A DNA stretch of 64,000 nt. Source: Hydrolagus affinis (lineage: Eukaryota). The translations under genes were made by a program, and so were the position numbers. Below, piece after piece: positions 1-64,000 of this stretch. Location of the stretch: NCBI GenBank assembly GCA_012026655.1, contig JAAILG010000048.1, positions 1-64,000 of the forward strand, read 5' to 3'. The stretch's first letter is position 1. Each line of letters starts with the position of its first letter. The notes under the pieces are model-generated. The model ran no database searches, was not told where the DNA came from, and was given only the letters and a program-made list of their open reading frames with translations.

Positions 1-225
1 AGATTGTATTTGAGGACTGTGAATACAATATGACGGTTTTGCACCTCGGTCTGTGCATTGTGTATAGAGAGGAGCATTCTGGGTCTTGTAGTTCAGTGTG
101 CGCGCATTCCGATTTTTTACCTCGGACTTTTCGATATATCGATATTTTTGAAATGCCTATTTCGGTGTATCGATATGAAAATTATATCAGGTTTTAGCGA
201 TATATCGATATATCGCCGGACCGTA
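1..225. mobile_element. Terminus of a probable non-autonomous hAT-like DNA transposon (rest lies left of the window)
   Basis: CpG-rich segment with repeated CGATAT/ATATCG motifs (132-215) ending abruptly at ATATCGCCGGACCGTA (225). Minus strand reads TACGGTCCGGCGATATATCG, like the TAGGGCTGGGCGATAT-type TIRs of fish hAT elements. Partner TIR and TSD not visible. Confidence 0.5.
74..94 (-). promoter_or_regulatory. ZNF143/THAP11-type composite motif (ACTACAnnnCCCAGnATGC)
   Basis: Minus strand GAACTACAAGACCCAGAATGC versus consensus ACTACAATTCCCAGAATGC; motif match only. Confidence 0.45.
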
Positions 226-354
226 GTATTCAGTAGGTTTGGGGCTTGGAAAGTAGGTTTAGGTTTGGAATTATATGAGATATAAACAACTCCGGATGTT
301 TGTCATTTCAGATGAATATGTGCCTTTTATTATGATTTATAAGTTTTATTTCAA

Positions 355-910
355 TAATAATACTTGCATGTGATATATATCACCTTTCGTGTCACTGAGA
401 CATCTCAATGCACTTCACAGCTGTGTTTTTTGTAGGCACTTTGTAGCTGCCAATTTGCACACAACATTGTCCCAAAAACCGCCAAAGAGGAAATGATGAA
501 TCTTATCTGAAGGATTATTGGCCAGGACACCAGGAGAAACTCCCACCTCTTTCCAATTACGTGAAATATTTTATGTCCACCCACACAGGAAAACAGGATT
601 TCGTTTTTACGTCTCATCAGAAGTACGGTACTTCTAGCATTGCAAATTAGTATCAGCATAGGGTCGTAGAATCATAGAATCTTACGGCACAAAAAGGAAG
701 CCATTCGGCCCATTGAGTCTGTGCCAGCTCTTTGAAAAGAGCAATTAAATCGCACTCCCAGCTCTCTCCCCATAACCGCGCAATCCCGTCCTCCCCAAGT
801 AAACGTCTACATCTCTTTTAAAACTAGGATACTAGTTTAAATTCCCAATGTGGGCTTGAACCCACAATCTGCTGTCTTAAAAGCAAGAGTGCTACCAACT
901 AAACTAGGCT
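355..910 (-). mobile_element. Long Deu-domain tRNA SINE (SacSINE1/AmnSINE1-like), split by a CR1 insertion
   Basis: Deu core on plus strand TTGGCCAGGACACCAGGAGAAACTCC and GCTGCCAATTTGCACACA; L2-type tail near 360; tRNA-like head (GGGCTTGAACCCACA...AGTGCTACCAACT) resumes at 826-910. Confidence 0.8.
667..825 (-). mobile_element. CR1 LINE 3' end nested in the SINE
   Basis: TAGAATCATAGAATC terminal repeat and GCCATTCGGCCCAT; reverse complement matches the 3' end of the CR1 at about 16560-16714. Confidence 0.9.
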
Positions 911-2227
911 ATTCAGGATATCTTGTGTAGATATCATCTATTGTTTCAGTAAAATACATCACTTCTGTGACCAGTGCTGGGATGGTACTTTAATATCTGA
1001 TTCGTATGACAATTCATTGCTGGATAATAATTTAATGTTGTTAACATATTATTTAAAATATGAATTTGCTACAGAAATGTTGTAACTCATCCAGTTTTTC
1101 TGTGTCTTCGAAGAAAATAATGTTTTCAATGTTCTGTAATCTGCTCTTCAGATTGTGTTACAAGTAGCCCAAATATTTGCAACGGTATTGTTGTCTTTCC
1201 ATTCTGAGGGTTGGAAATAGCCGTTGAAAATAGGGAGCTCCAGTTTTTTAGTGAAGTGAAATGTAATGGCTGCATCTTGGCAGTTTACTAAGAATAACTT
1301 TGCAGCTACAGATGGCTCTGAAGGTGCCCGAACACCAGCTCTTCTGTAAACAGATAATGCCAGAAGTAGTGAAGCATACTGACAGGTGGTACTTTGCCAG
1401 GTCTGCAATCTGGCCTGTTTCCTCCCCTTAGCTTTGAACATGAGCTGCTTTCACTGAAGCTGCCTTCATGCTTTACTGTCAATACAACCACTGAGAGCCT
1501 TTCAAAAGGAAGCTGGCGTTGATAAGACTTAGAATTGGTTACACGAGTGGCATGTTATATAAGGAGACGCTTCTGGTCTCTGCAAAAACTAAGTAGAAGA
1601 CAAGAGAGATCTTTATGTCAGATACAAGTGCTGGGCTGTGTACTTGCATGCCCGTCTTTCAACTCAAGTCTTAACTAGACACCTGTACAGTGTAATTTTA
1701 AACTGTGTACAAAATTGACATGATATTCCATTGCACGGCTTGGCAGAAGATGGAAAACATATTTGCTGAAGCACCGCTGGGTGCAGAGATATGTCTAAAC
1801 TACAGAATGTGAGGACCTGAGGGCTCACTGGTTCAGACTTATCACCTGTTCTCAATGCTGTTAGATGTAGAATTATAAATTATTTCTCTCACAGAGGTTT
1901 CTTATTCTGATGTAATCAGGTAACACGGTTACATGGACTGCAAGGTTGGGTTATTGTACTCCAGAATTTGGCTATTTACACCTGATTACAGCTGACATTT
2001 TATTTGCCAAGATAATTAATACACGTTAAGTGAACTTTATTTCAGGACTCTAAATTTGAAAAACAATTATTAGAAGGCAATGGACTGAAATACTGCAATA
2101 CAGTATTTGGATTTTTGCATCAAGCATGACTTTTGATTTGCGAAAATTTTAAACTCATGGTCAGCAAAGCATTGGCAAAATCTGAAAAAAATATTTTGGG
2201 GGGAGGGGCTCTGCCAGGTATCTAACA

Positions 2228-2600
2228 AGGCCCTCCATGGCCTTGCTACTGCCCCTAGCTCTGCAAAATCCTAACTCCCTACCTATCTATTTACTCCCTC
2301 TGCTTAGTAGGCTCCAGCCTGCTTCACATCCCCCATCATTGGTGGGTGGGCCTTCAGCCACTCTGCCCCAACTCTTTGGAACCCCATCCCATTGTACCTC
2401 CACCCAGCCCATTTCCTGGCCTCCTTCAAGACCCGTATCAAGACCCTTTTCTTCAACTGTACCTTCAGTTGCCCTCTTTCCACACCTGCTCTCCACCATC
2501 CCTGATCCCTAGTCCAGCTCCGATCCAACACACTGATTGTCCAGTGCCTTAGTACACCCTCCTCAAAGGCACAATACAAATGTAATTTTGTTGTTCTTGT
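2228..2600 (+). mobile_element. L2 LINE 3' fragment, decayed
   Basis: Homologous to the 3' part of 7025-7798 (AAGGCCCTCCATGGCCTTG...CTTCAAGACC); tail AAATGTAATTTTGTTGTT. Confidence 0.85.
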
Positions 2601-3499
2601 AATTGTTGACATATCTGGAAACCCATCAATATATTGAAGCCAAACAGAATTCCATGCATGGCACCTATACATGGAAATTCTCATGTCCAGAATGTCCCAG
2701 AGAAACACACCTTATTTACCTAATTTGGTAGAGTGAAGACAGGTTGACATGAGTCAAGGCTTGGAGATCCCAGAGTGCATGTTAGGGTATTGCTGGAGTT
2801 TAATTTGCTAAAACCGCATTACATTCCCGTTGAATGAACTGACAAGCTTCCTGCTACTTGTCAAGCTAGGACCATAATAACCATTACAGAATTTGTTTTC
2901 AGAGTTAACGGGAGGTGCATAGATGATCTGCTTTCTCCAAGTTCTTCCAATGAGCCTTGCTGGCTAGACTATCATCAGCAGTGGCATGGAATAATGTTGA
3001 CCTGCCTAGGTCAGGAACTGGACTACTTAAACTTGACACAGAGGGTTGGCTTGATTTTTGACATTCTATTGCCAGGCACCTTACCTTATAGCCACTTCAG
3101 TTCCAAGGAAGATAATCAGAAGGTTTGAATACGTGGCTGGGGAGTACAACAGCAGCGAGAAACAAGCCTGCGATTTACTCACCTGTGCTTTACCAGCCAC
3201 AAATTTATAATAAGGTAGTCATAAACTAGACGCAATAAGTCTGATTAATTACACTGTAGTCAACAATGAAAGGGTTTAATTCCAAACCATTAATAGTTGC
3301 CCGCTTGCACAAGAAATTGTGACTTTATTTTCAAAAAATAAAGCACTTAGTTTGTTTGAGGTCCAATGTAGTCATTAACAGACAGATCCAATTAAACTGT
3401 GATGTAACTACTGGGCTGGAGCAGAAAAGGTCACTTCTGGCAAACATTAATGAGTGAATTGCTGAGCAGTCGTCATCACCGATTTACGATAATCTTATT

Positions 3500-3768
3500 T
3501 ACCAACATCTAATAGTTAGCAAACACAATTCTCATACGTGTTTCAGAGACAACATATATCTTATTAACGAGATGCATGAAAAATACTCAGTCTTGGGACA
3601 CCATTTTTGTCTTTAATATCCATCTGAACAGGCAGACGAGACTTTGGTTAAATGTCTCACCTAAAGGATAATGCAGTGCATTCCCCACACTGCACTAGAA
3701 TGCAAGACTTGAACCAATAACTTTCTGACAGCTACTTTGAGATTGCTACCAACAGAGGCAGTCTAACA
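3500..3768 (-). mobile_element. Long Deu SINE, partial and decayed
   Basis: CTTTAATATCCATCTGAACAGGCAGAC...TTGGTTAAATGTCTCA...CTTGAACC shared with other Deu copies. Confidence 0.6.
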
Positions 3769-3842
3769 CCTGGATTGTTGTTGATTTTTACAATGACATG
3801 CCAAACATTCTTGGAGTAAATGAAGCAGCTATAATAGTCCTG

Positions 3843-4226
3843 GCATTGGTATAACATCTTTCACGTCAGCAGGATGTCCCAAAGCACTTCACAGTATTTA
3901 CTGGAAAGTGATTACAGTATTTTGTGGGAAACTTAGCAGCCAATTTGTGCAAAGCAATGTCTCATAACAACAAACAAATGAATGACCAATGGCCAGAGCA
4001 CAGGGAGAAACTTCCTTCTATTTTCGAAAAGCTCCATTGGGTTCTTTAGCATCCGTTTAAACAAGCAGATGGGACCTTGGTTTAACATTTCATCTGAAGG
4101 AGAGCACCTCCAACACTACAACTCACCCCCAGCACTGCATTGAAGTATCAGCCTGAACTATATGATTACAATCCAAACCTGAAGCTTGAACTCACAACCT
4201 TATGACATGGAGGTGAGTGTTACCTA
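3843..4226 (-). mobile_element. Long Deu SINE, near full length
   Basis: L2-like tail (GGATGTCCCAAAGCACTTCACA), Deu core (GCAGCCAATTTGTGC, TGGCCAGAGCACAGGGAGAAAC) and head (CTTGAACTCACAACC). Confidence 0.8.
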
Positions 4227-4637
4227 CTCAATGGATGTCCAGTCCAGATGTGCTCAGACCATCCCAGAAAACTATTAGTAACAATATGGGCATCAATTGG
4301 ACTGGAGGAATGCAAAACCAAAACAGAGATATTGGAAGGTAATGAGAGACCTGTGTGTTTGCTAAGCTAAGATGCCTTGCTATATTTTTATCCTTATTTA
4401 GTGTGCAGAGAGTTCTGTGACTGGACCCAAAGAGCAGGGAGATCAAGTCAATGTTATGAGATACTTGGCACATATTTCCAATGAAGTGTCAATGGTGCAA
4501 TGGAACTCATAACACGGCATCATATTTACATGTATTGAAGTCTCATTCTGATGTGTAGACATGAGTTTGGCAATTCAAATAGCCATTCTATCTGATTACT
4601 TCACCAACCCAGTTCTAAAGCAATTTACAAAATCTAT

Positions 4638-4940
4638 CATAATAATCATAATCCTTGCATTTGATAGAGTGTGTTTCACATCCTCTAGACATCTCAAAGC
4701 ATTTCACAGAATATATTATAAAGTGAATTGACTCTATATTTGTGGGCAAAAGCCAATTGCTTACAGCATGTCCCACAAACAGTTGTGGATTGAAATGACC
4801 AATTCATTATTTTTTGAGGGATTATCATCATATTATCAGGCGTGTGGAGTAAGGAAACTTGTTCACGATTTCGCTCTGCTGGGAATTGGATCCAGGTCTC
4901 TCCCTTGCAATGCGAGTACTCTGACCACTGAGCTGCAGGA
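4638..4940 (-). mobile_element. Short tRNA-Deu-L2 SINE (SINE2-1_CM-like), near full length
   Basis: (ATA)n-TCCTTGCATTTGATA tail; reverse complement aligns along its length with 62404-62740. Confidence 0.9.
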
Positions 4941-4948
4941 GATGACTT

Positions 4949-5539
4949 CAACAACAACAAAATTGCACTTATATAGCATCTTTCACATCGGGAGGACGTC
5001 CCAAAGCACTAAACAGTCAGGTCGGGACCCAAGTGGGGTGGGGGGTAGGATTGGGTAGTGGGAAGGGGAAGGAGAGTGGGAGAGGGGGAAGAGTTAGTGG
5101 GGCAGCCAAAGGTGCGGTCGAAGAGGAAGGTCTTGAGACCAGCCTTGAAGGAGGAAAGGGAGGAAGCGAGGTGGAGGGGCTGCAGGATGAAGTTCCACAG
5201 TGTGGGAGCAGAGAGGCTGAAAGCCCGGGCCAATGATTGGGCGGTTAGGGCGGTGGACGCGGAGCAGGCCTGAGTCTGCTGATGGGAGATGACGGGCAGG
5301 CTGATAGGGAGACTGTAGATCAGAGAGATAGGTGGGGGCAAGGCGTGAATGGCCTTGAAAGTGAGGACAAAGATCTTGAATTTGATCCTCTGGGTGACGG
5401 GGAGCCAGTGGAGACAGGCGAGGGTGGGAGTGATGTGGTCGCGAAGCCTGGTACAGGAGAGTACACGAGCTGCAGAATTCTGAATGATCTGCAGCCTGTG
5501 AAGGGAGGAGCTGGGAAGGCCGACGAGGAGAGAGTTCCC
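4949..5539 (-). mobile_element. L2 LINE 3' fragment
   Basis: (CAA)n tail; minus-strand ORF contains RAFSLSAPTLWN...SFKAGLKTFLFDR, the L2 ORF2 C-terminus. Confidence 0.92.
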
Positions 5540-5717
5540 TTCATTATTTCAGCCAACAAAAGGACTGAGATTAAAGACAAGAAAAAGTGGTGAATGTTAA
5601 ACTTGAGAGATATGAAGAGATTGTGTTTTTGAAGAATTCAGACATGATCTTAATAACAAGTATATAGTTGAACAAACTTTAGTGCATCAAACATTGCAAT
5701 ATGAGAGATTGTTTGAT

Positions 5718-5962
5718 GATAATAATAATCCTTGCATTTGATGTAGTGCTTTTCATTTCTTGTAGACGTCTGAAAGCGCTTCAAAGAAATTACTGTAAAG
5801 TAAATTGACTGTACATTTGTGGGCGAAATGCGGCAGTCAATTGCGCACAGCACTGTCCCACAAACTATCGTTGATTGAAATGACCAATTTATTGTGTGTT
5901 TTTTTCTTGAATGATTATTATCAGATGTGGAGTAAGAAAACTTGCCTAAGGTTGCGCCCTGA
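5718..5962 (-). mobile_element. Short tRNA-Deu-L2 SINE, 5'-truncated
   Basis: ATAATAATAATCCTTGCATTTG tail through AACTTGCCTAAGGTTGCGCCCTG. Confidence 0.9.
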
Positions 5963-6702
5963 TGGTTTTGTTCTGAAATAGATTTCATCCAAATCATATA
6001 ATTAAAAGATTTGTATTGCTCAACTTTTATTATTCTGCCCCCTCTAATATCCATATATACTCTACATCTTGGTTGGTAATGATGCTGGTGGGTTTTGTCC
6101 ATAAGTCTCTCAAGAAACACTTTTACCCAGTGTTGTTTTGGTTTTTCCTCCCCATTCCCCACACAAATATAAAGTGTGTATTGAATATCTTTGTTGATTC
6201 AGGAAAGACTCAGGCCCAATTAGAAAACCAAACTTAAAGTTGCTGAGTTCTGACTTGACTCTGAAATTGTAGGACTTGACCTACATTTAGTTATTCTTTT
6301 CATATGTTGCCCTTTCTCCAAGACTTTTGACAATGACAAGTTCTCAAGGTGATGCAGCCTAATAATATTGGTCCTGTCTATTGGCTACAACTTTACTTTT
6401 GCATCTCCATCTCATTGCTTCTTAGGATATTGTATCTATACATTTATTAACGGTGCATTGGTCTATCTGTGTGCTGCTTCCCTACATAATGGTATAGTTC
6501 CGTTGATTTTAATATACTTTAGCTCCATTACTATGAACATTCAAAATAAGAGCTATAATTTCTCAAGGCACTAAAATAAGCATTTGCATCTTCTGCTTGA
6601 AACACAATTTCTTCAGATTGCAGATAAAGGACCTTATCCAATTAACAAGTTGTGAGTTTCAAAGCTTCACCAAACCATTCATGAATATAATATACAGAGG
6701 TC

Positions 6703-6779
6703 AACAACAACAAAATTACATTTGTATAGCGTCTTTCACATTGGGAGGACGTCCCAAGGCGCTGGACAGTCAGTGTTTC
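6703..6779 (-). mobile_element. L2 3' tail
   Basis: CAACAACAACAAAATTACATTT...GGACGTCCCAAGGCGCTGGACAG. Confidence 0.85.
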
Positions 6780-7024
6780 AATAAACTGTAAAATAGTCAA
6801 TAAAAACTGATCCTAATCAAATTGAATGGTAATACCCGTGCAACATATGTGTGAAGAATTGAAGGTCGGCTATTTGATTAAAAATTGCATGTTGTCGTAA
6901 GGCTTTGGAATCAGAAATGACAACAGCACACAATCCCAGCAATGTGAGACTCAACAGCTTCACAGTGCTATCTGCTCTATTCAGAATAGGAAAAGGACCG
7001 GCATTCTGTCGATTGAACCATTAG

Positions 7025-7798
7025 CAACAACAACAACAAATTGCACTTATAGAGCGCCTTTAACGTAGGGAGAACGTCCCAAGGCGCTGCACAGGAGGCG
7101 TGTGACCCGAGCTGGGAGGGGAGTGTTCGGGAGGGGCTAAGAAACGTAGAGGAGGTCGAAAAATTAGGGGGGGAACAGAAGGCACGGTCGAAAAGGAAAG
7201 TCTTCAAACCAGCCTTGAAAGAGGAAAGGGAGGAAACAAGGCGGAGGGATTGGGGGATGGAGTTCCAAAGGGTGGGAGCGGAAAAACTGAAGGCCCGGCC
7301 TCCGATGGTGGGGCGGTTCGGGCGGGGGGCTTGGAGCAAGCCAAGTCCTGCTGAACGGAGGGTCCGGGTTGGCTTGTAGGGGGAGAGTAGGTCGGAAAGA
7401 TAGGGCGGGGCAAGGCCGTGTAAGGCCTTGAAGGTGAGGATGAGGATCTTGAACTCGATCCTTTGGGGGATGGGGAGCCAATGGAGACGGGCGAGGGTGG
7501 GGGTTATGTGGTCGCGGAGGTGGGTGCAGGATAATACACGGGCTGCAGAGTTTTGTATGATCTGCAGCCTGTGAATGGAGGAGCTGGGAAGGCCAACAAG
7601 GAGAGAGTTCCCATAGTCCAGCTGTGAGGTGATATATGCGTGCACGAGTGTTTCGGCAGCGTGGGGAGTGAGATAGTTGCGGAGCCTGGCAATGTTGCGC
7701 AGGTGGAAATAGGAGGTGCCGGTCAAGGTGCGGATGTGGGGGAGGAAGGAGAGTTTGGGGTTGAACGTGATGCCGAGGTTCCTGACTGGCTTTGTGAG
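7025..7798 (-). mobile_element. L2 LINE, 5'-truncated, with an open ORF2 C-terminal frame (best-preserved L2 copy)
   Basis: ORF 6977-7837(-): VRNLGITFNPKLSF, FHLRNIARLR, LDYGNSLL, LQIIQNSAAR, DHITPTLARLHWLP, LKTFLFDRAF are typical L2 ORF2 motifs; (TTG)n tail. Confidence 0.96.
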
Positions 7799-8079
7799 GA
7801 AAAAAAAACATTTTTGTAGATCACAGAAAATCTTCAAATCTCGTTTCCACCTTCGCTACCTTATTCAGAGCTGTTTGTTATAAATGATGAGGATTTGGCA
7901 GAGCTGAGAGGACATTTTTAGACTTCTCTTTCTCTCAACGATAGTGGTGGTTAATGGTTCAGTGAACAAAATTAATTCAGCAAGGAAGGTAGGCTGAAAG
8001 TACATATCTAACAGCCAATGGTCATTCTGCAACATAAATTATTGAAGAAACCCATTAGAATTCTAGTCCATCTCTTCTT

Positions 8080-8333
8080 CACATCCTCCAGTTTCCTCTT
8101 CGCTCCACCATCAGGTGCTATGCTTTGAGCCGCTATGCCCAGAATCTAGGGAACTTTCCTCAATCCTCCATTTTTCTCCTTCTTACCCTATCTTGAAATC
8201 ACACCTGAAGATTTTCCTCTTCAACTGTGCCTTCAGGCACCTTCCGTGACTTTCCATCTATATGTCAAATCACACAGCTGTTAAGTGCTCCACGATGCTA
8301 CCTGTGTAAAGCGGACTATGTAAGTTGTTGTTG
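8080..8333 (+). mobile_element. Decayed L2 3' fragment
   Basis: CTCCACCATCAGG...CTCTTCAACTGTGCCTT...TAAGTTGTTGTTG. Confidence 0.7.
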
Positions 8334-8992
8334 AATCTCTTTCTCCTATCCCGAACAGGGTTTTCCCATAGTTCAATGTGGCATACCTTTGGTTACTAAA
8401 AAAACAACTCTATTTACACAACTTTTGTTTCTTATTAAAGAATCCCATTAAGCCATAATCATACATAGGACTTTAGTGCATCACTAAATGATCAAAACAA
8501 CTTAGAATTTTCAGGATCCACAAGATCTTCAGTAACAGGCTAAGTTATTAAATGTGCTTAATAATATTTCTATCTGGGGGATCTGAACCATCACCAGCAG
8601 AGATTTTGAGTAAAATCCATTCATTCTTAGGGAGAACAAGAAACAAAGAAAGTTGATGGTGTAGTTTGTCAGGATATCTTCTGATATTCCCTCAGGATAA
8701 GAGAAAGTAATTTTGTTTTACTTCAAATGATCTGCTGAGGAAATTATCTAAAAATAGAAGATTCATTTCAGGAATTTACAATCACACAAAGTCATTCTAT
8801 GTGTTGCATCACCTATATTCTATTGAATAAGATTATTTACATACAAATATGGTAAATATTTTTCATTTACCAAAGATATGTATAATTTTCCAAGCAATCT
8901 TTTTGTAGGGTATGAAGTCATGTAGGGGAAAATAGAAACCGATTTGCTATTGGTAGAAATTAATGGGATTGCGGATTAAGGAATTAAGGAAA

Positions 8993-9035
8993 ATATATAT
9001 TCTCTCTATAGCTTAACAATAGAGAGAATATATAT
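8993..9035. repeat. Perfect 17-bp inverted repeat with a 9-nt loop
   Basis: ATATATATTCTCTCTAT (8993-9009) / ATAGAGAGAATATATAT (9019-9035). Confidence 0.9.
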
Positions 9036-9329
9036 ACTATTTGTCTGAGAATTGTACCTACCCCCAAAATGTGCTTTTTTGCTTACATTGGCAGCTTATA
9101 TCAATGTGAAATGCAAGACAAGTGAATACCTAGATAACATTTTTGTTCTGAAATGTCAGCTTCCATATCACATCAAATATTCAGCTCATGAGAAACTTGG
9201 ATCACACACAATTATGATCTATACTTAAAAGAAACATGGAAGAAACAAAGCGGTATGAAACTGATAATTCCTAAAGTCATTGCATCTGAATTTTCAAGAA
9301 AGAATACGCATTAATTCCGACTATTCCGA

Positions 9330-9378
9330 CTATATATATATATAAAAAATATTGGTATCTATATATATATATATATAT
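9330..9378. repeat. Two (TA)n microsatellites
   Basis: Directly visible TA runs. Confidence 0.9.
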
Positions 9379-10559
9379 AAAAGCCTTAGGTATGTTTCCG
9401 CAATTGTAACAATGAATTTCTAAAAGGAAAACAAAAACTAATACAGCTTAAAAGAACAATAACAACAAAAAAACAACCCAGTGATTAAAGCTCACCCTTT
9501 TTTTTGTAAACAACAAATACATTATTTAATTTTAAAAAAAAATCTCTGAATAAACACTGTTCAAAAACACTAGGCTGTGTATGTTATACGAGGGTATAGC
9601 TAGTTATTTATATAGTGCTTGTTATTAGGAAACTTAGAATTGGGCACTTCAAAGAGTTTTGATCAGAGATAAAAGTTTATTTTGTGCATTCAGCGGGGAT
9701 TTGATTTTCTGCCACAATTGTTCTGATTAATCCACCTTCAGAGTAATAGTCATCAGCTAGAATATAAATGGGATTAATCAGAATTTCATTCTCACAGAGA
9801 GAGTAAACTGATATTTGTAACAGCCCTTATTCGACTATGATTGTAACATAATCCATCATTTAATTAAGCTTTTTCTTAATGAAAGTGTACTTCAAAAGAC
9901 AATTTGAACTATTGTCAGATAGTACAGTTCTGTTGCCAATGCAGAGGAAACGGTATTTGGCATTTTCTTGCTTGACAACCAACATCAAAGGGTATTCAAT
10001 AAAAATAGTACATTTCTTTGATAAATCAGAGTGTTCATTTCCTATGGCTGTATGAATGTGTGTTGTTTCATGTCCACAGCATAAAGGGCAGATGAATTTT
10101 CCCCCAAACGTGTCTATCAGGATAACACAAAGTGAGTCTTTTGCTAGCTTTTTGCTAAAATTGTAGGTCAGTATCATCAGCAGATTTGTGGGCCTAATAC
10201 CTTCATAGCTATGGTTTACTTGTCTTGATTTAATAATTGAGAATCAATTGTTCCTGAAAATAGAGACATGTGTCTGATTCATAAGAAATGTTCACTTTAT
10301 TTTCTCAAATGAATATTTGCAACTATAATCGGATTTATAAATCAAAGTTAGAATTAGACAATAGCTCTGTCTACATTGCTTTTCCTGTTTTTCAAAATTC
10401 CTTGCATATGTTTGAGTTTTCATAATCTATAAAACCCATTGATGTTTAATTGCCCAGCAACACATCTGGAAAACTGTTAATCGATTGATCATGAATGGTT
10501 ATTGTTATCTGAATACAGAAGACGAGAGTCTTGGCTCACCCACTCCTAGTCTCGGTGTG

Positions 10560-10784
10560 CACGTTTTGGCTGCCACCCCTGACCTGAGCTGCCATACCCC
10601 CAAAATGCCCTCATCCCTAACCCTAAACTCCACACTAGGTTCCTTCCAGCACCTATCAACCCCCAGCCCAGCCCACTACCCTCCATTCCTCTTGATTCCA
10701 AACCCCAGCTTGGGTGCACTCTTAACCTAACCTTGGGACTTCCTTCCCATGTGAAAGGAGCTATATAAATGTAATTTATTGTTG
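10560..10784 (+). mobile_element. L2 3' UTR/tail, decayed
   Basis: C-rich tract followed by CCTTGGGACTTCC...GTGAAAGGAGCTATATAAATGTAATTT. Confidence 0.6.
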
Positions 10785-11244
10785 GTTTCTCTGTTTCTTC
10801 TAGACACTAACTAACACTGTGCTGTGGTTCTCTAAAAGTCTCAATTTGAGCTGTGTGTTGATAGCAGTTGCCAATTATATTTGGTTACCTTAGTGTTGTG
10901 GTTCTACAGGTGCTGAGTATCCTTTGGCACCTCACCCATTTAACCGTTTTTCAAATGGAAACCCAGACATTGGGAACCATCAGCCTATCTTCAGTTATTG
11001 ATTTGAAAAATATTTAGCCCTTGGTTCTTTGTCTGAAACTAAACAATAGTTACTTCATTTTGTGCCTGTAATCCTGGGTGGGGGGACCTTGATCCAGAGT
11101 GTGTGGTCATGCTATGTTAGTCTATATCAAGGTGCCCCCGGGGTGCAACAAAATAGGATGCTTTTCAATTATGAACTGTACTCATGTTGTTCTTAGATGT
11201 TTGACCTTTCCTGAGGAATCTGATGAAAGTGCCATTACCTGCTC

Positions 11245-11861
11245 TGCCTTTCCCCACCTCGTCAACGTTGCCTGGCTCTGCCACTATCTCTCACCTAGGC
11301 CTCCAGAATCCTTATCCACACATTTATCACATCCAGGCTCAACTAGTAAACTCTTTGCTTGTCAGCCTCCCCAACTCCTTCCTCCACAGGCTGCAGATCA
11401 TCCAGAACTCTGCAGCCCATGTCCTCTCCCACACCAGGCTCTGTAACACTATCAACCCCATCTACTGGCTCCTCATCACTCAGAGGATACGATAAGATCC
11501 TTGCCTTCACCTCCTACCTCAGTGACATCCTAACCTGTCTGCTTCGTCCACTCAGTGGGCTCCGGCCTGCTTCATGTCCGCTGCCTTGCCCATTGGCGAG
11601 TGGGTCTTCAGCCTATTTGCCCCCACCCTCTGGAACCCCATCCCACAGTCCCTCTGCCTCACCCCCTCTCTTGCCCCTTCCAACCAGCGACTCAAGACTT
11701 TCTTATTTGACTGTGCCTTTGGTAACCCAATTACACCAACCCTGCCCACCCTTCACTCCGCCTGATCCCAACCACCAGCTCACGTGTGAATTTCTGACTG
11801 TCCAGCACCCTGGGATGTCCTCCTGGTGTGAAAGGCGGTGTACAAATGTAATTTGTTGTTG
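11245..11861 (+). mobile_element. L2 LINE 3' fragment, frameshifted
   Basis: Peptide pieces NSLLVSLPNSFLHRLQIIQNSAAHVL and FAPTLWNPIP...LKTFLFDCAF; TTGTTGTTG tail. Confidence 0.9.
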
Positions 11862-11879
11862 ATGACTTGCCATAACTAT

Positions 11880-11957
11880 GGGCAAGTGGAACTAATTGGA
11901 TAAACTCTTTCAAAGAGCCAGCACAGCACAAAGGGTGGGTTTTTATGATTCTATGAT
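11880..11957 (+). mobile_element. CR1 3' tail
   Basis: CTCTTTCAAAGAGCCAGCACAG...TATGATTCTATGA. Confidence 0.7.
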
Positions 11958-13599
11958 CATATGGGCTATAAAAACATGCAAAAAACCACTATGCCTAAAG
12001 TTGTAATGATTTCTCACCTCCTCAGATACTCCACTGTTTTAATAGATTCGTAAACACTGTTGTGATCCCGCTTCATACTGAAATTTGGATTATATGTTAA
12101 CCCATGTATTTGAAAGCATTGTTTCAATCAAATACTTATGTCGAATAGAAACAATTTTGGTTAAAGGTTAAAACGATGATGTAGGCTAGAGAAGTCAAGA
12201 GACATTTTTTATGACAAGCTGAAGTGTGTTAAAGTTTTTGTTAATAACAAATAAAATGTTTGTGTTAAAGATGATCTGCATAAGCAGTCTTGTTTAATAA
12301 CAATTCTGTAGGTGTAGTAATAATTCTGTAGATTATACTTTGCTGATATTCTTTTATAACAAAAACAATTCTGCAGTTGTAGTAGTTTGTGTAAGAAGAT
12401 TGATTGGTTCAGGGATATGATAATGGGAAGATTTTGCATGCTCATCCTGACTGTGGAAAAAATCATTATGAAAGACGTATAGTGGAACTATAATTTGTTC
12501 AGCCTAGAACAGAGCATATCAGGTGCTGTCCACACAAGAGCCATCTTTCATGTGATGATATGAAATGGTGAAGCAAATATGTTTGTCTTTGGGGTTAAAA
12601 TCCATCAGTTTGTTCCATCGTTTCATCAACTTTCATTGACTCCAGTAATTTCAGGAAGAAGGAAAACTGCAGAAATTCCAGCATGTCTGAAATTGTTTGA
12701 TTAAATAACAGGAGGAGAATAATAACAATGTACAGTATAACACCTGTCGAGTAAAGTACACAGCTCAACTGTACTCCATTGAAGATTCGACTTTGACTTT
12801 GTAATTAACGAATCCAACACGATGTTTCTTGTCTGAAGCAAGAGACTTTTCATTGGATGCAAGACTTTTGTCTGCTGTTTGTGAATTTTACCAACTGATT
12901 CCATCAAAGAAACAAAGATTTGTATGGTTGTATGGTTATGGACTGAATAATTATTGTTTTATTACTTTAATACAAATATTTATGTAAGTGATTAACTTGG
13001 TTTGTTGTATGGTGATAATTGAACTTACAAATTTAACATTTCTTATTATTAAGTAAAATAATTTTCAAAGCATAAGTTGTTGACTGTCTTTGGTTCCTCT
13101 GTTCTCAGGACCTTTATTAAAAGTGGGCTCAATAGAATAAATCTGTTTGATTCTGTTCATTGCCCCAGAACCCAATAATGCAAAAGCAAGAAGTCCTTTG
13201 AATCCCTTTACTGTTTCATTCCTCCTTCACTCTACAAACTCTTTTAACTTGCTACCCATTCCCTCCACTTCTCCAATTGGCATTATTGCTTGTCTCTTGC
13301 TTCCTCTTTCTACCATCAGTGGCCACTATTGCTCTATCCTCTGGAACACTCAAAATCTTGTAGCTTTACTTCCTCTCTCCCTGCATTTAAAAACATCAAA
13401 AGAACATCTTTTCAGACACGATTTTAGTCAACATCCTTCACCCTCCCTTCTCAGTTCAATGCTCCTTGTCATAGGAGCTATAGGGTTTTTATTCCATGTG
13501 AAAGCCACTATTACAGTATAGGATCAAGCACAAGGATTGTGAAAATGTGAATTTCATTATCACAAATGTTTATCGAAGTTGCATTATTTAAAATATTTG

Positions 13600-13781
13600 A
13601 GAGGAAAGTACTTTGTAGCTAGGAAAGAGGTATAGTGACGGATATAGTAATGGCTAAGTAATGGCATTAAGTTACAGCTCAGTCATGATCCAATGACTAA
13701 TACCCGAAAATGGCTGATAGATTTAATGCCTGAAAATGGTGGAACTTATTCGATGTGCTGAATGGTCTACTCCTGTTCCTA
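13600..13781 (+). mobile_element. CR1 3' tail of a second family, decayed
   Basis: CAGTCATGATC...GCTGAATGGTCTACTCCTGTTCCTAT; related to the reverse complement of 59370-59603. Confidence 0.6.
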
Positions 13782-15030
13782 TAACCTTCTGCTAAGTTGT
13801 TCAGGCCATTGAAGTGAGAGAAGGGAGCGTGAAGGATATTGACTAAAATTGTGTCTAAAAAGATGTTCTTCCAATGTTTTTGAAACATAACAACAAAAGG
13901 AAATTCTCCCTGTAAATCTATTCCAGTGCTCTACTTGACATGATTTTAAGAAATTTTTGGAATATTCACCCCCACCCCATACCCTTGGTTATTTCTTATA
14001 TGACCACTTTTTGCCAGAGATATTGAAATCTTTCCTAATCACCAACTCTTTTTTACCTCAACAACTCTCTGTACAACTTCCCAGTTTGATCTGGGAGTTG
14101 ATAGCAGTTGCCAATTATATTTTGTTACCTTTATCATAACCAATTTCTACCCAGATTGCTTCAGCCATCTCTCCTGCTGTTATATATCTCGACAGCTGTT
14201 CGAACCTTCTTTTCCAATAATGCCACTCCTCTGCTTTGCTTCACAAGTCCTTGCAAAACAATTTATACCCCCTTAGATCTTTGTATTCTTCAAAGGCAAA
14301 CAGCAACTTGCTGGAAATTTGTTGAAACCTTTACAATAGCAGTTAACTTAGGCCAAAGCCATCTGGAAATATATGCCTCAGTTAAATCAAAGAATAGTTT
14401 TTTCTTCATTGCGTCGCACATTTAGAGCACTTTAATGTAGTTTATTAGATTTTTCTCTGCATTTGATTTACAATACATAGTAGCATTATGGAGATCTTAA
14501 TTCATCCTAAAAAGACAAGTTGATTTCACTCCTCATCATGTTTGTTGATGATTGGATATTCCTTACAAAAATGATTTGCCATGTTTGCCTACATAACCTG
14601 GACTCAGTTGATATTGGGGGCTGACACTTAAGTACACAAGGTTCAAGCTGTCACTGAATACTGTGCTGTAGGTGTGCTACATTGATGGAGATGCCTCCAA
14701 AATAACATTTACTTCATTTATTTTGCAAAGTATTTTGAGATCGCTTTACTTTAAGTAAACTGTGCCTCATAAATGCATATTGTTGTTAATTGCTACTTAA
14801 ATTGCTTGTTAGGTGAGTTAATTGTAGCAATACCACATGGATGGGAGTGATGGAGCAATTGGCTGCAGAATCATGATCTGCTTTGTTTAACGGAAAGACG
14901 TGATTTTTATGTACTGTATATACATTTAACATTATTCCAGCAATGGAATTTCATCTTTCAGGTCCCATCAGTGCTAAAGACTATATCTCAGAATAAATTT
15001 GGATTACTGAATACCTTTTTCAATTCAAAA

Positions 15031-16714
15031 CCTCTAAATGAGTATTTTGCATCTGTCTTTACAAAAGAAGAAGATGCAGCCAATACCCCAATACCAGAGG
15101 ATAGGGTAGAGGAAATGGATAGGATAAGTATAAACAGAGAGGAAGTACTAAAAAGGTTGACGGCGCTCAAGATAAGTCGCCCGGTCCGGATGGGATGCAT
15201 CCTAGGTTACTAAGGGAAGTACGGGAGCAACTACAGAGGCTCTGGCCACAATCTTTCAATCTTCCTTGGACACAGGGGTGGTGCCAGATGACTGGAAGGT
15301 TGCTAACGTTACTCCTGTGTACAAAAAGGGGCAGAAGGACAAACCTGGGAACTACAGTCAGTCTGCCAGTCAGACTAACATCAGCAGTGAGGAAACTAGA
15401 GACTATAATCAGGGACAAGATAGATCTTCACTAAGAAAGATATAGGTTAATAAAGGACAGCCAGCACGGATTTGCTAAAGGCAAATGTTGGTTGACAAAT
15501 CTAATAGAATTTTTTGATGAGGTAACAGAATGGGTGGATGAGGGTAGTACAGTTGATGTCGTTTATATGGACTTTCAAAAGGCATTTGACAAAGTGCCAC
15601 ATAAAAGGTTTATAAAGAAAATAGAGGTGTTAAAAGGACAGTGGCAGCATGGATCCAAAACTGGCTGGGAGACAGAAAGCAGAGAGTTGTGGTGAATGGC
15701 TGTTTTTCTGACTGGAGGGAAGTGTACAGTGTCCCCCAGGGATCGGTATTGGGACCACTGCTCTTTTTCATTTATTAATAATCTGGACTTGGGTATAGGG
15801 AGTACCATTTCAAAGTTTGCAGATGACACAAAGTTAGGAATAATAATAAATAGTGAGGAGGACAGTAGCCATCTGCAAGAATATATAGACCGAATGATAA
15901 AATGGGCAGACATATGGCAGATGAAATTTAATGTACAGAAATGTGATGCATTTTGGGAGGAGAAATTAGGGGAGGCAATATAGGCTAGGTAGTACAATTT
16001 TAAGGGGTGTGAAGGACAGAGAGACCTGGGAGTTTGTGGAAGTAATTCTTTGAAGGTGGCAGGACAGGTAGACAAGGTTGTTAAAAAAGCATACAGGATC
16101 CTAAGCTTTATAAATAGGGGCATAGAGTACAAAAGTCAGAAAGTTCTGACTAACCTCTATAAAACTTTGGTTAGACTTCAGCTAACCTCAGTACTGTGTA
16201 CAATTCTGGTCACCACACTTTAGGAAGGATGTTAAGGCATTGGAAAGGGTGCAGAGGAGATTCATCAGGAGGGACTGCAGCTATGAGGAAAGGCTAGAGA
16301 GGCTAGGCTTATTCTCATTGGAACAGAGAAGGTTACGAGGAGAACTAATAGAGGTTTTTAAGATCATGAGGGGATTCGACAGAGTAAACAAGGAAAAACT
16401 GTTTCCACTGGTGGGTGTATCAGTGACTCGTGGTCACAGATTTAACATAGTTTCAAAAAGAAGCAGAGCGGAGATGAGGAGAATTTTTTTCACTCAGCGA
16501 GTTGTTCGAATTTGGAATGCATTGTCTGAAAAGGTGGTGGAGGCCGATTCGATAACAACTTCTAAAAGAGAGGTAGACAGTTATTTGGGGAGGACAGGTT
16601 TGCGAGGTTATGGGGAGGGAGCTGGGGAGTGGGATTAAATTGCTCTTTTTAAAGAGCTGGCACAGACTTGATGGGCCGAATGGCCTCCTTTTGTGCCGTA
16701 AGATTCTATGATTC
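15031..16714 (+). mobile_element. CR1 LINE, 5'-truncated, disrupted ORF2 with RT domain
   Basis: Frameshifted peptides LNEYFASVFTKE, TNLIEFFDEVT...DFQKAFDKVPH, ISKFADDTKLG (RT catalytic), ERVQRRF...GLFSLEQRRLRG...FFTQRVVRIWNAL; ends GATGGGCCGAATGGCCT...ATTCTATGATTCT. Confidence 0.97.
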
Positions 16715-17259
16715 TCTGTGAACTTTGCTCCAGATTATTTTGCAGTTTGCTTTTTTATAAGATTTTTACTTTTGGCTACATTGTAGTCACAACTCAAACG
16801 TACTGTAGTTTTGTTTTATAAGATGACTGTGTTAAAACGGATGGAGTGTATTTAATTTAAAGAGTGTTTAAAATTGGTCATATAAATCATCAAAGCAAAT
16901 ATAAACATACTTTGAAATTTTACTCTGTTCTTTTTTTAACTATTTCTTCTCTTTTGCTGTATGTCAGTGGTTTTAGGGCTAAAAACTATTTAGTTAAATG
17001 CTGCAGTAAAATATGAGAGTGCAAGGAGAGTTATCATGTGGTTGATCTTATTGCCAGGTCTGTGGTCAGCAATTAGCAACAAACCCTACTCACAAGTGAG
17101 GGCTGTAATGGTGTTGCAGAATTTGGCTGTGAGGAGTGTTAATAGCTTGCAGCTGCTGCACTAATAGTTAAAAGCTCATGGGTCCAGTGTTATATATTTA
17201 GCACTGGCTTAAAACAAGGTTTTACCTTGTGACTATTTCAGAATTTTTTTTTCTCTCAT

Positions 17260-17640
17260 GTTGGGATAAAGTTCCACAAACTTCACCAGTCCCCTGGTAC
17301 CCAGGACAAATGACATTCTTCATACGTGAGAATAGACTGTTAGTGTCTGCTTGCAATGTGATGACTGTGAGGGAGTACCGCAACCAATATCTAATCTGTC
17401 CTCACCAAATTCCATGTACAAGCACTTTTTCCGTGAGTCAATTAATGAGAATCAATATTGGGAACCATGGCTTGCTTCCCTCCTCCCCGGATTAAGGATA
17501 TTGAGACCAACTCCAGTGTTCCCAACTACTGTATTTGGTAAAGATCAGGTAAATTAGTACAGTATTGGAGACTGAACTGGATGCATTCCTTACCTGTTGG
17601 GTGTAGCACTACACCACAGAGGTGCATTGCTGACTGAATC
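17260..17640 (-). mobile_element. Old SINE, AmnSINE2-like, near full length
   Basis: Segments CATTCTTCATACGTGAG, CTGTCCTCACC, GGAACCATGGCTTG, TGAGACCAACT recur at about 18800, 53970, 58045 and inverted at 19880-20290; order matches the AmnSINE2 consensus as I recall it. Confidence 0.6.
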
Positions 17641-18799
17641 ATCAGAAGTCCAAACACTAAAAAAAAAGTTTGTTTATTCAGCCATCTGCCTGATACAACA
17701 GTTATGCAATAGGCAAGATAATTCTCTTGATGTACAGTACTGTATTCGCTGGTTAACCATTGTGTCCAAAGGTAATCAATGTATATACTTTACTGGAGTT
17801 CACATTGATTCTCTGAACACCAGCATTACAAATATAAAGGCAGAAAAGAGCAATGAGTAGGGCAGAATGTTTTTTGGGCTTGGAAGAAAGTACACCAAGG
17901 TTTGTATAGGAGTCACATCCTCCAAACTACCACTGCAATATCCATTTTACTGGGTGGGTGGTAGGGGGGTGGAGAGAATATAAAATAATTTGCCTGTTGC
18001 AGATGGAACACGGACACCCACATCGACAGCTCATTAGTGGGAATGACCTGTCTCTGGAAATGATATTATGGGGGGTAAAAATCCAGAAGTTTGTCTCAAT
18101 CATTTTAACAAGAGCCCAAGGCAGCAATCACCACAGCTCTGCCTACTGCAGAGAAGGCATTCTCCCTGGTCAACAGATGGGGGAGCTGTTGGTTTGGAAT
18201 CCAAACCACAGATGTTGCTAATTTGCTGGGTGCTGATGGTAAATGCAGAGGATGATACAGACATAGGCAGCCCTGTAGGGAGAACATATTGCAATACAGA
18301 TCTGCAACTGATTCTTGCAGGGAATGAGTAAGTGTTCTGGAGAGTATCATGAATACATTCTCAGCTGTGGATGTTTATGGTCCAAAATTATCAGCGATTT
18401 GCTGAGGGTCACAGCTGCCCACATAGCAGCAAACATTGCACTTCTAACAAGCATGGGGCAGATGGTACAAATTGACTTCTTGCAAAGAATGTTTTTGGTA
18501 TGGCTATTTTCGGGGAATTGTGAGCAGTTTTAGAAGAAAAAAAATTGATATGATTTAATGACATGCTGTTACTCTGGAGCAACACCAGAGAAAGCACATT
18601 CTCGTCTCATGGTCGGGATCATTCCCTTTGCGTTCCAAAGCAGAGAATGAAACTTAATCTTATTTTGCACGTTATTAATTGTGAATAAATTTTCAGGCAT
18701 TCCAAACTTTGTGAGCAGTATGTTTTCTTTACAACAAAAATAACAACAAAATTACATTCGTATACAGAATCCAGAAGAGGTTTGACTCATTTTACCTTC

Positions 18800-18950
18800 T
18801 ACTGGGGTACAGTTCCCTGAGGCTTTCCTGCACTTCAACACCTCAGTGACCATTATTCATGAACAGTGAGTGTCTGCTGGCTATTAGATTGCGAGAAACA
18901 TCACAGACAAGCACAATCCTGGTCTCACCCAACATCTGCACAGGTACCTC
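18800..18950 (-). mobile_element. AmnSINE2-like 3' fragment
   Basis: CTGGGGTACAGTTCC...GACCATTATTCATG...CAGTGAGTGTCTGCTGGCTATT...TCCTGGTCTCACCCAACATC. Confidence 0.65.
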
Positions 18951-19331
18951 ACCGAAAAGTTGGGTTTGAACCTATAACTGATGGACAGTGGCCTGTTGGA
19001 TGGCACCTGTTTATTTGCCAATAGGGATTTGGTGCATCAGGAAGACCTACAACAAAGTGGTTCATGCCTCGATGTCCACATTTCCTGATTTCTCGTAAGT
19101 TCCTGATTTTGGTCAGGTTATCAGGGGAGTTAGGTTACTCCTGATGGCTGCTTGCAGAACAGCATCAATGGGTATATCTGAGAGCAGGGCATGTATTCCC
19201 AGGTCAAACAAACTGTGCTGATCAGGAAAATTGAAATAAGAGACAATATAATTTAAAAAACTGAAAAATACCAAATCGAAATCAGAAATGTAGATACAGG
19301 AAAAAATAAATGTTACTTGGGTTAGCTTTTT

Positions 19332-19667
19332 TGTGGAGCTCCTGTGGCTTAGTGGTTAGAGCACTTATCTTGCAAGCTGAGACCAAGCTGGGGAGATCTG
19401 TATTCGAATCCAGGCAGGTCAAGACGAAACCTTGGGCAAGTTTCCTTGCTCCACACACCTAATAATAATCCGTCCAAAAAAAACACAATAATAAAATTGG
19501 TCATTTCAATCCACGACTGTTTGTGGGACACTGCTGTACGAGATTGGCTGCCATAATTCGCCCACAAATATATAGTTAATTCACTTTACAGTATATTCTG
19601 TGAAGCGCTTTGGGACGTCGATAGGATGTGAAAAACGCAATATCAAATGCAAGGATTATTATTATTA
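19332..19667 (+). mobile_element. Short tRNA-Deu-L2 SINE, full length
   Basis: Pol III A box TGGCTTAGTGG (19345-19355), B box ATTCGAATCC (19402-19411), Deu 3' segment TGTTTGTGGGACACTGCTGT, tail AAATGCAAGG(ATT)n. Confidence 0.95.
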
Positions 19668-19879
19668 TGATGTAACAGTGTAGGCTCAATGGGCCCAAAG
19701 GCCTATGTCTCTCTCCTGTGCTGGGGTGAAACTCAACAGGTGTCAACCACCCTCCAGAACCTTGGCAAAATGCCCTTGATTCAAGCCTAGCTCTGCATTA
19801 CTCAGTTTGACACCTCTCATTGACCATCAGCAGCCAGCAACTGCGATGAGTAAAGAGGTCTGGAAAGTCATTTTAAATA

Positions 19880-20290
19880 TAAGATATACAGCCCGGGTTC
19901 AATCCTCAGTTAAATGATCTCAGCTGGGGCATCTCATAGATGCATAAAGCAGTATGATGAATGGATGGTGCATTGGGATTAAAAGATCTTCCAAAATCTG
20001 ATTGAATATGATAGTGGAATAAACTCAATGGAATGAATCACTTCCTATTGTTCCTATATGTTTCCAAAGAGAGCTACAATTGACCACTGTATCCTTTGAT
20101 TAAGGAGGGAAAATTAGCAGGGGTTCGACCACTTCCCCACTATCCCATCTCCCTTGTTGTACTTTGTTATGTGGACATGGGCTGAAGACCTGTGGTCGTT
20201 TTGACTACCAATGTTCACAGACAATGTTCACACATCTAGGATGGGTACAGAGACAAAGGTGACTGCTGTTTATGGAAAAATAAACCAGTG
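19880..20290 (+). mobile_element. AmnSINE2-like SINE interrupted by a decayed CR1 tail (about 19930-20065)
   Basis: GGTTCAATCC...TGATCTCAGCTGGGGCA, resuming GCTACAATTGACC...GGAGGGAAAATTAGCAGGGGTTC. Confidence 0.55.
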
Positions 20291-22170
20291 AAAGGAACAA
20301 AAATGTACCTCTGTCCTGCCCCACTTCCTAAAAATGTTTTCCTTTAATAATCTTTGTAGGCATTTATATTCACTGGTAAACTTGGAAAATGGGAGAAATT
20401 TAGTAGTAAATCAACAGAATCAAATCTCATTCAGCTAATGCTATCCACTTTCATAATTTTTTCAGGTGAACTAGTGTTCAGAACATCATATTCTTACAAA
20501 ATCAAAAATATTATTACTTTCCCCAATTTTTAAAAAACTAAAGCCAGGATATAAAATTATACACATTGAAATATTTTTTTTTACTTATCTTTTTATGTGC
20601 CGTGCATAACTTAAAAACACAGCAGTACTGAAAACTAACAAAAACACCTCCAGACAAGAATATTTAAAATGTGTTAAAGTTTCCTTGCCGTTGAGTGATT
20701 TAAATTAGGATTACATTAGGATTCCCTGGGCCAGTGACTGATTTAAAACCAGTGACTCTTCTTATTGCTAATATGATTTATTTTGTCTGAACTGTAGCAT
20801 TTCACACTTGTGCGACATTCTGAGAACAAAACAGAAATAAACCAGATTCAGCTCAATGAGAAATTCAGCAAATGTATAAAATTGTTACGAGGGATCAACA
20901 AGTACTGTACCCTCCACCACCCAGCCATCAAAGATTGCTTCATAACCATCCAATTTAACATTATACTATCAGACTCATATTCACAAAGTGACAATAAAAA
21001 GAATAATTTACAACTTGGAAGTGAAACAGATGGGATTCCTTTAAATGTTTGCTTTCAACAGGAACAAAATCATATTGTTGTAAAATAAAAGACTTTAAGG
21101 ACAATTCGCTTTGAAATGTTGCTCTACATAAAGGTGGCATAGAGATTAATTTTAGTGTTGATTCTCTATTGCTCATTAATTTACCAAGCAAAATCTCATC
21201 CCCAAAACAGACCTTAAATGCTTTTACAGTTTAAGCAGACATAATACTGATAGAAGGCAATAGAAGGCAAGTGTATATTGAAGATTTTACCAAGCCAGTG
21301 ATTGATTTATTATTTGGGTTCTTGTGTTAAAAATGTCAATATTGTAGTAAAATTCCTCAGCTATCTTTCCTTCCATGTTCATTAGTGTACACACGAAAAC
21401 CTACAGACGAACCAATTCTGGTTGTAAAGCTACTGGGTTACTCTCAACCAAGTAACATCTATTTCCATGCACAGGAGACTTGGGTCGCTCAGTCTTCTTT
21501 TCTTTCAATTCTGTGTACCTGAAGTACTGGCAGATCTGTCAAGCTCAGTACATTATCAGGCATGATGGTATATGAGCGCAAGTAGAACCTGTCAGTTTCT
21601 AATTCTGTAACCCACCAAGAGACTAATATGAAAAACCCCATGGTAGTTTATTCAGTTGAAAGATTTAAGGCACGATTATAGTGCACATGTGATGTCCGTG
21701 ATGTAATTTGGCAGCTGTCATTTTATTATTTCCCCTAAAAATCCATTAGGGCTGACATCAGAAATCCTGTCTAAAATAGGCTGGCTTCATGATATTATTA
21801 TAACATAATTTTCTCTTTTTGTCGTCCATTTTCATCTCTCCCTTCATGGTTGGTCTCTACTGTCCCATCACCCTTCACTCAAAGGAGAAGGCTACAGGAT
21901 AAAGCCAATCTGTGGATTCAGTCATGCTGGAGTAAACCATCAGGCTAAACGCCAACTCACAATGAAAAAGACTCCACATGAACCGGATGGGAACTGATGA
22001 AATGTAATAACGGTAACAATAATATTTTTATTTGCATTGTGCCTTTCACATGAAATAAGCCTCCCAAAGTGCTTCACAAAATAATAGGGTGAATGTAAAA
22101 TGCTAAATGTAAAATGCAAAACATTTGCAAAAATGCAATACAAATGCAATGCTATGGCATTTTACATTCA

Positions 22171-22238
22171 AAGTACTCTGAGATGCAGTCCAGCGTGGAG
22201 GACGCTATATAAATCGAAGTTGTTGATGTTGTTGTTGT
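22171..22238 (+). mobile_element. L2 3' tail, second subfamily
   Basis: CTCTGAGATGCAGTCCAGCGTGGAGGACGCTATATAAATCGAAG(TTG)n; near-identical to 36068-36130. Confidence 0.85.
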
Positions 22239-23363
22239 AAATGGTGGCTCTCAAAGCTGCAATTTCCAAGTCTGCAATTTCTCAAAGCTCTCAAGGAAAA
22301 AAAAACCTTGTCCTTGGCAAGAGGCTTTTGTTGAAAACTATTCTCTCCAATTATTTTAATTATTTATCCGGGAATATAAGCGACAAAATTAGAGCTAAGA
22401 TAGAATCTAAGAAAAAACATTTGTTCACACAAAGGTGCAACACATTCTCTCGGATCTAAATGATGAGTTAATAAGGCAAAATAGCAGACCATTAAAACGT
22501 CCTTAAAATGCAGTTTTGTTTGAATGTGTCAGAATTCGCTTTCGTCAACGAAAATATATCTTCCGAAACAAATGCAGCAGTATTCAATGCACAGTAAAAT
22601 TAACACGAATTAAGAATCAGGTTTACAAATTGTGTGAAGTACTTTGAGAAGTAAAAGGCACTTGATATCAAATGAGGATTATTATTATCAAGAATTTTAG
22701 TTATGAAAGAAAGTTAAGAAAAGTTGGGTTACAGTACTTTAAAGTGATCTGCCTTGAATTTTGCCTTTGCTAAAATAAAATGTTTATATTTTAATATGTA
22801 GTGATTGAGGAAGGACTGTCAAGACGGCATATACCTCTTCAGTCCATATTTCTTGTTGATATGAATCCTGCATAAGCAGCAATTTCACAGTACACTGGAA
22901 AGAACAGTAAATCCTCAGTGGGTCTATGGTCCAAATTGACATTTTTTATGAGCATGCTAGAGTGAAAATTGAACATGTGATACAGCTTTCATTTTAAATA
23001 CTTTAAATGACAATGGTAAAGCTATCATTTTGATTTTAAATTAAAAATTAATCTAAAATATGTACATGGGCATGCAGTAAATATTTTATTCAACCCGTCG
23101 CACCATATTCCCACAGATGCTGACCTCGGATTAATATGGTACACTGTGCTTGAAACTTCTTGAACCAGTTATCCACCCCAGCTTGCTGTAAACAGGACAG
23201 AGCAGAACTCATAGAAATAGATGCAGTTGTTATTTAGAAACATGATCTTATAATTTCACATAAACTATAAATATAATCTAGTCTATATAAATATAGTCTA
23301 GTGTATGTTATACACATAGATTATCCTTATACTGTCTCATATAGACCATTATTATGAAGATGC

Positions 23364-23448
23364 AATAAGTACAATAACAGTGTATGCGAAACAGGGTAAC
23401 TAATTAATTACTCTGTTTTACATATACAGTACTGTTATTGTACTTATT
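23364..23448. repeat. 85-bp fold-back element (MITE-like hairpin)
   Basis: AATAAGTACAATAACAGT (23364-23381) is the exact reverse complement of 23431-23448; inner arms GTATGCGAAACAGGGTAA / TTACTCTGTTTTACATAT pair with transitions. Confidence 0.85.
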
Positions 23449-23774
23449 CTGTCTGTCTGATTAAATCATTTCCAAATTTCAACTGATCCATTTTCACTTC
23501 TCAGTCAGACATGGATCAGTTGTATTTTGATATGCTTTAATCAAACTGAAGTATTTTAATAATCACTGTTAATTATTTTGGTAGCATTCATGACATATGT
23601 TTTATATTCTCATTGCTTCACTGGAGGGGATCAGTAGCAGTTTAAAGTATGCTTCACTCTCTAGGTTTTATCATGCGGTATGTATCTGTAAAATTGTGCT
23701 CTCCTCTCTCTTCCTGCACAAATACACATATTAAATGTAACAGATTGACTGCCACTAAGAACAGCTATGCTAAT

Positions 23775-24175
23775 AATAATCTTTGTATTTCACTATCTCA
23801 TTGTGGAGAAGTCAAAAAATACTATACAGTGTACAGCAGCTGTATATTTGCAGGTAAACACTGCAAACAATTTTTGCACACAGCAATGGCTCACAACAGT
23901 CATGAAGTGAATGATCAATTTAACCTGTGGGATGATTAACCAGAACTCTGGAAGAAAATCTCTTCTTTTTTCAATAATGGTAATAATGGTATGGAATCTT
24001 TAATGGCTATCTGAACAAGTAGACAGGATCTTAATTTAATAATGATAATTCTTGCATTTGATATAGTGCCTTATCATGTCACCAAGATGTCTTAACACCT
24101 AATTTGATGGATGGCACGCACCACCGACAATACAGCAGATCTTCAACACTGTACTAGAATATCATCCCAGACTAC
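23775..24175 (-). mobile_element. Long Deu SINE, decayed, containing a second SINE tail (about 24040-24095)
   Basis: TTTGCACACAGCAATGGCTCACAACAG, GGAATCTTTAATGGCTATCTGAACAAGTAGACAGG. Confidence 0.65.
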
Positions 24176-24624
24176 AGGAAATATCAATTAATTCACTTAA
24201 CAAGGAATTGATCAAATAATTAATTTAGAAGATAGGCAGCTACAAAGTTTATCTGTAGATGACCAAATATATTGGTTGGCTACAGTAGTCAGTCTAGTTG
24301 GGGTTTTTGGATACTAATTTCCATGGAATGCAGTTGATTGCAACATTGGAGTTTACTCAAATGCCTCTAGGAGCAAATACATTTTCTTAAAGTTTTCCTG
24401 CCCTATTTACGTTGCACCACATTTGACGAATCAAAGTGAAAAGTGAAATATGCACTGAATTACTACATTGGAACCCACTTGCCAAACATTTTGACCAGGA
24501 GGTTTTAGCAACTGTCAGCCTCGCTAAATATATAGCACTTTTGTCTCCTAATCAGAAATGTTTGGGACTTTAAGATTTTTGGTTTCAGTTTAGTCTTCAT
24601 TAAGGTATCTGCATTGTTCCATCA

Positions 24625-25056
24625 TAATATTAATCTTTGCATTGGATATATCGCCTTATCATAGCAACAAGGTATATCAAAGCACTTCACAGGATATGTT
24701 GTAAAGAGGATTGCGTGTTTCGCAATTTCGTGGGCGAAACACGGCAGTCAATTTGCACACAGCAATGTCCACAAACAGTCATGGAGTGAGTGACCAATTT
24801 TATTTGGAGGATTATTGGCCAAGACACCAGGAGAAACTCCCATCTCTTTTTGAATAGTGCAATGAGATCATTAATGTCCATCTGCGCAGGCAGACCTCAG
24901 TTTAATGTTTCATCCAAAGGATGGTACCTCCAACAATGCCACACCTTTAGCACTGCATTGCAGTATCAGACTATGTCATTCCAAGTCTCAATGTGGTGCT
25001 TGAATCTCAAACCTTCTGGCTCAGAGGCAAGAGTGCTATTATGAGCCAAGTTGACA
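24625..25056 (-). mobile_element. Long Deu SINE, near full length
   Basis: Tail, Deu core TTGGCCAAGACACCAGGAGAAACTCC and head CTTGAATCTCAAACCTTCTGGCTCAGAGGCAAGAGTGCT; an opposite-strand Deu fragment follows (about 25065-25260). Confidence 0.88.
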
Positions 25057-26494
25057 TAAAAGTGAAAACTGTCATCCTTCAGATGAGATGTTAAACTGAG
25101 GTATTGCTGCCTGTTCAAGTACAATTGAGCAAAAGATTCCATCACACTGTTTCAACAGGGAGTATTTCCTGGTGCTCTGGTAATCAATTTTCCAGATAAA
25201 ATTGGTTATTCACTTAATGCCTATTTGAGCGAAATATTGGCAGCTGCATTCACTCCGAAAACATGACACTTAAGAGAACACTTTGAGGCATTCCAACATT
25301 ATTGGTCTTAACAACAATGTTAAGTATTTCACAAGTATAACACAAAAACAAATTACAAATTACAAGTATAAATACTGTACAGATGAGGCAAATTGTTTCA
25401 GCCACTGTTTACAGTATCCCTTGAAACTGGTTGGACAGTGCATCAGACCATCCAAGAACTTTAACTCTGCTGTTTACAAATGGAAGGTTTTGGGGGCTGC
25501 CCTTTAGTAAGTTTTTTTTAAAAAAAGGCAAAGCAGCATTTGGTTAAGTGTTGCCAAGCTCTACTTTTGTGCTCAGTTGTGCATATGTAGAGTTCTCCTC
25601 AGCCCCAGTGAATATACCTTTGGAGCGTAAATGCTGTTCCCACTTTGAAATGACTAGCAGTACAGACGAGTATCGTTTTACTAGTATAATTGGTTATTGA
25701 CTTCCCTCAGGAGATTAAGTCAGGGAAAGTCTTGATGGTGTAGATTGTATCTTTTCCTGTTCTTTGCTCTTTGTCAGGTTCTTGTTAAGGATCCTGACTG
25801 CCGACTTCTTCATGTTACATTCTACGCATTGTTGTGTCACATTCACCCCAGCACACACCTAGTTATGAGATCCTGAGTACTTTTTTATCCTAAGGCCTGG
25901 GTTATAAAGAAGTGGAGAGTATTTTTGTGTGTAATACGCGATTATGTATATAATTTATGTAATTAGAACTGTAGAATTCATACATACAGGATAGCCCCAA
26001 CCTTTCTTTGAGGCACCTACATCTTCCATGTGTAACAGAACTATTCAGTTGGGTGGCAGATGTGGGCCCCGTGAATTGTTAAATGTACACATCTGTGTAC
26101 AGTATATAAGACATCTGTGAAACATCAAAGTGCTCACAGATGTATTTGCAAGTTTATTATTCCACAGTGACTGAACACAGTAAAATCTCAACAGGAAAAG
26201 CCACCGTGGAGTACTTACAGATGTCTGAATGCCGGAAAGATATCGGTGTTATAAAAAGAATCTATCAGTATGCCCGCTGCATGCAAACCCTAGATTTACA
26301 CTATTGTGCTCCAGCTCACTGACTGCCAGTGGCGTGTGCTGCGGTAGCCGGCAGTTGGTGAGAAAATGCAGTAACATTTCTGAAATGCTGATTAATTTTG
26401 TAAAGTCATCCAATTTTACAGACCAGGAGGCCATCTAGTTCTCTGCGTCTTCTCTCTGACAGAGCTACCCCATTCTTTTCCCAAACTCCTTTAT

Positions 26495-26935
26495 GGCTCT
26501 ATGGTGCTTTGGAACGTCCTTTCGATGTGAAAGGCGCTCTATAAATGTAATTTTGTTGTTGTTGTAACACAAATATACAATTGGCTTTCCTGCTCTCCTT
26601 CCTCCTACCCTGACCCTCCCCTTGCCATCTTTCCCCCCATTTTTCTCCTAATCCCACTTCCATGACTGTTTGTGGGACACTGCTGTGCGCAATTTGGCTA
26701 CTGCATTTCGCCCACAAATATACAGTCAATTTTCCTTCTCTTCTTCATCCTGCCCCTCCCCCTCCCCCCTTGCTCTTCCTTGTCCCTACCAAACTGTACA
26801 GCGCCTTGGGACGTCCTCTCGATGTGAAAGGCACTATATAAATGTAAGTTTTGATTGATTGATTGATTGATATATCTGACTTTTTACAAATGATTGTAAT
26901 AATAATCCTTACATATGATATACTGCTTTTCACGT
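26495..26935. mobile_element. Cluster of L2 tails and short SINE fragments
   Basis: L2 tails at about 26500-26565 and 26790-26870 ((GATT)n), SINE piece TGACTGTTTGTGGGACACTGC (26662-26730), minus-strand SINE tail at about 26897-26935. Confidence 0.75.
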
Positions 26936-29269
26936 CTAATTCTCTTTTTAAAACTATTATGGATTGTACTTAAACCATCATTTTTAGTAGGGCATTCCAT
27001 GCCTTCTATTTAAAACAATTCTCTCATTGCCTGTTTTTGTTTCTAATTCACTGATCAGTCCAAACACACTGGAGCTCCATTATAACAAGGTGCTTGGCAT
27101 CCATTCACTCCCACATACTGGCTTGTTCCCATCTGGAAAGAAAAATGGCCTACTTACAGGTTACTGCCAATCTCACTTCCTGTTTGCTGCTTACGTAACA
27201 GCATACTAGAATCATGCCGATCCCCTCATCAATTTGAAAACCACTATCTCTGCTCAACCTTTCTTGTTCTAGTGAAAATAGCCCCAATTTCTCTGGTCTC
27301 TCCTAAATTGGGGTGCTCAAGAGGCACTTAAATACTATTTCTCCCACTAAGTGTAAGCATATTGTACTATATTAGATGTGGCAGGGCTTATTATCTCTTA
27401 TTATGTGGTGGGTAATCCATGATCCAGTACAAAAGGATTAATGTGTAATGTCATCATAGCACATGTTGTTCAATCCATGAACTGCAGGGTTTAGAAGGTG
27501 CTAAGATAAGATGTTTACATTTGATAAAATAATCCTAAATTGGTAGATAGTAGCTGGAAAAAAACGCTTCAAAATACTACATCCTTTGATATCACAAAGC
27601 CTCAGCTATGCACAGTATGCACAGTAATACCTGTGATAATGGTAACAAAATACACACAGCGTGTTTCTGATCTGAACTGGGAAGTGGATATTCACCAGTC
27701 CAATAGTCCAGATTGAACCTGTTGATCTTTTAACTCAATGCTAATGTTTGATTCCCATTGCACTGCTCGACTGTTGGAGATCGCATCTTTGGGCTCCATG
27801 TCCTTTGTATCTTCTCTTCCAAAACTGCCTCCCTTAGCTATTGTTGCCTTTCACTGTTTTTAAAAATCTCCTAAAACCCTATATCTTTTATCATACCTCA
27901 GTCACCTCTAATGCTGGATTCAGGCTGAAAGTGAAGCCTTGGTGCAGCACAGTGCTTAACTTAGAAAATATGGGTTATTCACAGGTTTCTTTCCCAAATT
28001 TTCAGAAACAGCGATATCATTGCATTGTGCATGGGATGCCACCATACACATCTAATTGCTGGGAGCTGGGGTAATAGCCATTGATGGCAGAAGAAATGTG
28101 GAAAAGTTTATTCAATCACCCCACTCCCTCCTAAGTTACCTCTCTTTCATGTTGTGTCAACAACAACAACTTCAATTATATAGCGCCCTCCATGCCGGAC
28201 GGCGTCTCAGAGTGCTTGAGCGTGTCAGTCTACGATGGCACGAATGTCTTTGAAGGCCAAGCAGATTCCTAATCCTAGTATTCATTCATCCACTTTGAGT
28301 GGATTATTTACTTCTCCTGTTGTTTATGGTGTTATTTATTGACAAAATACAGTCAATATATTTCACAGTAATTCGTGTTAAAGGCTTTGAGACATCCTCC
28401 CAATGGAAAAGGCACGATAATAAATGCAAGGATTATTAGGATGTTCTTTCACATAAATGGTGCGGTGTATATGGAAATGTTTGTTGCTTTGAAGGACTTT
28501 TTTTCAAGAGGAAAGAAGTGAGAGAAGGATCCAAAGCTGAATATTAAGGATTGTCTTACAGTGAGCCAGAGGCAGAGGTCTAGTAACATTTCTGCCAGGA
28601 GGTGGTTATCTGAAACCTCTGACTGGACAGCTTTGTAAGTCTCTCCCACACATCTAATTTTCTGTGCAGTTTCAGTGCTTGTTTTCGTTTTGAGAATGTT
28701 ACCACTCCTTCCACAGAACAGAAAGTGTTTGGCCCATGCAACACACAGCTCTGTGTTTTCACCAGGAACTGACGAGGCAAATCACGTGAAAACACACAGA
28801 TTTCTATTATGTGCAGGATAGGAGAGAAAAAAAAACTGTGCATAATCAGACCTGTATCTAACAGTATAGCTGACTATTACTGGCTGTGAAAGGAGCTATT
28901 TACATACATGAGAATATTACTATATTAGGAATTTGCTTGAACTGAATGAGATTAATATCTGTTGAAATTAAATTCACACAGGTTTGTATTTTTTTTAAAA
29001 AGCAAGGTTAAAGTTGAACAGCCTTTATTGAAAGGCATGAAATTCATTTTGTGACTCATTGGTCCTTGGCTTAGCTAAGTACAATGCCATGACTTGAAGT
29101 GGTTGTGGTAAATCCACTTCAGATGGGGTTGCTGGTGGTATAAGTGAATGTTCTGGTTGGGTGGAGTGTGGAAATGGACTCTGCTCTCTTGAATCTCTGG
29201 CCTCCATCGTGCAGCTCACTGCACTGAGAATCATAGATGCAGTGCCAAATTCCACAAGTCTATAATAAC

Positions 29270-29710
29270 CCTCAATCTTGCCTGGCTCTATTAGCACAGC
29301 ATCACCCAGAGGATTGAGTTCAAGATGCTCGTCTTCACTTTTAAAGCCTTCAACAGATGTGCCCCTCCTACCAATGGGACCTTCTTGAACCCCACCACCT
29401 CCATTCAGCAGGCACTGGTCTGCTTCACATCCCAATTCCTGCACCATCAGCAGTCAAGCCATCAGTTTTTCTGCATCCACTCTCGTCACTTTCACCCTGG
29501 AGTTTTTTTGTCTGACTCCTTCCCTCAACATCCCTTTCAAGCTTTCTCTTTGACCATAAGTTTACAAATCTTGCCTGCCTCTGCCATGCATGAGGTCCCC
29601 ACTCCTCCTAAATCCATCCACCAGCTCAGATGCAAATAGTTCATTATCCAGCACTTTGGGACATTCTCTGATGTGAAAGGTGCTGCATAAATGCAATTTG
29701 TCATTGGTGT
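29270..29710 (+). mobile_element. Decayed L2 3' fragment
   Basis: CCCAGAGGATTGAGTTCAAGATGCTCGTCTTCACTTTTAAAGCC (QRIEFKMLVFTFKA) and an L2 tail. Confidence 0.8.
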
Positions 29711-29749
29711 TGCTCTGTAGTGTATCACTATGTGGCTCCAGCAAGCATT

Positions 29750-30065
29750 CTATTATTGATAATACAGCTTTAATTTGATTAAGCTCCTGATCACATTGTC
29801 GAGGCACTTCACAAAATTTAATGTAAAGTGTAACGAATGTATATTTTCTAGGCAAATAATGCAGCCAATTTTAATGTCCCACAAACAGCCATGAAGTGAA
29901 TGCCAATTTTTATCTGGAGAAATATTGGGTAGATCATTGAGAGAATGGGATCTTTAACATAAACCTGAGCAGGCAGATGAGAGCTCGGTTTGACATCTAA
30001 CCAGAAAGATGACACCTATGACAATGTAGCACTCAACCAGCACTGCATTGAGTGTCAGCCCAGAC
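29750..30065 (-). mobile_element. Long Deu SINE, decayed
   Basis: AATGTCCCACAAACAGCCATGAAGTGA, GGGATCTTTAACATAAACCTGAGCAGGCAGA. Confidence 0.75.
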
Positions 30066-30424
30066 TGTTTGCCATTCTTTCTGTTTAATAGATCATTACA
30101 CGATACTCTAGCCCAGTTCAATTAATTCTTTGACCCTATTGATTCCCACATGAGAAAAATCATGCACTTTTCAGTGAAACTGTAATTTTCCCCGTGGAAA
30201 AACCATCAGTTATATCTTTGACCTGTACAATTAAATATTACATTAAGTACACTATACTGCATAACCAACAACATCACCAACATGAATTTATATAACACCC
30301 TTCATGTAGAATAACGTATGTGCTTAAACAAAGCGCTCTGTGTTAAAAGAATTGGAATTAGGAATATCACTGTAAGTAGCTTAGGTTCCAATACCAACCT
30401 GATATGTAAAAAAAAATCCCAACC

Positions 30425-31000
30425 TAACTATAATTAAGTATGATTTGTCTCCAAAGCTGATTCCCTGGAGTGGACTTCCTCCGGGGGCTGCCGTGGCTGC
30501 GTGTATCTCCTGAACTGTGTCTATCTATTGAACAACTTGAGCTAATGTTACTGTTTCCTAGTTCTCCTTTGATGTAGCATTGCCCACTTATAAGTAATGA
30601 CACTGACTCGGAGACAAAAGGATACAAACCAGGCCTAGGCATCTATCTGCCAGTGAAACAGCAGAAATAATTGTGTCTGAGAAATGAGCCGGCATTTAGT
30701 GGTTATCATCAGTGAGGGGAGAACCATTTCCCAGGATCGGAAATGCTAATCATCAATCTCCTTGCGCATGAAATGTCTCTGTTTAATAGCTGATAGAGCG
30801 TCTCCAAAGGCTTTTTTTGCTCTTTGTTTAAAATGACATATAATGGGGCCTGCCTTATCAGCGTCTCTAAATGCATTTTCTGCGCTTTATCCCCACTAGG
30901 GGATTAGTCCAGTCTAATAAATATACGCTGGATTGATTTTGAGCTCTGGATAATTTAATCCATCAATATAACATTAAATGAATATGCAGAGGACCGCTTT
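30425..31000. promoter_or_regulatory. Candidate conserved non-coding element/enhancer
   Basis: Repeat-free block with retained CpGs, TCF site CCTTTGATG (30566-30574), PBX-HOX TGATGGATTA (minus, 30956-30965) and many TAAT motifs. Conservation itself is not visible. Confidence 0.4.
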
Positions 31001-34000
31001 GAGGATGAAGAACAGAAACTAGCATTCTTATTAATTTAAAATGGATTTGAGAAATGGAACGGGGCTGGTGCTATTTGTATCTGCCACTAGACCTAACCTC
31101 TGTGTATTACTACCTTGTGAATTATGTGCTTTATTTAAATATACCCACATGTATTCTCTGCACTTAAAAAGGCTTAGAATTATCAGAAGTGGAGCTATTC
31201 CAGTTTGCTTTCTAATCCAGTACATATCCCAGTTGGCCCACAGCATTTCTTTTGTATGTAAACAGATTAAGAAACATTATGATGTGGGTATTTTCCAAAC
31301 AACTGTGCAGGTTGTGTAAAACTATAATAACACAGCGTAATTAGAGGAAAACAATGATTTGTTAACTTGGGATGATGTGGTAAATGCAATTTTAATAGCA
31401 ACTCAATTTTATTTCAAACATCTTTGATTAACAAGGATCCATTGGTCATAAGAAGTATGGGAGAAATCAATGATTTAAAATAATAAATCCCCCTTTAATA
31501 CAGGACAAATATAAGATGCTTCATGGAGTTCTGCTTGATATGATTTATATTTCCATAAATGATGCGATATCTCACCAGCGACAAAGTCATGAATGAATTA
31601 TGACTAGCTTCATGAGTGGAAATAAAATGTGTATCACACAGATGTCCATGGAGTATTCTGCTTATAATACTCGAGTTATGTGTTTAATTTAAGAAATTAT
31701 TTCTGTAATGATTTTTAATGTTTTTTTTCATTCCGCCTGGGAGGCTTGGGCAAACCATCTGGTGATCTCACTGCTTCATTGAGACAGCACTAGTGTTGAA
31801 ATAGGAGTTTTATTTCCGCAGTTCTCACGTAATGGGTGTTACAATGCAAAGCATAGGAATCAATTCATTGAAGGGATTTAGTGCATCTCGGTTGTTTAAC
31901 TTTGAGTTGTAAACATACAGGAAGGATTGGTCTATAGCTCAGGATAGAACATCTACTCATATTGCTCTGAAAATGTATTATGTGCAATGAATGAATATTT
32001 GGTTCTTTGGCTTTCTGGTGTGAATTTCTTGCAGTTTCTGCCCAAGGAGGCATCCTGACTTCCCTTAATTCTCCTTTGATCCTGGAACCGAGCAGAAAGA
32101 CAGGCTTAACCTGTCTCTTTTTTGCCCTGCTCACATGCTGTTTTGGTAATGCCTGCTCTCCATTGCCTAACCTCTTGCTGAGAAAACCTGTGGACCTGTG
32201 CAGACAGTGATGGTGTTTGGCAGTTATCACTAATGTGCAATTCATCCATGTTTAGCAGAACTCCTAGAATCGTTTAATTCTAAGACCAGAGCAAAAAGTG
32301 TTTGCTGAAAAAGAAAAAGGGCAACAAACTGGGTTAATACTCTGGTAAAGACCATAAAAGAAAAGACAGTATCTGATTCTGCTGCTTGGGGAGTATAGAA
32401 AACCCAGCGCCAAGTTGTAGCTACCAAAAGGAAGGTAAGCAAATGAAGGAGGAAAAGAGGAAGAGATGGTGAGGCCTGATGAGAATGGGGGAAGATAACC
32501 TCTATCAGTACAAGTGAAGGTCACCACTGCCCTAAACCCCTCTGTTACCGAGACCAAACTAGCATCTACAGGATAGACTGTGGGAAATGGGAGATAGCAA
32601 TCTTGATGTTTTGTACTGGATAAGGTGATAAAGTACTTTAGAGAGAGGCTCCCTGAGAAGTAACCAATACAGGAGCTGTAGAGGAGATACCAGACTGGTA
32701 TTGTTACCAGACTGTAGGCTTTTATCTAGTACAGTATTAACAGTCCATCTTGCCTGGTTGGGAGATTGAAAGATACAACTGACAAAACAACAACAAACAG
32801 CAACAAACTTACATTTATAGAGTGCCTTTCATGTCGGGAGGATGTCCCACGGCGCTGACAGTCCATGTTTGAGGAGTTCAGCCTCACATCAATTGGCAAT
32901 AATATCTGTATTTTGGAAATGCTTTAAATGAAAGGTTTGCTGGGTTAGCTGCAACATTTGCTTTTGTCAAATTCACTTCATTCCAAATTATACGTATCAT
33001 AACATCATGAAGGTTAGCTTGGCCCATTTGTTTAATCCCTCCAGAATACCCTCTCTACTATCCTCCCATCACAGCATCAGGCTGTGTTTTTCTATTGAGT
33101 CCAGTATCCTGGCCTCCAACACCTGTCCTGCCAAATGTTCCAGTTATTAATTATCTTCTGGGTAAAGAAAATGTAGCAGATTATTTTAGGAACTACAGAA
33201 AACTATGAGGCTATGACTAAATATAAAAAGTTGCCATAATTTTCTCCCACAAAATATAGTCATTTGACTTCACAGTATATTCTGTGAAGCAGCTGCAACC
33301 CTGTGAAGCACTTTGAGACATCTCAAAGACGTGATAAGACGTCATATCAAATGCAGATATTATTATTATCGTTATTTTCAATGATGATTTTCAAACTAGC
33401 AAAAAAGCGAAGGAAAAGATGAAGCAGTAAATGGATCTAATTGACAAAATTTATGAAAATATTGGTGAACAATGGAGCCTGTACTACCGGATGTGCCTCA
33501 GTCTTTTTATTTTGATCACACCTGTGTGCATCTGCCACATGCGGAAACCCTACACCATGTTTAAAAGTATCCAAAGCAGATGGGCATTCCACATATGTAT
33601 GCGATCTGCACATCAAAATTTCCTTGTGTCTGCAGTGAAAAATGCACCCTCTTGTCTTTAATCTTTACAACAGTAAAGAGTTATTGTGGGAGGGTTGCAG
33701 CTGTTTCCTGCGCCTTGGGATGTCCTCCTGATGTGAAAGGTGCCACAAATGTCATTTGTTGTTGCTTATCTTTTTCTAGGTACAGGCTGGTGAGAATCGG
33801 GATCTGAAACCCCACAATGGGTGTTACGGTTCGGACAGAGTTTAACCAGCTAAAATGGCATTGCTTCAGCTGGTTGAGATTGTGACCTCTTACCATGTCC
33901 CAGGACCCACAAACCACAGTTGGTCACAATCCGTCTTCACGGAAGTTAAAATTGAGATCACTAGCAGAGTGGAGTTTCACAAAGTTGGTTAAATATTAAA

Positions 34001-35184
34001 TAAAATCCAATTCTCTGTGATGCCCTTTACATTTCTTTTTTGCCTGGTTCTGTGAATGCTTTAAATATACAATTGATTAGTAATGATGAAATCCTCAGGA
34101 TATTGACAAGGAGGGTTACTGAGGTGGACAGGATAATTGAAGTAAACTAACATTCATACAGTTGAAATGACAAGAAATAGATGCTAAAGAACAAAACTTC
34201 TTCAATTCAATCAGAATTCTTTTTAATGGTTTGATTTGCAAAGTACGTAGGCTTTTTCGTTCAGTTAAACGTTGATAAGTACAAATTTAATTTTATTGTT
34301 GTTGTTACTGTTGTAAATGAGAAACCCCATTTTTCACTTAGTCCTTGAGAAGTAGATTTAGACAGTTCATTTCACTCCATTTCTTTGAGAGATTAGCAAT
34401 GAAGGAATGGATATAAGCGTTTTCGGGGCTGGGGTTCAAGCTTGGAGTCTAAAAGTAACAAATATCTGACCTAGCTACTGTTTCACGTGTTGAAACTCAT
34501 GGTTGTGACAGATTGGCCAATAACAGTTAGTTGTGACTAGTTTTAACAATTTTCTGATGTAATCTTTTCCCTTTCTTGCAATGCTTTGTCCATTACACTG
34601 GCCAGGTACTTATCATCATAACTTGTGGTAACAAATTTTGAAATTGGCCTATTTTGCAGCTGAAGTGAGGGGGAGGGGGAGGGGGAGGCGGTGGGGATTG
34701 GAAATTAAATTGTGATGATGGATGACCTCTCTACGTGAGTTTCCAGATCTTGAAGGTGACCCTATCTGTGATTTGAAATAATCTTTCAGGTGCCACTAAC
34801 TTCCGACTGCTTCATTTTTTAAAAAAAGAATTCAATCGAGATAACAAATTGCAGCATCTCATTATAAAACATGGCATGGAATTGCTAAGCGGAACCTTCA
34901 GCACACACCAAAGTGGAACAGGTGAATTGCAGCAGTCCTGCTGATGTCCACTAGGTGAGTTCACAATCCCAACTCGGTACAGTACTTAACTCATTCTGAG
35001 ATTTTACTAAATAAGCTTGTTGAAGTACTTCAGAAGAGAATTCAACTTGGGTTAAATTGTTTTTGCATAAAGAGGCCATTAAACCAGGGATGCGGCCACC
35101 AGTAGGCTCGGGTAGCCCACAGTCCACCCAATTAGCAACCAGGCATCACCCAGTGCATGCAGAGAGACATTTACAACTGCATTT

Positions 35185-35450
35185 GCGAGCCTTTAGCCAC
35201 TTTGCCCCCAACCTCTGGAACTCCATCACACAGTCCCTCCGCCTTGCTTCCTCCCTGGCCTCCTTCAAGTCCCACCTCAAGACTTTCCTCTTCGATGGTC
35301 CCATTGGCAACTCCTAATCCCCCCCTTCCCTCCCACCCCTGTCCCTAGCTCGGGTCTGAAGCAGTGACTGTCCAGCGCCTTGGGACATCCTCCTGATGTG
35401 AAAGGCATATAAAAGGTATATAAGAGTAATTTTGTCCTTGTTGTTGTTTG
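35185..35450 (+). mobile_element. L2 3' fragment
   Basis: RAFSHFAPNLWNSITQSLRLASSLASFKSHLKTFLFD and (TTG)n tail. Confidence 0.92.
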
Positions 35451-36067
35451 AATTAGCTTTGGTCTCAAATTTTGCACCAAAGAAGAGAAAAGTTGAGTGT
35501 GTTCACATTTGTGACACTCGCCTAGCGATCGACTGATACAACTGTAATTGTCAGCAATGTGTTAATTATCACATCATATGCCATATGTTTCACCTCATTG
35601 AGATGAAAGAAGCACTTCCTTAATGCACATGTGCTGTGGTCTTAATGTACATCTGTATTTTGTTGTATCTTTTAATTTCTTTTCAAATTTCTTTTCGAAT
35701 TGCCCGTTATCCCAGTCTTTAAGACTCCATTGATTTGAGGGTACAGCTCCTCCAGAAAACCCTGTCAGTTTCCCTGTATATTTGGGTTTCAAAAAGAGAA
35801 TTCAAATTCAATAAAAACCTGATGGGAAACTGTATTAAACTTTATATCTCCAACATATGACTCCGGAATGTGTACTCAATGGCTGAATAATACATTTCCT
35901 TCATACTTGTTTTTACTGCACTAAAAAAAAGTTCATGCAGGTACTACAGAAGAGTAAAAAAAGTCTTCTTAATTGTTTATGTCTTAGTGCTTTTTAGTAG
36001 GGCCTAAATCAATTCTCCAAATATATAATCTGCAATACAACAACAAAATTAGATCTGTACTAATATT

Positions 36068-36130
36068 AAGGCTCTGAGATGCAGTCCAGCGTGGAGGGCG
36101 CTATATAAATCGAAGTTGTTGTTGTTGTTG
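36068..36130 (+). mobile_element. L2 3' tail, second subfamily
   Basis: CTCTGAGATGCAGTCCAGCGTGGAGGGCGCTATATAAATCGAAG(TTG)n. Confidence 0.85.
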
Positions 36131-36142
36131 TATTCACCCAAC

Positions 36143-36392
36143 ATTAATAACCCTTGCATTTGCTAGAATGCCTTATCACTCCATTGAAGGCCTTCACAGA
36201 ATATACTGTAAAGTGAATAGACTATATATTTTTGGGGGAAACATTCACTTTCTACGGCTAAGATTTGCACAGGGCATGAATGCTCCCAAAAAATATTCAG
36301 TCAATTCACTTTACAGTATATTTTGTGAAGCACTTTCAGACATCTCAATGACGTGATAAGGAGCTATATCAAATGCAAGGATTATTATTATT
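36143..36392. mobile_element. Two SINE 3' tails in inverted, back-to-back orientation
   Basis: CCTTGCATTTG...AATATACTGTAAAGTGAAT (minus copy) and ATTCACTTTACAGTATATT...CAAATGCAAGG(ATT)n (plus copy). Confidence 0.8.
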
Positions 36393-37654
36393 ACAGTACT
36401 GCATTAGAATGAGGGAAGGCATTTTTATGGGGTATTTTTACCTCAAAAAGACTCAAATCGCTGGACAAAAATGAACAAAAGAGCAATCCTACATTATGTA
36501 TGATTACCACCAAGTGCAGAGGGAAGAGATTTTAAGGATTATGATTCAGGATTACAATTTTTTTGTAGGCAAACGGGATAGTTATTTCTACATAGCCAAG
36601 TCCCACAGACAACAAAGAGGCGAATGATCAGTTATTTTTGTCGTCCTCCATTTCTGCAGGCATTTTGAACAGATACTCCATATTATTTGCTAGCTACTAT
36701 GTGTGCTACACAGTTGCAGTTATAAATTCCTGATCTTCCAACAGCACTGCATGGTAACAGGTACAATATTCCCAAGATTGTTTACAGCCAGATATCTTTT
36801 TCTTCCATAATATAGCTTTCACATTCAGTTATTCCATGCATATATCAACCTGTCAAAAATAAAGTGATTTTACTGATAAAAGAAGTAGGGCTGTGGGGTA
36901 TTTACTTTACCACTGACATACTGACATATGGACTAGCCGCGCACCTAATACATACTTGTCCCCAATTGTTCACTGGATCCATCCCTTTCCAGCTGCATTT
37001 TACCAGACCCTCTGGTGAATATTATCATGGATTTGTACTGTTAAAGGGTAAAAACACTGCTGTCAACAGCCGTGATATTTTACAGTTCTTGTTGGATGAG
37101 TGAACCTATCCCCAATAACTTGACAGTCAGTCACACATGATGGCATAACGTTTTGAAGGCTATCCGGTGAGGTGATTTTCAAAATGCAGACTGCTTAGCA
37201 TGTGCACTAAATCCTGGAGTGACACTGAATCTTAAATTAATGGCCAGCATCGTTATTATTGTGCATAGAATTGTTTTTGCCAATTCTGTTTGTTAAGAGA
37301 AACAACACATATTAGAATAATGATAAAATATCAAGCACAAGATAAATATTGCACTGGACAAATTATGCCATCTTAAATTGAAGCGGCTCATTGTTTAAAA
37401 AATATAAAAAATATTAGCCGAATACCACCCGTGAAAATCCACCCATGTCTACATATACTGTATTTATATAGGATTTCAGATGTCCAGAATTTGGCAAATT
37501 CTTCAATATAAATTTATTTTTGAAGCCTTTTTTGATAAGTTATTTGAACTAAAGCAGACACCTGTCTGACTGAGCTATTGTAAAAAAAGCTACAATTGAA
37601 TAATCAAGAGTGGTATTGACACCAACAAAATAAATGAATATATTGCATTCATCC

Positions 37655-37820
37655 CGACCCCCCTCCCCACCACAATGTTTTTACATTTTTACATTTTAAT
37701 TCTAAACTTTAATACTACCCTGTCCCTCTCCCTTGCTCGGTCCGGATCTGACTGTTTAGCGCCTTGGAATGTCCTCCCGATGTGAAATGCGCTCTATAAA
37801 TGTAATTTTGTTGTTGTTGT
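37655..37820 (+). mobile_element. L2 3' tail
   Basis: GCGCCTTGGAATGTCCTCCCGATGTGAAATGCGCTCTATAAATGTAATT(TTG)n. Confidence 0.85.
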
Positions 37821-38907
37821 AAACGTAGACTTCTGCTAACTCAATTCCCAATTTGCTGAAACCTGCAGTAACTGATCTCGTGCCAGACCTGTTTCATGTT
37901 AGACTATTTAGTACATCTGAGAATGAAGAGCGTATATTCCATGCATTAGAAGAAATGACTGATCATAGGTTTTATCATCTCTTATAACATCCAGCTAGGT
38001 TGTAAATATTTGTTGGAAACTGAGCATCAGTTAAAGTCAGACAATTTTTCGGTTAATTTCTATGATGGCTTTGCCAACGGAGGTGTTGCTTTTGATACTC
38101 AGTGGATAGATGGGAAAGTGATGCACAGCAATAATAACCAAATTGCAAGATAGGATGAAAGCACCAACGCTCTCCATTATTGGACTAAGGCCATATTTCT
38201 TTCATGGCTGTTCATGGGACATTGCTCTGTGTAAACTGGTTGTTATGTTTTCCTACAAAATTCACAGTGACTCCACTTCGAGCGCTTTGAGTTGTCCTCC
38301 CAACCTGAAACGTGTGTTAGGAAATGCAAGGATTATCATTATTATGACTGCACAATAAAATGCATGATTGCCATTCATTAGATTAGATAATCAGTATATC
38401 AAAGTATTCACGATTTTTTTATGACATTAATTCATATCAAGTTTGTTAAACTGATAGTTTATATTTTAATAAATTAACCTATTCAAAATGCATTGCTTTA
38501 GTTTAATTATTAATAATCCTCAGCCTGACCTGCCTTTGGAATTTACTTGGACTCAAACCTTCAGCCTCCTGGCTCTAATATCAGCAGCATCAGGCGTGGA
38601 ATGTGGTACCTGAGCACTCCTGTGCTGTCTTCGTGACAACCTGGTTTTCAGTGGGTCGAGTTATCGCATTCTGTTGATGGAACTTTGCAAATTCTCTTAT
38701 GATTTAATCTCAACATTCGCCTGGAGGAGAAGCAGGAAAGACAAAGTGAAATAGGAAAATGCTTTGTTTTTAATCTCTTTTTGACCTAAATCGCCTTTAT
38801 ATTCATTAAATAGCAGGGAAGAAAAAAATAGCTTTTTTTAGATTGCAGCTAGTGAGTGTTATTAAACAACTGTGATGTCTAAAGAAACACTGTTCCGCAG
38901 ATGCAAA

Positions 38908-39185
38908 AATAATAATAATAATAATAATCCTTCCATTTGATATGGCACTTTTAACATTGACAGGTTGTCTCAAAGTGCTTCACAGAATATACTGTGACTG
39001 TTTATTTACACACAATGTGGCAGCCAATTATTGCACAGCAATATTCCACAAACAACTATGAAGTGAATAATCAATGTTATGTGTGGGATTCCCGGCCAGA
39101 ACATCAGGAGAAACTTTTTAAATAGTGCCACGGGATCTTTAACATCTATCTAAACAGGCAGACTTTGGTTTAACATCTCTTCTGT
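38908..39185 (-). mobile_element. Long Deu SINE 3' part
   Basis: (AAT)n-CCTTCCATTTGATA tail; GGCCAGAACATCAGGAGAAAC; GTGCCACGGGATCTTTAAC. Confidence 0.85.
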
Positions 39186-41780
39186 TGGATTAATGTAAAA
39201 TATAAAATCCAGCCGGAGGGATAAAAAGGTGTTAATGATCAGATCTCTCTCCCTTTATCTTTTCATAGTGTACAGAATGATGTTGCCTTTATATATCGTC
39301 GGTAGAAATGTTGCTGAGATGATATTCTTATTTCATTCTTGTTCACAAACACATAATGTTATTTATTACAATCCCTGGATCTTGATTCTCAGTTACCGAT
39401 AACTTATTTAGACCAGAATTTTGTTTAAACAATGAAATACTGAGCAGTCTTAAGTTAGGCAAGGGACAGCATTGTACAGTACAATCTTTCAACACAGCCC
39501 CAAAGCAAAACATCAGCCATTGCTGGCCAAATACACATTGAATGTGCTGCTTCTGATCCATCTGTTCTTTCAACTGTTATCTCTACTCTTTGTAGCATAC
39601 TATACCTCACATTGGATTTTTTTAAAAATGAAGCTTGAATTCTAAGATATCAGTAAGAAAGGCTCATCAAGTTTAATGGTCTAAAGTCATAATTTCGAAT
39701 TAATTGCAACACCTGTTATATACTGTGCTTAATGTCCGTACAACTGTATCACGGTGTGTGTCCATTTTGCAATGTAATAGCAAATAACTTTCAAAATGTA
39801 ATGTTCCTATTATGTTATTATTTCAGATTCTATGGGCTTCTTATGTATGTTTATGTACAGGTGCTTATACTCCCTAGCTCCCGAGCCACTCTGATGATTT
39901 AAGGTGTCTATGCATATCACTGTACTTTTATTTTTTTAAATCATTGCTTTAGAATTTATTTCAATTTAATTTTAAAAACATCTTGAACTTAATTGAAGTT
40001 ACAGCGTGAGACTGAACTGCTTTTGGCAGAGGATTCAGTGTCACTGAGAAAGCCCCACTTATTGGATTTTGTATTAAATAGCTTGCTTATGCAAATCTGT
40101 GTTTTACACATGATGTAATCTCATTATAATGGTTCAAAAACAGCATGCAAATAATGCACTTTCAATAGACAATACAAGAATAATGTGATGAATTGTCTGG
40201 TAATCGATTATTATTGCTGATTAATTAACCTTAAATAGTCAGGTATATTTTACTGCGGTTAATTCATACCATAATTTCATTCAGGTTAATCTTATGATAG
40301 TGAGACCTCATTCCCCCAAAATAACTCACTTTAATTTAAAACAGCACGTTAGAATGAAAATCATTCCCAGTAAGACTATCAATAGCAGCCACATTGCAAT
40401 AAATTTATTTAATAGGTTATTTTTTTAATGCTTGCAGCTGCTGGTTCTATGAAGTGTGGAAATAGCTAACATTTTTCATTGCGTTTTGTACAGCTTTAGT
40501 CAAGCATTGTGCCCTTTCTAATTATCCCATCTAGGAAGTGTGCATGGAAATGGTTGTGGTTCAGATAGCTGTGGACAATGTGCAATCAATAAGGAATGAC
40601 TGGATCACACACGAATAGGAAAACAATGATTCGTCTTGATTGCAAAATTAGGCAGAGAAGCTCTGTATTAAAATAAAAAAGCGAGTTAGTAAAAGAAAAC
40701 AAAATGTGATAACTGCTGAAGGGTAGATACTAATAAAGTGGAATCTTCTCCAAATTGTGTAGCAAAATCAAAAATGTATGCTGTGTAGATGTTGTGAGAC
40801 AGGATCTATGAAAACATGTTGATTACTGAAAAAGAATAAAAAATAGCAAAACAACTCCAAACAGCGCAAGGAAAATCATTGCCAGTCTTTCAGAACACAA
40901 TGTGTCTTACTTATAATCTTTTCGACTGAGTCTATGTACCTCCTGTTGATTTGGTCTTGCAATATTTTATTCATTTTTTCATGGTATTTGTAAACCTTGG
41001 CACTAATCTTGCCTATTGTAGGCAGAAATGTTTTAAACATTGAGATCATTATTAGCTTTTATGCAACCACTGTCACAATAAATAATTTATTTTATTTGTG
41101 CCAAATTTGCTGAATCTAATTCAATAAGCTTGTAATAGCAGACTGGAAAAAATATTGTATTATTCTTTTTTAAATAGGTTATTTAAGGACTACTAGCAAA
41201 ACTCCAGACTCCCAAATTCTTTATGAATCATAGTTCAATCACATAAAATTAAGATAATTATTCCATTACGATTGATACATAAGGGCTATGCAGTTAACAA
41301 AGATACACTGTTTTAATGTCAGGGTAAACAGATGTGTTTTGGTCTAGTCTGATCTACTGTTTCACACTGCTGGTAGCTACCATGACCCTACATTATGATG
41401 GACTGTGTGATTTTCCACATTTTGTGTCAATGATGATGTATACTGTAGCAAAGCAGGGGATGCATATGTAACCTATGGACCTGATGAATATACATTGCAA
41501 AGAGCTAAACCTCTGAGTGATTTTCTTCTTATCTGCATTTGCAGGTTGGTCAGATCCATCACGCTCTCTGAAACGAGGGGCCACAGTTCCATTTTATTTT
41601 ATGGAAATAATGAAGTGGACTGTTGCAGAATACTGCCTATTGTGTAGTCAAATGGTAAAAGTTTCATTTCAAAGTACCTGTCTAGAAGTATTCATGATAA
41701 TTTGAGGTACTTTTTCAAATGTTTATTTAGATAAAGGTGGATAACAGTAAATTCCCAAACCTTGTTACAGATAGCTTTTT

Positions 41781-42001
41781 TTTATTAATGACCTGCCATA
41801 TGCACTGGCTGGATAATTAAAGTCCTTCAGAAAGGAGAGAGTGGACAAATTTATTTGATCATTTGATAAGGTGATATGTTAGCAAGCTATCAGTACCATC
41901 AGACTCCTTTCAATTTGTCCAAGACAGCCACTCCTATCAGCTAATTGCACCTGTTAATGTTTAATTGTCCATTTAATGCATATGGTTAAGTCATTAATAA
42001 A
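41781..42001. repeat. 221-bp imperfect palindrome, MER135-like ancient repeat
   Basis: Four nested complementary blocks: TTTATTAATGAC/GTCATTAATAAA, CCATATGCA/TGCATATGG, GGATAATTAAA/TTTAATTGTCC, TGGACAAATT/AATTTGTCCA. The family name is from recall. Confidence 0.7.
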
Positions 42002-42574
42002 CTGCAGCCATGTCACTGGCTTTATCAAGGAAAGTGATGCATGCGTCCTGAGTTGAAATTTATCTTTAAAAAAAATCAGGTTTTACATTGAAAACAACGA
42101 TGTAGCTATGTAGAAGTTCTTGTTTTAGCAGTCTGAGGGAATGTGTTTCATGCATTAAAGATCTAGCCAACTCTACCCTCCAGTCTACAGGGAAATTAAT
42201 CAGGGGTATAAGTACAGAACTGTGTTGTCGTTAGAGTGAACAGTGCAGCATCTGAATTTAAAAGTTCTGTGTGGCGCTAGTGTTTATTATCGCTTGAGTT
42301 GTATACTCACGGCACTGTTCAGATAACATAAGTGACATGATTATGCCTAGCAGGAAAAGACTCGAGACTCAAATCATTTGAATCACAACCCTAGTATAGT
42401 ATATTATGTAAGATGTGGCTAATTTGGGGTAAACCGAATAAAGAAATGAAGAAAATTGATCTTTGGCATAACGAAAAAGCTTCACTAACAGTACAGTATA
42501 TCTGCAGGTGTTGGCCCTGGGACTGTAAGATAGAATCATACAATCAAAGAAACTTTATGATGGACTCTGTTGTC

Positions 42575-43208
42575 TCTTGTCGCTGAAATACTCATATACA
42601 CATTCATAACATTCAAGCTTGACTATGCAAACTCCCTGCTTGTCAGCCTCCCCAACTCCTCCCTCCATAACTGCAGATCATCCAGAACTTTGCAGCCATT
42701 GTCCGCTCCTGCATCAAGCTCAGTGACCCCATCACCTCCATGCTTGCCCGACTCCACTGGCTTCCCATCATGCAGGGGATACAGTTCAAGATCCTGGTCC
42801 TTACCTTCAAAGGCCTCCATGCCCCTCCTCCCACCACCCCACACCTCTGTGACCTCCTAACCACCTACAATCTGCCTGGTCCCTGCTTGCTCCCTCCGCA
42901 CAGTGGGCTTCACGTCTCCTGCCTCTCCTGCTCCACTATTGGAGTGACTTCAGTGACTCTGTCCCACCCTCTGGAACTTTGTCCCACAGTCCCTCTACCT
43001 TGCCTCCTTTTCATTGCCTCCTTCAAGATCCATATCAAGAGCTTCCTCTTTGACCATGCCTTTATTCACCCTCCTACCTCCCCTGCCCTCCACCCTCCCC
43101 AATTCCAACCCCCCAGATCAGGTCTGAAACACTAACTGTCCAGTACCTTGAGACATCCTCCCAATGTGAAAGTCCCTACAGAAATAATAATTTATGTTGT
43201 TGTTGTAG
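42575..43208 (+). mobile_element. L2 3' fragment, frameshifted
   Basis: AEILIYTFITFKLDYANSLL; LARLHWLPIMQGIQFKILVLTFKGLH; (TTG)n tail. Confidence 0.92.
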
Positions 43209-43244
43209 TAGCTAGCCAGACCTCCTGGAAGCCAGAAATGGATA

Positions 43245-43605
43245 TCACAGGATTTACTTCAAATTGCATGACTATATTTGTAGGCAGATGTGGCAACACA
43301 ATTTCACATAGCAATGTCCCACAAACAGCCATGAAATGAGTGCCCAATTTTATTTGGGGGAAATATTGGCCAAGACATTAGGAAAAACTTCCTTCTCTCT
43401 TCAAATACTGCCATGGTATCTCAACCTGAGCAGGCACACAGGATCTTGGTTTAAAAAAGTCTCACTTGAAGAATGGCATCTCTGACAATGCAACATGCCC
43501 TCAGTGCTGCGCTAGAGGGTCAGTTTAAGTTCAAGTCCCGATGTGTGATTTTAACTCACAACCTTTTCATTCAAAGATGTGAATCCTACCACTGAGCCTG
43601 CTGAC
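43245..43605 (-). mobile_element. Long Deu SINE
   Basis: AATGTCCCACAAACAGCC, TATTGGCCAAGACATTAGGAAAAACT, head ending CTACCACTGAGCC. Confidence 0.8.
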
Positions 43606-43739
43606 ACATGATACATTCCCAATTGACTATTCTTCCTTTGTAGCTGGGATCACGCAATATTGATCGAGATCAAGGTCTCTGGCTAACTTTTCCCTTCTGT
43701 ATTATGGGGGAACTGAGGCCAATTGTAGCCCTGCAACTA

Positions 43740-43805
43740 ATGATTCAGGCTAATAGTATCCATGATTCAAGCTAATATTAGTCATGATTCTGGCTAATAT
43801 TAATT
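43740..43805. repeat. 22-bp unit x3 tandem repeat
   Basis: ATGATTCAGGCTAATAGTATCC / ATGATTCAAGCTAATATTAGTC / ATGATTCTGGCTAATATTAATT. Confidence 0.85.
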
Positions 43806-44639
43806 ACCCGTTTGGCAACTGGCCTGCAATGTTCCAGGTTGTATTACTTGGCACCAAGGGAGTGAACTTTCTGATTTTAATGTGTCTCCCAGAAGACCCG
43901 AATGCTACTAATAGATCAAGCGGAACAACCACAAGTATCCTCATAGTTTAGCTGCGTGTTAAGGTTTGGGATCTGGAAGTGAAAAGCAACTGCAAGTGAG
44001 TATCAGATGATCTTGTTGTATTCGTGGCACGTCTATAAGTGGATAGGAAACATTTACACATGTAGAGTTATGTTTTACTGAGAAGATATTATTGTGAATA
44101 TGGGATAAGCATAAAAAAGTAATACAGTTAATATTTTTTTAACTAGGTCCTAGGTTTTATTTCCAGCTGTTGTATAGTACTGTACTAAGGATGTATCGTA
44201 TAACATTGAGACATAGTGGTACATTGTATTCATACTGCAGGGCTGCATTTCAAATCATGGTAATCTGGAACATAGCCTTAAGGAAAGGTTGCGTACATAA
44301 CTGTTCAGAGAACATGTTACTAATGTTTCTTACAAGTGTAATACTATATGTTGATGATTTTATATTGAGTCGGTTTTCCTGTTAGATGATGCAGCATTCA
44401 GAATGTCAATAAGCAAATAACGTGGTCTAGAGTACAACATTTGCAAACTCGCCATGCAAACCCCTGCTGTACTTTGGGTCTGAAATTGTGTGATTTGCTA
44501 ACAAATTTGGTTAACAACTTGCAAATACAATTCGTTACAAATAAATGCTAAAAAAGCTATTGCCCCATTTGGGATCATAATTTGTTTTTGCAAATCTGTC
44601 AGGATCAGATTTGCTGCATTAATTATGAATTAGTTATCA

Positions 44640-44862
44640 CAGCTTATCTGGCTGACTCAGATGGTCAGAAGGATGTGGGTTCAAGCTCCATGTTAGGACT
44701 TGGACCTTATCTAGTCTAAGATGACACTGCAATACAGAGCTGGTTACCGTCTAATGTGCCATTCTTAGAGGTGTCAAGATCTCATCTTCTTTTCACTTGC
44801 ACGATAAAGATCCCGTGGCACTATTCTAAGGAGAAGGGAGTATCTCCCAGTTTCCGGGCCAA
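44640..44862 (+). mobile_element. Long Deu SINE 5' part, decayed
   Basis: GTCAGAAGGATGTGGGTTCAAGCTCCA head; TAAAGATCCCGTGGCACTATTC Deu core. Confidence 0.7.
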
Positions 44863-47800
44863 CAATTCATGCTAGCTGAATCACAAAACCCAAGCTGACA
44901 ATGGTGGAAACATGCTGGTAAGTAAAGCTCTGGACATTCTTGCTGTCAATTTCAATTTTGGCAAAAAGAATTGACACAACAAACTGCATTGAGAGCATTT
45001 GTGAATATTGGAAATTTGATCCCAATAGTTCTTGCTTGTGTGACAATGGGCCTTATTTTTGATTCCTTCAGCTGTTATTTTGTGGAAAATCCCTTTCCTG
45101 CCAAAACTGTTGCACCATCATCAGCCTGTGTAGACTGCAGTTGCCAAACAAGCAGCAAATCTCACTGCTGTCATACTCTCCATGTTCTGGCATTTCTCTT
45201 GCACTAAAAGGAAATGTTTTATGTTCATATAATAATGTTTTTCATTCTTTGAATCAGCCTATTTAGCCCAAAGGAAAGCAAGACTGCCCCCACAGCCCTT
45301 TGAACCATTTGAACCTGTGAACGACTGTATATTCGATTTCACAGGAGGTGTCTTCTCATTGGACGTGCATCATTACTTAAAGATGGTGCATTCAAGGCCC
45401 TGAAACCCAAACCACAAATGGAATGGATGAATATAACAAATGAATGGAAACCAGATGTTAATCTGTAACATGGCCCAGAGTGTTCCAGATCAATATATTA
45501 ACACTTACTGCTACGGTAAAAGGAGCTTAACACTATGGAGGTGATTCTTTGTCTCTGTAAATGTACCAACCTTGGCAGGGAGCATATTGTCTGGTCAGTA
45601 TTGATTGGAAGTCTTTGTAGGGGCAATAATGAAGTGATACAGTTACCTATATAAATTCAACCCCCCTCCCCCACCCACCCCAGCCCCGTCTGTGGTGCAT
45701 ACCCAATACAGGGTACTGTATTAGGGTTAAAGGTTTTCTCAGGATAGGATGTCAAGAAAACTAGTGGATTTATTACCATTCCGGCCAATGTAAGAACTGG
45801 TGGAATTTTAGTAATGTTTGGAAAGTAGAGAAAGATTTGGCAAGGTGGAAGGATTTGGGGCTAGACTTCTAGAAGCACAGTATCTGAAAGCTTACCCACT
45901 AATGTGGGGCTATAGGGTAGGAGATGTGGAACAGGCATATTGGGGCTCAAGCACATTGAGATGCTACCCTGAATGAGGGGCACTGTGAAAATTACAAGTT
46001 GTTGTTGTGTCAGAAAAAAAGGGATGGGTGTATAGAATTGAAAACGATCACTGGGATAGGGTGGGGAAGCTCACTGAGGTATTATACAGAAGGTATTACT
46101 AAACTGTTATGCGAGTTATGCAAACTGAGTGTTTGAAGGGGGGTCCTTGAGGAATTAGTTTAGTTTTATGGAACTGTTAAAATGGATATACTCAATAAAA
46201 TCTGAAATAGAACATCAACATGGCAATGCACCAATCTTGCTACGAGAGTAGCTTCAGGATACTTCAGACAGGATGTCTCAGGGGGTGAATTAACACTCTT
46301 CTAATTTCCCCATTTCCATGAGGAAGGTTCTATACAACTCCAAGTTATAGGATCCTGCAGGCCTGAGCCAATGGAACCGCTTGGAGGAACACAAAGTCTA
46401 GTTAATTTGGATAATAAATTAAGTTACAGATTGGTCAGACAAATGTGCATGACCATTATCACCCTAATGGTACAGATTAAAGGATCATTTGTTGTATAAA
46501 TTGCATGGGATGGTACCTGAAAATAGATGGAAACAATGATTGCTGTCCCCGAAATGGTTGATTGGTTCTGTCAGTGTGCATTTCCTCACATAACAAGACA
46601 TGATAGTTTGTTGGGTTCCAGCCCACAGGGTATGTCTAGGACACTGAGAATACTTCACAGATACTGGAAGAACATTACACCTACCCTCCACTGTCACCGA
46701 AACTTCGCAAAGTTACCACCCATGTAAATAGGATTGCAGGAGTTTAGGGCAAGGAACAATGCAATGGTGGACAAGGGGATATAATGGAAGTGTTGAAAAT
46801 GAGCCAATTGGTGATGGGTGGAGGCTCGTGAGTGGAAAGTCCCAGCTGAGCAGAATGGGGATAGATGGTGCAGTGTGCCATTTGAGCATATGCCATCACC
46901 AGTGACTTTTGCAGTGGGGACTGTAGTCACTGAGACTATATAAAGTGTTGGAAAATTTCTTAGCAATCTTCCCACTGACACTGGAAGCTATGAGATTTTT
47001 TCCCCACTTTCACTAACGGCTTGAATGCCACATTAGAACTGAAGTATTCAGTCCTATCCATCCCTTGTGTGGAGTTGCCAGTCTGTTACCCCAATGGCCT
47101 TCAATAATAGAATACAATTCATATTCATATAAGGCCTTTGATATTAAAGTGCTTGACAATGCTAGCTGGGCTCCTGAGCTGGGAATGGAAACTGGAGAGG
47201 GTGGGGAGAGGAATGATGATCAAAAGCACAGTCAACAATTCTCAATCAATTCCTTTATTGCATAAAATCGCGACTGCTTGAGGGAATGTTTTTAAAGCTC
47301 AGAAGAATAGAGCATGAATCTGAACCGACAGTAAATGAATCTACTCACTAGCTAGCTCAATTACAGTGATGTCTTAACAATAGAAAACTGAGTGGAAGAG
47401 CTCCCTGTTATGTTGTGTATGTGCCTGATGTGCAAGTTTGTGCCTATGTGGTTTGCAGTTTATTTGGTACCGTTTCAAACCAAAACATTTTGAGATAATC
47501 TGAGATTCTTTTTAAGAACTGTAGAAAACCCACAAACAAATTGAGACTGGGTGTAAGAATTTTCCCAAATTCTGCATAATCTTACACATTTTAAGATGCT
47601 AGTGTTGATGTTAAGACTAGACGAAATATTGGACCTCGGATTTCTGTTTTAGTTTCTATGCCTATTTTAATTTGATACCAAGCAAAGCAGAAAGAAACAT
47701 AAACAAAAGCTTATACATCAGGAAAAGTTATACATTCATGCATGAAACTCCAGAGTGTGACTTACAAAGTTGTAATGCAATAAAAGCATAGGCATTTGCA

Positions 47801-47914
47801 GCACAGAGGAAGGCTCTTAAGCTCATCATATCCATGCTGGCTGTTTGAAAGAACTACTTTATATTCAGTCCCATTTACCTGCTTTTTCCCATATTGCTGG
47901 AAATTACTCCTTTT

Positions 47915-48385
47915 TAGATACTTTGTTGCCCGATTACCCCAGTCCTTGCCAGACTTTACTGGCTCCCTGTAACGGAGCGGATCAATTTCAAGATCCTCAA
48001 TCTTGTTTTCAAATCCCTCCACACATCTGCACCCCCTACCTCTCTGACCTCCTCTCTCCTCACAACACTACCCATTGCCTTCGCTCTACCGGGTCTGGCC
48101 TCCTCCTTGAAGGAGGCCAGATCCCTGAATCCTCTGTTTCACCGTCGGCAGCCGTGCCTTCAGCCACTATGCCCCGAGGTTCTGGAACTCACTTCCTCAC
48201 TCCCTTCGTCTCACCCCCTCCTTTCCTATTTTCAGGTTGCGCATAAAGACTTTTCTTTTCGATCGTGCTATTGGTTACCTTTTTCCTCCTCCCCATGGCT
48301 TGGTCCTGGGTTCCGTTATTGTTAAGTGCTCTGAAATGCCGTCTGGCGTGAAGGGTGCTATATAAATCCAAGTTGTTGTTGTTAT
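47915..48385 (+). mobile_element. L2 3' fragment, second subfamily
   Basis: TTACTGGCTCCCTG...TTCAAGATCCTC, PYLSDLLSP; tail GAAGGGTGCTATATAAATCCAAG(TTG)n. Confidence 0.88.
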
Positions 48386-51300
48386 TGAGTTCCATCTTGA
48401 AAGCTAATATGGATTCTGCTATTGACTTGGCAGGACATACCATATCCTGACAAACATCTGTGAATAAATCCACCCTAAAATCTTCCTTTGCTCATTTTGG
48501 AAATGATCTCAAATTGATGCCCTCACGTCGCTGAACTCACTAGTAGAAATAATTTCTCCCTTTTGTATTCCCATCAAAATCCCTCCATTTCAGCTCTTAC
48601 AATTGGTCTTTCAAACAGAATTATTGTATTATCCATTGACATATTTGTAAAATTCATTGAGATCAGCTATGAGAACAATCACAGTTTATGCAGGCTCACA
48701 AAAAATATATAGTTTAACCATGGAAACATGTGTCAGATTGTAGTTTGACAATTTCAACCTGTGTTGGGTCTGAGTTCGACAACCTTGGCATGTACTGGTT
48801 ATTAGTGCACAGCAACATTTTTAGAACTTTCAACTGGGGCAATCAACCAAGTTGCCTTTTAAAATATTTGTCTAGGTCAAGGTTTTTTAGGAATGATTCC
48901 CATGTTATACATCACAAACAAATGTATTGTCAAATAGAAGGCACAACTTTAATGGAGGATGGATAGTACATTATTAATGTTTCATGTACAATTACTTGAA
49001 GCATCATCAAAGTAACCACGTCAGATTAAATGTATTTTCTTGTATATGGTCAAATCCCAACAGAAACCACTTCAATTTGCCTTATCTCATTGAAAACAAT
49101 AATATCCCAATAGACCTCAACACAAAGGGCTGTTAGGAAATGCAATTTATATTTCATAAGTGCAGTAAAATTCTGCATGCATTATAAACAAGTTACATTG
49201 CAGTATTTATGTTCTGTTATCATCAAGATATGTATAAGTAATGTGGAGAACTTTGGGAATATGAACTGTGCATCTTACATCTATTGACATTGATGTTGCA
49301 GTTATACAGTTCAAATGAAAATCACAAAGTTGTTCCCTTCTTTTACTACATGAAAAATCCTCTTTTAGTTTTGCTGAGCTTGTGAACAAAAATAATTAAT
49401 TATTATAATACTTTTTGTGTCATTAAACCATATACTGTATTATAATAGGATTGGTAAAATATATTCTACATTTATATATTCAATCAGTCGATTAATGTTT
49501 TGGAAAATAATATTATTAAATGTGTACCTTTAAGTTTGTGAAGATGTTACTATGCAATACAAGATGATACTCCATGTAGAGGAAGCTATATTAATGCAAT
49601 TGCTTTTGTTGTTGACTGTTTATAAGAAAATGAGAATATGGGAGGTCATCAGGTATAAGTACAAATCAAGTTGCTCTGAGCCCTCAGTTTTTGTTGCATT
49701 TCCGTCTGAAAAGAAATGAATCACAATATGATTCACTAATGGTAATATTGATCATAATGGGGAATATAAGCCATCTGATATTGCGCTATTTTGTTAAATA
49801 ATTGTGCTGCCTGGCTGAAAACTGTCATATCAAGCCTAAATATGAAGTTGGAAAATGTTTATACATTGATATCTTGTGAAAGCCAGCATCAACTCTTTTT
49901 TTGTATGTTCCATTGATAGCTAAGTTTCTCCACAAGGAGATCTGCAGTAAGTTATAATAGTGAACCCTGCAGTAGTTTAGGGATGGTTATTTCACATTTG
50001 GAGTTGTCAGATCTAAACAGCATTGAAGAATTATCCTGTTTGCACAACAATTACGGATCAATCATTGAAAAGCAATTAAATTACAAAAGGTGGTACTTGA
50101 TGAAGTGTTTATGTGGTGAAACTTAAATAGGATCAGTCTCAGATATTCACATTGTATGTGGAAATTAGAAAGATCTTAAAGTCTCACCAAAATGAACATT
50201 CTGCCCACTTGCTGGAACTCCATATCAGAATTCCTCCAACTCACTATTTCCCTCCCAAATTTTAAAGCCCAACCTCAAGACTTACCTCTTTGACTCTGCG
50301 TTTGCTACTCTTTCCCCTCTTTCCCACCTTCTTCAGCAATCTTCCCTCTTGCCTCCCCCTCCTTCTCTACCCCCCCATATAAAGGGCTTTAAGATGTCAT
50401 TTCAATGTACAAGGTGCTATGTTAACATTAAATTGTATTGTACTGTAATCAATTGATATGTTAAGAAAATGTTGAAATAGTTTCAGCTCACATTCTATAG
50501 TTAAATAACTTCAGGAAGAAAGGACAGGCGAGTTATTGGATTACTGGAATGAAAGCAACATTATTATTGAATTGGGAAGCATCCAGAAAATATAAAATTG
50601 AATGCGTGGTGGTATACCTCAGAATGGCAGATACGGCAAACATTAACTGGGGAGAAAATATCTCCTTGAAATGACGGGGCACCTTTGCCATTTAATATAC
50701 TGGCAATCAGCCTATGAGTGACACGGTCTACTTGTGGGTGAGAACTGAGCCAGAAGAAATGAGTGTGCAAAATGCTTGTATGGTATAATTAGATATTTGT
50801 AAAGCCCCGATCAAATCTGAAAGTGTTATAACTATACACCTGTTATGTGGTCGGAAAGGTCATTCTGTTGAATACAAACTGTCAGCTTAGAGTTGAAATG
50901 CTGAAAAATTTCACCTGAAATGAGGTAATTGATTTTCACGTGGGATAGTTTCTATCCAGGGTTTCAGTTACACCAAATGATTTTTGTAGGAAGTTGATTG
51001 AGGAGTTAACCTTTTCTATCAGCCAGTCCCGTTAATGCTTGGTATTGTTTTCTTGGAATTGCTAGATCTTGTTTTTTTTGTGTGAAATTATCACTTTGTA
51101 TTACTTTTGTCTGTTATTTACTGATCATTTTTTAAGTTGCCAGATTTGTTATTGAATTGTATCCGTTTCATTCATAAAAATACTACCGACCTGGGAAACA
51201 GCAGGTTTGAAATGCAAATGAAGGCACCTGTTCAAATAGAAATGCGTGTTATTACAGCCTAAAGCACTTTGCCCAAGCCTAAATATAGCATTGGTGTCAG

Positions 51301-51869
51301 TGAATGAAAGTTAAGTCAAGGAAACTAAAGGTTACATTGGAATCATAGGAAAAATAATTCTCAATTCTGGGGAGAATATTTTTTCGAATTGCTGCTTCAA
51401 TGCCTGTAAGAGAGAAAGGAAATTGACCATGCAGCAAAATTATTATGGATGCAGTTGAAAAGTATTCTGCTCTGTGCTGGGCTGTGGGTTATTATGTATG
51501 ACTGTGTCTGTAAGTATTTGAACTCATCTGAAGGGCACTTGAAAGGAAATGCACATTGCAAAATAGAAAAAAAAATCAGTTAGTGGGAATGATTTCTAAT
51601 TTGTGTGCATGTAGTAGTACATCCAGAGCCTGCCTTCTCTGGTAATAGAGAAGCAGATCAGAGCAGAATCTGATACCAAGATATTTTCAATCTTACTATC
51701 TATTATTTCACAGGTGATGTAAACCCAAGACTAGTCAAACATCCATTCTGGAATACAGATCTATCACATAAGCGAGAAATAAAAGAGAAAAGAAAATGCA
51801 GCACATGCCATACATCACACAGCCAAGGTCATCTACATATTAATGAATAACATTAGTTTTCTCTTCCTT

Positions 51870-52290
51870 TCTTGCGATGAGTACACCTATCTATAACCAA
51901 CCCTAGCATGACATTGTAAGGGTGGAGTTGGTAAACTGAGAACAGATTATTATTTTCTATTTTTCCTTGAAATTTCAGATCATTTTGATTTAATCCATAA
52001 GCATTAACCAGAGTGTATAGATCTGTACCCAGTGACCCGTTAACAATGATATATCTTCCCTGCAAGCTACCCACTTTCTCACTGATGCAAATTGCTATTT
52101 TATATGCATTAGTGAGTCAATGCCATGTTTCACAGAAAACCAGAAGCAGGAAATATTTCTCTGATGCAGTCTTTCTTCAGACAAATGTGTTCTTTATTTT
52201 AATCAGATAAGTACTACATGTCATAAGCACTTATTAGTTTTGTTTAACTGAACTAATGGTGTCCATTCTTAACGGATTTATTAATTATGA
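51870..52290 (-). mobile_element. Decayed L1-clade ORF2 endonuclease remnant
   Basis: Minus-strand GRYIIVNGSLGTDLYTLVNAYGLNQNDLKF resembles the L1 APE motif GRYIIV.G......L.N.Y.PN.DD..F; downstream YNVMLGLVIDR resembles FN..LD...DR; upstream frameshifted KEHICLKKDCIREIF resembles EH..LK..W.G..F. Confidence 0.65.
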
Positions 52291-52549
52291 AATCTGGACA
52301 TCCATGAAACTCCCTTCTCTTTTCACATAATGTCATAGGATCTACAACAGACATCTGTTATTTAACATTGCATCCAAACAATCTGGCTAAAAGTAAAAGT
52401 CTGGTTCATTGTGGAACATGCTCAGAGTCCACATTGGGATTTATTTTGCTCAAATCTAGGCTGATACTGCAGTTGCAGTCAATGCTGAAGGAGCACTGCA
52501 ATGTCAGAGGTGCTGTACTTCAGATAAGACCATCAAATCTGAGGTTCTA

Positions 52550-52968
52550 AACAAAAGGCAAAATACTACAGATGCTGAAAATCTGAAATATAAAAACAGA
52601 CGTCACTGGGAACACTGAGGAGGTCAGGTAGCATCTATGGAGAGAAGTATGTTTGTGGGATACTGCTGTACGCAAATGGCTGCCGAATTTCACCCACAAA
52701 TATACATAGTATATTCTATGAAGCATTTTGAGACGTCTAGAAGATGTGAAAAACACTATATCAAATGCAAGGATTATTATTATTAAAGTGAATTAACGTT
52801 TCAGGTTATAAACCCTGATTCAGGTTGACCTTTCGTCAGACCTGTATATTTTATGGGCAAACCCAGCAGCAATTCTGACGAAGGTCATGAACCTGACATG
52901 TTAACTCACTTTCCTCTCTCTATAGATGCTGCCTGACCTGCTACGTTTTCCCAGTGACGTTTGTGTTT
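52550..52968. mobile_element. Fold-back element, probably inverted Penelope-like (PLE) terminal repeats with hammerhead ribozyme motifs
   Basis: Exact 14-bp TSD AATCTGAGGTTCTA (52536-52549, 52969-52982); left arm (52592-52647 plus 52785-52840) complementary to right arm (52874-52968); CTGACGA...GA(A/C)A cores on both strands. Confidence 0.75.
52648..52784 (+). mobile_element. Short SINE 3' fragment nested in the left arm of the fold-back element
   Basis: TGTTTGTGGGATACTGCTGT...CAAATGCAAGG(ATT)n. Confidence 0.9.
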
Positions 52969-53969
52969 AATCTGAGGTTCTATCTGCTCATTTAGGTGGA
53001 CACTGAAGATTCCATGGCACTATTCAAAAAAAGAAAGGAGTTTCTCCTGGTGTTCTGTGAATAACATATTATTCTTGGCGATTTGTGGGATATTTTGTGA
53101 GTCTTTGTCTCAGTTCCTTCTCCTTCTTTTGTCTCATATGCTATGGCTTCTTTATCCAATTTTCTCTTGTGATTTTATGGTCTCCACCAAACAAGCAAAT
53201 TATGCTTTTCGTCTTGTTCTTGGAGATTTTAAGGCAGCAATGATGGAAAATGTGATGTGTTGTTATAATGATAATGCTTGCATTTGATATTGTGCCATAT
53301 CATGTCTTTGTGACATCTCAAAGTGCTTCACCGGAACATACTGTGAATTGAATTGACTGTCTATTTTGTGAGAAAAATGTGTGCAACCAATGGGGCACAA
53401 CAGTGTCTCAAAAAAAGACAGCATTAAGAAACCATCTAAACTATATTTCAGAGTATAGCTTTGAAAAACCAGAGGCACAAATGCAGACAGGCAGCTTTTT
53501 TGCAATTCACAAATACCTTTCTCAACTTTTCATATTCTCAATCTTTAATCAAACTCCTCGGTGGAAATGGACTAAGGATGTTAAAGAATCCTCATTCAAC
53601 CTAAGGTACGCTGGAAAGAATTCTGTCATAATGCTAATTATCCAAACAAACACCTGATTACTGACCCCACAAAAGAACTTCTGGGCTTCAACCAACCCCG
53701 AAAACAAAAGTCCACGTTGAATCTTTCAGAACATCGCACTTTTTTCAGCCTGGAAGGTTCTTACCAGACAACAGTTGTCACAGTTGTAGGGGTATCCACC
53801 TCCTTCATTCAAGTCATTGGCCCATAACGTAAAACTTTATTTTCTCGATTATTTTCAGCATATTTTAGCCTGAAGTTACCTATGTTGATAGGTGAGCAAT
53901 GAAATTATTTATTTTCCTATTTTCTTCCTTGCTCGTTTCTTCAAGAGACCGGCCCTTTCTATGGCACAT

Positions 53970-54212
53970 TTTACAGCTGTTTGGGACTCCTGAGTATTTC
54001 AGCCAAGCAGCCATGCTTTGTGTGAGCCCAGACAATGAGCAGGCTTGTTTGACTGATATAAGCCTGGATATTATTGCTCAGCACAACCCTGTTCTTACTT
54101 GACATCCACACACATGCATTTAGCAACAGGGTCACAGGATAGTTATCAGATGCAAGATCTCTGGCTGATTGTTTTCCTTCATAACCTCTGCCCGGCTAAT
54201 ATCAGCTAACTC
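53970..54212 (-). mobile_element. AmnSINE2-like SINE
   Basis: TGTGTGAGCCCAGACAATGAG, ACATCCACACACATGC, GGGGTCACAGGATAG, CTGGCTGATT, ATCAGCTAACTC. Confidence 0.65.
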
Positions 54213-54224
54213 TATGTATTTCTA

Positions 54225-54330
54225 AATAAAACACAAAAGATGCTGGAAATCTGAAACAAAACCAGAAGTTGCTGGGGAAACTCAGCTGCCTGACCTGCTG
54301 AGTTTCCCCAGCAACTTCTGTTTTTGTTTC
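54225..54330. mobile_element. Short copy of the same fold-back family; 34-bp stem
   Basis: 54253-54286 pairs with 54297-54330 (1 mismatch, 10-nt loop); TSD TATGTATTTCTA / TATGTATCTCTA; shares GATGCTG.AAATCTGAAA and GCTGCCTGACCTGCT with 52550-52968. Confidence 0.8.
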
Positions 54331-54342
54331 TATGTATCTCTA

Positions 54343-54672
54343 TGTGGAGTCCTATAGCTCAGTGGTTAGAGCACTCGCCATACAAGCGTGAGACTTGTGT
54401 TTCGAATCCAGGCAGGTCAGGGCAAAACCTTGGGCAAGTTTACTTACTCCTCACGCCTAATAATAATCCATCCAAAAAAACCTATAAGAAATTGGTCATT
54501 TCAATCCATGACTGTTTGTGGGACACTGCTGTGTGCAATTGGTTGCCACGTTTTGCCCATGAAAAACAGTCAATTCACTTTACAGTATATTCTGTAAAGC
54601 GCTTTGAGATGTCTAGAAGATGTGAAAAGCATTATATCAAATGCAAGGATTATTATTATTATTATATTATTA
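54343..54672 (+). mobile_element. Short tRNA-Deu-L2 SINE, full length
   Basis: A box TAGCTCAGTGG (54355-54365), B box TTCGAATCC (54401-54409), (ATT)n tail. Confidence 0.95.
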
Positions 54673-55664
54673 TCTTCTAGTCTGCATGGCTTAGTTATTT
54701 TAATTGAGATTATGCTAACACCTTTTGAATTTACATTAGGAAATACATTTCTGGCATTTGTGCACAGTAAGGTCCCACAAACAGCCGTAAAGTGATTGAC
54801 CAATATACTGTATCTGTTCTAGGAACAGTAAGCTGTTTAAGATTTAAAAGTGAATCATTTATATTTATACTATGATAACAGGTACTCCAGAAATGTTACA
54901 TGCTCTTCAGAATACTACCTCAACAAAATTTGACAGCAGTCAGGTTAGTATTTTATTATAAGAAGAAATCTATGCATAATCAAGAGACTATTTCTTTCTT
55001 CCATTCTTTTAAATAATTTGCCTTCCTGTAGATATTCCATGCCTGACTTAACCTATGTCTAAGGAAGAAGGCCAAGTGAAACAAAATGCCCAGTAGGATA
55101 AGCAGCGAAAAGAAAGTTCTATTTCCTGCTTCGATTGGGTTGCATGATCATGAATGAACCTGACAAGTCTAGTTGTAAAGGTGGACTTTCACAATACATG
55201 TGAGTCTTTCCTATACAAAGGTCACACATTTGGATTCCTTGCTAGTGGGGCTTAATAGAGTTACAGTATCATAAAAAGGGTTTTAAGATTGTTTTGTGAT
55301 TAGTCATTTACATAAAACAACAGTGAAACAACATTTACCTCTTTCACCTCCACTTTTGATCTTCTTCATGTTTTTCTTCATCTTCTTCATATTATTATAA
55401 TCTTACCTTATCGTATTATTACCTCCACTCCCCCACACCCCCTTCTCTCCCATCACACCCACACCCACACCCACACACATACACAAATCTGGCTTGGATA
55501 CTTAGTCAACAGTGTAAAGTGCTTTGACACATCCCTCCAATATGAAAAGCACTATGAATATGTAAATTGTATTAATAATATGTATTGAATATACTTTATC
55601 AAAAAGGTTCTAATAAGAATTGTGTTACTCTTTCAGATACACAAAGCAATTGGATTATTTGTTG

Positions 55665-56452
55665 TTCCAACAAAAAGACAGAAGCCATTGTCTCTGGCTC
55701 CTGTCGACGTCTTCTGGCGTAAGGTTACATCCTCCTTAACCTACCTAACCTACCCTTAAAACTCTCCGAACCTGTGCGCAACTTAGGTGTCAGATTCAAT
55801 CTTCGGTTATCCTTCCTCCCCCATTTATGGTCTCTAACCAGCAATGCTTTCTTCCATCTTCACCACATTGCCCGACTCCGTTAATACCTCACCCCTAAAG
55901 CTACCGAAACTCTTGTCCGTACCTTTGTCACCTCTCGGCTGGACTACTCCAATGCCCTCCTCGCCAGCCTCCCGTCCTCCACTATTCACAAAATTCAGCT
56001 CATCTAAAACACTGCCGCCCACATTCTCACCCGCATCAAACTTCATACCTCAATTACAGTGAGGTTTAGCATTGCTAAACCTCACTGGCTCCCTATCACA
56101 GAGCTGATTGATTTGAAGATCCTCACTCTTGTGCTTAAATCCCTCCATCCTCGGCATCCCCCTATCTCCCTCACCTCATTCCTCACAGCAGTACCAGCTG
56201 TTTCCGTTCTACTGGGTCCAGCTTCCCGCTTGTCCCCCAAATTCTCCACTTTCAGCCAAGTCCTGAAACTTTGGAGCTCCCACCCTCAACCCCTCCATCA
56301 CACCCTCCTTTCCCATCTACAGGTTGTGCCTGAAGATCTTTCTCTTCGACCATGCTTACGGTCACCTTCCCCCTCCACCTGGCTTGGCCTCAGGCTCTGC
56401 TATTGTTAAGCACTCTCAGACACCAGTTGGCGTGTATAAATGCAAGTTGTTG
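55665..56452 (+). mobile_element. L2 3' fragment, second subfamily, decayed
   Basis: AAGACAGAAGCCATT (KTEAI), CCTGTGCGCAACTTAGGTGTC (PVRNLGV), CGGCTGGACTACTCCAATG (RLDYSN), HWLPITELIDLKIL; tail AAATGCAAGTTGTTG. Confidence 0.88.
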
Positions 56453-56939
56453 TAAGAACGATTCCAGACATGTTCTTGTTTATATTTTTTTGTAAATGTT
56501 TTGCTGAAAATAACCAGTTTGTACTTGTCCCATTCTTAGAAAAACAAAAGACCAAGGGGGACAGGTACCATAATACTGTATTTGGAAAAAGTTGCACTTG
56601 TGATGTGCATTTTCTTCCAGGAGTTGACCATTTCCTTGTCCCAGTTCACTTGTGACTGTGTTGTGAATGTTATGTGGCAAACATTATTTCCTAGGAGATT
56701 CAAGTGTTTTTTCTGCAAGAATTGTAAATGTATACTTGCACAATAGCAGTTTTAAATTTCTGGGACCTACACTTAAATATAATATTTTCAAAATCAGCTC
56801 TGTTGCAGCATTCCCCACATTTTCTCGGTTTATAGGTGAAGCAAGCATTGTAAAAGGATTGCTAGCTGAGAGGCTGTATGTTACCAATCTGGAAAGACGC
56901 CAAAGCAAATCAATTGCAGATAATATCTTTATTATCTTT

Positions 56940-57056
56940 AATAATAATAATAATCCTTGCATTTGATATAGAGCTTTTCACGTCTTCTAGACATCTCAAA
57001 GCGCTTCACAGAATACACCGTACTAAGGTGAATTGGCTGTATATTCATGGGCAAAA
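56940..57056 (-). mobile_element. Short SINE 3' tail
   Basis: (AAT)n-CCTTGCATTTGATATAG...AAAGCGCTTCACAGAATA. Confidence 0.88.
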
Positions 57057-57329
57057 TCCTTCCAAATACTGTAACATCAACAATAGGGCTCTTTTCTGTT
57101 TCCAAGTTTCACTCACAAAACTTGTCACTGACTCTTGTATCTGTCAGGCTGGTTTTATAGCACTCTTGATGTGTGAGCATGTTTGTGGATTCAAGATCCA
57201 CTTCAAGACTTGGAACTCATATAATCTAAGCTGACAATCCAATGCTGGGGGTGTTCAACATTGTCGGAGATGCCATCCTTTAAAAATTCTAAAGTGACTA
57301 GAAGAAATAGATCATGCTAGGCTGCTTCA

Positions 57330-57602
57330 ACGTAGTAGAAGCAGTGGTCTGCGTTTGAATGGGGCCAAATTCAGAATTAATCTATGCAAACACTGTTTCA
57401 GGGAGCGAATAGAGATTCTGTGGAACAGGCTCCCTAGGGAGGTAGTTGAAGGAGGAAATCTTGATTCCTTCAAACACAGATTAGATGGTTTTCTTTTAGG
57501 AAATAACATTATGACATATGTGCATGGGTCCATCAGGAAGATGGAAGAGGAACTAGATGGATCTTGGTCTTTTTTCGTCTAGCGTTTCTCATGTTCTTAT
57601 GT
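57330..57602 (+). mobile_element. CR1 3' end of a distinct family
   Basis: KFRINLCKHCFRERIEILWNRLPREVVEGGNLDSFKHRLDGFL matches the CR1 ORF2 C-terminus; tail CATGTTCTTATGT. Confidence 0.85.
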
Positions 57603-58044
57603 GACAAGGCACTGTATAAATTGAAACATATTTTATTGTTGTAATTATTATCTGCAGTTTTGCTTTATGAAAAACATATTAATGAATAATGTTCTGATGC
57701 TATTAAAACTCAATATAAAAATGGACTAATTTAACAATAAATATAGATAGACACTAATTTAACAATAAATAACAATAATTACAGTATAGACATTTGCTTC
57801 TGTGACCAGATGAATAAATTTAAAGTGGATATTTTTCATATTACAGTACTGTAGTTTGTTTCTTGTCAATTTTCTTTACCAGTTTTTTCTCTTCCTTTCC
57901 TCTCTTGAAGTTGTTTGATTTATTTTATCCTTTGCCTGCAAAATCCACTTTACACTATATTCTGTGATGCGCTTTGAGACGTCTCAGTGATGTGATATGG
58001 CACTGTATCAAATGCAAGGACTATTATCATTATTAGTAGTAGTA

Positions 58045-58276
58045 CTGCTGGGGTATGGTTCCATAAGCTTTTCTTTATTCATGTGTGAAACTAAACAGTG
58101 AGGGAGTGTTTGCTGGTTGTTTGACTGCAGGGAGCTTTGGCTCCAAGCCATATCAGCTCTCCTCCAGCATTTGCTCACCACTGACAATTTTGTTTTAAAG
58201 TGAGTCGGAGCAGGAATCCTGACTTAATTTCTCTCCATCTTGAGATGCTGTGGTGAATGTTGGCGCCCTCTGGCGA
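58045..58276 (-). mobile_element. AmnSINE2-like SINE, decayed
   Basis: GCTGGGGTATGGTTCCA, TTCATGTGTGAAACTAAACAGTGAG, GGAGCAGGAATCCTGACT. Confidence 0.6.
58262..58276 (-). promoter_or_regulatory. CTCF-like core motif
   Basis: Minus strand TCGCCAGAGGGCGCC versus CC(A/G)CCAG(A/G)GGGCGC; motif match only. Confidence 0.5.
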
Positions 58277-58543
58277 AAGATGTATTCATGGAAAAATATG
58301 TTCCTGGTAGTTGTTAGCGAATGTTTTTCATTATGGCAAAAGCAATTTTAATAATAATACTAATCATAATAATAAACCTTACATTTTAGATAGCTCCTTT
58401 CACATCAGAAGGATGTTCCAAAGTGCTTTACAGGATATTACTTTAACGTGTGGTAACTGTTTTTTGTTCCAAGTTCAGGTGGGAACATATCATCATCATT
58501 TTTCTGGTGTCATCAATTTTATTTCTCTGTAAAAATTTGAGAG

Positions 58544-59356
58544 AATGAAGTTTAATACAGAGAAGTGTGAGGTGATACACTTTGGAGAAGAAATGATGGG
58601 AGGCAATACAGGCTAGATAGTACAATTTTAAAGGGTGTGAAGGAACAGAGAGACTGGGGATTTGTGTTAGTGACTCTTTGAAAGTGGCGGGACAGGTAGA
58701 CAAAGCCGTTAAGAAGGCATATGGGATACTAGGCTTAATAAATAGGGGTATAGAATACAAAAGTCAGGAAGTATTGATTAACCTCTATTAGACTTTGGTT
58801 AGGCCTCAGCTGGAGTACTGTGTACAATTCTGGTCACCACACTTTAGGAAGGATATTAAGGCATTGGAAAGGGTGCAGAGGAGATTTACTAGGATGGTAC
58901 CAGGAATGAGGGACTTCAGCTACGTGGAAAGGCTAGATAGGCTAGGCTTATTCTCTCTAGAACAAAGAAGATTGAGAGGAGACCTGATAGAGGTTTATAA
59001 GATTATGAGAGGTTTCGACAGAGTGAATAGGGAAAGATTGTTTCCACTGGTGGGCGAATCAGTGACTCATGGTCACAGATTTAAAATAGTTTCAAAATGA
59101 AGCAGAGGGAAGCTGAAGAGAAATTGTTTCACTCAGCGGGTTGTTCGAATCTGGAATGCATTGCCTGAATAGGTGGTGGAGGCAGATTCCATAACAGCTT
59201 TTAAAAGAGAACTAGATCTTTATTTAGGAAGAGCAGGTCTGTTAGGTTATGGGGAAAAAGCTGGGCAGTGGGATTGAGTTGCTCTGTTCAAAGAGCCGTC
59301 ACAGACTAGATGGGCCGAATGGCCTCCTTTTGTGCCGTATAATTGTATGATTCTAT
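58544..59356 (+). mobile_element. CR1 LINE 3' part, same family as 15031-16714
   Basis: VRPQLEYCVQFWSPHFRKDIKALERVQRRFTRM...GLFSLEQRRLRGDLIEVYKIM; premature stops; tail ATTGTATGATTCTAT. Confidence 0.97.
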
Positions 59357-59369
59357 AAATTTACACTGA

Positions 59370-59603
59370 AAAGAAATATTAAGATCTTTGGAAGAGGCAT
59401 ACGCCATTCAGCCCTTCGAGCCTGTTCCACGATTTAATTAGATCATGGCTGATCTGTACCTCTACTAATCCTTTCAATTACAATTTCCTGCTTTCTTCCT
59501 GCACCTTTAATACCCTGACCCACCAAAAATTTATCAACCTCACTCTTGAAGGTGTGGATAGATCCAGCATCCACAACCTTTTGGGGGAGAGAATTCCAGA
59601 TTT
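59370..59603 (-). mobile_element. CR1 3' end of the second family, tail-to-tail with the preceding CR1
   Basis: GCCATTCAGCCCTTCGAGCCTGTTCCAC...AGATCATGGCTGATCTG...GGAGAGAATTCCAGA. Confidence 0.8.
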
Positions 59604-60537
59604 TTAATTCAATAAACTGTATCTAAAATGTAATGGGAATGTTTTAAGGATATATTTTGAAGGAAGTTTTTGTTTCGGACATAATTTATTTTATTATGGA
59701 ATAAACGTATCAAGAATTCCTAGTTCAAGTATAACTTTGATCAGTACAAAGCAGAGCTTTCATTGCTGTGACAATTTGTCTAATCTTTGAACTCAGAAAG
59801 GAACCCATCACTGAAGCAATGTGACTACAAAACTCTAACATTGTGGATGATTGACAAATCAAACTACCAATCTTTTGCTCCATAATGGTTGTACGGGACA
59901 CAATACAACTTAGTGATGAAGCAAACTTTGCCTGAACATTTGAATAAAGCTGGATGATCACATTTCCACAATTGAGAAGCCAGGTAATGGAAATATGTCT
60001 GTGGGAAGCATAATGTTCTTTTTATCCTGTCATTCCTATTAAGCAGTGTATTGATCCAAACTGGCAATATTATGTCTGTAAGTGCTCAAGAACTATCGTC
60101 ATTACACCATCATTAACAGGTTTTCATTAGCTACTAAAGAGGTTGCAAAGCTGGTCTATTGAACTCTGTAAGAATGGATCTTTTTGTGTGAAATCCACTC
60201 AATTAATCATGTTAGCTCCATTTCATTTATCAAACATCAGATCAACATTTGAAGTACTAGTTAACTAATTCAGATTAAGATCTGGCTGTGCTTTGGGTAA
60301 AAAAAATACTTAGATCTGTTGATACAGTGAACAGGTCAGCCTAGGAATTTATACTACAATTTGTACTAAAATGCACAAGGAGGTTTCTGTAAAACCAGTT
60401 TTTTTTACTTAATGATTGGGATTTAATGTGTATCTAATGTGTGTCTAAGCAGATGAGGTTAATTTACCCCCTTGTCCTTAAATTTGCCATCCCTGGATTT
60501 TCCCATTGTAATCACGCATCACCATGACAGTTAAGTT

Positions 60538-60903
60538 AATAATAATAATAACCCTTGCATTTGATACACAGCAGTGCTTTTCGTGTCTTCTAGACGTCTC
60601 AAAGCACATCACAGAATATACTGTACTGTGAAGTGAATTAACTATATACGTGGGCGAAACACAGCAGCCAATTGTACACAGCAGTGCCCCGCTATTGTGC
60701 AGCGCTCTGAAAGGTGGAGGGCGCTATATAAATCGATGTTGTTGCCCCACAAACAGTCATGGATTGAAATGACCAATTTATTATTGTTTGTTTTGTTGAG
60801 GGTTTATTATTAGGCGTGTGGAGGAAGGAAACTTGTCCAAGGTTTACCCTGCCTAGAATTGAATCCAGGTCTCTCGCTTGTAAGGTGAGTGCTCTAACCA
60901 CTG
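60538..60903 (-). mobile_element. Short tRNA-Deu-L2 SINE with an internal plus-strand L2 tail (about 60691-60742)
   Basis: Tail through head (GTGCTCTAACCACTG); the insert is flanked by TGCCCC (60685-60690, 60743-60748). Confidence 0.9.
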
Positions 60904-62403
60904 TCAAATTAATCTATCAACAACAACAACAAAATTACACTTGTATAGCACCTTTCACGTCAGGAGGATGTCCCAATCAGTGAAGAATACAAATTGCTTA
61001 GCTAACGGGGTAGTATATTTTCCGATGAACGCTTTTATGTTTCTTTAATCCAAATGTTTCCATTACACTGAGGTGCTTCAATTTCTATGTGTATACTAGA
61101 GAGAAATAACACTGATCTTTCATGATTTTATAAACCACTATAAAATTGTAGCACAAAAATTGTTCATTTTATTAATCAGCCTAAAACAGACTATTCCATA
61201 AATGAAAATAAACAAATTTAATAGAATTCCAGGAATTCTTTATTCCTAGAATTAGGAATGAATAGGACTGATTTTAAGATTGTGAAGAAAACCAATAGGA
61301 CTGCCTTTCTTAGGAGAGTAATAGCAATTGTATTACTGTAATTTAAATTGCACTTCCTTGGCACAAGAGCCTCTGACACCAAACAAGTATAATTCTCATG
61401 CGATCTTTATTACTTCATTCATTCACTGATCTAATAATATATAAACCGTGGAATGTGACACTGTGCAATGTTAGGTTTAAGCTGAGTGACAGTGGAGCTT
61501 ATTGAAGCCTGAAAATAGAAATGGTTCTAAACCATCTTATTTCTCGTGTTTAATTTATTTTTCCTCCCCATTACAAAATATAATTACCTAACCTTGGAAG
61601 TCAAACTAAAAGTGATGGGGAAAAAAAGACAATTAAATAAATGTATGACTCTGTAAATTCTTGTGGGTATTTAACATGTTGTTGCATGTCTGAAGATGAA
61701 GTTAAAAAGACTTCAAAGGCAAGATACACGTTGTTAACATTACTGAATGCTGATTGCTCACTCCGACCATGGTGAAAAAAAACAGATCATCTAAGGACAA
61801 ATGCCTCAGATGCATATTGAATATATAATATCAGGAAATAATTTACAAATAAAAAAAAAGGAGATCTGCTGATTCTTTCTATAATCATTGGGCGGGGAAG
61901 ATTACATTTGTTGGGTTCCTATAATAAGAAAGAAATGAACCAGGGCATTTAAAATAAATATTAACTTGAGAATCTGAAGGACAACCTGGGAGGGAATGAC
62001 CCAGAGAAATCTGGTACAGGACAATAAATAGAGAAATTCATGAGCCGAACAGTGACTGGGACATGATCAGACAAGAGATTACGGCTGATTAAATTGGATG
62101 GCGTCACTTCCCAGTGGTCTTATTTTCTGCATGGACTGGGTCTTGTGATGATGGTAATTATTTCTCTCTTTGTAAGCTGTTTGCCATCACTTACCCTCCT
62201 CCAACCAGAAGGTTGGGAGGGCCTGGCTGCAGATGCCTGTGCTCAAGTGACCAGGTGATCAGCCAGCACGAGGCACAATTCGAAAAGGGCAAGTTTGTCA
62301 TGTCACTTTTTCTAATTGTCAAAAATGAAACGTTTGCTCTCCACATACTGAGAAGTGATAGAAGTTGTTCAAATGAACCTAGCAAAACTTTGAGCAGCAA
62401 GCA

Positions 62404-62740
62404 TTGTGGAGCTCCTGTGGCTCAGTGGTTAGAGCCATACTTGTCTTGCACGCTGGGGAGACCTGTGTTCGAATCCAGGCAGTTCAGGGCGAAACCTTGG
62501 GCAAGTTTCCTTACTCCACACGCCTTATAATAATAATCCATCCAAAAAAAACCACAATAATAAAATTGGTCATTTCAATCCACGACTGTTTGTGAGACAC
62601 TAAAAGTGATGCGCAATTGGCTGCCGCGATTCGCCCACAAATAATTCACTTTACAGTATATTCTGTAACGCGCTTTGGGACGTCGATAAGATGTGAAAAG
62701 TGCTATATCAAATGCAAGGGTTATTTATTATTATTATTAT
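62404..62740 (+). mobile_element. Short tRNA-Deu-L2 SINE, full length
   Basis: A box TGGCTCAGTGG (62418-62428), B box GTTCGAATCC (62467-62476), many CpGs retained, (ATT)n tail. Confidence 0.95.
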
Positions 62741-62979
62741 CCCTGGAAGTTAAACTTATGACCTTTGTAGTTGGGAATGCAAGTGCTTAGTTGGGTCACT
62801 AGCGAGTTTCTGGTTTGGACTGTAGATTTTCCTTCATGAGTATTTGTATAGTAACAATTGTATCACATTGTTAAAGAGTTACTTGCACAGCATGCTTTTA
62901 TTGGCCACACAGGTACGGTTCATTTTTCCTGCTAGATTCCCTCAATTAGAGACAAGGAAGAGTGTACAATGTGCAAGAG

Positions 62980-63260
62980 AATTACAATCCTTGCATTTGA
63001 TATAGTGTTTTTCACATCTTAACAATGTCTCAAAGTGCTTCACAGAATATACTGTAAAGTGAATTGACTGTATATGTGTGGGCGAAACGCGCCAGCCAAT
63101 TGCGCACAGCAGTGTCCCACAAACAGTTATGGATTGAAAATGACCAATTTTTATTATTGTGTATTTTTGGAGGGATTATTATTAGGTGTGTGGAGTAAGG
63201 AAACTTGCCCAAGGTTTTGCCCTGACCAGCTTGGATTCGAACACAGGTCTCACGCTTGTA
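62980..63260 (-). mobile_element. Short tRNA-Deu-L2 SINE lacking the A box
   Basis: Reverse complement of the same consensus, from the tail to GGATTCGAACACAGGTCTCACGCTTGTA. Confidence 0.93.
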
Positions 63261-63438
63261 ATTATAGAAAGATATTGAAATTATAGAAGGTGACATAGAA
63301 GTTATATTTGTGTTAGAGACAAAACATTTCTGTTTAGATCTCCGTCATGCCCATGCCCATGTAGCCTAATGTATATGTTGCCTGATCTTTATTGCTTAAC
63401 ATGCAAACCAGCTTGAGCTCAGATGTAAAATATTTCTG

Positions 63439-63452
63439 CCTACAGGGGGAGC
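63439..63452 (+). promoter_or_regulatory. Weaker CTCF-like motif
   Basis: CCTACAGGGGGAGC, 11/14 match to CCACCAGGGGGCGC. Confidence 0.3.
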
Positions 63453-63799
63453 TATTGGCCCATTAGAAGAAGTTGATAAACAACCATGATTTTTGATGAA
63501 TAAATGCAGGTGTGTAGAATAAAATTGTATAGACACATAAGTAATTCCTACCATAAATGTATGAGCATAACAGTCTATAGTGCAGTAAGATCTTTTGCAT
63601 TACTTGCACCAGTGTAATAGTGACACATACCCTGTCTTTTTTCCAACAGCAGGCCAGTGCAACCTCAAGATTGCATGAATACAGAAATCAAACCCACATT
63701 CATGACATATAGACCCAATTTTATTCTATATCTATACTGTTAATATCCTTGTGACTTGCTATGAAAACATATTGCTTATTTGATGCACACAGCACCTCA

Positions 63800-64000
63800 C
63801 CAAACTAGTCGAGCACTTTGGCATCTTGTTTGACTCTCAACTGTCCTTTCTCCCCCACACCCGTGCCATGACCCGTTGTGCAATCCCCCACCGCCACAAC
63901 ATTGCCCGACTCTGGCACTGCCTCAACCCTCAGGTGGGTGAAACCCTCACATATGCCTTAATTATATGCAGGCTTGACTATGCCAACTATGCTTATCAGC
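63800..64000 (+). mobile_element. Decayed L2 ORF2 fragment running off the window
   Basis: GGCATCTTGTTTGACTCTCAACTGTCCTTT (GILFDSQLSF), CACAACATTGCCCGACTC (HNIARL), AGGCTTGACTATGCCAAC (RLDYAN). Confidence 0.85.

Follow-up and report, generated by a model that had tools for sequence, protein, structure and literature searches.

A 419-bp insertion at positions 52550-52968 of the Hydrolagus affinis window (the whole 64,000-nucleotide stretch of DNA analyzed here) is, we conclude with considerable confidence, a head-to-head pair of 5'-truncated ends of a Penelope-like retrotransposon that encodes reverse transcriptase (RT) and a GIY-YIG endonuclease, likely made in one abortive insertion and carrying on each end a damaged hammerhead ribozyme that is predicted to be inactive. 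The observations that carry this interpretation are its membership of the family, the link of that family to open reading frames (ORFs), a 14-bp flanking duplication, a tail on one arm only, two SINE pieces, and defects in both hammerhead cores. The locus itself is ordinary; what is of some value is a statistic of the 5' ends of the family, to which we return below.

Anatomy of the insertion

The insertion contains both hammerhead cores and is bracketed by a perfect 14-bp direct repeat. Its parts are as follows.

52536-52549, plus strand: target-site duplication, left copy, 14 bp, identical to 52969-52982; 14 is the modal duplication length of the family
52550-52647, minus strand: inverted (left) arm, the 3' part of a Penelope pseudo-LTR, 82-85% complementary to the right arm; aligns with the longer 3' end of the family
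about 52550-52585, minus strand: optional tail of ~35 nt within the left arm, part of the longer 3' end of the family
52650-52785, plus strand: 5'-truncated SINE piece that ends in an (ATT)n tail and has lost 14 nt internally, splitting the left arm (from the SINE alignment)
52785-52843, minus strand: minimal hammerhead relic, core letters intact, with a bulged A; predicted cut 52795/52794
52844-52870, minus strand: spacer, a short SINE fragment that is antisense on the plus strand; its reverse complement aligns to SINE copies
52871-52906, plus strand: minimal hammerhead relic with A14C; predicted cut 52902/52903
52907-52968, plus strand: direct (right) arm, the 3' part of a pseudo-LTR without the tail, stopping at the shorter 3' end of the family
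52969-52982, plus strand: target-site duplication, right copy, 14 bp, identical to 52536-52549

The spacer forms a 72% inverted repeat with 52675-52706, and meets both cores through microhomologies of 4-5 nt at the 5' strands of helix I. The segment 52780-52915 folds back at -51.2 and -52.5 kcal/mol on the two strands (z -7.6 and -7.2), a stability reached by none of 200 shuffles. The initial annotation had proposed a fold-back insertion at this place, and with z values near -7 the inverted insertion is real; its extent is larger than was then supposed, and the 14-bp repeat and both SINE pieces had been missed.

The SINE piece at 52650-52785 shares 74-78% identity over ~150 nt with five other copies in the window and, as judged from a single genome, likely entered the left arm as the later of the two SINE events. 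Near 54348-54661 lies a longer copy with an (ATT)n tail and a head that resembles a tRNA (Rfam tRNA, E 0.012, below the gathering score); ARAGORN reports no tRNA genes in the window. The same SINE contributes about 20 other pieces to the window. The two element types also meet elsewhere, where several short Penelope copies (L031, L046, L281, L032 and L033) lie inside the SINE 3' region at two recurring AT-rich spots, an association that may reflect target preference or the abundance of the SINE. The same Penelope end forms another, shorter fold-back at 54226-54330, with 34-nt arms that are 97% complementary; it is truncated before the hammerhead and matches an Rfam miRNA-like hairpin below the gathering score.

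An endonuclease-positive Penelope-like family

The right arm finds 2403 first-look candidates in the 1.11-Gb genome, and exact pattern matching genome-wide gives 525 places for a 33-nt core representing one subfamily and 2996 for a 28-nt tail, with no matches to the reversed controls. The subfamily that resembles the window copy, with an A-U pair in helix II, accounts for 11 exact matches. Walking upstream from long copies leads into coding sequence. The linked RT and GIY-YIG ORFs for which the initial annotation had recommended a search are indeed present: among 30 RT-picked loci (the best 30 of 151 matches to an RT fragment), GIY-YIG lies on the same strand in 26, and RT, GIY-YIG and hammerhead follow in that order on one strand in 20. 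At locus L115 an RT core, a CX4CXXC linker and GIY-YIG share a single 407-aa frame that ends 279 nt before the hammerhead, and the same linker is found in the frames of L100 and L110. The L115 frame has 223 homologs, many with PF00078, PF01541 and PF26215, and the best named ones, at up to 59%, are from sharks and rays, which makes a cartilaginous fish the likely host. Several RefSeq gene models of sharks and rays that bear host-gene names, such as P0006 and P0013, also match the element ORF (54% and 53%), which is likely annotation capture of element sequence.

Domain searches with the decayed frames of this genome are weaker, with Pfam reporting GIY-YIG at E 0.017 and 0.0017 and RVT_1 at E 0.0018, all under the curated cut-offs. 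The L115 frame itself matches no Pfam family, a PDB sequence search with the RT frame returns no matches, and when homologs of the short GIY-YIG frame were sought in longer proteins, none of 45 candidates scored. The family is nonetheless an abundant endonuclease-positive Penelope-like retrotransposon, and its linker motif suggests an element of Neptune or Nematis type, to which a CX2-5CXXC linker is described as common (PMC8557442). The assembly is fragmented, at 245,464 contigs, and 16 widened loci contain neither a full-length element with a 5' pseudo-LTR nor two direct pseudo-LTRs around an ORF. The ORF-linked copies belong to subfamilies with a G-C pair in helix II, and the A-U subfamily of the window is tied to them by sequence continuity and not through an ORF-bearing member of its own. 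At one locus, L288 (G000:C2651), a copy running from RT to hammerhead is preceded by two truncated ones in inverted orientation, the nested organization that is classic for Penelope.

Origin of the fold-back

Inverted arms are common in this family: 41 of 106 short copies have one within 60 nt. Duplications of 9-15 nt, with a mode of 14, flank 15 of the 65 short copies that lack an inverted arm. The 3' ends of family copies fall into two clusters, at +94 to +106 and +129 to +136 counted from C3 of the core and about 33 nt apart, which match the published tail and two internal RT starts (as described in PMC11167929 and PMC8557442). In the insertion mechanism that we favor, the endonuclease of the element would cut the target with a 14-nt stagger, and RT would prime from both target ends at internal starts ~95 and ~130 nt downstream of the core, presumably copying uncut RNA through the hammerhead up to an RNA 5' end on helix I. 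The two short cDNAs would then be joined through a captured SINE fragment, and the second SINE piece would, likely, enter the left arm later.

A stepwise origin, with a solo Penelope end and the SINEs arriving or being rearranged on separate occasions and the flanking repeat bounding just a part of the unit, would accommodate the two SINE pieces and the 16-nt scar in the minus core, as well as arms that differ by 15-18% in sequence while the 14-bp repeats are identical. We consider it improbable: the duplication directly adjoins both arm ends and has the modal length of the family, both cores begin at the usual 5' boundary of the family, and there is a published precedent for foreign DNA caught between solo pseudo-LTRs and flanked by a duplication (PMC3846280).

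The initial annotation had taken the locus for a non-autonomous derivative of a Penelope-like element, and a perfect duplication around the whole unit is what a mobile family, retrozyme- or MITE-like and spreading as a two-hammerhead unit, would leave; animal retrozymes are described as non-autonomous Penelope derivatives, including in one chondrichthyan genome (bioRxiv 10.64898/2026.07.22.740005). Retrozymes are, however, tandem direct repeats, whereas the cores in the window lie on opposite strands. Moreover, the spacer end of the query is matched by the window alone among 40 scored candidates of the 2403, fold-backs elsewhere in the genome have other junctions, and the tail on one arm fits assembly at the time of insertion. 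With arms that are 5'-truncated ends of an ORF-bearing family and a spacer-core junction confined to the window in that sample, a mobile unit is not supported, and we regard spread as a unit as very unlikely. The joined insertion of two truncated ends is thus preferred, and the unit in the window is a one-off stump with SINE pieces, among thousands of dead stumps.

The family hammerhead and its cleavage register

Four sets of copies were used for the core, in which 26 of 29, 20 of 30, 73 of 90 and 27 of 29 loci reach the core start; two of the sets were not selected by core. In all four, the majority letters are those of the conserved CUGANGA, GAAA and NUH boxes at every core position, and complementarity in helix I is present, so that the complete motif of a minimal type I Penelope hammerhead, as first proposed from the window, is recovered in the family. 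Its architecture comprises a 4-bp helix I, a bulged A after A9, a 5-bp helix II, a C-G palindrome, and U at positions 16.1 and 17. Among the 73 tail-selected copies, 56 have G-C at 10.1-11.1; of the 27 window-like copies, 14 have A-U there, and all 27 have U-G or U-A at 2.1-1.1. These are compensatory changes between subfamilies, although few subfamilies imply few independent events. At the palindromic 15.2-16.2 the commonest state is C-G, and most other states are products of CpG decay. Most individual copies are decayed, with 3 of 26, 3 of 20, 5 of 73 and 6 of 27 intact by the full descriptor.

In the main subfamilies GUU is followed by G (23 of 26, 19 of 20 and 64 of 73 copies). Because this position holds G or A, which pairs with U2.1, the triplet is GUU; cleavage is predicted to follow it, and R-A-C-U would then pair with A-G-U-U. 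The initial annotation had placed the cut after UUA, a register that in the main subfamilies reads UUG, which is no NUH triplet, and that assignment is abandoned.

The two cores in the window

The letters of both cores are where the initial annotation put them: on the plus strand CTGACGA (52875-52881), AGGT (52882-52885), ACCT (52891-52894) and GACA-TG-TTA (52895-52903), and on the minus strand CTGACGA (52839-52833) and GAAACGTTA (52802-52794). Letters alone carry little weight, since a loose core pattern has 16 matches over both strands of the window. A descriptor that requires helix II as well as a palindromic helix III, and allows GA[AC]A, selects exactly the two sites, against a mean of 0.08 per dinucleotide shuffle (100 shuffles), and requiring GAAA leaves the minus site only, against 0.04 per shuffle. 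When a 4-bp helix I is also demanded there are no matches in the window, and neither core passes. Rfam reports no hammerhead family among 15 matches in 50000-56000, nor among 4 matches at six loci with intact cores (both at E up to 10), as is expected for motifs lacking helix III.

Both cores are damaged. The plus core has A14C in its GAAA box (52897), a change of C15.2 to T and one A missing before helix II, and forms three of four helix I pairs; position 14 is A in 26 of 26, 20 of 20, 69 of 73 and 27 of 27 copies of the family sets. In the minus core, helix II occupies 29 nt against 13, with 16 extra nucleotides that include a micro-inversion, and helix I again has three of four pairs, with a G-A mismatch. 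Folded as hammerheads the window cores have energies of +2.7 and +4.1 kcal/mol, compared with -6.9 for an intact copy. The cores are 35 nt apart, each strand of the fold-back pairs core with anti-core, and as they lie on opposite strands no single RNA carries both. Both are accordingly predicted to be inactive, in keeping with the earlier suggestion of a fossil copy. The helix I degeneracy noted at the same time is present as mismatches, to which the junction letters shared with the SINE spacer likely contribute as much as decay does. That the minus core, with CUGACGA, GAAA and C-G-U-U unchanged and three of four helix I pairs possible, is a still active or host-adopted ribozyme can be dismissed as extremely improbable, given a helix II shortened to 4 bp that closes a 21-nt loop, hairpins that compete at -18.5 against +4.1 kcal/mol, sequestration by fold-back pairing, and the lack of in vitro cleavage described for lone minimal hammerheads (PMC4209133).

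5' ends of the family and a candidate RNA start

In a sample of 92 copies chosen by the tail pattern alone (the first 92 of its 2996 places), 39 start at -5 to -1 from C3 and 12 extend beyond -10; none starts at the cut site (+29) and one does at +30, and with that single copy near it the hammerhead cut site was rejected as the 5' boundary. Among core-selected copies, 66 of 91 have upstream homology of at most 10 nt. Starts at the front edge of the core, with almost none at the cut site, suggest templates that had not been cut and whose 5' end was fixed on helix I.

The base next to this boundary is also skewed. G precedes 16 of the 24 short copies that end exactly at A(-4), where 26% is expected, whereas long copies have C or T at that position in 46 of 46. 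A genome-wide match from -4 through the core yields 709 copies, of which 157 have a base other than C at -5, and this base is G in 79 of the 157 (p 1e-10); one base further out, G is found in 16 of the first 100 listed of 156 (hand count). Among the first 100 listed, the non-C base at -6 is T in 60, for which a C-to-T change, a subfamily variant or a junction bias may account. Five of 23 plain G copies have recognizable target duplications; the extra G lies outside the duplication in three and inside in two, and 3 of 6 plain T controls also have extra bases. Several features weigh against a cap origin of the G: of 40 sampled G copies, 17 have an inverted arm and 25 have T before the G; an element-derived piece of at least 5 nt can explain 20, as it can 8 of 10 A controls.

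A tentative reading, which we hold to be possible and somewhat doubtful, is that a capped Pol II transcript starts at A(-4) within an initiator-like CCAGTT, so that the RNA opens with the 37 nt of the hammerhead, capped RNAs that are uncut serve as templates, and cleavage after GUU would take off the cap, acting as a decapping switch and not as the cutter of a long tandem precursor. Such a start would account for the thousands of precise copies of 100-135 bp, the additional G being derived from the cap. Extra G residues at full-length LINE-1 5' junctions have been read as cap copying (PMC11702581), and the Penelope element of D. virilis is described as starting transcription inside its pseudo-LTR (PMC2377424). 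In an active parent, the hammerhead would be predicted to act solely in dimeric form or when assisted by protein, and to cut after GUU some 33 nt from the putative RNA start. In the literature searched (listings and selected passages) we found no statement of an RNA start or cap at a Penelope hammerhead.

The same D. virilis element has an intron reported to end at helix I (PMC4209133), and a 3' splice site was considered as the 5' boundary. About 60 nt before the core, long copies L062-L090 have a pyrimidine-rich tract ending in CAG two bases before CUGA, resembling a 3' splice site. Among genomic copies no spliced form is seen. In 66 short copies the letters at -6 to -12 show no conservation and hence no sign of a shared upstream exon; any such exon would have to be very short.

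Comparison with known elements and significance

Much of this arrangement has precedent. The minimal hammerheads of metazoan Penelope-like elements (PMC4209133) share with this family the CUGANGA and GAAA boxes, a bulge between 9 and 10.1, a 4-bp helix I, the palindromic 15.2-16.2, the lack of loop 3, and a prevalence of solitary truncated copies. Opposite-strand pairs are described there in Schistosoma, at ~100-700 bp in contrast to 35 nt here, and helix II has 7-8 bp in Schistosoma against 5 bp in this family, which also differs in having U as H17 and one subfamily with A-U at 10.1-11.1. Two of the three supplements of that paper contain no shark, skate or chimaera terms. Opposite-strand pairs, solitary copies and the absence of monomer cleavage by minimal hammerheads were thus already reported in 2014 (Cervera and de la Pena, PMC4209133).

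The Neptune and Nematis types (PMC8557442) are alike in having RT followed by a C-terminal GIY-YIG, a CX2-5CXXC linker, a hammerhead in the pseudo-LTR, heavy 5' truncation, adjacent inverted truncated copies, and a tail of 30-40 bp on one end; in contrast, the window locus is without ORF sequence, and no full-length or tandem copy of the family was recovered. Poseidon PAc of Anolis carolinensis (PMC11167929) likewise has two internal RT starts that define a tail, unprocessed RNA as its main template, and no RNA reads starting at the hammerhead cut. It belongs to another clade, however, its ORF starts at stem II, and the account given of it places no RNA 5' end on stem I. Animal non-LTR retrozymes (bioRxiv 10.64898/2026.07.22.740005) also carry a type I hammerhead in non-coding repeats derived from pseudo-LTRs, but as tandem direct repeats with hammerheads on the same strand, whereas the window holds inverted cores in a single-copy unit.

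The arrangement and the motif are therefore already known, and the lead offered here is the 5'-end pattern of the family, which suggests uncut templates and an RNA that would begin, capped, on helix I. What the hammerhead does in endonuclease-positive Penelope elements is described as unclear (PMC8557442). Starts at the front edge of the core, and almost none at the cut site, argue against cut RNA as the template for insertion, and the pattern gives a single base at which a capped start may be tested by cap mapping.
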